Virus record (IMG/VR): IMGVR_UViG_3300048998_000054
Location: 1 to 50,746 of that record
DNA: 50,746 nucleotides
Origin: a virus
Lineage: Duplodnaviria > Caudoviricetes
Reading direction: 5' to 3' (one strand)
Shown here one piece after another: positions 1-50,746 of the stretch. Position 1 is the first letter of the stretch. Each line of letters begins with the position of its first letter. The notes under the pieces are model-generated. The model saw only the letters and a list, made by a program, of their open reading frames with translations, was not told where the DNA came from and did not search any database. The position numbers were made by a program, and so were the translations under genes.

Positions 1-127
1 TTGGTGCAGATCATGTTGTTGTAAAGTTGCAGCCCGGTCTGCACGTCAAAGGGTTCTCTGGAGCGCATGAGCAATTGCAGCCGACGGTAGGCGTTGTTAA
101 TGCGGCCATCGTACAGCCCGAAGCCGT
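1..127. repeat. Terminal direct repeat, left copy (circular assembly overlap)
   Basis: Bases 1-127 are identical to 50620-50746; 127 matches a common assembler k-mer. Confidence 0.95.
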
Positions 128-365
128 CGTCATACGGAACCAGCTGATGGTTCGTTACGCCCACCGTCATGGTGACCTTGTTCGGCTTCATGTAAGAATG
201 GTCCGTCAAGGACACGCCGGTCTCCACAGGGTAGTCCGTCACTTCCAATTCAAGGTTATGTTCTTCCTCAAAAATGGCATCAAACGTAAAGCCGCCAAAG
301 CCGCGAAGAATAACGGCCGTAGGGGTAGGCGCGTTCGGGTCTTGATACACAATTGATTCGCTCAT
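1..365 (-). CDS. Dit-like baseplate/tail-initiator protein, 5' part (continues across the join to 50382)
   Basis: Manual translation MSESIVYQDP...FTFDAIFEEEHNLELEVTDYPVETGVSLTDHSYMKP; ATG overlaps the tape measure TGA; 365+238=603 nt is in frame across the join. Confidence 0.8.
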   Translation of the reverse strand, partial: MSESIVYQDPNAPTPTAVILRGFGGFTFDAIFEEEHNLELEVTDYPVETGVSLTDHSYMKPNKVTMTVGVTNHQLVPYDDGFGLYDGRINNAYRRLQLLMRSREPFDVQTGLQLYNNMICT

Positions 366-2224
366 ATCGCCACCGCCGATTGTCCGTTACGAATAGATTG
401 ACGCGACTGCTCTGTTAGCGCATCCTTAACATTCTGGCCCGCCATAGCCGGGTCTGGGCTCACCACGGTGATGTCTCCTACGGTGGTTTGGTTGGTGGTT
501 TGGTTAGTGACCGAGCCCGTGTTTGGCTGGGCTGCTACGCCAAGGCCGCCAGTCGCTTGGAATGGCGTGTCCATGCTGGCAACAGTTTCTCCGTACGAAG
601 GGCTCTGGGCCGAATTGCTCATCGCGCCATTAGTGGCATCATCAGCCGCCCCAATGAAGTTGCCCAGCCAGCCTAGCGCCGACTTCACCTTATCTACGAC
701 TGAGTCGAACTTGCTTACCAGCCAGTCGAACACCGCCATAAAGGCCGCCTTAATGCCATCCGCCGCGCCTGTGAACAAGCTCACGAGGAAGTTAATTGAG
801 GCCGCAATGGCGTCTACCACAACCGAGAACGCCGTAATAAGCCCCGAAATAACCAGAACGATTACCTGCACTGCGAACGTAATGGCCTGCACAAGTCCGT
901 TGGCGAACGCTATGACAATAGGCAGTGCGAAGGAGAACACAGCCCCGATAACAGTGCCGACCAGTTTAATGACAGGCCACAGCGCCACGAACAAATTCAG
1001 AAGAGAGTTGCCTAGCTGCATGAGGCTTGGCCCCACCTGTTTCCACAGGCCGCTAAACCAATCTATGACAGCCGCAACGCCGTCGGCTATGCTGTTGATT
1101 ACTCCTAGCAGCTGAGGATAGTCCTTAACGAGATCGCCCAGGAAACTGTCGTTGCCTTCTTTGAAGTTAATGAACTCATCTATCAGCAGCGCTACCGCCA
1201 GAATAATAGCGCCGATAGCAGCCGGGATAAGCAGCGCCAGAAAGTCAATGGTGAACAGCCAGCGCGCCATTGAAATTAACCCGCGCACAGCGTCCTGAGA
1301 CCAGCGGTACACCTGCAGACTGAGCAGGGCCGCCATTGCCACAGTGGCCCCGACAGTCACCACCGTGAACTTGGAGAGCCAGCTGACCAGTGATGTAATG
1401 CCGCTTACCAAGCGCATGACATATTCAAACATGGTGCCTATGAGCACGCTGACAACGCGCAGGAACGTGCCCAGATTTGTCTTGATTATTTCTTTGTTCT
1501 GCACCAGCCAGTTGCGCAGCCCATCGATAAATCTACCGACAGACGGCATAAGCTGCACGGCAATTGTTTCTGACAGAGACTTCAGAACGAACTTCGTGCG
1601 GTCCATGGAGTCGGCAAACTTGCCAGCTACTTCAAAATCTTCATCGGTAGCAGCGCCGAATGCTCTGGCCTCTTCGCGTAACTGAGCAATGGCGTCAGCA
1701 CCCTTCAGCAACAGCGGCACAAGGGAGCGGTCAAATCCAAGCTTCTCTGCCAGTGCTATGCTCTCTTGACGAGACAGCCCTTGCATTTTCTTGGACACTT
1801 CATCAATTATCTGGTCGAAGTTTTTGACAGAACCGTCGGCATTCTTGGCCTGCATGTGCAGTTTTTGGAACGTCATAGCGCCCCGGCCAATGCCGAGAGC
1901 TGCTTCGCCAATTACTCTGTTGACGCCGCTTAGAGAACTTTTAACGGCTTCCAAGCTTGAGCCGCTGAGCTGAGCTGCATGGCCCAGCTCTACCAGCGCC
2001 GCAGCGGAATAATTTTCTTGGTCTGCAAAGTCGCCAAGGTCATCCATGCCCCCGGCTACTTCAGCTACAAACAGACCGATGGCAGCCGCAGCCGCAGCCG
2101 CAGCCGCCACGACGGCAGTGAGTGATAACGTTACTTTTTCCAGCTCTGCTTGGTATTCCTTTGCCCCTGAGTCTTCTACCTCAAAGCCTAGCGCTACCAG
2201 AAAACTGTCAATTATGTTGCTCAC
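362..2224 (-). CDS. Tape measure protein
   Basis: Long Ala-rich helical ORF with hydrophobic segments after the tail chaperones; N-terminus (V)SNIIDSFLVALGF; GTG start at 2224 preferred over 2260. Confidence 0.85.
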   Translation of the reverse strand: MSNIIDSFLVALGFEVEDSGAKEYQAELEKVTLSLTAVVAAAAAAAAAIGLFVAEVAGGMDDLGDFADQENYSAAALVELGHAAQLSGSSLEAVKSSLSGVNRVIGEAALGIGRGAMTFQKLHMQAKNADGSVKNFDQIIDEVSKKMQGLSRQESIALAEKLGFDRSLVPLLLKGADAIAQLREEARAFGAATDEDFEVAGKFADSMDRTKFVLKSLSETIAVQLMPSVGRFIDGLRNWLVQNKEIIKTNLGTFLRVVSVLIGTMFEYVMRLVSGITSLVSWLSKFTVVTVGATVAMAALLSLQVYRWSQDAVRGLISMARWLFTIDFLALLIPAAIGAIILAVALLIDEFINFKEGNDSFLGDLVKDYPQLLGVINSIADGVAAVIDWFSGLWKQVGPSLMQLGNSLLNLFVALWPVIKLVGTVIGAVFSFALPIVIAFANGLVQAITFAVQVIVLVISGLITAFSVVVDAIAASINFLVSLFTGAADGIKAAFMAVFDWLVSKFDSVVDKVKSALGWLGNFIGAADDATNGAMSNSAQSPSYGETVASMDTPFQATGGLGVAAQPNTGSVTNQTTNQTTVGDITVVSPDPAMAGQNVKDALTEQSRQSIRNGQSAVAI

Positions 2225-2234
2225 TTTACCGTCC

Positions 2235-2477
2235 TCATTTCTTTGGTCTAGCCTTTTCAACTCGTGCTGCGTGCTCTACTTCTGCGTCCATTGCTTCGTG
2301 CATGTCGGCTAGGTCGTTAATGTTATACGTCCCATCCTGCAGCTCCCGCAACGAACACAGAGGCGGGTCACGCATCACTGGTCGCCAGATGTACCAAGTG
2401 ATGTTGGCGAGCTCAACGGGTTCAATGCTTGGCCCATTTTTGCTTTTACTGACGTGAAAAGGCTTTCTGGAAAAAAA
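2235..2477 (-). CDS. Tail assembly chaperone -1 frameshift extension (GT-like)
   Basis: The -1 frame relative to 2375..2821 encodes WYIWRPV...CSLRELQDGTYNINDLADMHEAMD; it lies between the chaperone and the tape measure gene. Confidence 0.7.
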   Translation of the reverse strand, partial: FFSRKPFHVSKSKNGPSIEPVELANITWYIWRPVMRDPPLCSLRELQDGTYNINDLADMHEAMDAEVEHAARVEKARPKK

Positions 2478-2821
2478 TCGCGGAAGTTGTAACGTAACGC
2501 AAAGAACGTTACCTGCCACATTTCTTTATGGCGACCCCCGGTATAGGCTTCGTCAAAAGGCGGTCGCTTGCCGTCAATGGTGACGACAGAATGAATTCGT
2601 TGTAATGCGCCTACTAGCACATCAGGATCAATCTTGCTGCTCATAGCAGCAATAACAGCCGCGCCAGTTTCCTCGGCGTCTGCCCCTTTCTTGCCGAGTG
2701 CTTTAAATAGAGCCTCTCCGCAAATTCCGATAAGTGCCACTTCAACTTTGACGGCTTCAGTTGGCGGCAGCCAGCCCACTGAGATAACACGTCCACCGAT
2801 CGTGGTTTGGTTTTCATTCAT
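2375..2821 (-). CDS. Tail assembly chaperone (G-like)
   Basis: 148 aa between tail tube and tape measure, with a slippery site near the 3' end. Confidence 0.8.
   Translation of the reverse strand: MNENQTTIGGRVISVGWLPPTEAVKVEVALIGICGEALFKALGKKGADAEETGAAVIAAMSSKIDPDVLVGALQRIHSVVTIDGKRPPFDEAYTGGRHKEMWQVTFFALRYNFRDFFPESLFTSVKAKMGQALNPLSSPTSLGTSGDQ
2471..2477 (-). other. -1 ribosomal frameshift heptamer T TTT TTT
   Basis: GAT TTT TTT CCA in the chaperone frame fits X XXY YYZ; a -1 slip enters the downstream ORF. Confidence 0.7.
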
Positions 2822-2835
2822 TTCAAAGCCTCCTG

Positions 2836-2870
2836 AAGAAAGTGGTGGAGGGCGAAGTGCCCTGCCACCG
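2836..2870 (-). terminator. Possible intrinsic terminator after the tail tube gene
   Basis: Minus strand GGTGGCAGGGC-ACTTC-GCCCTCCACC followed by ACTTTCTT. Confidence 0.45.
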
Positions 2871-2878
2871 TTGCAAAA

Positions 2879-3307
2879 TTAGTTCGTGTCGCCAAATACA
2901 AGGTCAAGGCGCTCAACGACAAACACCCATTCCTGATTATTGCCCTGAGTGCCGCGAGTCATCTTTGGCGGTTTCTTGATATAGCCACTGAGACCGGTGG
3001 CGATGTCGTTGCGGTACGTGTCCATGAACGTTACCGCGCATGGGATAAACAGGGAGCCTGAGGCCTCCTGCAGATCGCACAAAGCGGTAAGGTACAGGTT
3101 GGAAGGGCTGGTCTGTTGCAGCTTGATGGTGACCATGCCGGACTTGTCGGCGCTGACACTGATCATCATTTCACCGCTAGCGCCAACCTTGTCGCTGATG
3201 CTGTCTGTGCGGCGTTCAATGTCAATGACATCGTCTCCGTCAGCCCAGCCGGTAATTTCGACACCATTAATTGCAAGGATGGTGTCTTGGAAAGAATAAC
3301 GGCGCAT
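2879..3307 (-). CDS. Tail tube protein (DUF3277-like)
   Basis: 142 aa directly after the sheath; motifs ITGWADGDD, VGASGE, IKLQQTSPSN. Confidence 0.8.
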   Translation of the reverse strand: MRRYSFQDTILAINGVEITGWADGDDVIDIERRTDSISDKVGASGEMMISVSADKSGMVTIKLQQTSPSNLYLTALCDLQEASGSLFIPCAVTFMDTYRNDIATGLSGYIKKPPKMTRGTQGNNQEWVFVVERLDLVFGDTN

Positions 3308-3329
3308 TGTAATACTCCTTTATGCTGGG

Positions 3330-4805
3330 TTAGCGGTTGAAGGAAATGGTGATGTTCACGCCATGAATAGCGCCTGCACCTTTGGCAGCGACCTGAAACG
3401 GTGGGGCCAGCCGCGCTTCACGGTCGGATTGATTTTGATCATCAACCGAGCCGTTATAAACGTAGTAGCCTGTTTTCAGGTAGTCGCCGGTGTGCAGGGT
3501 GCCAAATTCATCACCTGTCCATTTACCCGGTGCAAGCAAGCCGTTGTTGACGCCTTCTTTGCAGGCAGCTTCAATCTGTTGGCGGATGAGCACCATGCCA
3601 CGGTCAGTCTGCGGCACCTTCGTCGTACGGGTGTAGAGGAAGCCGAACACGTTTGTTTCAACGGCGTTCTGCAACCAGTCCAGGCCATGTACTTCATCGA
3701 AGAAGGTTCCGTCAGCCATCGTGCTTTCCGCAAACATCGCACTGTCACCGAAGCGCTCGTAGTAATTGATGTTTTTGGCATCCAGCGCATTGGCTTGAGT
3801 AGTTGTGAGCGTGGTAGGCGTCTCACCGGGCAGGGTTTTGAACTTCAGCGTAATGGTGCTGTTGTTAGCGTTGAAGTCGACAGCGAACGCCCGCGCAATG
3901 GCCGAGACAATTGCGTAAGGATCGTTGTCATCGAACATACCGATAACACGGCGGATACCAGCATTGAACAGCAAGTAGCCGAGGTCCGTGGTGCTGGTGG
4001 AGTCGTACGCCGCCGGATTGCTGGTGGTGTAGCCGCCGATTTTGATGCGGGAATTAACCCATGTAGCCAGCGCCTGAATGTCGGAGTCCGAAGTTTCCTT
4101 CGTAGCTACGACGCCGTACCATTCCGTGTTGTAATCTTGCTGCTTCTGCAAGGCGGTTGGCATGTCTTCAATTGCGCTACCGGTCGTAACACGAGCGCCG
4201 GTTGCTGCTGTGGCGGCCAGCATGGCGCTGATGTCCACACCGCTGCCTGTTGGCGATGCAAACGTAACGGTAGATGCTACGCCCGTGGTGCCGGAACGGA
4301 TAATGAAGCGTGTACCGTCGTATATCACGGTGGCCGCTGCAAAGCCCGCGTTGGCAGCCCGCACCGCCGTTTGGATGATGGAAGCCACGGCGTTCAGGTT
4401 CCCAGCCGCTGCAAAGCTGATTGCGGTAACGTTGACCGGGGCTACGGCATCCATACCAATTTTGAACGAGCCGGTAGTGATGGCTGTCCATGTGGCAAGC
4501 GTTTTGGTTGGGGAAGCCCCGCCGTACATTTCGCCATTGGTTGCCACGATAAAGCGGCGGCCAATGCGCAGAACATGCGGGTTAGGGCTTTGCTGGAAGA
4601 ACACATTAGCCGCAATGTATTCTTCGGAAGTGGTGCTAAAGTCAGCAGCCACTTCGTCGATACCTGCATATTCGCGTGAACGTTCATGCAGGGGCAGCGT
4701 GGCGGAGCTACCAAGAATTAATAGGAGACCGAACCCTCTACGCGCTGGGAATATTGGGCTGGTCAGGATGGTTACATTAACGACCCGAGAGACTGGTAAG
4801 TTCAT
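3330..4805 (-). CDS. Tail sheath protein (DUF3383-like)
   Basis: 491 aa; MNLPVSRVVNV start, TLKFKTLPG, FFDEVHGLDWL, KVPQTDRG, GAIHGV motifs. Confidence 0.9.
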   Translation of the reverse strand: MNLPVSRVVNVTILTSPIFPARRGFGLLLILGSSATLPLHERSREYAGIDEVAADFSTTSEEYIAANVFFQQSPNPHVLRIGRRFIVATNGEMYGGASPTKTLATWTAITTGSFKIGMDAVAPVNVTAISFAAAGNLNAVASIIQTAVRAANAGFAAATVIYDGTRFIIRSGTTGVASTVTFASPTGSGVDISAMLAATAATGARVTTGSAIEDMPTALQKQQDYNTEWYGVVATKETSDSDIQALATWVNSRIKIGGYTTSNPAAYDSTSTTDLGYLLFNAGIRRVIGMFDDNDPYAIVSAIARAFAVDFNANNSTITLKFKTLPGETPTTLTTTQANALDAKNINYYERFGDSAMFAESTMADGTFFDEVHGLDWLQNAVETNVFGFLYTRTTKVPQTDRGMVLIRQQIEAACKEGVNNGLLAPGKWTGDEFGTLHTGDYLKTGYYVYNGSVDDQNQSDREARLAPPFQVAAKGAGAIHGVNITISFNR

Positions 4806-5338
4806 GGTTCATTGACCTCAGTAGTTGTTGAAGAAGTTCCAGTTGTGACGGTAATTGGGAATTGGCCGAATGTGGTTATCACGTCGGTCTCTGTGCTAAC
4901 CACATAGAAGTCAATGTCCACAGCAGCCCGCTCTTCCCAGTTTTGATTAACGACCATGGACATGTCTCGCACTGCTCCGCTAGACACATAACCAATTCCA
5001 AGGCTCCGCATCAACTGTAATGCGGACGTCAGAGTAATTCTGTCGCGTAATTTATTCGCAAGGGCATAAGCGTCCTTGCGAAATACTTGTACAGACGCGG
5101 TGAATTTCGCCTGTGTATTCTGTGTTTCAGTTACCCGGCTTGCAGGGTCGCTCGGTATGTCGGCGTACGTCTGGGAACTTGGCGTGCCGCTGTTCTGCAT
5201 CAGCAGCACCGTGGCGAACGTTTCTCCGGCAGCGCCCACGGTCTGGTTGGCGGGACGCACATCCTCTGCCGACAGGCCCGTGCATAACGCCACCACTTTA
5301 CGGAAGTCCCTGTTGAGCAGCAGGCGGTCGATTGTCAT
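4802..5338 (-). CDS. Tail terminator / neck protein
   Basis: 178 aa immediately upstream of the sheath; WEERAAVDIDF motif; synteny. Confidence 0.6.
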   Translation of the reverse strand: MTIDRLLLNRDFRKVVALCTGLSAEDVRPANQTVGAAGETFATVLLMQNSGTPSSQTYADIPSDPASRVTETQNTQAKFTASVQVFRKDAYALANKLRDRITLTSALQLMRSLGIGYVSSGAVRDMSMVVNQNWEERAAVDIDFYVVSTETDVITTFGQFPITVTTGTSSTTTEVNEP

Positions 5339-5727
5339 GGCTGCCCCACGGCGATGGCCTTGTAGTAGCCGTATTCACTCCAGGCTTCACACACGTAGAC
5401 TTTGTAAGCCTTGCCATGATATTGGATGGTGTCCACTATGGCTGGCCCCGGCGTAGCGGTGCCGTCGTCTCCGTTGGTGTCAAAAAGCTGGTAATTGGTG
5501 TAAATAATGACAGCATCGAGGTTTCTGAGGCCTTCAGGGAGCAATTCGAGGTCCTTTGCGCTGCGCAAAGGCATCGCAACGCCGCTAAAAGACAGCGGGG
5601 TAGCTGTAACTATAGCCTCCCCTGCTGCGTCTCCTGTGGTCGCAATTTGGATAGTTTCCCGCGTGCCTGTGAGCGCCTGCACAAAATCAGGGTCTGTTAG
5701 CAGCTCAGAAACGTTCACAAGGCTCAT
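5335..5727 (-). CDS. Head closure / head-tail joining protein
   Basis: 130 aa; VSELLTDPDF, LELLPEG, WSEYGYYKAIA; synteny. Confidence 0.6.
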   Translation of the reverse strand: MSLVNVSELLTDPDFVQALTGTRETIQIATTGDAAGEAIVTATPLSFSGVAMPLRSAKDLELLPEGLRNLDAVIIYTNYQLFDTNGDDGTATPGPAIVDTIQYHGKAYKVYVCEAWSEYGYYKAIAVGQP

Positions 5728-6206
5728 GAGAGGGCTCCAGTGTACTTCTCGTAATTGATGGACTGCACTAACTGAGCAGTGTCAATCAAGGCCCGGCTGC
5801 TGCCTTTGGCCTTAATCGTGGACTCCTTCAGCACATACGTGTTGCTGTACACGAACTTCTGTACATGCCCCACTGCCATAACGCCCAGCAAATCCAGAGC
5901 TTGCTCCATGGACATTTCGCCGCGCAGCACTTTGATGATATTGATTCTGTTCAAACGCTTGTAGTTGTCCAGATTGGCGCGCACAGTATTGCGCAGGAAA
6001 GGCCGCTCTGGGATGCCAGCTGACGGCGCGCCATACTCCATAATGGCGGCCAACATGGCGTTGGTTACTTCGTCACTGCGAGCGTTCTCGCTGGACGGCA
6101 CGCCTACGGCGACTCTGTCCAGACCTTTTACGCGGTTGATAATTTCGTCCAACTTCTTAGGGTCGATCTTCTTAACAACCTTGGCAGTGATTTTCACCTT
6201 GCTCAT
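5724..6206 (-). CDS. Neck / tail completion protein
   Basis: EYGAPSAGIPERPFLR and KGSSRALIDTAQL motifs are typical of phage neck proteins. Confidence 0.7.
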   Translation of the reverse strand: MSKVKITAKVVKKIDPKKLDEIINRVKGLDRVAVGVPSSENARSDEVTNAMLAAIMEYGAPSAGIPERPFLRNTVRANLDNYKRLNRINIIKVLRGEMSMEQALDLLGVMAVGHVQKFVYSNTYVLKESTIKAKGSSRALIDTAQLVQSINYEKYTGALS

Positions 6207-6574
6207 ACTGCCCTCATGCCTGAGCCAACAATGCGGGTCAGGCGCAAATATTCTTGGCCGTAGATCGTGCGGTAGAACGGGTTGCTCATGTTTTTGAGCA
6301 TAGCCTGCTCCGACTTCATAATGTCCAAATCGCCCACTTTTTTGCGCAGGCTCGTGTTGTCCAAGCCGCCTGCCACCCCGCCCGGAGCGGCGGCCGCAAC
6401 GGCGTTCATGGTCAGCTTATGCGCTACGTAGTTGGACAGACCCTCAGCATACCAGCCGCCCCACACGCACACGTCAAACCATTCGACAGCCAGTGTCAAT
6501 TGGGTTTGAACGACAGAGTCACTGACTGCGTCAAACGTCGGTGTGAAGATAGCTTTGAATTCTGCTGGGGTCAT
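6203..6574 (-). CDS. Head-tail adaptor (DUF4054-like)
   Basis: 123 aa; YVAHKL and TIYGQEYLRL motifs; synteny. Confidence 0.75.
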   Translation of the reverse strand: MTPAEFKAIFTPTFDAVSDSVVQTQLTLAVEWFDVCVWGGWYAEGLSNYVAHKLTMNAVAAAAPGGVAGGLDNTSLRKKVGDLDIMKSEQAMLKNMSNPFYRTIYGQEYLRLTRIVGSGMRAV

Positions 6575-6588
6575 GTCCGTTGCTCCGC

Positions 6589-6954
6589 TTATTCGTCCTG
6601 CGTTTCGTCGTCCGTGGTGCTGTCGCTTACTTCTGCGTCAGTTTCACCGGCGTCAATCAGCGCACGGCTTTCAAAGTGCGCTGCAATTACTGCGTTGTTC
6701 TTCATCGATTCAATTTCGGAGATGTCCACCACTGCCCAGCCGTTCACGACTTCCTGGCCGACAAACTTGGCGGCTGGCACGGATACGGTTTTGACTTGGC
6801 CGTTTTCATCCAGAAAATTGATGTCCTTCTTGCTCTCTGTGGTGTTCTCCAAGAGATGCTTTACCACGGGCTTCTTCTTGCCTGTTGCTTTTGCTTGCTC
6901 AGCTTTGGCGGCTGCTGCTTCCAATGTGTCCGGCGCTTGCGGTGACTTAGCCAT
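6589..6954 (-). CDS. Hypothetical virion-associated protein
   Basis: ORF between MCP and adaptor with GAGGAG RBS before ATG 6954; acidic C-terminus. Confidence 0.65.
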   Translation of the reverse strand: MAKSPQAPDTLEAAAAKAEQAKATGKKKPVVKHLLENTTESKKDINFLDENGQVKTVSVPAAKFVGQEVVNGWAVVDISEIESMKNNAVIAAHFESRALIDAGETDAEVSDSTTDDETQDE

Positions 6955-6975
6955 TTTGATGCTCCTCGTTAGGTT

Positions 6976-7005
6976 CAAGAAACCTGCCCGGTTAGAGGCA
7001 GGTTT
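6976..7005 (-). terminator. Intrinsic terminator downstream of the major capsid gene
   Basis: AAACCTGCC/GGCAGGTTT inverted repeat (6980-7005) with T-rich flanks. Confidence 0.7.
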
Positions 7006-7037
7006 TTCTTCTGTTGCGTCAGTAGGTTATGGAGGGC

Positions 7038-8084
7038 TTACAGGCCGTCCATGTAGTACGCCGAGCTCGGGTAGCGAATTTCCACGCCCGAGTACTTGTA
7101 TTCACCCGGCACCTGCACCGACAAGCCGACTGGCTGTGGGGCCAGGAAGCGCAGCGGCAGAGGAATGTGCATCACCAAACGTTCAGGACGTTTGACGTAG
7201 CCCATCATACGGCGGGTGCTACCAGCGCCAGCGGTGTTCAAGCCGAAGCCGGTGGTGAAGTTGATGTCAACGCCACGCTCTTGCTTGGCAACGTTATTCT
7301 CTTTGACATACGCGAGAATAGTTTTGTCGCTGGTGGTGCTGCGCGCCGTGCTGGACACTTTGGCCATCGACAGAGGAGGCAGGATGATATCCGTAATCAT
7401 GTCGTTGTAAGCGGTGTTCGTCCAGACGTTTTGAATCAACGTGTTCACGTCGTTCAAAATTTGGTCTGGCGTTGCCGTTGCCCATGTGCCCGTTGGAGCA
7501 TTGCCGGTTGGCACCAGCGCGTTGTTGAACAGACCGGTCAGGTTGGAAGTGGCTTCACCGTACAGACCCACGATGTTCATGTGGCGGCGGTAGCCTTCCA
7601 TGGCGGCTGCAAGACGACGCTCTGGCAACGCACGACGCAAGAAAGCCGAACGGCGCAGTTCTTCAGTCGTGTATTCGTAACCGATACCGCCTTGGCAAAC
7701 AGCGAATTGCTTGTCTGCGAATGCGACATCAACCAGCGGCAGGTCTTTACCCTTGCCGGAAATACGCTTGCCACGGCCAGCCCAGTCGTAAATTTCGTAA
7801 CGAATCGTATCAGCCCACTCGCCTGCGGAGTAGTCGATTGGGATGAACTGTTCGTACTGCATTGGCTGATACATGCGTTCGAACAATTGGCTTTCCGTGT
7901 AGGCCAGCTGCGAGACCAAGAACGCCATTGCTTCGCCAGCGTCACCAACAGATTGGATGCCTTGACCGGCGCGCAAGCCGGGAGCGAGATGGCCGATAAT
8001 GGAATCGAATGCATCGTGACGGTCAGCTTCAACCTGCACGGCACGTTCCACGCCGCCATCGATAATGATAATTTCCTTATACAT
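7038..8084 (-). CDS. Major capsid protein (DUF2184 / encapsulin-like HK97 fold)
   Basis: 348 aa; FLVSQLAYTE, GYEYTTEELR, GLFNN, GVEIRYPSSAYYMDGL; follows protease and cement genes. Confidence 0.9.
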   Translation of the reverse strand: MYKEIIIIDGGVERAVQVEADRHDAFDSIIGHLAPGLRAGQGIQSVGDAGEAMAFLVSQLAYTESQLFERMYQPMQYEQFIPIDYSAGEWADTIRYEIYDWAGRGKRISGKGKDLPLVDVAFADKQFAVCQGGIGYEYTTEELRRSAFLRRALPERRLAAAMEGYRRHMNIVGLYGEATSNLTGLFNNALVPTGNAPTGTWATATPDQILNDVNTLIQNVWTNTAYNDMITDIILPPLSMAKVSSTARSTTSDKTILAYVKENNVAKQERGVDINFTTGFGLNTAGAGSTRRMMGYVKRPERLVMHIPLPLRFLAPQPVGLSVQVPGEYKYSGVEIRYPSSAYYMDGL

Positions 8085-8097
8085 GTTTTATTGCTCC

Positions 8098-8601
8098 TTA
8101 GCCTTGTACGCGCAGAAGACCGATTTGGCCTGCGGTGGTGGTTGTTTCCCAAACTGCTTCGATGTTGCCAGCAGAGCCGTCCATCAAAATACGCCCGGTG
8201 CCTGCCGCGCCGCCAGTGGTGGAGCCAATGGTGCCGAAGCCAGCCGTGATGCTGATTGCCGTGTCGCCACGGACTGCGTTTTCAGCAGCCAGAGCGAAGA
8301 CGTAGCCTTCGCGCATGATTGGCACGCTATCGTACTGCTGATAGCCGACGTTGCCGCTGGCGTCGTAGACAGGGCGGATTGCATGACGTACGGCTACGCC
8401 AATAACCTTGTCTGCGTCGATTGCCACGGCTTTGCAGGTGTCATCAGCCGAAGAGCGTACAACGAACTGACCGAAGGCAATGACGCCCGTAGCGCTGTTC
8501 GTTTTGCTTTCGATGGTAGCTGGGTTCAAATCCGCTACCTGTCCTGGGAAGCCCTTGTCGGCCAAATCGCCGCCGTAGGTGGTGAGTGTTGGTTTGGTCA
8601 T
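8098..8601 (-). CDS. Capsid cement / decoration protein
   Basis: 167 aa between protease-scaffold and MCP; GFPGQVAD, IAFGQFV, VPIMREGYV. Confidence 0.75.
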   Translation of the reverse strand: MTKPTLTTYGGDLADKGFPGQVADLNPATIESKTNSATGVIAFGQFVVRSSADDTCKAVAIDADKVIGVAVRHAIRPVYDASGNVGYQQYDSVPIMREGYVFALAAENAVRGDTAISITAGFGTIGSTTGGAAGTGRILMDGSAGNIEAVWETTTTAGQIGLLRVQG

Positions 8602-8631
8602 TTCAGTATTGCTCCTGGGTTATGGTGTGGT

Positions 8632-9837
8632 TTATTGCTTCGCGAAGCCAGCTTGCGAACGCGCCAAAAACGCAGCACGGCCAACCAGTTTAGCAGCGCC
8701 ATCTTGCGCAGCGTGCTCCTGTTTGGCTTTGCCGGTCAGTGCCTCGGCTACGCGGGCTGCATCACCCGTGTTGCGGTTGGCGGCCGGTACGTGCGTGGTA
8801 GCCAAAACGTTGAACACCATGCGCACTGTTTCTGCGTCTGCTGCGTCCAGAGTTTTGCCCATCAACATCGCGTCAACGGTCGGCTTGACTTTGGCATCCT
8901 TGGCGACCACTGCGGCAACAACTTCCTTACGCACTGCTGCGCAGGTTTTGCCGGTAGTGGTAACATCTGGGGCCAGAGCTTTGGCGTCAGCTGTCATCTT
9001 GGCCCAGTCGGATACCATTGCATCGCGTGCTTCTGGCGTCATGACGTCTTTCTTGAGGGCCGCAATTTCGGTGTCCTTGGCAGCAACGAGAGCATCGTGG
9101 GCCGCTTTGGTAAGCGAACCAGCGAGGGAATCGCCTGCAACTTTCAGATCGCCGACAGCTTTGTCGCGTTCAATTACGAGTTTGTTGATGGCAGCAGCAG
9201 CGGTATCGCTGACTTCGAGCGGGATGCCATCAACAGTGACTTTTTGCATTGTCATTATTGAATCTCCAGTGGGGGTTGAGTTTGAATCAGCGATCCGGCA
9301 AGCCGAACCACACCGCGCAGAATCCACCATTGCTACATGGTTTCCACGGATGTTCTTCATTGACCCATCGAACGCTTCACCTTTGTGATTTGTTCCAGGG
9401 GTCATATCCAGTTGAAAGGCGTAACCAATGCTCAGCTCTTTCTTGCCAGAGCGGTAAGCCTCGACGGCGTCTTTCGACCGTATGTAAATTTCAGCAGCAG
9501 TTACAAATTCGCCATTTTCGCGCGGGCCGTGCACATCCCCCTTAACTAGCTTGCTCCAAGTATCAGCGGCTACGCCTTTTGGCGGGTGGTCCACAGTTAG
9601 TGGGGTGCGGTCAAGAGTCTTCAGCGAATCAGGGGCAAACACTTCCTCAGGCGAACGATTGAGGCGAATGACCTTCATCGGGTCTATGCCGCTGTCTTTG
9701 TCCAGGCCGAGTTCGTAAGCGTAGTAACTTTGCACGCCGGTACGAGCGATGTTGCTGTTGCGCGCAATAACGTAGCCCTCATCCGTCACAGTGACGTTAG
9801 AGAGCGAGAATTTATCTACTGCGAAGTACGTGTTCAT
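8632..9837 (-). CDS. Prohead protease-scaffold (DUF2213-like)
   Basis: IARTGVQSY, LTVDHP, ELSIGY, GNHVAMVDSARCG motifs; Ala-rich C-terminal half. Confidence 0.85.
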   Translation of the reverse strand: MNTYFAVDKFSLSNVTVTDEGYVIARNSNIARTGVQSYYAYELGLDKDSGIDPMKVIRLNRSPEEVFAPDSLKTLDRTPLTVDHPPKGVAADTWSKLVKGDVHGPRENGEFVTAAEIYIRSKDAVEAYRSGKKELSIGYAFQLDMTPGTNHKGEAFDGSMKNIRGNHVAMVDSARCGSACRIADSNSTPTGDSIMTMQKVTVDGIPLEVSDTAAAAINKLVIERDKAVGDLKVAGDSLAGSLTKAAHDALVAAKDTEIAALKKDVMTPEARDAMVSDWAKMTADAKALAPDVTTTGKTCAAVRKEVVAAVVAKDAKVKPTVDAMLMGKTLDAADAETVRMVFNVLATTHVPAANRNTGDAARVAEALTGKAKQEHAAQDGAAKLVGRAAFLARSQAGFAKQ

Positions 9838-10679
9838 CAGTTGTCCTCGTCTAAGTTAAACACGGGCAGAGCGGTGCAGCGGCAGTTAATGTCGTCGCCC
9901 GGATGTCCGGTAGTTGCAGGAGGGCTGTCCCAGCGGAACACCATGCCCTCGTTGGCTATGTGCGTTTCGCGCTCACGCTCGTCCATCGCGCCTGCCCACA
10001 TGTATGAATCGATGCCCAGCGATGTTTGGCGGGCTTCGTTGAAGGCGGCATTCATCTTGCTGGTTTGGTCGCGAGCTATCAAGTTGGCACGGCTCTCGGT
10101 TACGTCGCCTGCTTCTACCAAGCTCTGGGCTATTTCTTCAGCACGCTGCCCTGTTTGCACGCCATTGAACACCGCCGTGCGCACACGTTGCAGGTATTGG
10201 TCTGGCATGCTGGTAATCAGTTCTGTGTTGGCGATGATGCTGCGTTCCATAATGTCCGACACGGCCGCGTTGCCGAGCAGCCCTGTTACGTCCACGCTGA
10301 CACTCTTCTTAATGGAAGTAATGAGCTGAGCATCGGTTGCGTCCAGGCTGCGGCGGGCTGCCATCTCTGCCAGCGCCTTTGCGCGTTGGCGCATACCACC
10401 GAACTGCGCTGCCAACCTGTTGATGCGGTCGTTCAGGTCGCCGCTGTAGCCGTCGCCAACCGAAACACTATCTTTCGACCACAGAGGGCTGAGCTGCTTG
10501 ATTAGCGGCATCAGCTCCTGCTCTGTTGCGGCCTTCATGGCGCGCACAATCTCCAGCAGCTTGGACTTGTACCACAGCTCGTTCGCACGGCTTGGCTTCG
10601 GTCCTCGCAGCACACGCGTACGCTTCCGCAGCCGGTTAGGCCGCTGAGCAACAGCGTGACGGAGATTGATGGCGGTCAT
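9837..10679 (-). CDS. Head morphogenesis protein (Mu gpF / SPP1 gp7 family)
   Basis: RANLIARDQTSK, DERERETH, HPGDDINCRC motifs. Confidence 0.9.
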   Translation of the reverse strand: MTAINLRHAVAQRPNRLRKRTRVLRGPKPSRANELWYKSKLLEIVRAMKAATEQELMPLIKQLSPLWSKDSVSVGDGYSGDLNDRINRLAAQFGGMRQRAKALAEMAARRSLDATDAQLITSIKKSVSVDVTGLLGNAAVSDIMERSIIANTELITSMPDQYLQRVRTAVFNGVQTGQRAEEIAQSLVEAGDVTESRANLIARDQTSKMNAAFNEARQTSLGIDSYMWAGAMDERERETHIANEGMVFRWDSPPATTGHPGDDINCRCTALPVFNLDEDN

Positions 10680-12187
10680 TACTCGGCTGCCTTCGCAGGG
10701 TCGGTTTCTGTCGGCTCTTTACCGGTCTGCTGCGCTGCCAGCTTGGCGGCTTCGGCGGCTTGCTCTTCAGGGGTTGGCTTGAGTGTAGGCTTGCCAATGA
10801 CGTTACCGTTCTCGTCCATTGGCAGCGACAGTTCTACGGCCATGTCTACATCTTCTTGCGTGAGCGTCTTGTAGGTGCCGTCTTCCAACAGCTCCTTGGC
10901 TATCGCGCCTTCGCTCAGTACACCTGCGGCTAAGTACACGGCGTCGCGGTCTGCCTTGGTCTTCTGAGTTGTCGCAATCTCGGCATCCGACTGCTGCCAC
11001 AGACTGTTGAACTCGAAACAGTAATCATCCGGGTACATGCCCAGCTCGCTACGCACCAAAATCTGGTCTAGGTACTCCAGCTTTGGCCGCAGATCAGCCT
11101 CTTGCTCAGCTGAAATACGATCGTAGTAGTTGCGCAGCTCGCCGTCACCTGAGGAGTTCATGCCTGCCGCTGACTGCCCAAACAACCGAGTCATTGGCAT
11201 GTCGGCAGCGCCGCAGCAATCCACTTGGAACGCCAGCAGGATTTTGTCCAGATTCGAGAAGTTGTTGGACTTCTTCTCGTACGTTTCACCTTCACCGAGC
11301 AGCAGAGTGCGATTGAAGGACTTCATCATGGCTGCCAGTTGGAAGCGCTTGACGATTTTTGCCTCACCGTCCTTGGAGCTAGCCAGCTCATTGAGCTCTG
11401 GCACCGTAACCACGTCCAAGTTCGCCTCGAACACCATAGTGGCAATGCCGCGTGAAGTGACGTCACATGATTGCAGGCTGTCATAGACGTGCTGCAATTC
11501 ACTGTCGTCCCACATGGCGTTCTGCAGCCACGCAAAGTACGGCAGCTTCTGTCCGTTGAACCGAATGACGCGGGTCCAATGCACGAACACTGCGGACTCT
11601 GCCAGTGTGTAGTACTCTGGCAGGCCGAAGTTCGGAGAGGCGAGGTCCGTGGTGCGCTGCCCGGAAGCGCTCACGCGCCAGCGGTCGATAATCTGCAGCC
11701 ACTGCAAATCATCTTTCTTGACCTGCTCTACTATCAGCGGCTTGGACATGTCAGCGTCCTTGGTGCCGATAATCAACAGAGCACCGCCATACAGGCGGCT
11801 CCACATCAAGCATTCAGTGATTTTCTGTTTGAGCCCGAAGCGAACTTCAGCGCGCTCAATGGCGTCCTGATCGTCCTCTACTTCACTTTCAAACGTGACA
11901 GTGCGCCACTCACGCGTCATGTCCTCTGCCGGTGCGTTGATGATGCGCTTGGCAAGCCAGCTCGTGCGGTACATGTTCTCCAACTCGTAACGGGTCAGCG
12001 CCCGTGGCGTGTTGTAGTTCGTGTAGGACATCTTGTCACGGCTGGTGCCAAGCCCTGCAACGACGTTCTCCAAGCCGTCAGCGCCTCGGTAGTTAGAGGG
12101 TTGAGAATCCACCAGAAACAGGTTCGGCTGAACCGGCTTGTTGGTGCGGCTCAGTGCTGCGGAAGGAGACTTGACGTTGCGCTTCAT
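10679..12187 (-). CDS. Portal protein (DUF1073-like)
   Basis: 502 aa; MYRTSWLAKRII..PAEDMTREW, RLYGGA, MPMTRLFGQSAAGMNSSGDGELRNYYD. Confidence 0.9.
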   Translation of the reverse strand: MKRNVKSPSAALSRTNKPVQPNLFLVDSQPSNYRGADGLENVVAGLGTSRDKMSYTNYNTPRALTRYELENMYRTSWLAKRIINAPAEDMTREWRTVTFESEVEDDQDAIERAEVRFGLKQKITECLMWSRLYGGALLIIGTKDADMSKPLIVEQVKKDDLQWLQIIDRWRVSASGQRTTDLASPNFGLPEYYTLAESAVFVHWTRVIRFNGQKLPYFAWLQNAMWDDSELQHVYDSLQSCDVTSRGIATMVFEANLDVVTVPELNELASSKDGEAKIVKRFQLAAMMKSFNRTLLLGEGETYEKKSNNFSNLDKILLAFQVDCCGAADMPMTRLFGQSAAGMNSSGDGELRNYYDRISAEQEADLRPKLEYLDQILVRSELGMYPDDYCFEFNSLWQQSDAEIATTQKTKADRDAVYLAAGVLSEGAIAKELLEDGTYKTLTQEDVDMAVELSLPMDENGNVIGKPTLKPTPEEQAAEAAKLAAQQTGKEPTETDPAKAAE

Positions 12188-12188
12188 G

Positions 12189-13454
12189 TTACGCCTCGAA
12201 CCATTCGTAGGTCACGTCGAAGGTGCCGCCTGTGAGCGTAGCGCCGTTGAGATTGACCGCCAGTTGTTGAGCAATGCCGCGCAGAACAATCGGCTTACCT
12301 TTGTCGCCCAGCTCGTACGTTACAACAGGGTTGACCACGCTGGTAGCCCCGCCAATCGGCTGGTAGTTACGACGCAGCGTACCGACTGAGGTGCCCAGTG
12401 CTGTTGGGTTGGCCGTATAGGCCGCCAAGGTTGCTGTGGCGGCTGCATCGGCGCTGTCGTGCGGTACGGCTGTGCCTGCTGTGGAAGTGCCGCCTGTGTC
12501 CGCCGTGCTGCGCTTGACCAGCAATACTTCATTCAAGCCTGCTGTGGTTTGGATGCCGGAGATAATGACCTTGGTCACATAGACCGTCTTAGAGGCCGAG
12601 CCCGTGAGCACTGCGACGTCTGTGGCAGCCGCTGCGGCAGCAACGTTGACAGAAGACGAGTAGGTAGCGGCGGACTTCTCGTAGGTTTGTTCCAGCAGCG
12701 CGCCGAACTGGTTAGTGGCGAACTCGTTGTAGTCGCCAGTGTTTGAGGACGACACGGTCAGTGCATCGCGGCGCACACCCAAGGTGAACACGCCTGTATC
12801 GCCAGATGCTGACACTGCATCCTCTGCCTTACCGAGTGACGTAGCGGTTGCGCCGGGCAGAATACGAGTGACGTCGACTGCCAGACCGTTGACGGTAGTA
12901 GCGCGAAGACGGTCCCAGGTGGTGCCGTTGTAGCCCATCAGGTAGCAAAGGTTTTCCAGGAAGTCGTTATCGTTCGTGCGGCCATCCTGAGGGCGCTGCA
13001 CGCTGCCCGGCTGAGCATACGCACGCAGGTTGGTCTGGATGCTGAGCGCCGTGGTGAGCGTAGCGCCGTTCGTGTAGCCTACGCGCACAAAGCGCAGGTT
13101 AGGGATGATGTTGAAAATCTTCGGGGTAGCAGCCGGGATGGTGTAAGCATCCGTGCTAATGGCCGCCGTGGTGATGCCAGCGTCCGGGCATTGCTGAATT
13201 ATCAAGCCGTCAGTTGCAGAGGCGTGAGAGGCAAAGATGCCCACCGCAATCTGCGAGTAGTTCAGTGTGTCAATCCACGCACTGCCGGTGAACACAGCAT
13301 TGGCCGCCAAGTTGGCCGCAGTAGAGTTCTCGGCAGAGTTGATGCCCGCTGAGAGCTTGCCGTTTATCGAGCTCAGGCTGGCATTGCCAGTGACCTGATT
13401 CGCTGCAGAAGCGTCGCCGCCTCCACCCCCGCCTGCTGATCCTGGGAAACTCAT
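12189..13454 (-). CDS. Hypothetical Ala/Thr/Gly-rich, probably virion-exposed protein
   Basis: 421 aa from the ATG overlapping the upstream TGA; beta-rich composition; lies in the head operon. Confidence 0.6.
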   Translation of the reverse strand: MSFPGSAGGGGGGDASAANQVTGNASLSSINGKLSAGINSAENSTAANLAANAVFTGSAWIDTLNYSQIAVGIFASHASATDGLIIQQCPDAGITTAAISTDAYTIPAATPKIFNIIPNLRFVRVGYTNGATLTTALSIQTNLRAYAQPGSVQRPQDGRTNDNDFLENLCYLMGYNGTTWDRLRATTVNGLAVDVTRILPGATATSLGKAEDAVSASGDTGVFTLGVRRDALTVSSSNTGDYNEFATNQFGALLEQTYEKSAATYSSSVNVAAAAAATDVAVLTGSASKTVYVTKVIISGIQTTAGLNEVLLVKRSTADTGGTSTAGTAVPHDSADAAATATLAAYTANPTALGTSVGTLRRNYQPIGGATSVVNPVVTYELGDKGKPIVLRGIAQQLAVNLNGATLTGGTFDVTYEWFEA

Positions 13455-13729
13455 ATCACTCTCCATGTGTCGTTCTGCGCGCCCGTGAACTTGATGTGAG
13501 TCACAGGGGCATTGAGAACGAGCGTAAGTTGCGTTGCGGATGTAACATCAACCGTTGGCTGGAAGTACTCAGTTCCGCCATCGGTGGACACTTCGATCTT
13601 GCGGCCGCCTGCTGCACTTTTCAGTGTGGCAGCCAGCGGAAGGTCTCGGCCTCTGAGGCCTATTGGCAGAACGGCTACTGCTGAGACATCCAGCGTGCCG
13701 CTCTCAAATCCTGTATCGTAGAAACCCAT
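13451..13729 (-). CDS. Hypothetical small protein
   Basis: 92 aa with AGGAG RBS, translationally coupled to the next ORF. Confidence 0.65.
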   Translation of the reverse strand: MGFYDTGFESGTLDVSAVAVLPIGLRGRDLPLAATLKSAAGGRKIEVSTDGGTEYFQPTVDVTSATQLTLVLNAPVTHIKFTGAQNDTWRVI

Positions 13730-13741
13730 GGTAGGGCGCTC

Positions 13742-15229
13742 CTAAAGATTGTCGTAAATGGAAGCCTTGGTGCCGAGCAAGTCATCAATGGCGTCAAGGG
13801 TGGGGTCGAGCTGATCGTCATGCGCGTGCGTGTCGTCTTTGGTAATGGCGTCCAGCTCGGCGCAGTAATCGGAGAGCCAAGGCGCTTCGGCTGGGATGCA
13901 TACGAGGCCCGACTCCATAGCTGGCTGACCGTCGTAGATGCGAGTGAGCTTGTCCCTGTTGCGTGGGATGCCACGTACCGGGATGCTGCCTTTGTTCTTA
14001 ATCTGTTGCACGAGGCCGGTGCCTGAGGACTTATCCTCGATCTTCATAGCGCTCAGTGCGCAGGAGAAGGCGTCACGTTCCTTGTGCTTGTTCCAGAAGT
14101 CGATGGCCTTCTTAAGCAGCTGGTCAGCTTCCCACTTGCCGCGTATGAGGTCAACGAGGTAAATCTTGCCGTTGTCACCGAGGCCCCAGAGTTCGAAGAC
14201 ACTGTAATCGTTCGCTTCCTTGGTCTTCTGCGCGGTGTCGCCGTAGATGCGGAGCTTGCGAAGTGTTGGCAGCACGGTGTAGCGTGGCAGCCAGTCACTG
14301 TTCAGCACTACGCCGCCGCGTGGGTTAGGGCGTTGCTGGAGTTGCGCAGCAGTGTGGTAGGTGCCCAGCGTGGTCTCTAAGGTCTTGACGGTGTCTTCGT
14401 TCAGCCGCGTAGGGAACAGCAGCTCACCTTCCTTAGTGCGAGGGTCCTTGAAGCCGATGGTCGTAGTGACCGCGTGCTTCTTCACGTAGCGCATAGGCAG
14501 GATGAGGTGACACCAGCCAGCATCGCGCTCTTCACGCAGTATGTGGCCTGTCAAGTCGTTCTCATGCAGGCGCTGATGCACGATGATAACAGCATCCTCC
14601 TGCGGGTTATTCATACGCGTGGCTGCCGTGCCTTTGTACCACTCAATGGAGGAGAGACGCTGTGGTTCGCTGTTGGCCTCTAGGCTGTTGATTGGATCAT
14701 CGACGATAATGCGGTTGCCGCCAAACCCCGTACCAGCGCCCTCTGTAGAGGTGACCACTCGCTGCCCGCGCTTGTTGTTCTCGTAGCGCGTCTTAACGTT
14801 TTGGTCGCCGGTCATCTCAAAGCAGTCACTGTAGCACAGCTCAAAGTTAGGCGACTCAATAATGCGGCGGCTATTGACAGCGTCCCGAGTGGCGACGTCC
14901 TTAGCGTAGGAGGCTGTTAAGTATTGCAGGTGCGGGCGCGTAAGCCACTCCCATACAGGGAAGGTCTGTGTTACCAGCGTAGACTTAAGCATGCGGAACG
15001 GCATGTTGATGATGAGCCGCTTAATATCGCCGCGTGACACGGCTTCCAAGTGCTCACACACTGCATCTATGTGCCAGTTATCAACGAACGGAGTGGCAGG
15101 CTCTAGGACAGGCCATGCAAATTCTTTGAAAAACAGCTTGAGGTTGCTTTTTGCATCGATGGCTAGCCGACGGAGCTGCTCTTCCTTGAGCTGACGCTCT
15201 ATGTGAATCAGGAAGGAAGAATCGCCCAT
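13742..15229 (-). CDS. terL: Terminase large subunit
   Basis: RLIINMPFRMLKS (Walker A region), IIVDDP (Walker B), IYGDTA, IEDKSSG and HDDQLD nuclease motifs. Confidence 0.93.
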   Translation of the reverse strand: MGDSSFLIHIERQLKEEQLRRLAIDAKSNLKLFFKEFAWPVLEPATPFVDNWHIDAVCEHLEAVSRGDIKRLIINMPFRMLKSTLVTQTFPVWEWLTRPHLQYLTASYAKDVATRDAVNSRRIIESPNFELCYSDCFEMTGDQNVKTRYENNKRGQRVVTSTEGAGTGFGGNRIIVDDPINSLEANSEPQRLSSIEWYKGTAATRMNNPQEDAVIIVHQRLHENDLTGHILREERDAGWCHLILPMRYVKKHAVTTTIGFKDPRTKEGELLFPTRLNEDTVKTLETTLGTYHTAAQLQQRPNPRGGVVLNSDWLPRYTVLPTLRKLRIYGDTAQKTKEANDYSVFELWGLGDNGKIYLVDLIRGKWEADQLLKKAIDFWNKHKERDAFSCALSAMKIEDKSSGTGLVQQIKNKGSIPVRGIPRNRDKLTRIYDGQPAMESGLVCIPAEAPWLSDYCAELDAITKDDTHAHDDQLDPTLDAIDDLLGTKASIYDNL

Positions 15230-15232
15230 GTA

Positions 15233-15640
15233 CTATTCGTCGCCGATGATGTTGGAGCCTGCCTTGGCAAGCAGCGCCAAGAACACTTGAATTTCCTTGT
15301 TGGTAAGACCCTTGAGCTGAGCAACGTCCATGAAGTTAATGGGTTTGCTCATGTCTCCACCTTCTATGGCGATTGGCATCTTACGGTGCATGTAGGGAGC
15401 GGCCTTGTTGGCGGCGTCTACACGGGTTTCGATTGGGACAGTCTCATCACGGCACACTGAGATAAATAACTCAATGGGAGTAAGCCCACCTGTCATGGCA
15501 GCGATCTGCTGACGCTGCTCGTTGGTGAGCTTGTTGGCGTGGTTGGGGATTCCCTTCGGGCGTCCGGCTGGGTTGCCTGACTGCCCCTTCTTGAACTGGG
15601 TTGCTACCGGAGGAGGAGGTGCTCCCTTACCTCGTGCCAT
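15233..15640 (-). CDS. terS: Terminase small subunit
   Basis: QFKKGQSGNPAGRPKG and AANKAAPYMH motifs; directly upstream of terL; GGAG RBS before ATG 15640. Confidence 0.8.
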   Translation of the reverse strand: MARGKGAPPPPVATQFKKGQSGNPAGRPKGIPNHANKLTNEQRQQIAAMTGGLTPIELFISVCRDETVPIETRVDAANKAAPYMHRKMPIAIEGGDMSKPINFMDVAQLKGLTNKEIQVFLALLAKAGSNIIGDE

Positions 15641-16118
15641 GATCTTCTTTCTCCGTGTGCTGATTACCGTGATTGAGAGCCTGCAAACATCAGGCCTCTG
15701 TATGGGCGTCATTATGCACGGGGCGGGTGGAGTTGCCAAGCGGTATTTGTAGCTCCGCTATCTTTGGCAGATAAGATATCTCACCGGCCCTAGACAGGCT
15801 ACGATTTGCGAATCTAATGGCGGCCATAAACGGTGCAAACGATAGGAGAAACTATCTGGATAATAACTTCCAAAGCGTAGCCTGCATAGGCTTTGCCTTC
15901 TTTTTATATCTCAAAATCTAATTAAAATGAATTTAACATTACAAAAGGCTTTGTAGTTGTTGGTTTTTAGGGCATAATATGCTTTGAACATCTAATAACT
16001 GTTGTGGTTTAAAAAAAGGTGGACTGTATTTTTACGGATTGGATTTTCTCTGAACGCGTAGCCCTGCTAAGGTCTTGATTAAATCGCAAATCGCATCACT
16101 TTTTCAAAAGGATCTAAA
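15641..16118. promoter_or_regulatory. Divergent AT-rich control region (promoters and/or replication origin)
   Basis: Largest non-coding gap, AT-rich core around 15895-16050, separating the two transcription arms; contains repeated motifs. Confidence 0.6.
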
Positions 16119-16778
16119 ATGACTAAATTCTGTATTCTTTCACACCCGGAAGGCGTAGTGTCCGGGAAGCTGGTAGATCTTGTCGGGGCCATTTCGGCTG
16201 CCGTACGAGAAACTTTAACCCACCAAACGAAGGAGATGTACATCAAAGTACTTAGCCCGACGCATGCAGTTGTGTCAGACGTTCACGGTCATGTTTATTA
16301 CACGGCCGGGCTGCGGAGTGTCTTGGCGGGCAACCCCGGTAGACCTGCGGCAACTCCGCGCATTGCCGTAGAGAGTGATTATTACAAGTGGCCCGGCACC
16401 AAACCTGCAGACGGTTGGTACAGCGCAGCCAATATTTGCGAGCTCGCTATAGACAACGCAGAGGACGTGCTGAAGGAGCTGAGTGTTGGTGACTTCGCGA
16501 TGGTGTACATCCGCCGGGGCGGCCTTGTTACAGGCAGCATGGCGTTCAAAGGCTTCCTGCAGGAGTGGAAGAAAGAGTGTGAGAAGACTGGCTTGAGCTT
16601 GTCACGCGAAAAGTTTGCCAAGCGCTTGGCCTCGCAACATATAGACGCCGTAAAAGCATGGCCGGAAAAAACAGTAGCAGCGTTCTTGGTGCGCAAAGCC
16701 ACACCCACAAAATTGGTGGCGCTTTACAAACGCAGCACGGAGTTCGTATATAAACCAAAAGAAGAGGCCGAGCAATGA
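16119..16778 (+). CDS. Hypothetical protein (first gene of the plus arm)
   Basis: 219 aa ORF with AAGGA RBS. Confidence 0.7.
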   Translation: MTKFCILSHPEGVVSGKLVDLVGAISAAVRETLTHQTKEMYIKVLSPTHAVVSDVHGHVYYTAGLRSVLAGNPGRPAATPRIAVESDYYKWPGTKPADGWYSAANICELAIDNAEDVLKELSVGDFAMVYIRRGGLVTGSMAFKGFLQEWKKECEKTGLSLSREKFAKRLASQHIDAVKAWPEKTVAAFLVRKATPTKLVALYKRSTEFVYKPKEEAEQ

Positions 16779-17008
16779 TGCCCTTTATCGAAGCCACTGG
16801 GCGTTTCCGCCTCAAGGGCGTTCCCCTTCCTCCGCTCACAGCAGAGCCAGCCCACACCGCCAGCCGCAACGCTCGGGAAGGCCGTTACATGGGCAGGCCG
16901 TTTGGCCGCCATGCACGCTGTAAGAGTATTGCAAAACTCAGCATACCGAAGCTGCGGGTGCTGCACATTCAACGCCTGTGCGATTACTTTTCAAGGAGCC
17001 AAGCATGA
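16775..17008 (+). CDS. Hypothetical basic protein
   Basis: ATGA coupling at both ends. Confidence 0.5.
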   Translation: MMPFIEATGRFRLKGVPLPPLTAEPAHTASRNAREGRYMGRPFGRHARCKSIAKLSIPKLRVLHIQRLCDYFSRSQA

Positions 17009-17238
17009 GCAGCTTTAAAATAATGGAGGTGACCGTAACAGAGGAAGCCGACACGCACGACATCGGGGACTTGGTGCTTACCCACAAAGGAGACTTTGTA
17101 GTAAGCTGGGCCAAACCGAAGGATAACCGTGCCGCCAAAGCGGTGATGGAGGCCATGCTGCAAGCGGCGTATGAGCTGGGCCAGCGGCACCGTGGCGCAG
17201 AGATTAACGAAGCCCTTAAAAAGTTAGGTGTGCTATGA
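17005..17238 (+). CDS. Hypothetical protein
   Basis: AAGGAG RBS and ATGA coupling. Confidence 0.65.
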   Translation: MSSFKIMEVTVTEEADTHDIGDLVLTHKGDFVVSWAKPKDNRAAKAVMEAMLQAAYELGQRHRGAEINEALKKLGVL

Positions 17239-17555
17239 GCGACATACAAGAAACAGACCGGGAGTTTATAGAGTTAGCTGCGAAAGCCGCTGGAATACAA
17301 ATAGAGTGGTTAGGAAGCGGGGCGTGCTGGAGGCCAAACCCGGTGTTCAAGCCTTGGCATCCACTTACCAACGACGCGCATGCGCTGCAACTGGCGGTAA
17401 AGTTGCGCATGACGATAAAGGAAGAGGTCTATGGCGTTACAGTCACGCTGCCTAGCCATGACATCGAGGTGAATGAATTTGGCTACGCCCATGAGGCCGC
17501 CACACGCCGCGCCATAGTTCTAGCCGCTGCCGCACTAGGGAAGTTAATGCCATGA
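17235..17555 (+). CDS. Hypothetical phage protein
   Basis: ELAAKAAG..WHPLTNDAHALQLAVKL..ATRRAIVLAAA resembles a common proteobacterial phage early protein. Confidence 0.7.
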   Translation: MSDIQETDREFIELAAKAAGIQIEWLGSGACWRPNPVFKPWHPLTNDAHALQLAVKLRMTIKEEVYGVTVTLPSHDIEVNEFGYAHEAATRRAIVLAAAALGKLMP

Positions 17556-17731
17556 AGCCCACCAAGTGCGAACAATGTAAGCGTGGGCCGACCTACCACG
17601 AAGGATGCAGCCACAGTGCATGCCCAATGCGCCGGGTATTGACCGCCAACATAACCGGACAGAGCTACGTCACTTCCAGTGGCAGCACACCGGCGTTCGC
17701 TTACCTTAAAGAACCAACCAACAAGGAGTAA
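17552..17731 (+). CDS. Small Cys-rich protein (59 aa)
   Basis: Manual translation MKPTKCEQCKRGPTYHEGCSHSACP; ATGA coupled; below the ORF-track cutoff. Confidence 0.5.
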   Translation: MKPTKCEQCKRGPTYHEGCSHSACPMRRVLTANITGQSYVTSSGSTPAFAYLKEPTNKE

Positions 17732-17735
17732 GGCT

Positions 17736-17915
17736 ATGAGCACCACCTGTTCTGCTTCAGGGGATAATCTATACGCGTGGCGGGAGGCTAAGAACCACGT
17801 AGACGGTGTTGTGGGATGCCCAGAGTGCGGTAAGCCCATCAAACTTCAATACATGAAGAAGACTGACAAATTTCGTACGAAAATACCTTACCACTTGCGC
17901 AGGGTGCGTAAATGA
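17736..17915 (+). CDS. Small Zn-ribbon-like protein
   Basis: AAGGAG RBS; CPECGK motif. Confidence 0.55.
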   Translation: MSTTCSASGDNLYAWREAKNHVDGVVGCPECGKPIKLQYMKKTDKFRTKIPYHLRRVRK

Positions 17916-18121
17916 TTTGTCAAAATGTTAACACATTGTCAAACGGCAACGTTGCGGGCATAATGGCGGCGCTATGTTGCATTGGTGGCTGGGCCTTACC
18001 CTCCCGGCTGAGCACTAAGGGTCTCCGTGACCTGCTCTGGTCTGTTTTGCTCCCGCAGACACCCACACCTTTGCGGCTAGCCTCGGGTAAGGGAGCAATT
18101 GAACACGGAGTTCCAAAATGA
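17912..18121 (+). CDS. Hypothetical protein
   Basis: ATGA coupling at both ends. Confidence 0.4.
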   Translation: MICQNVNTLSNGNVAGIMAALCCIGGWALPSRLSTKGLRDLLWSVLLPQTPTPLRLASGKGAIEHGVPK

Positions 18122-18390
18122 TCGAAACAAACACACCTACATTAGAGGAGTGGTTAGGCGGAGCACCGCTTATAACCATTTCTGCATCCGGCACTGTCGT
18201 GCGCCACGCTTGCCTGCTAGAGAAGAAGCAGGTAGAGACGCTTGTGCTGGGCACCGTTAATACTCCCATGTACGGCATTCAACCATACTACAGCGACATT
18301 GCTTGGCTGCTAGATAACCAGCACCGGGTGATCGCCTCCAATGCCCTGTACTTACTGCACGAAGGCCTATGTAACATGGGCAGCCTATGA
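18118..18390 (+). CDS. Hypothetical protein
   Basis: GGAG RBS and ATGA coupling. Confidence 0.6.
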   Translation: MIETNTPTLEEWLGGAPLITISASGTVVRHACLLEKKQVETLVLGTVNTPMYGIQPYYSDIAWLLDNQHRVIASNALYLLHEGLCNMGSL

Positions 18391-18626
18391 GCTACGATGC
18401 TCCTACCCTACAAGAATTTCTAGATGGGTATGAGATTGCGGTTCCACTAGAAGACACAGACAACTACAGGCTAATCGCCTACCGATATTACAAAGCCACG
18501 GGTTACTTCCATATGAGAGACCTTTCTTACGGCGGCATGTGCATGTCGCAGGACACCTTTACCATGCAGCAGGCCACTACGTTCTACCTGTATGTCGCAC
18601 CGAACCCTCAGGAGTATGCTTCATGA
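18387..18626 (+). CDS. Hypothetical protein
   Basis: ATGA coupled to the primase start. Confidence 0.6.
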   Translation: MSYDAPTLQEFLDGYEIAVPLEDTDNYRLIAYRYYKATGYFHMRDLSYGGMCMSQDTFTMQQATTFYLYVAPNPQEYAS

Positions 18627-20644
18627 GTAAATTAACCACAGTGGCGCAGGTGAAGGCCGCCATGCTGGCAAAGATAGAGGGCAGCCTCCTCACAGAAAAA
18701 GATGCTGTGAAGTTGAAGTTCAAACCGCTTACGGCCGTAGAAGTTAAAAAGCTGAACGTACCGGCCGCCGTGGCGGGGTTTGTGCTGCCATACTTCACGC
18801 TGGACGGCAAGGTTAGCAAGTTCTGGCGGGTACGTTACTTGGAAGACACCCGCAAGGGCTTTGATGTACTCAACGGCCGCAAGCCGCTGCGCTACGTGCA
18901 GCCAGATGGCGGTGTGAATGAAGTGTACCTGCCACCGTTCCAGGATTGGCGGCATCAGGCAGAGAACGCAACCTGCCCACTCATTATTACCGAGGGCGAA
19001 CTGAAAGCCGCCTGCGCCACACGGCTGGGGCTGCCTACCATTGGGCTGGGCGGGGTGTACAGCTTTAAGAGCAAGAAGAACAGAGAGAGCCTGCTGCCCA
19101 TGCTGCGGGAGTTTGTCTGGAAAGACCGTGAAGTGACCATATGCTACGACAGCGATGCAATCTCCAACCCGCTGGTTATCCTTGCAGAGAACCAACTGGC
19201 GACGGTGCTTACGGGCATGGGCGCTGTGGTAAAAATTGCACGCATACCCCCCGGCGAGGACGGAGCCAAAATGGGCCTGGACGATTATATTATCGCCCAT
19301 GGTGCGGACTCCCTAATGGAGCTGGTAAAGGCCGCCAGTAACTTCGGGCTGTGTTTTGCTTTGCACCAGATGAACGAGCAAGTGGCCTACGTGCGCAACC
19401 CCGGCTTTGTGTATGACTTTAAAGCCAGCATGCGGGTGGGCTGCGTGCCGTTCCTCCAGCACAGCTTTGCCAACCATTGGTTCTGGGATTACACCGGCGA
19501 CAAGCCCCTGCGCAAGCAGACCGCCGTAGAGTGGCTGAAGTGGGAGCACCGCACAGAGCTGGAGGCCGTTACCTTTGCGCCGGGGCAGCCAAAAATTGCA
19601 GACCGCAAACTCAACCAGTGGGAAGGTTGGCCCATAGAACCAAAGAAGGGCAACGTGCAGCCATGGAAGGATTTGCTAGCGCACCTGTTTAAGAACACCG
19701 AGCCCGAAGCGCGGAAGTGGTTTGAGCAGTGGTGCGCCTACCCCCTGCAAAACCCAGGAGGGAAAATGGCTAGCTGCGCGCTGCTATGGGGCACGGTGCA
19801 GGGCAGCGGCAAGACACTGGTCGGGCACACGCTGATGCGCATATACGGTAAGTACAGCAGCGAGATTACCGATGCCGAGATTGAAGATGACCGCTTTGAC
19901 TGGGCCGAGAACATGCAGTTTATTCTGGCCGATGATATTACAGGGTCCAGCAACCGGAAGCTCGCCAACCGGTTAAAGACAATGATAACCCAGAAGACCC
20001 TGAAGATTAACCCGAAGTATATCCCACGCTACAGCGTGCCGGATTGTTTGAACTATTACTTTACATCTAACAGCCCGGACGCCTTCTACATGGACGACGG
20101 AGACCGACGCAACTTTATCCACGAGGTGCGGGCCGGTAAAATCCCTACGCAGCAGCGCATAGAGTACGTGGCATGGCGGGACAGTGATGCCGGAGCGGCG
20201 GCGTTGTTCCATTACCTGCTGGACCTGGACCTAAGCGACTTTGACCCGCAGGCAGAACCATTCGTCACCCACGCCAAAACCGAAATGATGCAGATTACCA
20301 AGAGCGACCTTGGTAGCTGGGTTGGCGATCTGCGCAACTTCCCAGAGCGGCTTAAGCTGCCGGGGGATTTGTTCACGGCTGGCGAGCTGCTGCTTTGCTA
20401 CGACCCCGCCGCAACCGGTAAGGTAACAGCCAACGGCATGGCGCGTGAGCTTAAGAAAGCTGGCTACCGTGCGCCGGGTGAAAAAGGCTTTGCGACTCAA
20501 ACGAAGTTTGGCACAATGCGGCTATACGCCATGAAAAACGTGCGGCAGTGGGAAACAGCGCCAGTGAAGAAAATTGTAGAGCACTACGAAGGTAACAGGA
20601 GCATGGAGCCGACATCGAAAGGTAAAGGCATTAAGAAGTATTAA
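18623..20644 (+). CDS. Primase-helicase (Toprim/DUF3854-like N-terminus plus P-loop helicase)
   Basis: IITEGELKA, ICYDSD and GLDD Toprim motifs; GTVQGSGKT Walker A; FTSN and DRR; AGGAG RBS before ATG 18623. Confidence 0.88.
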   Translation: MSKLTTVAQVKAAMLAKIEGSLLTEKDAVKLKFKPLTAVEVKKLNVPAAVAGFVLPYFTLDGKVSKFWRVRYLEDTRKGFDVLNGRKPLRYVQPDGGVNEVYLPPFQDWRHQAENATCPLIITEGELKAACATRLGLPTIGLGGVYSFKSKKNRESLLPMLREFVWKDREVTICYDSDAISNPLVILAENQLATVLTGMGAVVKIARIPPGEDGAKMGLDDYIIAHGADSLMELVKAASNFGLCFALHQMNEQVAYVRNPGFVYDFKASMRVGCVPFLQHSFANHWFWDYTGDKPLRKQTAVEWLKWEHRTELEAVTFAPGQPKIADRKLNQWEGWPIEPKKGNVQPWKDLLAHLFKNTEPEARKWFEQWCAYPLQNPGGKMASCALLWGTVQGSGKTLVGHTLMRIYGKYSSEITDAEIEDDRFDWAENMQFILADDITGSSNRKLANRLKTMITQKTLKINPKYIPRYSVPDCLNYYFTSNSPDAFYMDDGDRRNFIHEVRAGKIPTQQRIEYVAWRDSDAGAAALFHYLLDLDLSDFDPQAEPFVTHAKTEMMQITKSDLGSWVGDLRNFPERLKLPGDLFTAGELLLCYDPAATGKVTANGMARELKKAGYRAPGEKGFATQTKFGTMRLYAMKNVRQWETAPVKKIVEHYEGNRSMEPTSKGKGIKKY

Positions 20645-20669
20645 CGCAGCACAAACCGGGAGCAGTAAC

Positions 20670-21590
20670 ATGAACAAAACAGGCATAACCCCTCACATTG
20701 GCGGCAAGTATAATTGGGTTGGCCAACCAGAGCGGCTTATCTACATGGGCTTGTGCGAGCCGCGCAACGGGCACTGGCATCAGTTTGCAAAGATAGAAGA
20801 GCCTACGGTTGTTTGGTGCGAAGTTTTAAACGCTGATCTGTGCAAGTTAGAAGAAACGCAAGAGCACAATGACGCCACATACATAGCAGTTATTCAATTC
20901 GTACTGCGCAGCGACGTAGACGAACCGCTTACATGGCTGCGGCTGTGGAACCAAGGCGACTTTGAAGCGTGCCGCAGAGAATGGCCCGAGGCCCCAGAAG
21001 AATGTTACGTGGGTGCAGAGGCGCAACCTAACTGCCCAGCCTGCAAAGGTAATGACGGCGACATGCCATGCGCTTACCCTTCTGGCAGTAAGCCGGGCTG
21101 TTTGCGCGACGCACGGCTCGCCACGCAGGTAGCGCAGCCGAGCGATACACCAGCAACGACGGCAAAGGAATTCATCGCTGACATGAAACAACGACTTGCG
21201 TATGGCCCGAATGATGAGGCTGCAATTGGAGCGTACGACTTGCTTGATGAATTTGCAGCATGCATACCTAAAGACGATGCGGAGAAAGTCTGCGTAATGA
21301 ATTGCGGCCCTCATAAAGATGATGTGCGCAGCAAAGCTCAACGTATGGCAGAGTGTACGGATTGTGGGACAGCAGCGAAGCCCAGTGGGAGCATCGACCC
21401 GCTGCTTGCCGATCAACTCTGGAGCGGTATTTACACTTACGGTAAGAACCCACACGGTGTCGGTTATGTCGTGTGGGACACGCTCCACAACACAGTGCTG
21501 CGCAGGGACTTTCAAGAGCAAGCCCGCGATGAATGCTTGGCGCTGCAAGCCAAGTTTGACGCCTACAAGGAAGGAAAGAAAAATGGATAA
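20670..21590 (+). CDS. Hypothetical mosaic Cys-rich protein
   Basis: 306 aa with GGGAG RBS; several short Cys-containing modules. Confidence 0.65.
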   Translation: MNKTGITPHIGGKYNWVGQPERLIYMGLCEPRNGHWHQFAKIEEPTVVWCEVLNADLCKLEETQEHNDATYIAVIQFVLRSDVDEPLTWLRLWNQGDFEACRREWPEAPEECYVGAEAQPNCPACKGNDGDMPCAYPSGSKPGCLRDARLATQVAQPSDTPATTAKEFIADMKQRLAYGPNDEAAIGAYDLLDEFAACIPKDDAEKVCVMNCGPHKDDVRSKAQRMAECTDCGTAAKPSGSIDPLLADQLWSGIYTYGKNPHGVGYVVWDTLHNTVLRRDFQEQARDECLALQAKFDAYKEGKKNG

Positions 21591-22059
21591 CGTGAACGAA
21601 ACAGGGCTGCCACAAAGTGAGATCGTTAGGCTGTGGGGTGAATGCGGGGCTGGACAATTCCTTGATTTTGCCCGCGCCATTGAGAAAGCAGTTCGCGCCG
21701 CATTGTCGCAACCATCCGCGCGCCCCGCCAACATTGAGTATAAGTTTGGTGAGGTTGCTTTAATCGCAAATGGCGGGGCGTCTGTTGACAATGTTCTTAT
21801 CAGCCAAGCTAATGCTCACCCGGTTCGGGCTGTGCATGTCCAAAAACTTGCTCGATCATTTCTGAATGATGACGAAGTTGCCCGCATGAAATACGAAACT
21901 GAATTCGATGCCGGTGACGGTTTCGCTAGCACGCAGTTAGCATACCGTTATGCAGAGAGAGGCGGCTTAGAGTTCGACAGTGTCGGGCTTGCCAATTTAC
22001 TGGAAGATTTTGCTAATGCCGCCATAGCCGCCAGCAAATCGGGCGGGGTGCAGTCATGA
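21583..22059 (+). CDS. Hypothetical protein
   Basis: AAGGA RBS before ATG 21583; FARAIEKAVRAALSQP segment is typical of phage mosaic early proteins. Confidence 0.6.
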   Translation: MDNVNETGLPQSEIVRLWGECGAGQFLDFARAIEKAVRAALSQPSARPANIEYKFGEVALIANGGASVDNVLISQANAHPVRAVHVQKLARSFLNDDEVARMKYETEFDAGDGFASTQLAYRYAERGGLEFDSVGLANLLEDFANAAIAASKSGGVQS

Positions 22060-22652
22060 CCCCCATCGACATGATTCTCTACTGCCCCCGCTGCAACGCG
22101 CAGCACGTGGACAGGCCAGACACCCCGCGCAATGACACATTTAAATTCACCATAGTGAACGGCGTCAAAATACCGCAAGCCATCGAACCCAGCATCACGC
22201 CGCTGTGGACCAACCCGCCGCATCGCAGCCATCTGTGCGATATGTGCGGGCATATTTGGCGGCCTGCGGACGTGCCCACCAACGGCGTGGAACAAATCCA
22301 AACCAAGGGCAAGGACGACAGCCCGCTGGACGGCGTGTTTATGCCGCTGGCTATGGCCGCGCCCAGCGCCACGGGAGTGGACATGCAAGAATTTCTGAAA
22401 GATATACAAACAAAACTCAGCACAATGGAAATGAAGATTATTCCATGCCAAGTGTGCGAAGCAGAACAAGTGTCCATCTCCCGGCAGGCGTGCGGAGTCT
22501 ACCAGTGTGCAGTGTGCCTGCCAGACGTAACGCCAGTGACGCACAAGTGCATAAGCTACACCGAGCACGAAGCCAGCAGACTTCTGTTCGTAGTAGAGGC
22601 TTACAAGAAGGAAGACATTGTACGCACCTTCATTGAAAGGATTTTGAAATGA
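22056..22652 (+). CDS. Hypothetical Zn-binding protein
   Basis: PIDMILYCPRCNAQHVD, WTNPPHRSHLCDMCG and further CxxC pairs. Confidence 0.7.
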   Translation: MTPIDMILYCPRCNAQHVDRPDTPRNDTFKFTIVNGVKIPQAIEPSITPLWTNPPHRSHLCDMCGHIWRPADVPTNGVEQIQTKGKDDSPLDGVFMPLAMAAPSATGVDMQEFLKDIQTKLSTMEMKIIPCQVCEAEQVSISRQACGVYQCAVCLPDVTPVTHKCISYTEHEASRLLFVVEAYKKEDIVRTFIERILK

Positions 22653-22714
22653 ACGCGCAAATTCCTTGCCTTCTTCAAAAACCTGACCAATAATTCACGG
22701 AACAGGAGAAGAGC

Positions 22715-23032
22715 ATGGCTCAAGTAAATTTTATAAATACAGCAACAGGGAAGGATTTAGACAGAATTGCTGAGCAGTGGCATGTGTACCGTTGCTTTGA
22801 TTCTTCCAGTGGTGATTTGGACTCAGATCAATCTTTACGGGCAGCGCTGGTAGCTGTCATGTTCCAAGGAGAACGCCGTGCCCCTTTACAAAATACTGAA
22901 TGGCAGAGGCAACAAGACATTCGGCCACGTGGAAACCGGCACCAGCAAGCACGGAAGCCACACGGCTTTGATAAAAACAGCCACAGCATCGTATGCGTGG
23001 AGTATCGGGAAACAGCTCGCCACGCTGAGTGA
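22715..23032 (+). CDS. Hypothetical protein with baseplate-like motif
   Basis: AGGAG RBS; ATGKDLDRIA...SDQSLRA; overlaps the next ORF by 155 nt. Confidence 0.5.
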   Translation: MAQVNFINTATGKDLDRIAEQWHVYRCFDSSSGDLDSDQSLRAALVAVMFQGERRAPLQNTEWQRQQDIRPRGNRHQQARKPHGFDKNSHSIVCVEYRETARHAE

Positions 23033-23153
23033 ATGGTGCCACCGTAAAGGGTTGCACGTTGTACCGGCGGAAACGCTAGAAGACAAGGACGAGGCTTTGG
23101 CCGTGCTTCGCCCTAACGGTAAATTGGCCTTAACCAACGGGAGCAAGAAATGA
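22878..23153 (+). CDS. Hypothetical protein
   Basis: AAGGAG RBS before GTG; ATGA coupled to the next gene. Confidence 0.55.
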   Translation: MPLYKILNGRGNKTFGHVETGTSKHGSHTALIKTATASYAWSIGKQLATLSEWCHRKGLHVVPAETLEDKDEALAVLRPNGKLALTNGSKK

Positions 23154-23389
23154 AGAAAGTATTCTGTGATTGCTGCGGCGATGAAATGGATTATAAAGAT
23201 TACCTACTCGCTGCAATCAACAAAACCAAAACGGTCACTATGGTTGGCGCTGATAATGTCAAATTGGTCTACCAAGTGAAAATTGTCGTGGACCCTTCCA
23301 GAGAAGATGGCCAGCATATTGACACATGCGGAGCCTGCGTTTGGGCCATGCTTGGCAAACTGGATACAAGACCGAGGAACGAGACATGA
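23150..23389 (+). CDS. Small Zn-binding protein
   Basis: FCDCCG...TCGAC. Confidence 0.65.
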   Translation: MKKVFCDCCGDEMDYKDYLLAAINKTKTVTMVGADNVKLVYQVKIVVDPSREDGQHIDTCGACVWAMLGKLDTRPRNET

Positions 23390-23541
23390 GCCTCCGTTCC
23401 CTCCTCTACAAAGCCGCGAGCCTGCTTGGCGATGCCAACGCCGTGCAGAAGAACAAAATCGGTCAGCGTATTGTGCGCAAAGCTGCCTACCGCACCACCA
23501 ACAAACTGCTGAACAAAGCGTTCCGCAACATCTTTAAGTGA
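23386..23541 (+). CDS. Small basic protein (51 aa)
   Basis: MSLRSLLYKAASLLGDANAVQKNKIGQRIVRK; GAGG RBS; coupled at both ends. Confidence 0.65.
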   Translation: MSLRSLLYKAASLLGDANAVQKNKIGQRIVRKAAYRTTNKLLNKAFRNIFK

Positions 23542-24026
23542 GCCGTATAATGAAACCTGTATTAATCAAGCAGCAGGGTGAGCATGACTGCTCACTGGCC
23601 TGCATTGCTATGGTGCTGGGCCTGAAGGAAGCTAAATCTGCGCTGCCACTTCTCGGCTACAGTCCTGATGAGGTTACGCCAAAGGGCGTGACAGATTTGG
23701 AAGTAGAGGCCGTAATGCGGCTCATGGGTAAGCAGTGCCACAGCGTAACCCCGCAGGAAGTGCTGGCCGCTAGCTGGGGCGTGCCTACAGGCATGGTGGG
23801 CATGCGCATCAATGTCCCAACGGAGGCGCAGTTGCGTCAAAAGCTGGGTGCAATGCAAACCGGCTGGGCCATTGTAAGTGTACCTAGCCTGAATATTCTG
23901 GGCGGCTACCACCACGTCGTCTGCTACCGTGGCGAGGTATATGACCCCAGCAACAAACTCACCTACAATGGCGGCGCGCAGAGTTTGCCAATTGGCTCAG
24001 TTATTTTTATCGAGGACTCGAAATGA
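23538..24026 (+). CDS. Peptidase C39-like cysteine protease
   Basis: Q-x4-DC (QQGEHDCSLACIAM), H-x-VV and YDP: papain-like C/H/D triad. Confidence 0.75.
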   Translation: MSRIMKPVLIKQQGEHDCSLACIAMVLGLKEAKSALPLLGYSPDEVTPKGVTDLEVEAVMRLMGKQCHSVTPQEVLAASWGVPTGMVGMRINVPTEAQLRQKLGAMQTGWAIVSVPSLNILGGYHHVVCYRGEVYDPSNKLTYNGGAQSLPIGSVIFIEDSK

Positions 24027-24328
24027 CTTTCAAACTTCCACACCACATTGCCAACAGTGACGGCTCCATAACGCTATTGGCAGATTTAAGCAATGAAACT
24101 CTGGCTGGGATCATTGTTGACATCCGTGCTTCGGGCTACATAAGTTACGTAGAGTGGCGAGCAGCCGGGCGCAACCTGATGGAAACTGGCACCTGCACGG
24201 ACGAGCAGTTTGACGCTTGGGTGCAGCGCGGTGTTACGGTTACGATAGACGCTGTGGAAGCAGAATTGCAGCGCCGGGCGGAGCAGCCTGCAATAACCCA
24301 CGGCACCCGCCTGAGTGTAGTGAAATGA
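24023..24328 (+). CDS. Hypothetical protein ending in RLSVVK
   Basis: 101 aa with GAGGA RBS; coupled to both neighbours. Confidence 0.65.
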   Translation: MTFKLPHHIANSDGSITLLADLSNETLAGIIVDIRASGYISYVEWRAAGRNLMETGTCTDEQFDAWVQRGVTVTIDAVEAELQRRAEQPAITHGTRLSVVK

Positions 24329-24654
24329 AGCTCCTTAACCACTACGCCACGCTGGGCGTGCATAAAGCCAGCACGGATGCCGAAGTGAAGGCAGCCCACG
24401 GCCTGCTCGCCAAAGCGCACCATCCAGACCTGCACAAGAACAACCCGGCCAAGGCCGCCAAAATGGCTGACATCAACGTGGCCTACAACGTGCTCAAGAA
24501 CCCCAAAACACGCAAGGAGTATGACAAGCAACTTGCGCTGTTTGGCAGTAAGTGCCCCGCCTGTGAAGGTAAGGCAGTAACTATGAAGCAGAAAGGTTTC
24601 AGCAAGAAAATTGCCAGCCCCTGCACAACCTGCGCCGGAACCGGCGTGCTCTAG
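24325..24654 (+). CDS. J-domain protein with C-terminal CxxCxG Zn motifs
   Basis: HYATLGV...HHPDL...INVAYNVLKNPKTRKEYD; CPACEG and CTTCAGTG. Confidence 0.88.
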   Translation: MKLLNHYATLGVHKASTDAEVKAAHGLLAKAHHPDLHKNNPAKAAKMADINVAYNVLKNPKTRKEYDKQLALFGSKCPACEGKAVTMKQKGFSKKIASPCTTCAGTGVL

Positions 24655-24663
24655 GAGAGAGAC

Positions 24664-24840
24664 ATGCAAACAGTTACAGAACGTTACAAGTTGCTGGCGG
24701 AGTTACGGCCAAGCCGGGTGCATCTTGCCTGCTCCCAGGCGTTCAATTACACGCCGATGCCAATGCTGTTCGCGGTACATAACAGCGCACGCGGCACTCG
24801 CCTCGTTATCGACAAGTACGTGACAGAGGTGCAGGCATGA
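24664..24840 (+). CDS. Hypothetical protein (58 aa)
   Basis: AGGAG RBS; manual translation MQTVTERYKLL; ATGA coupled. Confidence 0.5.
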   Translation: MQTVTERYKLLAELRPSRVHLACSQAFNYTPMPMLFAVHNSARGTRLVIDKYVTEVQA

Positions 24841-25040
24841 AAACCAAAATTGAAACGCCGGTAGATATTCAGGACGACTTTGCGCAAAGCAAAGAGTGGA
24901 CGATGTCGCAGAAGCTCAAGGACTTGGAAGAGTCTAACGACAAGGCGCTGGGCTGGTTCAAAGGTTTTCTGTTCGCAGTGGGGTTGCAGGCGGCTGTGCT
25001 GTGCGTCGTATACCTGTACGTTAAATGGGGGCGGGGATGA
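24837..25040 (+). CDS. Small membrane protein
   Basis: C-terminal hydrophobic helix. Confidence 0.6.
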   Translation: MKTKIETPVDIQDDFAQSKEWTMSQKLKDLEESNDKALGWFKGFLFAVGLQAAVLCVVYLYVKWGRG

Positions 25041-25339
25041 GCATCTTAAATTGGGAGCGCGTAGACAAAGATGAGCCCAGCATTGCCAGAGCCAAAGTGC
25101 CGGGCGGCTGGCTCGTACGTGAGCATTTTGATGTAGCTCATATCGGGCCGGAGTTAAACGAGTACATTACCACGGGCTATGACTGGCGCGCTACCATGTG
25201 CTTCGTGCCAGACCCTCACCATGCATGGGGCTCTGAACCCACCCCGTTCAAAAAATATTTAAAGTTGGCTGTGCAGTTGCTTCTATGGTTCGCACTAGGC
25301 GGCTTTGCGCTCGGCTTGCTAGCGGGATGGTTACGATGA
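25037..25339 (+). CDS. Hypothetical membrane-anchored protein
   Basis: RAKVPGGWLV...FVPDPHHAW plus a C-terminal hydrophobic helix. Confidence 0.65.
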   Translation: MSILNWERVDKDEPSIARAKVPGGWLVREHFDVAHIGPELNEYITTGYDWRATMCFVPDPHHAWGSEPTPFKKYLKLAVQLLLWFALGGFALGLLAGWLR

Positions 25340-26235
25340 AGCCCGGCTTCAAGCCCATGTTGGCATCCACCGTAGATGATACTTCGCTACTCACATTCCC
25401 GTTGCTGGCGAGCCCAAAGTTGGACGGCATCCGGGCAGTGGTGGGCGATGGCAAGCTGCTGAGCCGCAACCTTAAGGATATCCCTAACCACTACTCCCAG
25501 ATGATGTTCGGGGTCAGCAGCCTTAACAACATGGATGGTGAGCTTGTAGTAGGCTCGGCTTGTGGCGAGGGTGTGTTCAACCGAACATCCAGCGGTGTGA
25601 TGTCTCGTGAAGGAGTGCCAGATGTAACCTTCTATGTGTTTGACAGCTTTACTGACCCGCGAAGCGAATTTGTACGCCGCCATGCATCGCTCAAGACACG
25701 GCTGTCCAAGCTGAAGTTTGCCGCCAAAGTGGTTGTCGTGCCGCACGTAGAAGTCAATTCTTTGGAAGAGTTGACAACGCTAGAAGCCAAGTGGTTAGCG
25801 CAGGGCTTTGAAGGCGTTATGCTGCGCAGCCGGAACGGCGAGTACAAATACGGCCGGTCTACTCCTACTCAGGGCTGGCTGATGAAGCTCAAACAATTCG
25901 CGGATAGCGAAGCCGTTATCGTTGACATTGAAGAGCAGATGGCAAACACAAACGAAGCCACTAAAGATGCTCTGGGCCGTACTGAGCGTTCCAGCAAGAA
26001 GGCGGGGCTGAAGGGTAAGGGCACGCTAGGCAGCCTGTTGGTGAAGGACATGCATACCGGCGTTGTGTTTAACATTGGAACGGGCATGTCCGACGAGCTC
26101 AGAGCGTCTCTGTGGGATGTTGGTTTGCTGAGCCTGCGCACAAGGGTAGTTAAATACAGCTACTTCCCCAGCGGCTCCAAAGAGAAGCCTCGGTTCCCTG
26201 TATTTATAGGGTTCCGCGACCCAATTGATTTATAA
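25336..26235 (+). CDS. ATP-dependent DNA ligase
   Basis: KLDGIR (motif I), DGEL, FYVFD, EGVMLR, LMKLK, PRFPVF. Confidence 0.93.
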   Translation: MKPGFKPMLASTVDDTSLLTFPLLASPKLDGIRAVVGDGKLLSRNLKDIPNHYSQMMFGVSSLNNMDGELVVGSACGEGVFNRTSSGVMSREGVPDVTFYVFDSFTDPRSEFVRRHASLKTRLSKLKFAAKVVVVPHVEVNSLEELTTLEAKWLAQGFEGVMLRSRNGEYKYGRSTPTQGWLMKLKQFADSEAVIVDIEEQMANTNEATKDALGRTERSSKKAGLKGKGTLGSLLVKDMHTGVVFNIGTGMSDELRASLWDVGLLSLRTRVVKYSYFPSGSKEKPRFPVFIGFRDPIDL

Positions 26236-26246
26236 AATAACAACGC

Positions 26247-26276
26247 TTTACAACCGTGTAATTTTACGGTTATAAT
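26247..26276 (+). promoter_or_regulatory. Sigma70-like promoter
   Basis: TTTACA (26247-52), 18 nt spacer, TATAAT (26271-76). Confidence 0.6.
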
Positions 26277-26420
26277 TGCGGGCACCTGTAAGTAACGTAT
26301 ATTCGTTCAGCCAACGCCTAACCGGAGGTTATATGAAAATCGTTGCGTAAAGCGCAGCCGTACCAGTGCGGATTGTACACTGGACGTCCTCTAGTCACTT
26401 AATCAACCGGGAGCAACACT

Positions 26421-26831
26421 ATGGCTAATGCCAAACTCAATAAGTTGAAAATCCCCAAGGCGCTTGGCGCTGCCGGGGAGCTCTACATATCCACCCGCGA
26501 TGCACGCCTCGCACTGCAGAAACAGGTGGATGCTCTTGAAGAGCATGAAAAATTGCTCAAGCAGCACATCATAGACACCACGCCAAAATCTTCAGCCACT
26601 GGCGTCGTCACCAAACTCGGCACTCTCAAGGTCGTTACCAAGGTCGTCCCACAAGTGGCGGACTGGGATAAGTTCTACGAGTACGTTGCCAAGAACAAAA
26701 AGAAGGGCGGCTTTGCGCTGCTCAACCGTGCGGTCAACGCCGGGGCGGTCAAGGAAATTTGGGATGCAGGCAAGGAAGTCCCAGGCGTTAAATCCTTCAC
26801 AGCAGTAACTCTTTCAATCAGCAAGAACTAA
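26421..26831 (+). CDS. Hypothetical replication-module protein
   Basis: 136 aa; coiled N-terminus, PQVADWDKFYEYV, VPGV; GGGAG RBS. Confidence 0.75.
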   Translation: MANAKLNKLKIPKALGAAGELYISTRDARLALQKQVDALEEHEKLLKQHIIDTTPKSSATGVVTKLGTLKVVTKVVPQVADWDKFYEYVAKNKKKGGFALLNRAVNAGAVKEIWDAGKEVPGVKSFTAVTLSISKN

Positions 26832-26844
26832 TCAGGAGCTTCTC

Positions 26845-27285
26845 TTGGAACAAACACAAAAACCGCCTGAGGGTGGAGTGGTAGACTTTGACGCGCTCTG
26901 CGCTGCCCTCAAGCACAAAGGCTTGGAACCCAAAGATATTATCGAGGCCGAGCTGCTGCATATCGCCACGTTGATGGTAAGTTCTCAGGTGCAGAATTGC
27001 TCAGCCCGCAAGCGCAAGGTCATGCCGCTGTTGTTTAAGCTGGCAGCAGGCCAAGGCGAGGAAGCTCTGCACCTGCTGGAAGGTGAAGTCATTCTCATGG
27101 CTATGCCTGCGCAATTGCTCGGTGTTATCGGCGCTATGTGCAGCCACGGGGTTATGGACAAAGAGCGGGCGGCCAAAAACTGGAAGCTCGTGGAAGAATA
27201 TTTGGACACCGTTATCGGCACAGTTACAGAAGCCGAAAAGGCTCTCCGTGAGCTGGTCGATTTGGCTATCATCAAGCCTGATTAA
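26845..27285 (+). CDS. Hypothetical protein
   Basis: AGGAG RBS before TTG. Confidence 0.6.
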   Translation: MEQTQKPPEGGVVDFDALCAALKHKGLEPKDIIEAELLHIATLMVSSQVQNCSARKRKVMPLLFKLAAGQGEEALHLLEGEVILMAMPAQLLGVIGAMCSHGVMDKERAAKNWKLVEEYLDTVIGTVTEAEKALRELVDLAIIKPD

Positions 27286-27287
27286 CC

Positions 27288-27926
27288 ATGTACGCCGAAT
27301 ATTACCGCAGCCCAGAGCGGTTCCTCAACGTATTCTTTCTAGACGATGACCCTGTCGTGAGCGCGCAAGCTCTCTGCGACAGCCACGTCAGCAAGAGTAT
27401 TGTCGAGGCCGCTCAGGTGCTGTCTACTGTTTGGCACACGCAGGTTAGTGCGAACATGGATGCACAGTGGGTGCGCGCAGTAGAGCTTGACTGGCACATT
27501 CCTACGCCGGGCAGCCCTTACAGAGAACTCAAGTGGCTGCAAGCCCGGCTGTGTGGGCAGCGTATATACCGGCCAAACCATGAGCGGCATCCTTGCGTTG
27601 CATGGGCGTCGCTGTATGGCGGCAATTACGCGTGGCTGTATGCGCTGGGCTGCGCGCTGCTGGTGGAGTTCACTTACCGCACGGAGCGCATCCATGCCTG
27701 CACACCAGTATTACGGGCGCTGGAGCTCATGCCGCCAACACTGCTACCAACCGTTGACAAATACTGTGATGCACCCGCTGTTATGAGCAGCGATTTTATC
27801 ATCAGTGAAGATGCGGCCACTAACTACAAGAACTATTATCGTAAATCCAAGGTGATGTCTCTACAGTACACCCGCAGAGCGCCGCCTAAGTGGATTGCCG
27901 ATGTAGCCATTTACAAGGAGCAGTAA
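27288..27926 (+). CDS. Pyrimidine-dimer DNA glycosylase / endonuclease V family protein
   Basis: NVFFLDDDP..A..LCDSHVSKSIVEAAQVLST, YRPNHERHPC..W...NYAWLY, YKNYY, RRAPPKW. Confidence 0.78.
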   Translation: MYAEYYRSPERFLNVFFLDDDPVVSAQALCDSHVSKSIVEAAQVLSTVWHTQVSANMDAQWVRAVELDWHIPTPGSPYRELKWLQARLCGQRIYRPNHERHPCVAWASLYGGNYAWLYALGCALLVEFTYRTERIHACTPVLRALELMPPTLLPTVDKYCDAPAVMSSDFIISEDAATNYKNYYRKSKVMSLQYTRRAPPKWIADVAIYKEQ

Positions 27927-28168
27927 TGGTAAAAGCTTCAACGCCGGTGTACATTATTGGCCGGGTGACGGCGGTCACAAGACGCGAGGTGACCATCCGA
28001 GCAAAAGACCGGCACGATAAACTGCGTGACACCAAGCTGGACACGGCGCATTGCAGCGCACTAAACCTTTCCGTTGATGAGCAGCCCATACAGGTGCCGC
28101 AATGGTGGGCGCATCAAAACAAAATTCCTTTCACACAACAACCACGGGAGCAGCAAAATGAATCTTGA
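27926..28168 (+). CDS. Hypothetical protein
   Basis: AAGGAG RBS; TAATG coupling. Confidence 0.6.
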   Translation: MVKASTPVYIIGRVTAVTRREVTIRAKDRHDKLRDTKLDTAHCSALNLSVDEQPIQVPQWWAHQNKIPFTQQPREQQNES

Positions 28169-28955
28169 ACAATACCAACCCCTCGCCATGCGCACAGCCA
28201 AACGTATGGAGCCTATGCAGATGTTGCTGCACGGCGCTATGGGCTGCGGCAGTGAAGCAGGCGAATTGGCCGAAACAACTTTGAAGTTCGCGTTGAAGGG
28301 CATTTTTGACCGCACGAACACCGTGGAAGAAATCGGCGATGGCGTGTGGTTTGTCACTTACATCGCGGAAACGCTGGGCATGCAGATCGCCGACACCGCA
28401 CGCGGCTTGAAAGCACCGCCATTGGTGCGCGAATTGCGGGTGCCCGCCTCCGCACATGAGGCAGTTGCCGCCACGCTGACATACAACGCCACGGGCGCGC
28501 AAATTCTCACCATTATCAAAGCCCACGTGTTCTACGGTAAGGCGCTGGACTTAATGGCCCTGGAGCAGGCGCTGCGCGGTTACGTGGCGGCCATTTACTT
28601 CTGCTGCGAAGCGTTCAACGTGAACATCACAGAAGTGCTGGAGCACAACATCGCCAAGCTGCGCAAACGCTACGCCGAAAAATACAGCGACGTGGCCGCC
28701 ATTACACGGGCGGATAAGATCGACGATAATTCTCCATCAGAATTGGACATCGACCCAGCTACTCACCCATCTTACAACGTTCATAATCATGCTCTAGCTG
28801 ATGGCGGCGCAGGGCCAACCGGTACTTACGTAGGCTTAACTGAGGCCACAAGCAAGGAAGCCGACGAACGTTTGTTTGCGGCAGGCCGTGCGCTGTATGA
28901 CGCAGAGCGCGCAGCCGAAGACACAATGGCCCGTAACCAAGGCCGGGCAGAATAA
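28158..28955 (+). CDS. MazG-like NTP pyrophosphohydrolase
   Basis: YQPLAMRTA, GCGSEAGELAE, EEIGDGVWF, NIAKLRKRY. Confidence 0.82.
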   Translation: MNLEQYQPLAMRTAKRMEPMQMLLHGAMGCGSEAGELAETTLKFALKGIFDRTNTVEEIGDGVWFVTYIAETLGMQIADTARGLKAPPLVRELRVPASAHEAVAATLTYNATGAQILTIIKAHVFYGKALDLMALEQALRGYVAAIYFCCEAFNVNITEVLEHNIAKLRKRYAEKYSDVAAITRADKIDDNSPSELDIDPATHPSYNVHNHALADGGAGPTGTYVGLTEATSKEADERLFAAGRALYDAERAAEDTMARNQGRAE

Positions 28956-28961
28956 GTTTCA

Positions 28962-28998
28962 CTCGGCCACGGAGAGCCGAGCAATTAAATATCTCCGT
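28962..28998 (+). promoter_or_regulatory. H-type RNA pseudoknot in the leader of the probable SSB gene
   Basis: S1 CTCGGC(28962-67)/GCCGAG(28976-81); 1-nt loop; S2 ACGGAGA(28969-75)/TCTCCGT(28992-98); A-rich 10-nt loop. Confidence 0.7.
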
Positions 28999-29037
28999 AC
29001 CCTCTCGTCCACAAGTCCACTATTTTGGAGAATCAAA

Positions 29038-29904
29038 ATGGCAACAGCAGCAAAGAAAGTAGCAGTAAAACCAGCCGCAAAAACACCGCCTAAAAAGCCC
29101 GGCACCGCACTCACCCTGTGGGAACAGGAAATGGCTGAGGCAGCCGTAAGCCAAGGTTCCAAGGAAAAGAACACTGGCGGGGCCAAGGCAATTTCGGTGC
29201 GCGGCGGTGTTCTGTCCGTGGACGGTAACGAAATTGATGGTAACGAGCTCCGCGTCATTGTACTCGCCAGCGTGTATGAAAATATGATGTACGGCGGCGA
29301 CTTTGACCCTGACACTCCTACCAGCCCAGTTTGCTACGCCTTCAGTGAAGACGGCGGTGACGACATGGCCCCGCATGCAGAAGCTCCGGAAAAGGTGAAC
29401 GACACCTGCCTCGGCTGCCCTAATAACGAATGGGGCAGCGCTGACAAGGGCCGTGGCAAAGCGTGCAAGAATGTGCGCCGCCTGATGCTCATCACAGAAG
29501 ACGCTCTGGAAGATGGTGCATCTATAAAGGATGCAGAAATGCGCATCCTGAAACTGCCGGTCACCAGCGTCAAAAACTGGACGAACTATGTCAAGAGTAC
29601 TCTGGCAGAAGACGTCAAGCGGCCAAGCTGGGGCGTCGTCACCACCATCAAAGTTAAGAACGATGCAAAGACTCAATTCAAAGTGAACTTTGAATTTGAA
29701 GAACTCATCGAATTTAACGATGAAACTTTTGCCGCCTTGAAGAAGAAAGTCAAGGAAGCAGAAAGCAACATTGCATCAGCTTACCCGGTGTTTGAAGAAG
29801 AGGAAAAACCAGCAAAAGGCCGCAAGGTTATTCCTATCAAAAACCAGCGCGTTGCGGCCAAGCCTGCTGCCAAGGCAGCCGTAAAAGGCAAGGGCAAGTA
29901 CTAA
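29038..29904 (+). CDS. Probable single-stranded DNA-binding protein
   Basis: 288 aa upstream of PolA; PVCYAF..CLGCPNNEWGS..GKACKN, LKLPVTSVKNW; Lys/Ala-rich tails; GGAG RBS. Confidence 0.6.
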   Translation: MATAAKKVAVKPAAKTPPKKPGTALTLWEQEMAEAAVSQGSKEKNTGGAKAISVRGGVLSVDGNEIDGNELRVIVLASVYENMMYGGDFDPDTPTSPVCYAFSEDGGDDMAPHAEAPEKVNDTCLGCPNNEWGSADKGRGKACKNVRRLMLITEDALEDGASIKDAEMRILKLPVTSVKNWTNYVKSTLAEDVKRPSWGVVTTIKVKNDAKTQFKVNFEFEELIEFNDETFAALKKKVKEAESNIASAYPVFEEEEKPAKGRKVIPIKNQRVAAKPAAKAAVKGKGKY

Positions 29905-29928
29905 CCCTCACCAACCAAGGAGCAGTAA

Positions 29929-30199
29929 ATGAGTTATTCGTTCAATCTCAAAGCCTCAAACAAAGCGGCCGCAATCCAAGAAGTAGCGGACAAGCTGGAA
30001 GAAGTGGTTGCTACGCAGCCAATTCACGAAGTAGACAAAGCGGCAGTGCAAAAAAGCTGCGGAGTCTTTTATCAGCCTGTTGCCTGATAACGACAGCATG
30101 GGCGTGGCAGTGGGTGTCAGCGGTTACGTGTCGACGGTAAAAGACGAATTGGTCACCGCCAGCTGCACTGTAACGGCGTCACTTTTCACAAAAGAGTAA
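29929..30199 (+). pseudogene. Frameshifted hypothetical gene (extra A in an A6 run)
   Basis: AAGGAG RBS; stops at 30087 as read; deleting one A at 30050-30055 gives an 89-aa ORF ending at TAA 30199. Confidence 0.65.
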
Positions 30200-30211
30200 A
30201 TGTTCTAACAG

Positions 30212-30237
30212 GGCCGCGCTAGTACAGGCGGCCTTTC
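30212..30237 (+). terminator. Possible weak terminator
   Basis: GGCCGC-N10-GCGGCC followed by TTTC. Confidence 0.35.
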
Positions 30238-30251
30238 TACTGGGAGCGTAA

Positions 30252-30476
30252 ATGAATGAGCAGATGACATGGGCTGAGCTTAACAGCACCATCATGGAAA
30301 TGAACGAAGAGCAAGTGCTTAAGCTGCTTCAGGAAGAAGCCACGGCAGAGAATATTCGTTTCGCTTGGATGTTCCGGCTGCACTCTCGTTACAATGTGCT
30401 GCGCGTCAACCGCGAACGCATTGAGCTGTCCAACGGTCAATTCAAAATACAGGGAGCCGTAGATGGCAAAAATTAA
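30252..30476 (+). CDS. Hypothetical protein upstream of the polymerase
   Basis: GGGAG RBS; 74-aa helical ORF. Confidence 0.7.
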   Translation: MNEQMTWAELNSTIMEMNEEQVLKLLQEEATAENIRFAWMFRLHSRYNVLRVNRERIELSNGQFKIQGAVDGKN

Positions 30477-32406
30477 CCCTATAGGGCTGGACTTTGAAAC
30501 AGACCCTATCCGCAACCGGCCCAATTACCCGCCAAAGCCAGTGAGCTTTAGCCTGCAGATGCCCGGCGAACGCAAACCAACATTCTATAGCTGGGGCCAC
30601 TACACTGGCGGCAACAATTGCAGCTTGAAGGATGCCACCAGAATTCTCAAAGCGGCCTACAAGGAAGCCTCCCCAGAAACCCCTATACTGTGCCAGAACG
30701 GCAAGTTCGACTGGGACGTGGCAGAGACTCATATGGGCCTTGCGCTGCCCAGCTGGGAGAAAACACACGACACTATGTTCCTGCTGTTCTTGGATGACCC
30801 GCACCAGCGTGAGCTCAGTCTTAAGCCCAGCGCGGAACGTTACTTAGGCATGAAGCCCGAAGAGCAGGATGCCGTAAAGGACTGGCTGTTGCAGCACAAG
30901 AAGCAGCTGGAACATGACTTCCCAGAAATTGTGGAGTGGTTTGGCGGCATCAAACCATCCAACGCCGGGGCATTTATCGCCTACGCGCCGGGCAACATTG
31001 TGCAGCCCTATGCAGACGGCGACGTTATTCGTACGGTTAAGCTGTTCAACAAGCTGCACCCTATTGTGGTAGGTAAGCGCGGCATGGGCGAGGCCTACGA
31101 CCGCGAGCGCCGGTTGCTGCCTATCCTGCTGCGTAACGAGCGTGAAGGCATACGCGTAGACACCAAATCGCTGGAGCGCGACCAGCCCCTGTTTGAAGCA
31201 GCGCAGGCCAAAACGGATGCATGGATACGCAAGGCGCTTAAAACGCCGGGCCTTGACCTTGACAAAGATGCAGAAGTGGCGGCAGCGTTTGAGAAGAACG
31301 ACTCCCTAAGCGAATGGACTTTGACGCCAACCGGGCGCAAGTCTGTCAGCAAAAAGAACATGAAGATTAGCCACTTCCGTGACCGCAAGTTGGCAGCCGC
31401 CTACAGCTATCGGCAGAAGTGCGCAACCATTCTGGAAACGTTTATCCGTCCTTGGCAGCGCTTTACCACAGACGGCTGGATGCACACGACATGGAACCAA
31501 GTGCGGCAACCAAAGGGCAGCGACAGCGGCGGCACCCGTACAGGGCGGCCAAGCACCAGCAACCCTAACTTCCTGAACATGCCCCGTAACATGAAGGACG
31601 TTGACGAGATGGGCGGCTTCATTATGCCGACGCATATCAGCGGGCTGCCAACCATGCCACGCATCCGCAGTTACATTCTGCCGGACACGCCAAAGCACGT
31701 TATTGGCCGCCGAGATTATAACCAGCAAGAGTTGCGCGTGCTGGCCCACTTTGAAGATGGCCTGCTGCTGGACGCCTACCTGCAGAACCCACGGCTAGAC
31801 GTACATGAGTTTGTGCGTGAGCTTATCCAAGACATGACCAGCCTCGACCCCGGCCGCTCATTTACCAAGACCTTGAACTTCGGTTACATTTACGGCCAAG
31901 GCCTCGGCAGCTTGGCAGAGAAGATGGAGCAGACAGTAGATTACGTTAAGCGCTTACGGGCAGCGCAGATGAGCGCCTTGCCGGGCTTCAAGTCTCTGAA
32001 TGATGGCGTCAAGAAAATTGGCAAGAGCGGCGACTTTATTACGACGTGGGGCGGCCGCCAATATTTCCAAGAGCCAAGCGCGCTGATTAATGGCCGCATG
32101 GTGGAGTTCTCCTACAAGCTGCTCAACTACCTTATCCAAGGCAGCGCGGCGGACATTACCAAGGAGGCGCTCATACGGTACGATGGCGTGCGCAAGGAAG
32201 GCCGCCTGATGGTAACGGTGTACGATGAGATTGATATCTCAGTACCGAAGGGCGCGCTCAAGAGTGAAATGCTGTTGTTGCGTGACGCCATGATGTCCAT
32301 CGACTTAGACGTCCCCCTTATGAGTGACGGCGAATGGGGCGTCAATCTCGGCAACTTGGCGGTGCTCAAGGAACCTAAACCTAACTTAACGAAGTGGGGC
32401 CTGTAA
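30463..32406 (+). CDS. DNA polymerase family A with 3'-5' exonuclease
   Basis: DFET and NGKFD exonuclease motifs; TRTGRPSTSNPNFLN; DYNQQELR (A); KTLNFGYIYG (B); IQGSAADITK; VYDEI (C). Confidence 0.95.
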   Translation: MAKINPIGLDFETDPIRNRPNYPPKPVSFSLQMPGERKPTFYSWGHYTGGNNCSLKDATRILKAAYKEASPETPILCQNGKFDWDVAETHMGLALPSWEKTHDTMFLLFLDDPHQRELSLKPSAERYLGMKPEEQDAVKDWLLQHKKQLEHDFPEIVEWFGGIKPSNAGAFIAYAPGNIVQPYADGDVIRTVKLFNKLHPIVVGKRGMGEAYDRERRLLPILLRNEREGIRVDTKSLERDQPLFEAAQAKTDAWIRKALKTPGLDLDKDAEVAAAFEKNDSLSEWTLTPTGRKSVSKKNMKISHFRDRKLAAAYSYRQKCATILETFIRPWQRFTTDGWMHTTWNQVRQPKGSDSGGTRTGRPSTSNPNFLNMPRNMKDVDEMGGFIMPTHISGLPTMPRIRSYILPDTPKHVIGRRDYNQQELRVLAHFEDGLLLDAYLQNPRLDVHEFVRELIQDMTSLDPGRSFTKTLNFGYIYGQGLGSLAEKMEQTVDYVKRLRAAQMSALPGFKSLNDGVKKIGKSGDFITTWGGRQYFQEPSALINGRMVEFSYKLLNYLIQGSAADITKEALIRYDGVRKEGRLMVTVYDEIDISVPKGALKSEMLLLRDAMMSIDLDVPLMSDGEWGVNLGNLAVLKEPKPNLTKWGL

Positions 32407-33122
32407 TGGTAACGCGCAAAGTAATACCGATTAAGCAAATACAGGGCTGGTCTTTCAGTCGCTACAATGCCTACAAGGAGTGCCCGCTTAAAGCCAAGTA
32501 TAAGTTCGTAGACAAGCTGAAGGAGCCGGGCAGCACCGCCATGGAGCGCGGCAACGCTATCCACAAACTGGCAGAGGACTATACCAAAGGGCTGCTTAAG
32601 AAGCTGCCAGTTGAGCTGCAATTGTTCAAGGAAGAGTTTGCCGACCTCAAGAAGCAGAAGGTAAAGTTTGTCGAAGAGCAGTGGACCTTCAAAGCAGATT
32701 GGGCGCAAACCGCTTGGAATGATTGGAACGGGGCGTGGCTGCGCATTAAGACAGACGTCTCCTACATCAACACGGCCCATAACGCGCTGGTAGTAATTGA
32801 CCACAAGACCGGCAAGTACAGCGAGCGCAAGTTTGCAGAGTACGAAGAGCAGCTGGAACTCTACGGGCTGGCAGGGCTCAAACAGTTCCCCACAGTGGAC
32901 GTGGTGTCGCCACGGCTGTGGTATTTGGACCACGGCATTATTCACCCAAGCCCTGACCAGCTGGAGATTGAATATGCCCGTAAGGACGAGGCCTACTTGG
33001 ATAAGAAGTGGCGTGCCAAGGTAAAGCCCATGCTGGCCGACACGACCTTCAAGCCAAAGCCGGGCAACGCCTGCACCTACTGCCATTTTAAGAAGGCCAA
33101 TGGCGGCCCCTGCAAATACTGA
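32406..33122 (+). CDS. PD-(D/E)XK Cas4/RecB-like exonuclease
   Basis: WSFSR..ECP, RGNAIH, VIDHKTGK, QLELY and C-terminal CTYC..C (four-Cys pattern). Confidence 0.88.
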   Translation: MVTRKVIPIKQIQGWSFSRYNAYKECPLKAKYKFVDKLKEPGSTAMERGNAIHKLAEDYTKGLLKKLPVELQLFKEEFADLKKQKVKFVEEQWTFKADWAQTAWNDWNGAWLRIKTDVSYINTAHNALVVIDHKTGKYSERKFAEYEEQLELYGLAGLKQFPTVDVVSPRLWYLDHGIIHPSPDQLEIEYARKDEAYLDKKWRAKVKPMLADTTFKPKPGNACTYCHFKKANGGPCKY

Positions 33123-33132
33123 GGATTACATC

Positions 33133-33276
33133 ATGTTCATATTCTGGATTAAATTCATCGCTATTTCTTTTGGTACAGGCGCGGGGCTTCTGGCGCTGTT
33201 GCTGCGGCCTAACCCTTACTGCCTAACGCTGACGTTGCTGGGCGTTATTTTCGTGTTGATAGGGCTGCTGTTATGA
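33133..33276 (+). CDS. Small two-helix membrane protein (47 aa)
   Basis: GAGGA RBS; manual translation MFIFWIKFIAISFGTGAGLLALLL; ATGA coupled. Confidence 0.5.
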   Translation: MFIFWIKFIAISFGTGAGLLALLLRPNPYCLTLTLLGVIFVLIGLLL

Positions 33277-33632
33277 GGCGCATCGCATCCAAAGGCTGGT
33301 GGCGGCGCTGGGTAATTGGCGCAGGCGGCTTTACAGGCTCTGTAATTCTGGAAGCCGTAGAGGACGCCGACCTAGCCCTTACCCCGCGCTGTGCGCTGCT
33401 AACTGAACTCTACGTGCATCCATTGCGCCGGGGCCAAGGCTGGGCCGCCACACTCATGCAGACAGCCTTTAAGTACGCGGACTCTAACGGGTTAGACCTC
33501 GTTACGTACGCCTCTCCGTTTGGCGTGCGGGGTATGTCTAAGAAGAAACTGCAGGAGTTCTACCTGCGCATGGGGTTCCAGTTTGCTAATGGCGGTGAAA
33601 CTATGGTGCGCTATGCCAAAGCTAGAAATTGA
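33273..33632 (+). CDS. GNAT family acetyltransferase
   Basis: LYVHPLRRGQGWA acetyl-CoA motif and FYLRMGF. Confidence 0.8.
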   Translation: MRRIASKGWWRRWVIGAGGFTGSVILEAVEDADLALTPRCALLTELYVHPLRRGQGWAATLMQTAFKYADSNGLDLVTYASPFGVRGMSKKKLQEFYLRMGFQFANGGETMVRYAKARN

Positions 33633-33978
33633 AATTGAAGTTGAAGCCTGCGAGCTGGCCCTGGAGCTTGGCGTCACGAACGTAAAGATGAAAGCCGCTG
33701 GCGTAAATGGCTACCCAGATCGGCAGTTCTTTATACCGGGCGGCAGGCCGCTCTTTATTGAATTCAAACGCCCTGACGAGCCTACCAGCGCAGGGCAAGA
33801 CGTTATTATTACGAGGTTAAGGTACTATGGCTACCAAGTTGAAATCTGCGACACCGTTGAAGAAGCCGTCACGTTTATCAAAGCAGCGCTGGACGCCGCA
33901 CGGTTATCAAAAGAAAGCCGTGAAATTCTTACTAGAGCACGACGAAGCTGCTCTCTTCTTAGACCCCGGCCTCGGTAA
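33613..33978 (+). CDS. VRR-NUC domain nuclease
   Basis: GYPDR...FIEFKRP...Q motifs; adjacent to the SNF2 helicase. Confidence 0.85.
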   Translation: MPKLEIEIEVEACELALELGVTNVKMKAAGVNGYPDRQFFIPGGRPLFIEFKRPDEPTSAGQDVIITRLRYYGYQVEICDTVEEAVTFIKAALDAARLSKESREILTRARRSCSLLRPRPR

Positions 33979-35377
33979 GACCAGCATTACCTACGCAGCC
34001 CTGAAGATTTTAAAGCAGAAGGGCATGTTCAAGGGGGCTCTGGTGCTGGCCCCTTTGCGCCCGGTGTATTCTGTATGGCCCAAAGAACGTGAAAAGTGGG
34101 AAGATTTTGAAGGCTTCTCAGTAGGTATATTGCATGACGACAATAAAGATGCTGTGCTGGCAGAGCATCACGACATTTATGTAATGAACTTCGAAGGTAT
34201 AGAGTGGCTGTTCGGCACACCTGAGCCTAATTACCGCTCCATGAAGAACGCTGAAGAAAAAGCTATGGCGAAGCTTAAATGGCAGATTGAAATGAAGGCC
34301 GTTAAGGAGCGCTTGAAGTTGCTATTTAGTAAGGTGGACGTGCTGGTGATTGACGAGCTGTCCAAGTTCAAACACGCTGATACAAAACGCTTCAAGGCCA
34401 TTAAGGGTTATCTGGGTAAATTTGCCCGGCGCTGGGGGCTCACTGGCAGCCCGGCACCTAATGGCCTGCTGGACTTGTTTGGGCAGTGCTACGTGCTTGA
34501 CCTCGGCAGAGCTCTGGGCCAATTTATCACGCATTACCGCAACAAGTATTTCCACGCTACCGGCTATGGCGGGTACACCTGGAAGTTGAACGAAGGGGCT
34601 GACAAGCTAATCTACAAAGCCGTCAAGCCGCTGGCGCTGCGCATGGACGCCGACGATTACATCAAAATGCCCGCCATTATACCCGTGCCGATATATGTAG
34701 AGCTGCCCCCCGCTGCAAGAAAAATGTACGACGAGATGGAGGACGAGTTCTTTTCCGTGCTGGAAGGCAGCAGCTTTAACGCGGTCAGCGCTGCCAGCGC
34801 AGGCATAAAGTGTGAGCAGATCGCCAATGGGGCCATCTACATGGACAAGGTAGACATACTCACCGGCATACCGGTTAAGGGCAAACGTGAGTGGCAGCAG
34901 GTACACACCACCAAGTTGGAAGCGCTGAAGGAATTAGTTGAGGAGTTGCAGGGCAGCCCACTGTTATGCGCTTACCACTTTGGGCATGACCTTGCGCGCA
35001 TTGTGAAGACCCTCGGCAAGGACACGCCGCACATGGCCGTATCCGCTAAAGAGGGGCAGAAGCTGTTTGATAAGTGGAACCGCAATGAGTTAGATTACTT
35101 GTTCTGTCACCCGGCTAGTGTGGGGCATGGCAGCAATTTGCAAGAGGGCGGCGCACACCACGCAGGGTTCTTCCACGTACCTTACGACTTTGAACTGTAC
35201 GATCAATTTATTCGGCGGCTGCGGCGGCAGGGCAACAACGCCCCTCGGGTGTTCGTGTACCATATGATCGCTAGAAATACAGTGGACGAAGCGAAAATGC
35301 GGGCCATAAACAACAAGGGGAAGGGGCAGAAAAACTTCCTCGACGCCTTACGAACGTACAGAAAACAACGATCGTGA
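33827..35377 (+). CDS. SNF2-family DNA helicase
   Basis: LDPGLGKT, VIDELS, GLTGSP, HPASVGHGSNLQ, QFIRRLRRQG. Confidence 0.92.
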   Translation: MATKLKSATPLKKPSRLSKQRWTPHGYQKKAVKFLLEHDEAALFLDPGLGKTSITYAALKILKQKGMFKGALVLAPLRPVYSVWPKEREKWEDFEGFSVGILHDDNKDAVLAEHHDIYVMNFEGIEWLFGTPEPNYRSMKNAEEKAMAKLKWQIEMKAVKERLKLLFSKVDVLVIDELSKFKHADTKRFKAIKGYLGKFARRWGLTGSPAPNGLLDLFGQCYVLDLGRALGQFITHYRNKYFHATGYGGYTWKLNEGADKLIYKAVKPLALRMDADDYIKMPAIIPVPIYVELPPAARKMYDEMEDEFFSVLEGSSFNAVSAASAGIKCEQIANGAIYMDKVDILTGIPVKGKREWQQVHTTKLEALKELVEELQGSPLLCAYHFGHDLARIVKTLGKDTPHMAVSAKEGQKLFDKWNRNELDYLFCHPASVGHGSNLQEGGAHHAGFFHVPYDFELYDQFIRRLRRQGNNAPRVFVYHMIARNTVDEAKMRAINNKGKGQKNFLDALRTYRKQRS

Positions 35378-35408
35378 AAAATATTTGGAAATATTTTGAC
35401 GAAAGTGC

Positions 35409-35437
35409 TTGCGCTCTTCGAACATCGTGCAAATAAT
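35409..35437 (+). promoter_or_regulatory. Sigma70-like promoter, repeat copy 1
   Basis: TTGCGC-17 nt-AATAAT with an AT-rich UP-like region. Confidence 0.65.
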
Positions 35438-35468
35438 TCGTTCATCAACAACGCAACGGAGAAACGAA

Positions 35469-35639
35469 ATGTCAGCAGCCTACAACATAGCAAATTCGGA
35501 TTTTGTATTTGACCAAGTGGTAGAAGCTTACCCAGAAGTGCCGCAAGAAGAAATACACGCATGGATGGACATGGCAGAGCAAGACGGTGAAGTTTCTTTG
35601 GCTGCGTGGCAAGAATACTACAAAGCAACCGGCAATTAA
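35469..35639 (+). CDS. Small acidic protein (56 aa)
   Basis: GGAG RBS; 11 Asp/Glu versus 1 Lys and no Arg. Confidence 0.7.
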   Translation: MSAAYNIANSDFVFDQVVEAYPEVPQEEIHAWMDMAEQDGEVSLAAWQEYYKATGN

Positions 35640-35644
35640 AAATA

Positions 35645-35697
35645 TTCTGAAGATTGTGAAAATAATTCTTGCAATCTTCAGAAACCTGAACAAAAAT
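35645..35697 (+). promoter_or_regulatory. 12-bp inverted repeat overlapping a promoter-like element
   Basis: TTCTGAAGATTG(35645-56)/CAATCTTCAGAA(35672-83); TTGCAA-17-AAAAAT. Confidence 0.5.
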
Positions 35698-35758
35698 TCT
35701 TTCAAGCCGGTTGGGTAACTGGCTCAGTTTTCTAAACTTAACTTCACGGAGAAACATC

Positions 35759-35980
35759 ATGGCACAAGCAACTTTCGCAGCAAACGCAAAAATCAAACTG
35801 GTCGTTGAGGCTAACCCTAAACGTAAAGGCACGGACGCTGCAAAGCGCTTCCGCCTGTACAGCAAGGTCGCCACTGTTGAACAGTTCCTGGAAAAAGGCG
35901 GCACACGCGCCGACCTCGCATGGGACACCGCTCGCGGCTTTGTAAAAGTTCTGGCAGCGCGCAAAGCGAAGGCGAACTAA
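35759..35980 (+). CDS. Small basic protein (NPKR...WD domain, copy 1)
   Basis: GGAG RBS; 73 aa; paralogous to the C-terminus of 38119..38952. Confidence 0.8.
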   Translation: MAQATFAANAKIKLVVEANPKRKGTDAAKRFRLYSKVATVEQFLEKGGTRADLAWDTARGFVKVLAARKAKAN

Positions 35981-36180
35981 TGCGTCCGGCTGGCACGACG
36001 CACGAGCTGCCAGCGAGCCCCACTTCGTTTGATAAAAGACCATCTTACATGAAGTGGGGTTACGACTTTACCGGCCCTGAAAGCGGCGAAGTGTATTACT
36101 GCTGGTGGCATTGGCATCAAGGCGCGTGGCATAAAGATCGCAGTTTCTGCGACAGATTCAAACAACTTGTCAGGGTTTAA
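35980..36180 (+). CDS. Hypothetical Trp-rich protein
   Basis: TAATG coupling; fills the gap to the next gene. Confidence 0.5.
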   Translation: MRPAGTTHELPASPTSFDKRPSYMKWGYDFTGPESGEVYYCWWHWHQGAWHKDRSFCDRFKQLVRV

Positions 36181-36181
36181 C

Positions 36182-36910
36182 ATGGACGACAAAGTAATTG
36201 CCAAGATTCGCAAACTGCTCGCAGTCGCTAATGGCAGCGCAGCAGGCGGCGAACATGAACGTGATACAGCCATGCGCATGGCGCTGGGCCTGTTGGCTAA
36301 ATATAATCTGGACATGGCCGACCTGAGCGAACCGCAAGAAATTCGCGGCAAAGACAACACTCTTGAGCTGCACGCCACTCCGTGGATGCGCTGGGTCGGG
36401 GATTCTGTAGCGAAGCTTTTCTTCTGTTTCTGTTACACTAGCACCAGCTACGGCAAAACTAACAGAAGGCGTTATTCATTTATAGGTTTGAGAAGCAACG
36501 TAGAGACCGCCAAGGCCATTACAGAATACGTAGTGCGCAGTATTGAACGTGAAGGAACTCGCCGCATGAAAGAAGGCGGCCATTCAGCAGCGTGGGCCAA
36601 CAGCTTCCGCAAGGGCGCTGCTTTGCGCATAGGCAGTCGCTGCACAGCGCTGCGCAAACAGGCTGAATTAGAACAAGCGCCGGTAAGTGGAGAGCGCGGC
36701 ATAGTACTTGCCAGCGTATATAAACAGAATGAATTAGCCAATCAAAAGTGGCTGGACGACATGGGCATAGAAGTTAATTTCATGCCAGACCGTACTCAAG
36801 ATCCACTGCAAAGCGGGCTGCGTGCCGGGGCAGAATTTGGGGATAAAATCAATCTGCACCGCCAGCTTGACGCAGATGGCAAACAGCAAGACGCATTGAG
36901 ATTGAAATGA
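36182..36910 (+). CDS. DUF2786-domain protein
   Basis: KVIAKIRKLLAVA...EHERDTAMRMALGLLAKYNL; NSFRKGAA. Confidence 0.75.
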   Translation: MDDKVIAKIRKLLAVANGSAAGGEHERDTAMRMALGLLAKYNLDMADLSEPQEIRGKDNTLELHATPWMRWVGDSVAKLFFCFCYTSTSYGKTNRRRYSFIGLRSNVETAKAITEYVVRSIEREGTRRMKEGGHSAAWANSFRKGAALRIGSRCTALRKQAELEQAPVSGERGIVLASVYKQNELANQKWLDDMGIEVNFMPDRTQDPLQSGLRAGAEFGDKINLHRQLDADGKQQDALRLK

Positions 36911-37155
36911 GTACACCTACCCGCCAAGGTTTATCCTGGAGCCCTAAAGAGGCGGCCATACTGGGAGCACGCTGGGCAAGCGGCTACACCGTGCCAGAGT
37001 TGGCCCAGTTGCACAAGCGCAGCTACCGGGCCATTGTCATGCAGTTGGAGAATTTGCTAGGCCCGGAATGGCGGGACTGGAACAGGCCACTTACTGAAAA
37101 AGTGGAGCAGCTTGAAGCAAAGCTGTTTACAATTTTAGAGCGTCAAGTTTTGTAA
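36907..37155 (+). CDS. Small HTH-like protein
   Basis: GLSWSPKE...TVPELAQLHKRSYRAIVMQL. Confidence 0.6.
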   Translation: MSTPTRQGLSWSPKEAAILGARWASGYTVPELAQLHKRSYRAIVMQLENLLGPEWRDWNRPLTEKVEQLEAKLFTILERQVL

Positions 37156-37202
37156 CACGGCCGGAGGGACGACCCCTCTATACAACTGAAGGAGCAGTAA
37201 AG

Positions 37203-37967
37203 ATGAAACAAGTAATTAAATCAACCCTGTTGGTAACGCTGTTGGCGTGCGCATTGAGTGCGCAGGCAACTAATTTCGGCGACACCAATACGACAAACAA
37301 CACCACGAACACCACGAACACCACCAATCAAGGTGGTGCTGGCGGTGCGGGTGGCAGCGCAAATTCCCTGAATACCAACTCTGCTAACGTGCTGGGGTCA
37401 GGCAACTCCAATACCGATGTCAGCAGCAAGAACTACAACACCAATACTGCCGCCCAGCAGCAAACTTCCAAAAGCAACGCGCAGCAAAGCCAAACTCAGC
37501 AAGCCAACAACTCCGGCGTTACAACTTCCGTTGCCGTGCAAGGTGACAGCGTAACGTACGAAGCGCAGAAGCGTGACCCTGTAGCTACGGCATACAGCAA
37601 TCTCGCTGCTCCGTCCGCGCCTTGCATGGGCTCGTCCAGCGGCGGTGTGCAAACCGTGGCAGTTGGCGTGTCGTTCGGCACTACTTGGACATCGGAAGGT
37701 TGTAACGACCGTGAAGATATCCGTGTGGCGTCGTTGTACGGTGACAAGGATGTAGCTGAGCAGATGATTGTTGACAAAATCAAAGGCTACGCCGCCGCCA
37801 AGGAAAAAGTTGAAGCCCGCCGTGCGCAGCAGGCCAAAACGGCTCCAAAAGTGAGCCAATTGACGCCCGTAACCCCGCCGCTGACACTGCCAGCCGGTGC
37901 AGCAGGCCGCAGCAGCCGTTACAGCGAAGCCGAAGTGGCCGCAGCTAAAGCGTCTTTGGGCCTGTAA
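37203..37967 (+). CDS. Exported protein with signal peptide and Asn/Thr/Gln-rich region
   Basis: MKQVIKSTLLVTLLACALSAQA (AxA cleavage site); low-complexity N/T/Q segment; paired Cys; AAGGAG RBS. Confidence 0.75.
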   Translation: MKQVIKSTLLVTLLACALSAQATNFGDTNTTNNTTNTTNTTNQGGAGGAGGSANSLNTNSANVLGSGNSNTDVSSKNYNTNTAAQQQTSKSNAQQSQTQQANNSGVTTSVAVQGDSVTYEAQKRDPVATAYSNLAAPSAPCMGSSSGGVQTVAVGVSFGTTWTSEGCNDREDIRVASLYGDKDVAEQMIVDKIKGYAAAKEKVEARRAQQAKTAPKVSQLTPVTPPLTLPAGAAGRSSRYSEAEVAAAKASLGL

Positions 37968-38036
37968 GTTTTGTAAGCGGCCTGCCTTAGCAACGTGGGC
38001 CGCTGCAAATATTTTCGACAGAACGATAAAAAGTGC

Positions 38037-38065
38037 TTGCGCTCTGTAAAAACGTCCGGCATAAT
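38037..38065 (+). promoter_or_regulatory. Sigma70-like promoter, repeat copy 2
   Basis: TTGCGC-17 nt-CATAAT; flanks AAAGTGCTTGCGCTCT and ATAATTCG shared with copy 1. Confidence 0.65.
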
Positions 38066-38118
38066 TCGGTTCATGGTTGATTGGTAATCAGCCTCGGGTA
38101 AATCACACGGAGAATGAA

Positions 38119-38952
38119 ATGAACGCCAAACAGTTTGCAGCAGCCCGCAAGGGAATCATAGAACACTTCGGCAAAGATGTTGCTGAGGGCAAGGAAACGA
38201 AAGAGTATTTGTCAGCAATCGCGCCGTTAGCGAAGTATGCCAAGATGGATAAGAGCCGTATTACGGCCTCCATTACCGCAGACTGGATTGCAGCAAACCC
38301 GGATTGGAAAGCAGCAGCGAAGAAAGTAGTGGCGCTGCCGCAGCCGGCCAACCCAGATCATGCAGTGTTTTGCGATGCCGAGCGTCGTACCTGTATTCGT
38401 GTTTCGGTTGACCGCAAATTTATTCGCTACATCCCTATGGATACAAGCCTGCATGTAGCGAAGGCAACGCACATGGAGTTCGAACAGCGTTACACGAACC
38501 ACATGAAAGATTATCCAGTCAAGCAGGCAGCACAGATGTATCTAGGTGCCAATTGGCTGGAGGCATCACCTGAAGCAAAGCGGCACCTAGAGTTTTTGAT
38601 CAGCGGCAAATTTAAAGATGCAGTTAAACCCCTCAATTTTGAAGACAAGGAATCTATCATGGCAACCGGCAAACCAGCAGTCAAAGCAGCAAAAAAAGTA
38701 GCAGCCCCTAAACCAGCGGCCAAAGCTGCAAAAGTATCGGCACCGAAAGCGGCAGCCAAAGAAGCGAAAGTCGCAGGTCCGGACAACCGCAAAATCACCG
38801 TGCTCGTTGGCGAAAACCCAAAGCGTGGCTCGGCGGCTGAACGTTTCGACCTGTACAAGAAAAATGCAACAGTCGATAAATATGTCGCAGCTGGCGGCAA
38901 GAAGGAAGACATCGGCTGGGACGTCAAAAAAGGCTTCATCTCCGTTGCCTAA
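38119..38952 (+). CDS. Protein with Lys/Ala-rich histone-H1-like linker and C-terminal NPKR...WD domain
   Basis: GGAG RBS; KPAVKAAKKVAAPKPAAKAAK linker; C-terminus paralogous to 35759..35980. Confidence 0.8.
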   Translation: MNAKQFAAARKGIIEHFGKDVAEGKETKEYLSAIAPLAKYAKMDKSRITASITADWIAANPDWKAAAKKVVALPQPANPDHAVFCDAERRTCIRVSVDRKFIRYIPMDTSLHVAKATHMEFEQRYTNHMKDYPVKQAAQMYLGANWLEASPEAKRHLEFLISGKFKDAVKPLNFEDKESIMATGKPAVKAAKKVAAPKPAAKAAKVSAPKAAAKEAKVAGPDNRKITVLVGENPKRGSAAERFDLYKKNATVDKYVAAGGKKEDIGWDVKKGFISVA

Positions 38953-38985
38953 TAACTCAGTAACTGGGTAAGCAGTTAGCAAAAC

Positions 38986-39012
38986 ATTACACCCTCCAAG
39001 CGAGGGTGTAAT
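38986..39012 (+). terminator. 11-bp hairpin upstream of the glycosyltransferase (terminator or processing site)
   Basis: ATTACACCCTC-CAAGC-GAGGGTGTAAT; only a weak T tail. Confidence 0.45.
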
Positions 39013-39030
39013 CACTTCTGGGAGCGAAAA

Positions 39031-39843
39031 ATGAAACTTGGAATATACATCCCCAGCCGGGGCAGGGCAGGTGCAGTCCGCACTCTTGAGTCAATACCGC
39101 TGGCACGGCTGGCAGATACGTGGGTCGTCACCACTCATGGTGAGAGAAAGTCGTACCTTAAAGCAGCGGCCTATATGGGGGCTGGGCCGTCATTCATACA
39201 AGCCCCCACCACAGTCACGAACATCGGCACCAAGCGCGATTGGATGGTGAAGCACGCCATAAAGAACGGCTACACCCACATCGTCATGTTGGATGATGAC
39301 CTTATCTTTGCCAAACGCCGCAAGGACGACCCCACCAAACTGCTGCCGCAGACGGCCAAAGACAACGAGGCAATGTTTAAGGCCATAGAGAAGCAGTTTA
39401 AAACTCACGAGCATGTTGGCATCACGGCCCGTGATGGGGCCAACCGCCACACTGAGCCGGTAATGTACGCCACAAGGATGATGCGCGTGCTGGGCTACAA
39501 TCTGGATTTGTTCAAAGGTGCCAGCCTGTCATTCGCCCGCATACCGCTCATGGAGGACTTCGACGTCACTCTGCAGTTGCTACGCTGGGGGCACCCTAAT
39601 GCCGTACTGACAAACTTCACGAACGACCAAGGCAGCAGCAACGCGCCGGGCGGCTGTAGCCTGTACCGCACCCCGGCTTTGCAGGAGGAGGCCGCCAACA
39701 TGCTGGCTGCACACCATCCAAATTTCGTCAAGGTGGTCGCCAAACCGGACAAGGGCGGCTGGGGTGGCGAGCGTATAGACGTGCAGATTGCCTGGAAGAA
39801 AGCCCTCGCCAGCGCTGCGCAAGGAGACCTGCCATGGGAGTGA
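39031..39843 (+). CDS. GT-A fold glycosyltransferase, TAGT/GREB1-like (probable DNA base glycosyltransferase)
   Basis: IYIPSRGRA, IVMLDDDL (DxD), MEDFDVTLQLL, SNAPGGC; lies next to the hydroxymethylase. Confidence 0.8.
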   Translation: MKLGIYIPSRGRAGAVRTLESIPLARLADTWVVTTHGERKSYLKAAAYMGAGPSFIQAPTTVTNIGTKRDWMVKHAIKNGYTHIVMLDDDLIFAKRRKDDPTKLLPQTAKDNEAMFKAIEKQFKTHEHVGITARDGANRHTEPVMYATRMMRVLGYNLDLFKGASLSFARIPLMEDFDVTLQLLRWGHPNAVLTNFTNDQGSSNAPGGCSLYRTPALQEEAANMLAAHHPNFVKVVAKPDKGGWGGERIDVQIAWKKALASAAQGDLPWE

Positions 39844-40106
39844 GCGCTATACACAAAATAGAATGGCAGAGTGGCGCAGGGCACTGCACAAAACATGTCG
39901 ACTTAGATAAAGTAATAGCTGTGGAGCTGAGCGCAGACTATTCTATTCACATGGAGTTTGTCCTGGTCATTCACTTCCAACTTTGCGACTGCCCCGTAGT
40001 GCTAGGAGGCTATGCCAATAATGAGGTGAAGTCTAGCTTAATAGCTGCGCACCAAGCTTTGTTAAACGCATGGGAACTTAGAAAGGCTCAGTCATGTGGA
40101 CAGTAA
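39834..40106 (+). CDS. Hypothetical protein
   Basis: AAGGAG RBS; overlaps both neighbours. Confidence 0.55.
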   Translation: MGVSAIHKIEWQSGAGHCTKHVDLDKVIAVELSADYSIHMEFVLVIHFQLCDCPVVLGGYANNEVKSSLIAAHQALLNAWELRKAQSCGQ

Positions 40107-40309
40107 TCCTTGTGACTATGGCGTTCCAAGCAGGGCACCCGCCAGAAGTAATGAGTACTGAGGTTCTGCATGCTTATCAGTACGCATCTAAACCGGCTTG
40201 TGAGAAGGACATGCAGGCTCTGAATGTTGCCTCTGACATCACCGTAACACGCGGCCCTTACACTGTAACAACTCAGGGCTTTTGTACCAAAATTCTAAGG
40301 AGAAAGTAA
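40094..40309 (+). CDS. Small hypothetical protein with hydrophobic N-terminus
   Basis: MWTVILVTMAF...YASKPACE...GFCTK; coupled to the next gene. Confidence 0.6.
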   Translation: MWTVILVTMAFQAGHPPEVMSTEVLHAYQYASKPACEKDMQALNVASDITVTRGPYTVTTQGFCTKILRRK

Positions 40310-41385
40310 TGACTCATGTAATTAAAGCGCACAACGTTAATGACGCCTTGCCAACCGCGCTGTGGCACCTGCACACCAAGGGTGAGATTGATGACAGCCG
40401 CAATGGCCGGGTGCTGGTGTCACCTACCCCTGTAATTACGGAGTACGCACGCCCAGACCAGCGAGTGTTGTTTGCCGCCAGCCGGGACGCCAACCCGTTC
40501 TTTCACTTCTTTGAAAGTCTGTGGATGTTGGCAGGCCGTAACGATGTTGAATTTCCCGCGCACTTTGCGGCCAATATCGCCAGCTTCAGTGACGACGGAG
40601 AAACGATTGCAGGGGCTTATGGCGAACGCTGGCGCAAACATTTTGGGTACGATCAACTTAAAATGATCATAGGGGAGCTTAAAGCCAACCCTAAAACTCG
40701 CCGCTGCGTTCTTACCATGTGGAGCGCAGGCTACGACGATCCACATTTACGAGGGGTTGTGAAGCCCGGCAGCAACGGCGACCTGTGGCTGGCGATGAAC
40801 GGCGGCAAGGACGTGCCCTGCAACACGCAGTGCTACTTTGACACGCTGGGCGGCAAGCTGAATATGACCGTCACCTGCCGCAGCAACGACGCCATCTGGG
40901 GCTGCTACGGCGCGAACATGGTTCACTTCTCCATGCTGCTGGAATATGTGGCGTGCAGCACGGGCATCCCTATGGGCGTGTACCGGCAGTTCAGCAACAA
41001 CTTCCACATTTATGCAGACCGTCCAGATGTACAGCGCCTGCATGACACCGCTGGCGTGCCCGTAATTGGCGTAGATGACCGTTACGCTACGCAAGAGCTG
41101 GCCCCTTACCCTCTCATCATAAGCGGCGGCGCTGCTCAGTTTGACAACGATCTGGCTTATTTCTTCAGTGTTTGGCGCGCTGATGAAATGCAACCTACGT
41201 CGACGTTTATGTCATCATTTTTTGCTAATGTGGCAGCGCCTTTATGGAACTCGCACTTGGCCTACAAGTTGGGGGATTTTGAGATGGCGCGAAACATGCT
41301 GGGGCTGTGCGATGCCGACGATTGGGCTTTGGCCTGCCACGAGTGGTTGCAACGCCGTGAGGAGAAGCGCAATGCCAAGGCTTAA
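40309..41385 (+). CDS. Thymidylate-synthase-fold enzyme, probable dUMP hydroxymethylase
   Basis: SRNG, RDANPFFHFFESLWMLAGRND, SDDG..GAYG.RWR, DVPCN (catalytic Cys), RSNDAIWGCYGAN, NNFHIY; AAGGAG RBS. Confidence 0.85.
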   Translation: MTHVIKAHNVNDALPTALWHLHTKGEIDDSRNGRVLVSPTPVITEYARPDQRVLFAASRDANPFFHFFESLWMLAGRNDVEFPAHFAANIASFSDDGETIAGAYGERWRKHFGYDQLKMIIGELKANPKTRRCVLTMWSAGYDDPHLRGVVKPGSNGDLWLAMNGGKDVPCNTQCYFDTLGGKLNMTVTCRSNDAIWGCYGANMVHFSMLLEYVACSTGIPMGVYRQFSNNFHIYADRPDVQRLHDTAGVPVIGVDDRYATQELAPYPLIISGGAAQFDNDLAYFFSVWRADEMQPTSTFMSSFFANVAAPLWNSHLAYKLGDFEMARNMLGLCDADDWALACHEWLQRREEKRNAKA

Positions 41386-41899
41386 CCCAGAGACCGTCGC
41401 TTTTATCGAGCGTGGCGGCCGCACACTGCGTTGCCATACAATGCCAATGCTGCAGACTCAGTCCGTGGCGGCGCACAGCTATGGCGTTGCATGGTGGTGC
41501 CACTTGTTGAGCGGCGAGTCTGGAGCGTCTGCCAAGCTGCTTATGGCAGCCTTAAAGCATGACGTGGCAGAGCATGAAACGGGTGACGTGCCAAGCCCGA
41601 CCAAGGATGCATTGAAAATAAGAAGTCTGCTCAATGCTTACGAGGCGCGCTTGGAAGAGTCCGCTGGGCTGCCCGTGCTGCACCTAACTGGGAACGAGGA
41701 TCGTATTTTAAAACTCGCGGACAGTCTGGAGCTCATGCAACATTGTGTGCGGGAGCGTCGCTACGGCAACCGCCACGATGAAATTGCAGAGATGTTCGCC
41801 AATGTGCGGCGTTACGCAGACACTCTTCTGGTTGCGGCAATTGACCATGAAGCCTTTACACTTGTAGTAAAAAATTGGGAGAAAGTAAATGAGCGCTAA
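41372..41899 (+). CDS. HD-domain 5'-deoxynucleotidase (YfbR-like)
   Basis: QSVAAHSY, LKHDVAEHETGDVPSP, LKLADSLE; GAGGAG RBS before ATG 41372. Confidence 0.85.
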   Translation: MPRLNPETVAFIERGGRTLRCHTMPMLQTQSVAAHSYGVAWWCHLLSGESGASAKLLMAALKHDVAEHETGDVPSPTKDALKIRSLLNAYEARLEESAGLPVLHLTGNEDRILKLADSLELMQHCVRERRYGNRHDEIAEMFANVRRYADTLLVAAIDHEAFTLVVKNWEKVNER

Positions 41900-42308
41900 C
41901 AGCATTCAAGTAGGTGGAGAGCACTACAAATCGCAATTGCAGCACTGGGATTTTGCGGCCGCAAATTTTGGCCCCGGTTACTTCCGTGGCAACGCCACCA
42001 AGTACGTAACGCGCAGCCGCAAAAAGAGCGGCCTTGAGGACCTTAAGAAAGCCCGCCACTACGTGTGCAAAATGCTTGAAGTGAATTGGGAAGCTTTGGG
42101 CTGGTCCTTGGCGGGGGCAACCAGCCGGGTGTGCAGCACCACCATTAAGACCATTGACTTCTCTAAGGCGAATGAGCTGAACCCGTGGGAGGCCGATGTA
42201 ATTGAACGCATTAGCCGAGCTGCTGGAAACTTTGCGCTGGGGGAAGTGATTGTGATTTTGGACGCCAAGATTAAAGCGATGGAACTTGCAGCGCCTACAC
42301 TGCTCTAA
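41889..42308 (+). CDS. DUF3310-like protein
   Basis: QVGGEHYK..QHWDF..GNATKYVTR...GLEDLKKARHY. Confidence 0.8.
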   Translation: MSANSIQVGGEHYKSQLQHWDFAAANFGPGYFRGNATKYVTRSRKKSGLEDLKKARHYVCKMLEVNWEALGWSLAGATSRVCSTTIKTIDFSKANELNPWEADVIERISRAAGNFALGEVIVILDAKIKAMELAAPTLL

Positions 42309-42310
42309 AT

Positions 42311-42341
42311 AAAATTGCCCGGTAACTAGCCGGGCAATTTT
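42311..42341. terminator. Bidirectional intrinsic terminator between the converging arms
   Basis: AAAATTGCCCGG-TAACTAG-CCGGGCAATTTT perfect 12-bp inverted repeat between two convergent stop codons. Confidence 0.85.
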
Positions 42342-42602
42342 CTACTTACAACCTTCTACAGCTATCTCTAGCTGACCCTCGTACACCCTGCTACGAGCCC
42401 AGTCCCTCCCCACTGCAACCACAAGCACACCGTCAGGCGCGGTGTCTGGAAGGCTTTCCGTCTCGTAGGTTGGCCGCACTGGCACAGCCTTAATGCAGCT
42501 GACGGCTACGGCGGTTTTGTACTCCACAGGGGGTAGTTGCTTAGGGGCCAGCATGGCGCAGCCGGGCAGAGCCAAAAATGCGACGCAAAGAAGTTGCTTC
42601 AT
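42342..42602 (-). CDS. Outer-membrane spanin (lipoprotein)
   Basis: MKQLLCVAFLALPGC lipobox; Pro-rich; follows the i-spanin. Confidence 0.8.
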   Translation of the reverse strand: MKQLLCVAFLALPGCAMLAPKQLPPVEYKTAVAVSCIKAVPVRPTYETESLPDTAPDGVLVVAVGRDWARSRVYEGQLEIAVEGCK

Positions 42603-42988
42603 GGCCTTACCCCTTTCAAGATGCTGCGCAACGTTGGCATCGCTGCGTCGCAGGAAACCATCTTGCTGCTGTCAACTTTCTCAGCTTCTGACAGCGCATT
42701 GGCTGCCCGGCGCTGGTACGCTGCCACTTTAGCGGTGAGCAGCTGCACACGGGCCTCGGCGGCTTTCTTGGCGGTCTCCAAGGCCGCAATGCTGTCACTC
42801 TGCTCACTTAGTGCGGTGCGCTGGTTGGCCGTCACTGTTTGCTCGTCTGACAGAGCTTTCTCGGCTGTCAGTTGCGCAGTGTGGGCGGTCGTTGCATCTG
42901 TCCGCGCATCCCACCACTTGTAACTCAGCAGCGAGCAGCCGACTAACAGAAGGATAATCACGCCTTGGTAAAGTTTGTCGGTTATCAT
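42599..42988 (-). CDS. Inner-membrane spanin
   Basis: N-terminal TM helix plus Ala-rich coiled coil; follows the endolysin. Confidence 0.8.
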   Translation of the reverse strand: MITDKLYQGVIILLLVGCSLLSYKWWDARTDATTAHTAQLTAEKALSDEQTVTANQRTALSEQSDSIAALETAKKAAEARVQLLTAKVAAYQRRAANALSEAEKVDSSKMVSCDAAMPTLRSILKGVRP

Positions 42989-43449
42989 TTCGCTGCCCTC
43001 TTACGGCTAACTGCCGGTGCGGAATCTGTTGGCGGCTCCGCGTAGGTGTCCGTAATTACGACGGTAACGTGCTCCCCAGCTTTCAGCGCGGCTTCGATTT
43101 TCGGGTAGAGTGCGTTAAATGCCAGCGCACTTTCCCCTACGAAGTTGTCCGTGTAAGTGCGCCCCACCAACAGGCAGCCTTCCGTGTCGTTGGCGTCGTT
43201 GCCTTTGTGGATGCGCACGCCTTCGTAGTTCGGCACCTTGTCCAGCAGCGGCATTACCCGGCCAAACTTTGGCGAGAAAGTGAGCAGCACGTTGTAAGCG
43301 CCGGACGGAATGGCGGTCTTGCCATAGACCTTAACATCTGGGCGGCGGACAGTATCCTCCAACACAAAACATTCGTGCTCTCCATCAATTGTCAATTCAC
43401 CGATTGTGCTGGTGTCAGTGTACGTCGTGCGGGTTAGTTCGAGCTTCAT
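42985..43449 (-). CDS. Endolysin candidate (DUF5675-like L,D-peptidase)
   Basis: MKLELTR...STIGEL..CFVLED..TAIPSGAY..IHKGN..DTEGCLLVG; lies between holin-like genes and spanins. Confidence 0.78.
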   Translation of the reverse strand: MKLELTRTTYTDTSTIGELTIDGEHECFVLEDTVRRPDVKVYGKTAIPSGAYNVLLTFSPKFGRVMPLLDKVPNYEGVRIHKGNDANDTEGCLLVGRTYTDNFVGESALAFNALYPKIEAALKAGEHVTVVITDTYAEPPTDSAPAVSRKRAAK

Positions 43450-43747
43450 CAAGTTCTCCTTCAAGCAATGCCCTGCGGCGGGTGTTGGCCCCAACAAATA
43501 CGGCTACGCCTACCGTCCAGAAGACGTTTAGCAAGTCGTAAATTTCAAAGCCCCATGATTCCTTTGTCTTCCAAGCGGCTGGATGCCAAAGAATAAGAAT
43601 GTTGCACAGCGCGCCAACAGTGAGAATGATAAAGGCGTAGCGAACTGTATTGTTGGTTTCTTTGCTCATGCGGTTAAGCGACACCAACCCCACGTACATA
43701 ACGTAGAGGCTGGCTCCGGAGCAAATAAGATTGAAAAACTTTTCCAT
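43415..43747 (-). CDS. Three-TM membrane protein (holin/antiholin candidate)
   Basis: Three hydrophobic segments; in the lysis cassette. Confidence 0.6.
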   Translation of the reverse strand: MEKFFNLICSGASLYVMYVGLVSLNRMSKETNNTVRYAFIILTVGALCNILILWHPAAWKTKESWGFEIYDLLNVFWTVGVAVFVGANTRRRALLEGELDEARTNPHDVH

Positions 43748-43749
43748 TG

Positions 43750-44067
43750 CTATTCCTTTGTATCAGGGAGGAAAGGTATCTTTACGTTTTTAAGCCGATC
43801 TACAAGAAAGAACATGACCGGTACTAACCGCATGGCGAGCAGCGCGGCAAAGAATGCCACGCCGCGCTCCAGCACCTCTGGCAGCCCGAAACCACTAATC
43901 GCCATCGGCGCGCCATAAGCAGCGATTGCCACCCCTGTAGCCACGCTGGAAAACACTTGCGCCCGCGTGAGTTGAGGAATGTAACTCAGGCTGAGCACAG
44001 AACCAAGAAACGCCGCTATGAGGGTAGCGGTCTTCACCCCGAGAAAATCGCTGATATAGTCTTGCAT
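43750..44067 (-). CDS. Holin candidate
   Basis: 105 aa with about three TM segments; AAFLGSVLSL; first gene of the lysis cassette. Confidence 0.7.
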   Translation of the reverse strand: MQDYISDFLGVKTATLIAAFLGSVLSLSYIPQLTRAQVFSSVATGVAIAAYGAPMAISGFGLPEVLERGVAFFAALLAMRLVPVMFFLVDRLKNVKIPFLPDTKE

Positions 44068-44075
44068 CTTATCCC

Positions 44076-44615
44076 CTATTCGGATGTGAAGTCAAAGTCA
44101 AACACAATGGCGTTTAAAGCTTCCGCCGTGGTGGCCGCAGCTATTTCGTCTGCGTATTTTTGGCGGCGGCCCACCACCTTTGGAAAGTACGCGCTGAAGG
44201 CCTCCACAGCCGCCACAGTGCGCGCCAGCAAATTCTCTCTGGTTACGCCTCTGTAGCTTGCCATCAAGTCTATGTAAGGCGTGAGGGCTGTGTTGTCCGC
44301 CTGCCACGCTGTAGACTCGCGACGTTGATCAGGCCACGTCTGTATTTCAAAGCCGGGGTAGCCTGCGGTAGCTTGGTCGGCCAGCGCTTGCGCAGTGTTA
44401 TTCAGCTCAAGCAACCGAGCTTCTTTCAGGTCGGCAAGTGGGATTGGCACTACGACACTCGGCGAGGTGAACGTGCCGTCAACAGGGTTATAGATATCGC
44501 CAATTGTCGCTATATCTGTTATGACCATTACAGTGTCTTCGGGAGGCTCGTAACCATCGCCGATGATAATCGCATTGAAAACAACATTCTGTGAATTCAC
44601 TAATACTGCACGCAT
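44076..44615 (-). CDS. Tail fibre assembly protein
   Basis: Follows the fibre gene; YPGFEIQTWPDQRRE and GRRQKYADEIAAATTAEAL. Confidence 0.7.
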   Translation of the reverse strand: MRAVLVNSQNVVFNAIIIGDGYEPPEDTVMVITDIATIGDIYNPVDGTFTSPSVVVPIPLADLKEARLLELNNTAQALADQATAGYPGFEIQTWPDQRRESTAWQADNTALTPYIDLMASYRGVTRENLLARTVAAVEAFSAYFPKVVGRRQKYADEIAAATTAEALNAIVFDFDFTSE

Positions 44616-44631
44616 TTCATGCTCCTTGTGG

Positions 44632-46266
44632 TTACGAAATCCATTTGAACAAAATTACGCCATTAGCCCCAGCGCTGCCTGCCATCGTCGCGCCTACGCC
44701 GCCGCCGCCGCCGACACCAAAACCGGAAACCGCAGTTGGCCCGGCCCCTGTACCGCCGCCGATACCGTTTGAACCAAGCGGGCCGCCTGCGCCATTACAT
44801 CCACAGAAAGTGGGGCTCGACGCAAAACCCATAAAGTTAGTTTGCTTAATCGAGTACTGGTCGGCGATAGCAAGTATGCTTGCGGAGAGTGTTCCCTGCG
44901 CCGCGCAGCGTGACAACGCGCCTGTAGTCGCAATGGCTTGCACCCCTCCGTTGGCGGTGTAAGTGGTGCCGTTGATCGTAATCGAAGTGGCCCCGCCAGC
45001 CAGACCGTCAGTCCCGGCAGCTGAGCCGCCTGCACCGCCTGCACCGATTGTAACCGCATAACCTACTCCACCAGTTAATCCAGAAACATTAAATACGGCC
45101 ATTGCTCCATGGCCTCCCCCTGGACTGCACGCGTTGGCGCTGTTCGCGCCCGCACCACCCGAACCAGCGCCACAGATAGTAAGTTCTACCAATGTCGAAG
45201 GGACAATGCCCGCAGGCGCAGTCCACGTACCAGAGGCCGTTATCGAACCGTGGTTCAACTGTTTTGCATTGAGACCGGCGTAACGTGCATCGAGATTAGC
45301 CGCATAATTCCGCATGATAATCATGCTTACTGTAGTTGCAGAAGTCACCCACGCATAGTAGGTGTCCCCTGCCGCGCAAACAACCGGCGCACCCCCGCCA
45401 TTAAGCGTAAGGCTTGCGCTTGGGGTGATTGTTGGCGTGCCGAGAATCGTGCCTTGCATCGTGTGCCCCGGCGTCAACCCGCTTGCGCCAAGACTGTTAA
45501 TGCCGACATTGCCAGATATATCAACCGTATCGCCGTCGGTCGCGCTAAAGATTGGCGTAGTGGGTGCGGAGGCCACAGTTACACCTTTTGCACCAATCAT
45601 CGAGTAGCTGCCGTATTGGCTGCCCATCTGGAACGATTGCGTCTTGACACTGGGCTCCGCCGATGGCAGCACCTGCAGAATGCTAAAACTTGCTATAGTG
45701 ATAGGGTTAGGAAGAACTGTGGCCCCATCCATCTGCATTGTTACGAGGGTTGTAGAAGAAAATACTGCGGCTTGTACGTTCCCATAAACAGTCCCGAATT
45801 GAATCCGAAGACCTGTTTGAAATTTTGCAGTCTGGTCGCCCACCACCGTAAATGAGTTTGGCGACACATAGGTGCAAGCAATCCCTGAGGGAACCCACGG
45901 GTTGATTTGAGCCGCCAATTCTGACGCCGTGTAACCCCAGCGCTCCCAGTAGGCCGTTGCGGTGCTCGGGGTCTGGCCAACACCGGCTTGAATGCATTTA
46001 TAAGTTTTACCATCGTCGCCAATGACACGAGCTCCAATAGCATATGATTCTGTTGCATCATAATCTACCAGACCACGCTGCATGAAGTAGCGAATGGCAT
46101 TGGAGCACCAGTTTAATATCCAGTTAAATCGTTGTCTCGACGGTGGGACAGCCGACAGGGGCCAGCCCGCTTGGATGTCTGAATTTGCTGGAACAATAAT
46201 GTCGGCTGGGTTGGCTGCCGTCTCTGCCCACGCAGGTTTAACAGGTGGTTTTGTGTACTGCGTCAT
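44632..46266 (-). CDS. Tail fibre protein
   Basis: N-terminal PPSRQRFNWILN baseplate anchor; Gly-rich C-terminal domain. Confidence 0.85.
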   Translation of the reverse strand: MTQYTKPPVKPAWAETAANPADIIVPANSDIQAGWPLSAVPPSRQRFNWILNWCSNAIRYFMQRGLVDYDATESYAIGARVIGDDGKTYKCIQAGVGQTPSTATAYWERWGYTASELAAQINPWVPSGIACTYVSPNSFTVVGDQTAKFQTGLRIQFGTVYGNVQAAVFSSTTLVTMQMDGATVLPNPITIASFSILQVLPSAEPSVKTQSFQMGSQYGSYSMIGAKGVTVASAPTTPIFSATDGDTVDISGNVGINSLGASGLTPGHTMQGTILGTPTITPSASLTLNGGGAPVVCAAGDTYYAWVTSATTVSMIIMRNYAANLDARYAGLNAKQLNHGSITASGTWTAPAGIVPSTLVELTICGAGSGGAGANSANACSPGGGHGAMAVFNVSGLTGGVGYAVTIGAGGAGGSAAGTDGLAGGATSITINGTTYTANGGVQAIATTGALSRCAAQGTLSASILAIADQYSIKQTNFMGFASSPTFCGCNGAGGPLGSNGIGGGTGAGPTAVSGFGVGGGGGVGATMAGSAGANGVILFKWIS

Positions 46267-46974
46267 TTAAAACTCCTCGGCAAAAACTCCGCCCGTGGTT
46301 GAGGAACTTTCTTCCCCAAAACCTTTGGCAGTTGGTTGGTCGGAAAATCCGAAATATGAATCATCATCAAACGATACCAGTGAAGTAAGCTGAACACCGG
46401 CAGGCCGGGGCAGCAAATCCAACTGCTTAATCAAAATTTTCTCTACGGCAGTTAGCGCTCTGCCAATGCCGATCTTAATTCTCATGCCTCCTACGTCTTC
46501 TATTACGTTAGTAGCGCCTTGGAAAATGTAGGCCATTCCCTCAAGGATATCATCGGCCGTACCAGTAGAATGATTCTTGACGATCTTGGCGCGAATTAAT
46601 AACCGGAACTCCGGGTCTCCTAATGTCGTCGAAGCTGTGTACGGCTCAAGCTCATCGCGGAAACGGGCACCTGCAGATGCACCCTCTTCACCAAACGTCA
46701 TTCCGGAAGGCGTGTCAGCAAAGCCGAAGAACGCCAAAGCAATCGCGTTAGGTACAACCCGGCTAATGCCAATGATGCTACCAATAGTGTCAAGCTGTAC
46801 GCCAACCGACAGGTCTATGTCAGTAATTTGCTTAACACTTAGCAAGGCGTCTTCTAACTCTTGAGCAGTAGCGCAGAGAGAAGATAATGTGGCGAGAAAT
46901 TTGACGGACTCGGTGTATTGAGTTGCAACCCGCGCCCGCGCGGCCGCCGCGTGGTCTAAGCGTTCTGTTGTCAT
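46267..46974 (-). CDS. Baseplate wedge protein (DUF2612-like)
   Basis: GVQLDTIGSIIGISR, FFGF, FRLLIRAKIVKN, LPRPAGV. Confidence 0.82.
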   Translation of the reverse strand: MTTERLDHAAAARARVATQYTESVKFLATLSSLCATAQELEDALLSVKQITDIDLSVGVQLDTIGSIIGISRVVPNAIALAFFGFADTPSGMTFGEEGASAGARFRDELEPYTASTTLGDPEFRLLIRAKIVKNHSTGTADDILEGMAYIFQGATNVIEDVGGMRIKIGIGRALTAVEKILIKQLDLLPRPAGVQLTSLVSFDDDSYFGFSDQPTAKGFGEESSSTTGGVFAEEF

Positions 46975-48149
46975 AGCTCCACCACCACAATCCGAGCTGC
47001 ATCAAAGCGTGCCAGCCCGTTAAATGGCACCACAATATTAGACGTGCCAACCGGGGAGGCTGTCAACCCCAGTGTGATAGAGTTAATGGCATAGTTGTTG
47101 GCTACGTTGGCCGGGTCGTACAGCCGACTTTGAATAACGTCCTCACCAATGGCAAGCCCATCGGAGCCATCCCCAGTTGGGCCGTTCAGTGCCCAGTCTA
47201 CTAACGCTGCCTTTATCTGAGCCGCGCCATCTGTCGGGTAGCCTGCAAACTTTGTCAGCGTTACCGTGATGTACACATCAGAATAAGAAGGCCGATCGAA
47301 GTTAATTACGTGGCTGCCGCCTTGAGTGTCCGTCACAGTAACAGGAGTAGAGCCGATAGTAGACGTACCGGCCGTTTTCTTAATCCAGATAGTCTGCCCA
47401 ATATCTTGGATTATGCCGCCTTCTACCACCGCATAAATGGAATGCGCTGCCTGCCCATTGGAGTCCACGGCATCAGTATAATTCTCGTACACACGTGCCA
47501 GCCGCACCCCGGACAAGTTGGCGATTGCACCGTACACTGAGTCCAGAATACTCTGGGCTGGGGTGTTGGTGGAGCCTTTGCGGCGAGTGCGCAGTTGCTC
47601 GTCTGTTTCTTCCAAGCGGCCCGGCACGGCAATGTTCGGGTTTGTAACTGTCTGCCAGCCGTAAATAGGCGTGTCGATCTTGGTGAGTGTGCCCGCACTG
47701 GCGGCTGTGGCGTCCTGCTCCGTGCGCTGCACAGTGGCGGTTACTGTGCCGCTGGCAGAAATGGTCACATCAGCAGTTAGCCGCCAAGACGTACCATCCA
47801 CGGTACTTTTGACTAAGCTTTCTGCTGGAATAACAGTGTTCACCGTGCCGCCCAGCACGACGTCGGCGGTGCTGTAATCCCCTGATATGCGCTTGATTTT
47901 ATTCAGCTCAACCAGCCGAGACAGCGCCACACCTGTTGCAAGCTGGGGGTTGAAGCTGTTGTACACGTCCTCAGCCAATTGATCCAAGTCGCTGAAGCGC
48001 TCGGCCAAGATACCCAAGAACTCACCATCTAAGTCATCCGGCTCTACCATTATGTCGTCACCGTAAATGGCTTTGTAGTCCGCCACTAGCGTAGCCAACC
48101 GCTCATCTAGACGCGTGCGAAGAAAGCCAAGGGATGTAACTGATGTCAT
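46971..48149 (-). CDS. Baseplate J / gp47-like protein
   Basis: ATGVALSRL, GRLEETDEQLRTR, HSIYAVVEGG, INFDRP. Confidence 0.9.
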   Translation of the reverse strand: MTSVTSLGFLRTRLDERLATLVADYKAIYGDDIMVEPDDLDGEFLGILAERFSDLDQLAEDVYNSFNPQLATGVALSRLVELNKIKRISGDYSTADVVLGGTVNTVIPAESLVKSTVDGTSWRLTADVTISASGTVTATVQRTEQDATAASAGTLTKIDTPIYGWQTVTNPNIAVPGRLEETDEQLRTRRKGSTNTPAQSILDSVYGAIANLSGVRLARVYENYTDAVDSNGQAAHSIYAVVEGGIIQDIGQTIWIKKTAGTSTIGSTPVTVTDTQGGSHVINFDRPSYSDVYITVTLTKFAGYPTDGAAQIKAALVDWALNGPTGDGSDGLAIGEDVIQSRLYDPANVANNYAINSITLGLTASPVGTSNIVVPFNGLARFDAARIVVVEL

Positions 48150-48502
48150 AAAGCCACCTCTATCAATAATGGATCAATGTCATACACCGTTAGCACAGAT
48201 GCGGCGATGCTCAATTTACGCGTGGAGCTGTCGTACACCATGTCAAACGTTTCAATGGATGACATTCCTTCGGTGCCCAGCAATTTCTGTTTGACTATGG
48301 ATTCCACAAACGGCAGGTCTGTAGGCTTCTCCACAATGCGTTGCAAGTATGGCAGCCCGGCAGTGGTGTCCAGAAACCACTCCTCCAGCAACAGACTTAG
48401 CCGAGTAGCTGCCCGTTGCTTTACAGCCTCGTTGGCTACGGCTATGTTGCCAGCGCCGTGCCCAAAGGACATGTCGTTGCCCACTAAACGTCTCACTCTC
48501 AT
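48146..48502 (-). CDS. Baseplate wedge subunit (gp46/W-like)
   Basis: MRVRRL..DMSFG, EWFLDTTAGLPY. Confidence 0.75.
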   Translation of the reverse strand: MRVRRLVGNDMSFGHGAGNIAVANEAVKQRAATRLSLLLEEWFLDTTAGLPYLQRIVEKPTDLPFVESIVKQKLLGTEGMSSIETFDMVYDSSTRKLSIAASVLTVYDIDPLLIEVAL

Positions 48503-49161
48503 ACCGGGCCTCCTGTGTTGGAGCCGCCAGCCTGCACTCCGCTGTGTACGTGGGTTTTAACTGACTTACCGCCGCCGACTACATCTGTGGTGCCGGTGAT
48601 GGTGCCGGTAGAAGTTTGGTTGCCATCATGCACAATGTTTCCTTTGATGGTTATCGTGCCTTCGGTCAATTTGATGTACGTGCTGCGGTTGATTGTGCGC
48701 AGCTCCATGCCATCGGTCTGTACGTTCGTTAATTTCCTTGGCAGGCTCCGCACACCAACTATGGCGAAGGCATCGGACAAATCATGCATGCGGTATTCCG
48801 CAGGCAACTGCACGCCGCCATTCGCATGCCAAAAATCTATACAACGCTCACTGAATACGCAGATGCATTCGTCGCCTGCTGCAACAGGGAATGTAATTAC
48901 GAAGTTGCCGCCGCTAGGGAATTGCAGCGGCACGTCCACGCATGGCGGCAGGTTCACCGGACCAGTGTCAGTGAACACACGTTGTATGGCGAGCTGTACG
49001 GTGCATGTTTGCGAACCGACAAGGTCCACGGCAGTGATAATACCCGGCAGACAGGTGTGCGTATTTTTGAGCGCAGCATCTATGTGCGAGCGCACTGCCT
49101 CTTCTGGGTTGCCAGCCTTCTGGGCTTGGTCATCAAGGCTGCTATTTACGCCGGTACTCAT
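48499..49161 (-). CDS. Baseplate central spike (Gp138/gpV-like)
   Basis: DVPLQFP, GDEC..FSERCID, RMHDLSDA, and a C-terminal HVH metal-binding tip. Confidence 0.88.
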   Translation of the reverse strand: MSTGVNSSLDDQAQKAGNPEEAVRSHIDAALKNTHTCLPGIITAVDLVGSQTCTVQLAIQRVFTDTGPVNLPPCVDVPLQFPSGGNFVITFPVAAGDECICVFSERCIDFWHANGGVQLPAEYRMHDLSDAFAIVGVRSLPRKLTNVQTDGMELRTINRSTYIKLTEGTITIKGNIVHDGNQTSTGTITGTTDVVGGGKSVKTHVHSGVQAGGSNTGGPV

Positions 49162-50072
49162 TGGCCTGTCTTCTTAGGAAATGAGCTGTCCATGCTTACT
49201 GTCTCCACTGTTGTTTTCCAATCTTGACCATGCGTGTCGCCCTTGTGCGTCAGCTTGTAAATCTTGTACACGCCATCAGGGTCTAAGCGCGCAGGTGCCG
49301 TTACTTTCTTGCCGATTTTTTCGTTGTTAGAGTCTACGGCCTGCTTCTTTAGTTTGATGTTGTTATTGTCCAGAAGGATGCGACCATTTACCTGATACAG
49401 CGGGTTCATCAGCGTATCTACCTTGATGCCTTTGTCGTCTTGCTGTGGCGCGCTAATCATGCCCGTGGCGGCATTCACGACGATGGCTTGGTTCGGCAGC
49501 ACGCCGCTGGCCTTTATGATTTGTAGCCGTCCGTCCTGGATGCTCCAGTTGGAGTCGTGTTGCCGGGCCACTTCGCTCAGCACGTCTCTAGCATTGCCGC
49601 TTATCACTTTGCCGCGCAGCCGACTGGTGTAGCCTACACCGCTGACAACGCCCTTCTTGGTGCTGCTGAAGCTGCGTACTACGCGCTCTACTAGCTGTAC
49701 ATCGCTCACGCCAGCTGCGAGAGTTTCATTGACCACAGCACCGGTAAAATCTCTGTCGCCATCGCCGCAGTCAATTTCAACAATCCAATCATTCTTTTCT
49801 CTGTAACGGTACACATGGCGGATGTTGCCGGTAAAAACCACGGCCTCCGCACCTTCGTAACCCGCGTTCAGGGTTATGTCTTTGTACTGATCCTTAATGG
49901 CAGCCTGATGCATGTCATTGAGATTGTATATTTTGATGTTGGCCGAGTTTGGGGTTGACTGATGGTCCTTCTCCACCTCAAACACTATACGCAGGTTTTC
50001 TATCAGCAGGCCAACTCCAGCCTTGCCGACAATTACCTGCGCGTGGCGCTTATACTGCCGAGTCGATAACAC
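49158..50072 (-). CDS. Baseplate hub protein
   Basis: PNSANIKIYNL, LNAGY, CGDGD, WSIQDG, HKGDTHGQDW; GTG start at 50072 after GAGG. Confidence 0.8.
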   Translation of the reverse strand: MLSTRQYKRHAQVIVGKAGVGLLIENLRIVFEVEKDHQSTPNSANIKIYNLNDMHQAAIKDQYKDITLNAGYEGAEAVVFTGNIRHVYRYREKNDWIVEIDCGDGDRDFTGAVVNETLAAGVSDVQLVERVVRSFSSTKKGVVSGVGYTSRLRGKVISGNARDVLSEVARQHDSNWSIQDGRLQIIKASGVLPNQAIVVNAATGMISAPQQDDKGIKVDTLMNPLYQVNGRILLDNNNIKLKKQAVDSNNEKIGKKVTAPARLDPDGVYKIYKLTHKGDTHGQDWKTTVETVSMDSSFPKKTGQ

Positions 50073-50385
50073 TTTGCACCTCATCCTCAGAAAACCAATA
50101 CAACTTCGTGCGTGTGCCGAAGTCATCCAAAGTGGCCTCGCTGCCTTGCTTGCTGGTATCCACTAGCAGCAGCGCGCCAATGCCGTAGTTATACGCTTCC
50201 AGCAGCTCTTGCCCCAGCACAAGCGGCTGCCCATATACGTACACCTGCAGAGTTTCATCATTGCTCAGAGACAGTGAAAATTGGTTTGAGCGATCGTTCC
50301 ACTGTATGTCGAACTTCAGCTTCGCCAGCCCGAGTTGGGTGACAAAGCTCTGTGCAGCATCTGCGGTAATTGGCAGTTCGGTCAT
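50050..50385 (-). CDS. Small baseplate protein
   Basis: 111 aa; QSFVTQL..WNDR..PLVLGQELL..DFGTRTKLY; synteny. Confidence 0.7.
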   Translation of the reverse strand: MTELPITADAAQSFVTQLGLAKLKFDIQWNDRSNQFSLSLSNDETLQVYVYGQPLVLGQELLEAYNYGIGALLLVDTSKQGSEATLDDFGTRTKLYWFSEDEVQSVIDSAV

Positions 50386-50746
50386 GACGTTCCCTTCAAT
50401 GCGCCGCTCAACTTCTTAAGCACAGAGCCCTTCTTTTTATCATCCACTTCCGCGCTTTGCTTTTCCCCACTGTCTTTCTTCTTGCCAGCTTGGTTGGCCG
50501 CCTTACCCTTCTTGCGCGGTGGGTACGTCACCACCTCGGTGTTGACTATGACGATTTCCCGCAGCTCAGCTTTGAACATTACAGCATTGGCAGACCCTGC
50601 GTTCTGCGTTACGCTCAGGTTGGTGCAGATCATGTTGTTGTAAAGTTGCAGCCCGGTCTGCACGTCAAAGGGTTCTCTGGAGCGCATGAGCAATTGCAGC
50701 CGACGGTAGGCGTTGTTAATGCGGCCATCGTACAGCCCGAAGCCGT
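50382..50746 (-). CDS. Dit-like baseplate protein, 3' part (continuation of 1..365)
   Basis: REPFDVQTGLQLYNNM..ELREIVIV; in frame with the ORF starting at 365. Confidence 0.8.
   Translation of the reverse strand, partial: GFGLYDGRINNAYRRLQLLMRSREPFDVQTGLQLYNNMICTNLSVTQNAGSANAVMFKAELREIVIVNTEVVTYPPRKKGKAANQAGKKKDSGEKQSAEVDDKKKGSVLKKLSGALKGTS
50620..50746. repeat. Terminal direct repeat, right copy
   Basis: Identical to 1-127. Confidence 0.95.

Follow-up and report, generated by a model that had tools for sequence, protein, structure and literature searches.

A candidate base-J-like pathway in a soil phage: predicted dUMP hydroxymethylation followed by glycosylation of DNA

Results

The DNA considered here is the complete 50.7-kb genome of a soil virus (the window, in what follows, is this whole stretch of 50,746 nucleotides), whose record has direct terminal repeats and an estimated completeness of 100%. 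On its plus strand, an operon of six translationally coupled genes occupies positions 39031-42308. It encodes a TAGT-family GT-A glycosyltransferase of 270 aa (39031..39843), small open reading frames of 90 aa (39834..40106) and 71 aa (40094..40309), an enzyme of the thymidylate synthase (TS) fold of 358 aa (40309..41385), a YfbR-like HD 5'-deoxynucleotidase (41372..41899) and a DUF3310 protein of 139 aa (41889..42308). An earlier note on this DNA had placed the four named genes at these positions on the plus strand, and the HMM families agree. Adjacent genes are joined by overlaps of 1 to 14 bases, the stop of the 71-aa frame overlapping the TS-fold start as TAATG, and a Shine-Dalgarno-like GGAG precedes each of the four starts inspected (those of the transferase, TS-fold, HD and DUF3310 genes). 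Downstream lies a hairpin (TTGCCCGG / CCGGGCAA, with a 7-base loop; 42315..42341), read from the sequence, with an A-run and a T-run on either side. It stands between the operon and convergent minus-strand genes and is likely a two-way terminator; a consensus terminator scan does not have it in its list.

For neighbourhood counts we use related loci from IMG/VR, where 291 of 344 candidate stretches encode relatives of the transferase and the best 80 are retained. The two small frames have no family match in Pfam or PHROG and no homologue among these best 80 of 291 loci, and the one at 39834..40106 may not be a real gene. Directly upstream of the transferase gene, 38119..38952 (plus strand) encodes a protein of 277 aa, one stretch of which is rich in Lys and Ala and resembles histone H1. 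It has no match in Pfam or PHROG, and hhalign gives no relationship to PF18723 (probability 0.1%). A homologue search yields ten proteins, of which one carries PF07382, and phmmer matches the 277-aa protein in 31 of the best 80 of 291 loci, most often directly before the transferase gene. The replication block further upstream contains a family A DNA polymerase (30463..32406, plus strand; phrog_17, 8.3e-75), 43% identical to that of Stenotrophomonas phage AXL3, and a GNAT acetyltransferase (33273-33632), 5.4 kb from the transferase. A MazG-like nucleoside triphosphate pyrophosphatase (28074..28955, plus strand; phrog_229, 1.3e-26; no Pfam match) may possibly clear dTTP and dUTP in an hmU (5-hydroxymethyluracil) pathway.

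The product of 40309..41385 matches Thymidylat_synt (PF00303, 1.7e-16) and PHROG 5131 (phrog_5131, 1.5e-111) and contains the segment RSNDAIWGCYGAN. In the alignment Cys146 is present, Leu143 is replaced by Asp, Asp169 is kept, and the 177 position holds Asn, where the cytosine-specific T4 gp42, Xp12 and MilA have Asp. This Asn, described earlier as following a one-residue insertion, belongs to a clade-wide G-x-x-G-[AS]-N motif that also occurs in the SPO1L4 and M6 enzymes. The SPO1-like (SPO1L4) enzyme, annotated 'hypothetical protein' and presumably a homologue of SPO1 gp29, is 31-33% identical to that of the window. Asp at 143 correlates with hydroxymethyl over methyl products (PMC13326640), and 5-hydroxy-dCMP synthases carry Asn at 169, so that the kept Asp169 excludes such a synthase by the criterion of that paper (PMC13326640). 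Over its full length the enzyme shares 47% (tblastn) to 51% (alignment) identity with the homologue of phage M6, which builds its thymidine modification from 5-hmdU according to the available part of PMC8989533. A tree, which the earlier note had proposed, places it within a 66-row clade with M6, CN2, PhiJL001 and MW202897 (SH-aLRT 93), to which the SPO1-like enzyme is sister (support 92); ThyA, Td and Xp12 are grouped apart (97*), and T4 gp42 is also separate. From these residues and this placement, the enzyme is predicted to be a dUMP hydroxymethylase that makes 5-hmdUMP.

The HD enzyme (PF12917, 8.2e-13; 48.9 bits vs a cut-off of 25.9) contains KHDVAEHETGD and has orthologues 3' of the hydroxymethylase gene in MW202897 (44% identity), PhiJL001 (31%) and M6 (32%); the equivalent gene of CN2 is annotated as 5'-deoxynucleotidase. 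We regard it as a candidate dTMP phosphatase. The DUF3310 protein (PF11753, 4.8e-11) matches several PHROGs named 'nucleotide kinase' (best 2.4e-15), and its orthologues occupy the equivalent position in M6 (42%), MW202897 (35%) and PhiJL001 (38%). The domain is also found in the T7 gp1.7 'nucleotide kinase' (residues 122-184), a link that the earlier note had overlooked, and the direct similarity to gp1.7 covers 33 residues only (E 3e-4). With low to moderate confidence, we propose it as a gp1.7-like nucleotide kinase that would act on hmdUMP. M6, PhiJL001 and MW202897 all carry orthologues of the hydroxymethylase-HD-DUF3310 trio in conserved synteny, and for the first two of these genes CN2 has the same order.

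The transferase matches Pfam TAGT (PF20691) at E 1.1e-22 with 81.4 bits (cut-off 27.5) and PHROG 842 (phrog_842), 'beta-glucosyl-HMC-alpha-glucosyltransferase', at 2.6e-51. The gene caller's version of 222 aa (P0002) is too short, because homologues span 94-98% of the 270-aa frame. The motifs reported earlier (IPSRGR, DDD, ED within MEDFD, and GG) are all in the translation, and D88-D90 of the DDD motif are invariant across 38 aligned homologue sequences; since the frame is intact and the window's protein is itself part of that alignment, the transferase has every invariant residue. A check by profile and structure, also proposed earlier, gives TAGT by HMM and GT-A by fold. The AF2 model (pLDDT 92.7) matches the GT-A enzymes TarS, TarP, GnT-I and COLGALT1 in the PDB (TMq 0.44-0.55) and TAGT proteins in BFVD (TMq up to 0.90); no solved DNA GT-A structure is among the PDB matches listed. 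No second glycosyltransferase was found in the genome (one match to PF20691, none to PF00535 or the T4 beta-GT profile), and the gene sits in the replication/nucleotide block, away from lysis or lysogenic-conversion genes. On this evidence we predict a DNA 5-hmU glycosyltransferase. The only biochemically named enzyme in PHROG 842 is the beta-glucosyl-HMC-alpha-glucosyltransferase, and this counts against an hmU acceptor. In T-even phages that enzyme adds glucose to glucosyl-hmC, its acceptor being a sugar and not a base hydroxyl; that it acts on DNA, however, favours a DNA substrate for the window's transferase.

The next question is whether the two key genes travel together elsewhere. In 76 of the best 80 of 291 loci, a TS-fold gene lies no more than 7 kb from the transferase. 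Asp143, Asp169 and G..G[AS]N are found together in 71 of these 76 genes; the other five are unparsed (two are cut at a contig end), and the cytosine-type Asp occurs in none of the 71 parsed. A PF18723-like gene adjoins the transferase in 75 of the same 80 loci, confirmed with Pfam for three. The association of this transferase clade with hmU-type hydroxymethylases is thus strong. The earlier note had overlooked the usual PF18723 neighbour, which the window lacks. A second complete genome, MW202897, has the same four genes and PF18723 nowhere; two further loci (L017 and L076), both on fragmentary records, are also without it.

To assess absences, all six frames of the whole 50.7-kb sequence were searched with HMMs at E <= 1. 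At that threshold there is no match to PF18748 (5-hmdU DNA kinase), PF18723 (5-hmdU DNA kinase 'helical domain'), PF18724 (amino acid:DNA transferase), PF12851 (Tet_JBP) or PF00145 (C5 methyltransferase), which upholds the earlier note in its recognising no such kinase, amino-acid transferase, TET/JBP dioxygenase or C5 methyltransferase. Neither were Nmad5, a PLP enzyme or a radical SAM enzyme found in the window, nor genes for NDP-sugar synthesis or sugar tailoring among the scanned plus-strand early and middle ORFs. HMM searches of the genome also found no dCMP deaminase, dUTPase or P-loop nucleotide kinase, so that flux to hmdUTP would depend on the host and on the unproven role of the DUF3310 protein.

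Discussion

The module resembles several known systems in part. As in the T-even glucosyl-hmC system (T4 gp42 etc.), a TS-fold hydroxymethylase would act on the mononucleotide and a sugar would be transferred to DNA after replication, and PHROG 842 is common to the window's transferase and the beta-alpha transferase of T-even phages (T2/T6, Klebsiella); the transferase has matches in 230 phage records, most of them from T-even-like Klebsiella and Escherichia phages, with identities near 27%. In contrast to that system, the predicted base is uracil and not cytosine (Asn vs Asp; 17% identity to gp42), T4-type GT-B alpha- or beta-glucosyltransferases are missing, and there is one transferase rather than two. 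With kinetoplastid base J (JBP1/2 and JGT) the predicted product class is shared, a sugar on the hydroxymethyl of hmU in DNA, but the window has no TET/JBP dioxygenase; since the hmU would be made before replication by the TS-fold enzyme, it would be genome-wide and not site-restricted. SPO1-type phages encode gp29 dUMP hydroxymethylase, dTMPase, dTTPase/dUTPase, dCMP deaminase and dNMP kinase, and SPO1 leaves its hmU unmodified. The window shares with them the pre-replicative hmU route and the motifs KD.PC, RSND and G..GAN, whereas its transferase is an addition and no dCMP deaminase, dUTPase or P-loop kinase is recognisable in it.

The thymidine hypermodification systems of M6, YuA, CN2, ViI and PhiW-14 consist of a dUMP hydroxymethylase, 5-HMUDK, an amino acid:DNA transferase and tailoring enzymes, and the window shares with them an orthologous hydroxymethylase-HD-DUF3310 core (47-51%, 32% and 42% identity to M6); in the tree the hydroxymethylases of M6 and CN2 nest within the clade of transferase-linked hydroxymethylases. 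Unlike these phages, the window has no 5-hmdU DNA kinase, ADDT, PF18723, Nmad5, PLP or radical SAM enzyme, and it has a glycosyltransferase in place of the kinase and transferase chemistry. The order transferase, hydroxymethylase, HD, DUF3310 recurs in PhiJL001 (gp22-gp26), MW202897 (Manatee Spring phage) and Brevibacterium phage LuckyBarnes (gp38-gp41), although their proteins are only about 33-47% identical to those of the window. MW202897 is PF18723-free as the window is, while PhiJL001 has in addition PF18723 (gp19), Nmad5 (gp23) and dCMP deaminase, and LuckyBarnes encodes a pair of transferases as well as PF18723, its hydroxymethylase being 517 aa long. Depositors have named the module genes 'glucosyl transferase', 'pyrimidine hmase' or similar to SPO1 dUMP hydroxymethylase, and the PhiJL001 record has both a glucosyl transferase and an enzyme similar to that of SPO1. 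We found no published base analysis for PhiJL001, MW202897 or LuckyBarnes. PhiJL001 has the same module, so that its modification may be missing, incomplete or of a kind that the enzymes used do not reveal, a point against the reading proposed below.

The metavirome pathways of C5-methyltransferase, TET and glycosyltransferase (Burke 2021; Pyle 2023/2024) likewise have GT-A (TAGT-like) enzymes that decorate hydroxymethyl-pyrimidines in phage DNA. The available text of Pyle et al. describes phage GT-A enzymes of a comparable kind that glycosylate 5hmC in DNA and structurally match T. cruzi JGT, and a metavirome survey in which roughly equal shares of the GT-A matches have 5mYOX and ThyS genes as neighbours. 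As far as the available text of these papers extends, however, the characterised enzymes act on TET-made 5hmC, the ThyS neighbours are not typed as uracil- or cytosine-specific, and 5hmU is not assayed. The module is not rare: it is widespread, it is present in PhiJL001 and MW202897 and annotated in the former, and GT-A adjacency to ThyS is published (Pyle et al., in the part available). Its novelty is below what that note estimated.

Combining the gene identities, the diagnostic residues, the absent tailoring enzymes and the conserved linkage, we infer the following chemistry, to which we give a probability of roughly 0.6: hmU is made before replication and glycosylated in DNA, yielding a base-J-like glycosyl-hmU. 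In the pre-replicative stage the TS-fold enzyme would turn dUMP into 5-hydroxymethyl-dUMP, the HD 5'-deoxynucleotidase, perhaps with the MazG-like enzyme, would reduce the dTMP/dTTP pool, phosphorylation of hmdUMP to the di- and triphosphate would fall to the DUF3310 protein or host kinases, and the phage family A polymerase would incorporate hmU from hmdUTP in place of some or all T. In the post-replicative stage, as family and context suggest, the single TAGT transferase would use a host NDP-sugar to glycosylate the 5-hydroxymethyl of hmU in DNA, giving 5-(glycosyloxymethyl)uracil without a TET/JBP dioxygenase. The earlier note was aware of no phage in which such a base had been shown, and our literature search likewise found no chemical demonstration of glycosyl-hmU in a phage, and no nucleoside analysis for this virus or a relative. 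What that note observed is confirmed; its interpretation is partly supported.

Other outcomes have to be weighed. It is conceivable, though unlikely, that hmU DNA is made and that its end product is more elaborate than hmU bearing one sugar, because the transferase works with partners that have escaped recognition (the 90-aa and 71-aa frames, the 277-aa protein, the GNAT enzyme) or adds a non-glucose or further-tailored sugar. The two orphan ORFs are coupled within the operon, the 277-aa protein recurs in 31 of 80 loci, in most of them beside the transferase, and the acetyltransferase lies in the replication block. Against this, the orphan ORFs lack homologues in the 80 loci, the MW202897 transferase directly abuts the hydroxymethylase with no intervening ORF, the scanned ORFs hold no NDP-sugar synthesis or tailoring gene, and the GNAT gene is 5.4 kb distant. 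We hold it to be quite improbable that the hmU stays plain or partial, the transferase being a relic or inactive on DNA. As PF18723 accompanies 75 of the 80 relatives and is missing from the window, the transferase may depend on a partner that this genome does not supply; yet its ORF is intact, its structure model is confident, MW202897 and the two fragmentary loci keep the transferase without PF18723, and M6 gp55, a PF18723 protein, is dispensable for in vitro reconstitution of the M6 pathway in the available part of PMC8989533.

A further possibility is that the enzyme acts off DNA, as prophage TarP does, and glycosylates a protein, a small molecule or a polymer of the host envelope, its adjacency to the hydroxymethylase being incidental. 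Among solved structures the best matches are indeed GT-A enzymes that do not act on DNA, with the wall teichoic acid transferases TarS and TarP among them; this reading is nevertheless very unlikely, given a family HMM of TAGT, a place in the replication/nucleotide block, an hmU-type TS-fold linkage in 76 of 80 loci that is otherwise hard to explain, and linkage in 75 to PF18723, a family associated with the modification of 5-hmdU in DNA. Lastly, the TS-fold enzyme might be a conventional thymidylate synthase, or else hydroxymethylate or hydroxylate dCMP, and the acceptor base would then not be hmU. The 'thymidylate synthase' of relatives' public records and the enzyme's best solved sequence match, the CMP hydroxymethylase MilA (4.8e-15), speak for this reading, but it is highly improbable in view of Asp143, Asp169, the Asn at 177 and the tree. 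If the glycosyl-hmU pathway is real, the modified base would likely protect the phage DNA against restriction and other nuclease defences.

The predicted modification operon and its genome

The window, an IMG/VR record from a soil metagenome, is a complete virus genome; it is 50,746 bases long and has direct terminal repeats. Only one sequencing run, its likely source, carries the stretch, in the form of contigs, which cannot show base modification, and no RNA dataset is listed as containing it. The operon occupies 39031-42308 on the plus strand, where six genes follow each other with adjacent ends overlapping by 1 to 14 bases. A GGAG-type ribosome-binding site precedes each of the four starts inspected, those of the glycosyltransferase, the thymidylate-synthase-fold (TS-fold) gene, the HD gene and the DUF3310 gene. 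The glycosyltransferase (39031-39843, 270 aa; TAGT PF20691, 81.4 bits) is followed by a pair of small ORFs (90 and 71 aa) without a family match, by the TS-fold enzyme (from 40309, 358 aa; Thymidylat_synt PF00303, 60.6 bits), by the HD-domain protein (start at 41372; YfbR-like PF12917, 48.9 bits) and by the DUF3310 protein (139 aa; PF11753, 43 bits), all on the plus strand. The operon that the earlier note had described is thus confirmed, and its four family assignments, made by eye, are all borne out by Pfam. A hairpin flanked by A- and T-runs (42315-42341) lies between the operon and the convergent minus-strand genes; it is read from the sequence and is absent from the list of the consensus scan.

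Other products of the plus-strand block are a primase-helicase-like protein, a ligase, a MazG-like pyrophosphatase, a family A polymerase, a PD-(D/E)XK exonuclease, a helicase and a GNAT acetyltransferase. The last is small (33273-33632, +; PF13508, 1.7e-8) and its gene is flanked by those of the exonuclease and the helicase; in phage PaMx11 a thymidine modification is completed by an acetyltransferase. A 212-aa protein (27288-27926, +), matching phrog_624 'DNA binding protein', weakly resembles Pyr_excise, the family of pyrimidine-dimer DNA glycosylases of the T4 endonuclease V type, with a score below threshold (22.1 bits, cut-off 23; E 2e-4). For the terminase, an uncultured Manatee Spring phage has the nearest relative, followed by Paracoccus phage Pkon1 and Klebsiella JD001-like phages, and the polymerase is closest to that of Stenotrophomonas phage AXL3 (43%). 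Megablast against 50,697 phage records finds no nucleotide match to the operon.

The glycosyltransferase

The 81.4 bits of the transferase stand against a curated PF20691 cut-off of 27.5 and cover 203 of the 205 profile positions; the six-frame search gives 82 bits. PF20691 is also found in all of the 120 matches listed among the homologues of the transferase, which number 706 at E <= 1e-5. Across 38 homologous sequences the acidic, DxD-type motif D88-D90 is invariant, as are 28 other columns, and the GT-A fold is given by a predicted model (AF2, pLDDT 92.7). When this model is compared with viral models in BFVD, TAGT models match at TMq 0.82-0.90, and the best viral models, at TMq 0.75-0.90, are the phiRSL1 TAGT proteins and the beta-alpha transferase of Klebsiella phage PKO111. 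Among the PDB matches listed, the best solved structures are COLGALT1, GnT-I, TarS and TarP (TMq 0.44-0.55), and a sequence search of solved structures gives nothing meaningful (best E 0.27, an unrelated chain). The PHROG match is phrog_842, 'beta-glucosyl-HMC-alpha-glucosyltransferase' (2.6e-51). The public gene call of this protein (P0002) has 222 aa, or 82% of the ORF. Homologues and the Pfam profile extend over residues 3-265 when the 270-aa ORF is read from 39031, which makes this longer version the likely protein.

The association with a TET/JBP dioxygenase gave the TAGT family its name, without strictly defining it. A search of the whole genome for PF12851 is empty at E <= 1, and the genomic partner of the transferase here is the TS-fold hydroxymethylase. 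PF20691 has a single match in the genome, where neither PF00535 nor a T4 beta-glucosyltransferase profile matches anything, and the transferase is, from gene content, the only candidate tailoring enzyme in the window.

The TS-fold enzyme as a probable dUMP hydroxymethylase

PMC13326640 (2026), which uses E. coli ThyA numbering, provides the residues by which a TS-fold enzyme can be typed. The catalytic residue is Cys146; Asn at position 177 confers selectivity for dUMP, and Asp there for dCMP; the bulky Leu143 keeps water out, and Asp or Glu at that position accompanies hydroxymethyl products; finally, the newly found 5-hydroxy-dCMP synthases are recognised by Asn where ThyA has Asp169. We compare these positions in an alignment of 12 sequences, with MilA compared separately. 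The catalytic Cys column is invariant (C171 of the window enzyme), and the KDVPC motif of the window enzyme gives it Asp at 143 and the Cys at 146. An acidic residue at 143 is also found in the SPO1-like enzyme (KDRPC), in M6 (KDLPC) and in T4 gp42 (SDFMC); ThyA and Td have Leu. The SPO1-like enzyme is the SPO1L4 protein, annotated 'hypothetical protein', which we take as the SPO1 gp29 homologue. Asp169 is kept (RSND), and GCYGAN has Asn at the 177 position, at a distance from the catalytic Cys that exceeds that of ThyA by one residue. This is the Asn after a one-residue insertion that had been noticed from the sequence alone, and the G-x-x-G-A-N spacing turns out to be common to the SPO1-like enzyme (GTFGAN) and to the enzymes of phages M6, CN2, PhiJL001 and MW202897 (Manatee Spring phage). 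The residue equivalent to 177 is Asp in T4 gp42 (GFRND), Xp12 (PYD) and MilA (SD).

In the alignment the window enzyme is 51% identical to that of M6 and 50% to that of CN2 (47% and 46% by tblastn), 47% to PhiJL001 gp24 and 44% to MW202897; the values for the SPO1-like enzyme, ThyA and gp42 are 31%, 19% and 17%. The window enzyme matches phrog_5131, 'thymidylate synthase' (1.5e-111). The earlier note had proposed a tree of these enzymes. In our quick maximum-likelihood tree of 73 rows, in which gp42, Xp12, CBA120 and the SPO1-like enzyme are on long branches, the window enzyme falls within a 66-row clade with M6, CN2, PhiJL001 and MW202897 (SH-aLRT 93), the SPO1-like enzyme is sister to it (92), and ThyA, Td and Xp12 cluster separately (97*). 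Two other identities are disfavoured by the residues: a 5-hydroxy-dCMP synthase of the RB69 gp48 / DLP3 gp80 type, by the retained Asp169 and by Asn at 177, and a T-even dCMP hydroxymethylase, by Asn in place of the Asp179 of T4 and by the low identity to gp42. The TS-fold enzyme is therefore very probably, as predicted from its residues and its place in the tree, a dUMP hydroxymethylase.

Linkage of the transferase to predicted hydroxymethyluracil synthesis

The next question is whether the pairing of this transferase with a hydroxymethylase is seen in other viruses. A single-protein query finds 1 locus, and an alignment-based scan of IMG/VR is used in its place. It gives 344 candidate stretches, of which 291 are confirmed; the best 80 loci, with 37-52% identity (best segment) to the window transferase, are kept, and their neighbours are counted by local hmmsearch (E <= 1e-4, 7 kb on each side). 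A TS-fold gene is found in 76 of these 80 loci. Where it is missing, the transferase lies near a contig end in three loci, and the fourth is locus L082. Asp143, Asp169 and the G..G[AS]N motif occur together in 71 of the 76 TS-fold neighbours (of the other five, 2 are cut by a contig end and 3 are unparsed), and none of the 71 parsed neighbours has the cytosine-type residue. Of all the evidence in this analysis, this linkage, with 71 partners of the 5-hydroxymethyluracil (hmU) type, argues most strongly that transferases of the clade work, as gene content would predict, on hmU-derived DNA.

The other components of the operon recur as well. Profiles built from four sequences each find DUF3310 in 51 and HD in 33 of the 80 loci, counts that are lower bounds. 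A gene resembling PF18723 is present in 75 of the 80, and an amino acid:DNA transferase (ADDT) and a P-loop 5-hmdU DNA kinase (HMUDK) in 1 each. In 29 of the 80 loci the region some 6 kb upstream of the transferase holds a homologue of a 342-aa protein that adjoins the MazG-like gene in the window (28876-29904, +; phrog_27714, of unknown function, without a Pfam match). Directly upstream of the window transferase is a 277-aa protein (38119-38952, +) that matches no family and includes a histone-H1-like stretch rich in Lys and Ala; by phmmer, 31 of the 80 loci have homologues of it, mostly at the same position, and the low-complexity stretch may drive some of the weak hits.

Absent tailoring enzymes and the PF18723 family

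The M6 core follows genes for an ADDT (PF18724), a P-loop 5-hmdU DNA kinase (PF18748), PF18723 and Nmad5. When all six frames of the window are searched, PF18748 and PF18724 (both at E <= 1), PF18723, Nmad5, Tet_JBP and C5 methyltransferase are all without a match. Profiles of the M6 ADDT, HMUDK and Nmad5, of the PhiJL001 dCMP deaminase and of T4 beta-glucosyltransferase give nothing below E 0.1 against the window ORFs. The claim that the genome has no such kinase, amino-acid transferase, TET/JBP dioxygenase or C5 methyltransferase thus stands, and the suggested HMM search for 5-HMUDK and aGPT-Pplase, now run, finds neither PF18748 nor PF18723. The absence of PF18748 and PF18724 speaks against thymidine hypermodification of the M6/ViI type, and that of PF12851 against a base J pathway of the kinetoplastid type with a JBP thymine dioxygenase.

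PF18723 deserves separate consideration. This family, which we take to be the former aGPT-Pplase clade 1, is named '5-hmdU DNA kinase, helical domain' in Pfam, and its members carry an invariant Cys-Glu-x-Asp-Lys-Tyr motif. In those 75 of the best 80 relatives its gene is directly beside the transferase, and in only 1 is there a P-loop kinase. The assignment is confirmed by Pfam in three loci (1e-42 to 1e-48); examples of such genes are L014:3869-4750, L047:189-1040 and L024:7683-8606, and the proteins in cultured phages are PhiJL001 gp19 (L011:6635-7501) and gp38 of the Brevibacterium phage LuckyBarnes (L012:9597-10451). In the sugar pathway PF18723 may act as a partner or as a second enzyme, so that its name in Pfam may describe it too narrowly. 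One locus, L028 (IMGVR_UViG_3300020576_001247), contains the transferase, an ADDT, a P-loop HMUDK and two PF18723-like genes, and it is possibly a hybrid of the sugar and amino-acid routes.

So constant a neighbour could mean that the transferase is unable to work without it, in which case the window transferase would be idle. A hidden member is not found in the window: a profile of 28 unique PF18723-like sequences gives a best E of 1.4 against ORFs of at least 30 aa, and hhalign of the 277-aa upstream protein against the PF18723 alignment returns a probability of 0.1%, by which it is rejected as a member. PF18723 is likewise absent throughout MW202897, a complete 40-kb genome, so the four-gene version recurs. 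PMC8989533 describes M6 gp55, the PF18723 protein of that phage, as dispensable for the in vitro M6 reaction. Given MW202897 and the dispensability of gp55, strict dependence on the partner is quite unlikely, and the window transferase is predicted to work, probably, alone.

HD, DUF3310 and the conserved core

The two remaining proteins of the four-gene module are shared with the comparison phages. The HD protein has 44% identity to the protein at the same position in MW202897, 31% to that in PhiJL001 and 32% to that in M6; for the DUF3310 protein the values are 35%, 38% and 42%. The PF12917 score of the HD protein (cut-off 25.9) is accompanied by KHDVAEHETGD, which holds the HD metal-binding dyad, and the HD gene of CN2 is annotated 5'-deoxynucleotidase. 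PMC8989533 has M6 hypermodification starting from 5-hmdU incorporated during replication and describes a general pathway with dTMPase, dTTPase, dCMP deaminase and dNMP kinase; a dTMPase role for HD is therefore reasonable, though we infer it.

T7 gp1.7, a 'nucleotide kinase', has DUF3310 at residues 122-184, and PF11753 is found in both proteins (4.8e-11 in the window, 4.5e-23 in gp1.7). The domain is at the N-terminus of the window protein and at the C-terminus of gp1.7, and BLASTP aligns only 33 residues (E 3e-4), so that the similarity does not extend over the whole kinase. With the likeness limited to this core, an hmdUMP kinase role for the DUF3310 protein is a lead, not a finding. The function of DUF3310 is not addressed in the titles and abstract openings of the literature matching the domain. 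Searches of the genome at E <= 1 for dCMP deaminase, dUTPase, thymidylate-kinase-like and AAA_18 P-loop kinase are empty.

In the tree, the hydroxymethylases of M6 and CN2, phages of the kinase/ADDT type, nest inside the clade of transferase-linked hydroxymethylases (L013-L092). This nesting suggests that the downstream tailoring module was exchanged while the hmU core stayed conserved.

Discussion

Combining these results, the minimal module of TAGT transferase, dUMP hydroxymethylase, HD and DUF3310 would make glycosyl-hmU with no dioxygenase. This is the mechanism of the earlier note, hmU first and then a sugar added by the transferase. Its gene identities and the absence of other tailoring enzymes are now in place, its chemistry stays a prediction, and we retain it as the best explanation with a probability of about 0.6. 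The logic is that of the T-even phages with uracil in place of cytosine, and the predicted chemistry is equivalent to that of base J, without the dioxygenase.

This phage belongs to a large class that had been anticipated in part and is chemically uncharacterised. Iyer and colleagues are said to have defined TAGT and predicted such systems in 2013, and reportedly linked the base J glucosyltransferase (JGT) to phage GT-A enzymes. Pyle et al. find that phage GT-A transferases structurally match T. cruzi JGT and describe GT-A genes in metaviromes with ThyS (thymidylate-synthase-type) neighbours; in the text examined, these neighbours are not typed and 5hmU is not tested. The PNAS 2026 paper on phage T-dioxygenases and Burke et al. 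2021 both concern the dioxygenase route. In SP-15, YerA41 and Carin-5 a dihydroxypentyl or similar linker joins the sugars to uracil (PMC12686479), a chemistry different from that of the base predicted here. In the literature searched we found no paper demonstrating glycosylated hmU in phage DNA or phage base J. The phage 9g paper (PMC4276943) mentions PhiJL001 gp22 and describes PhiJL001 DNA as cut normally by restriction enzymes, which counts against heavy modification in that relative.

In its wider form the proposal is that soil and aquatic phages package DNA in which T is replaced by glycosylated hmU, the boldest version being true base J (beta-D-glucosyl-hmU); we give this roughly even odds. 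Such DNA may evade restriction and CRISPR nucleases and may bias environmental virome sequencing, and the same module is carried by the cultured phages PhiJL001 and LuckyBarnes. According to PMC4111573, T4 beta-glucosyltransferase acts on duplex 5hmU only when it is mispaired with G, so that a natural hmU:A glycosyltransferase would be useful for mapping 5hmU and for making base-J DNA; if the prediction is true, the transferase could be used directly to glycosylate hmU:A pairs in duplex DNA. The hmU core would then be a platform for either kinase-plus-amino-acid chemistry, as in M6, or sugar chemistry, as in this phage. A base so far tied to kinetoplastids and their relatives would become a widespread phage modification, with at least 291 related IMG/VR stretches. 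Base J chemistry would be common in the virosphere, and the kinetoplastid JGT would have descended from phage enzymes that first acted on hmU made before replication.
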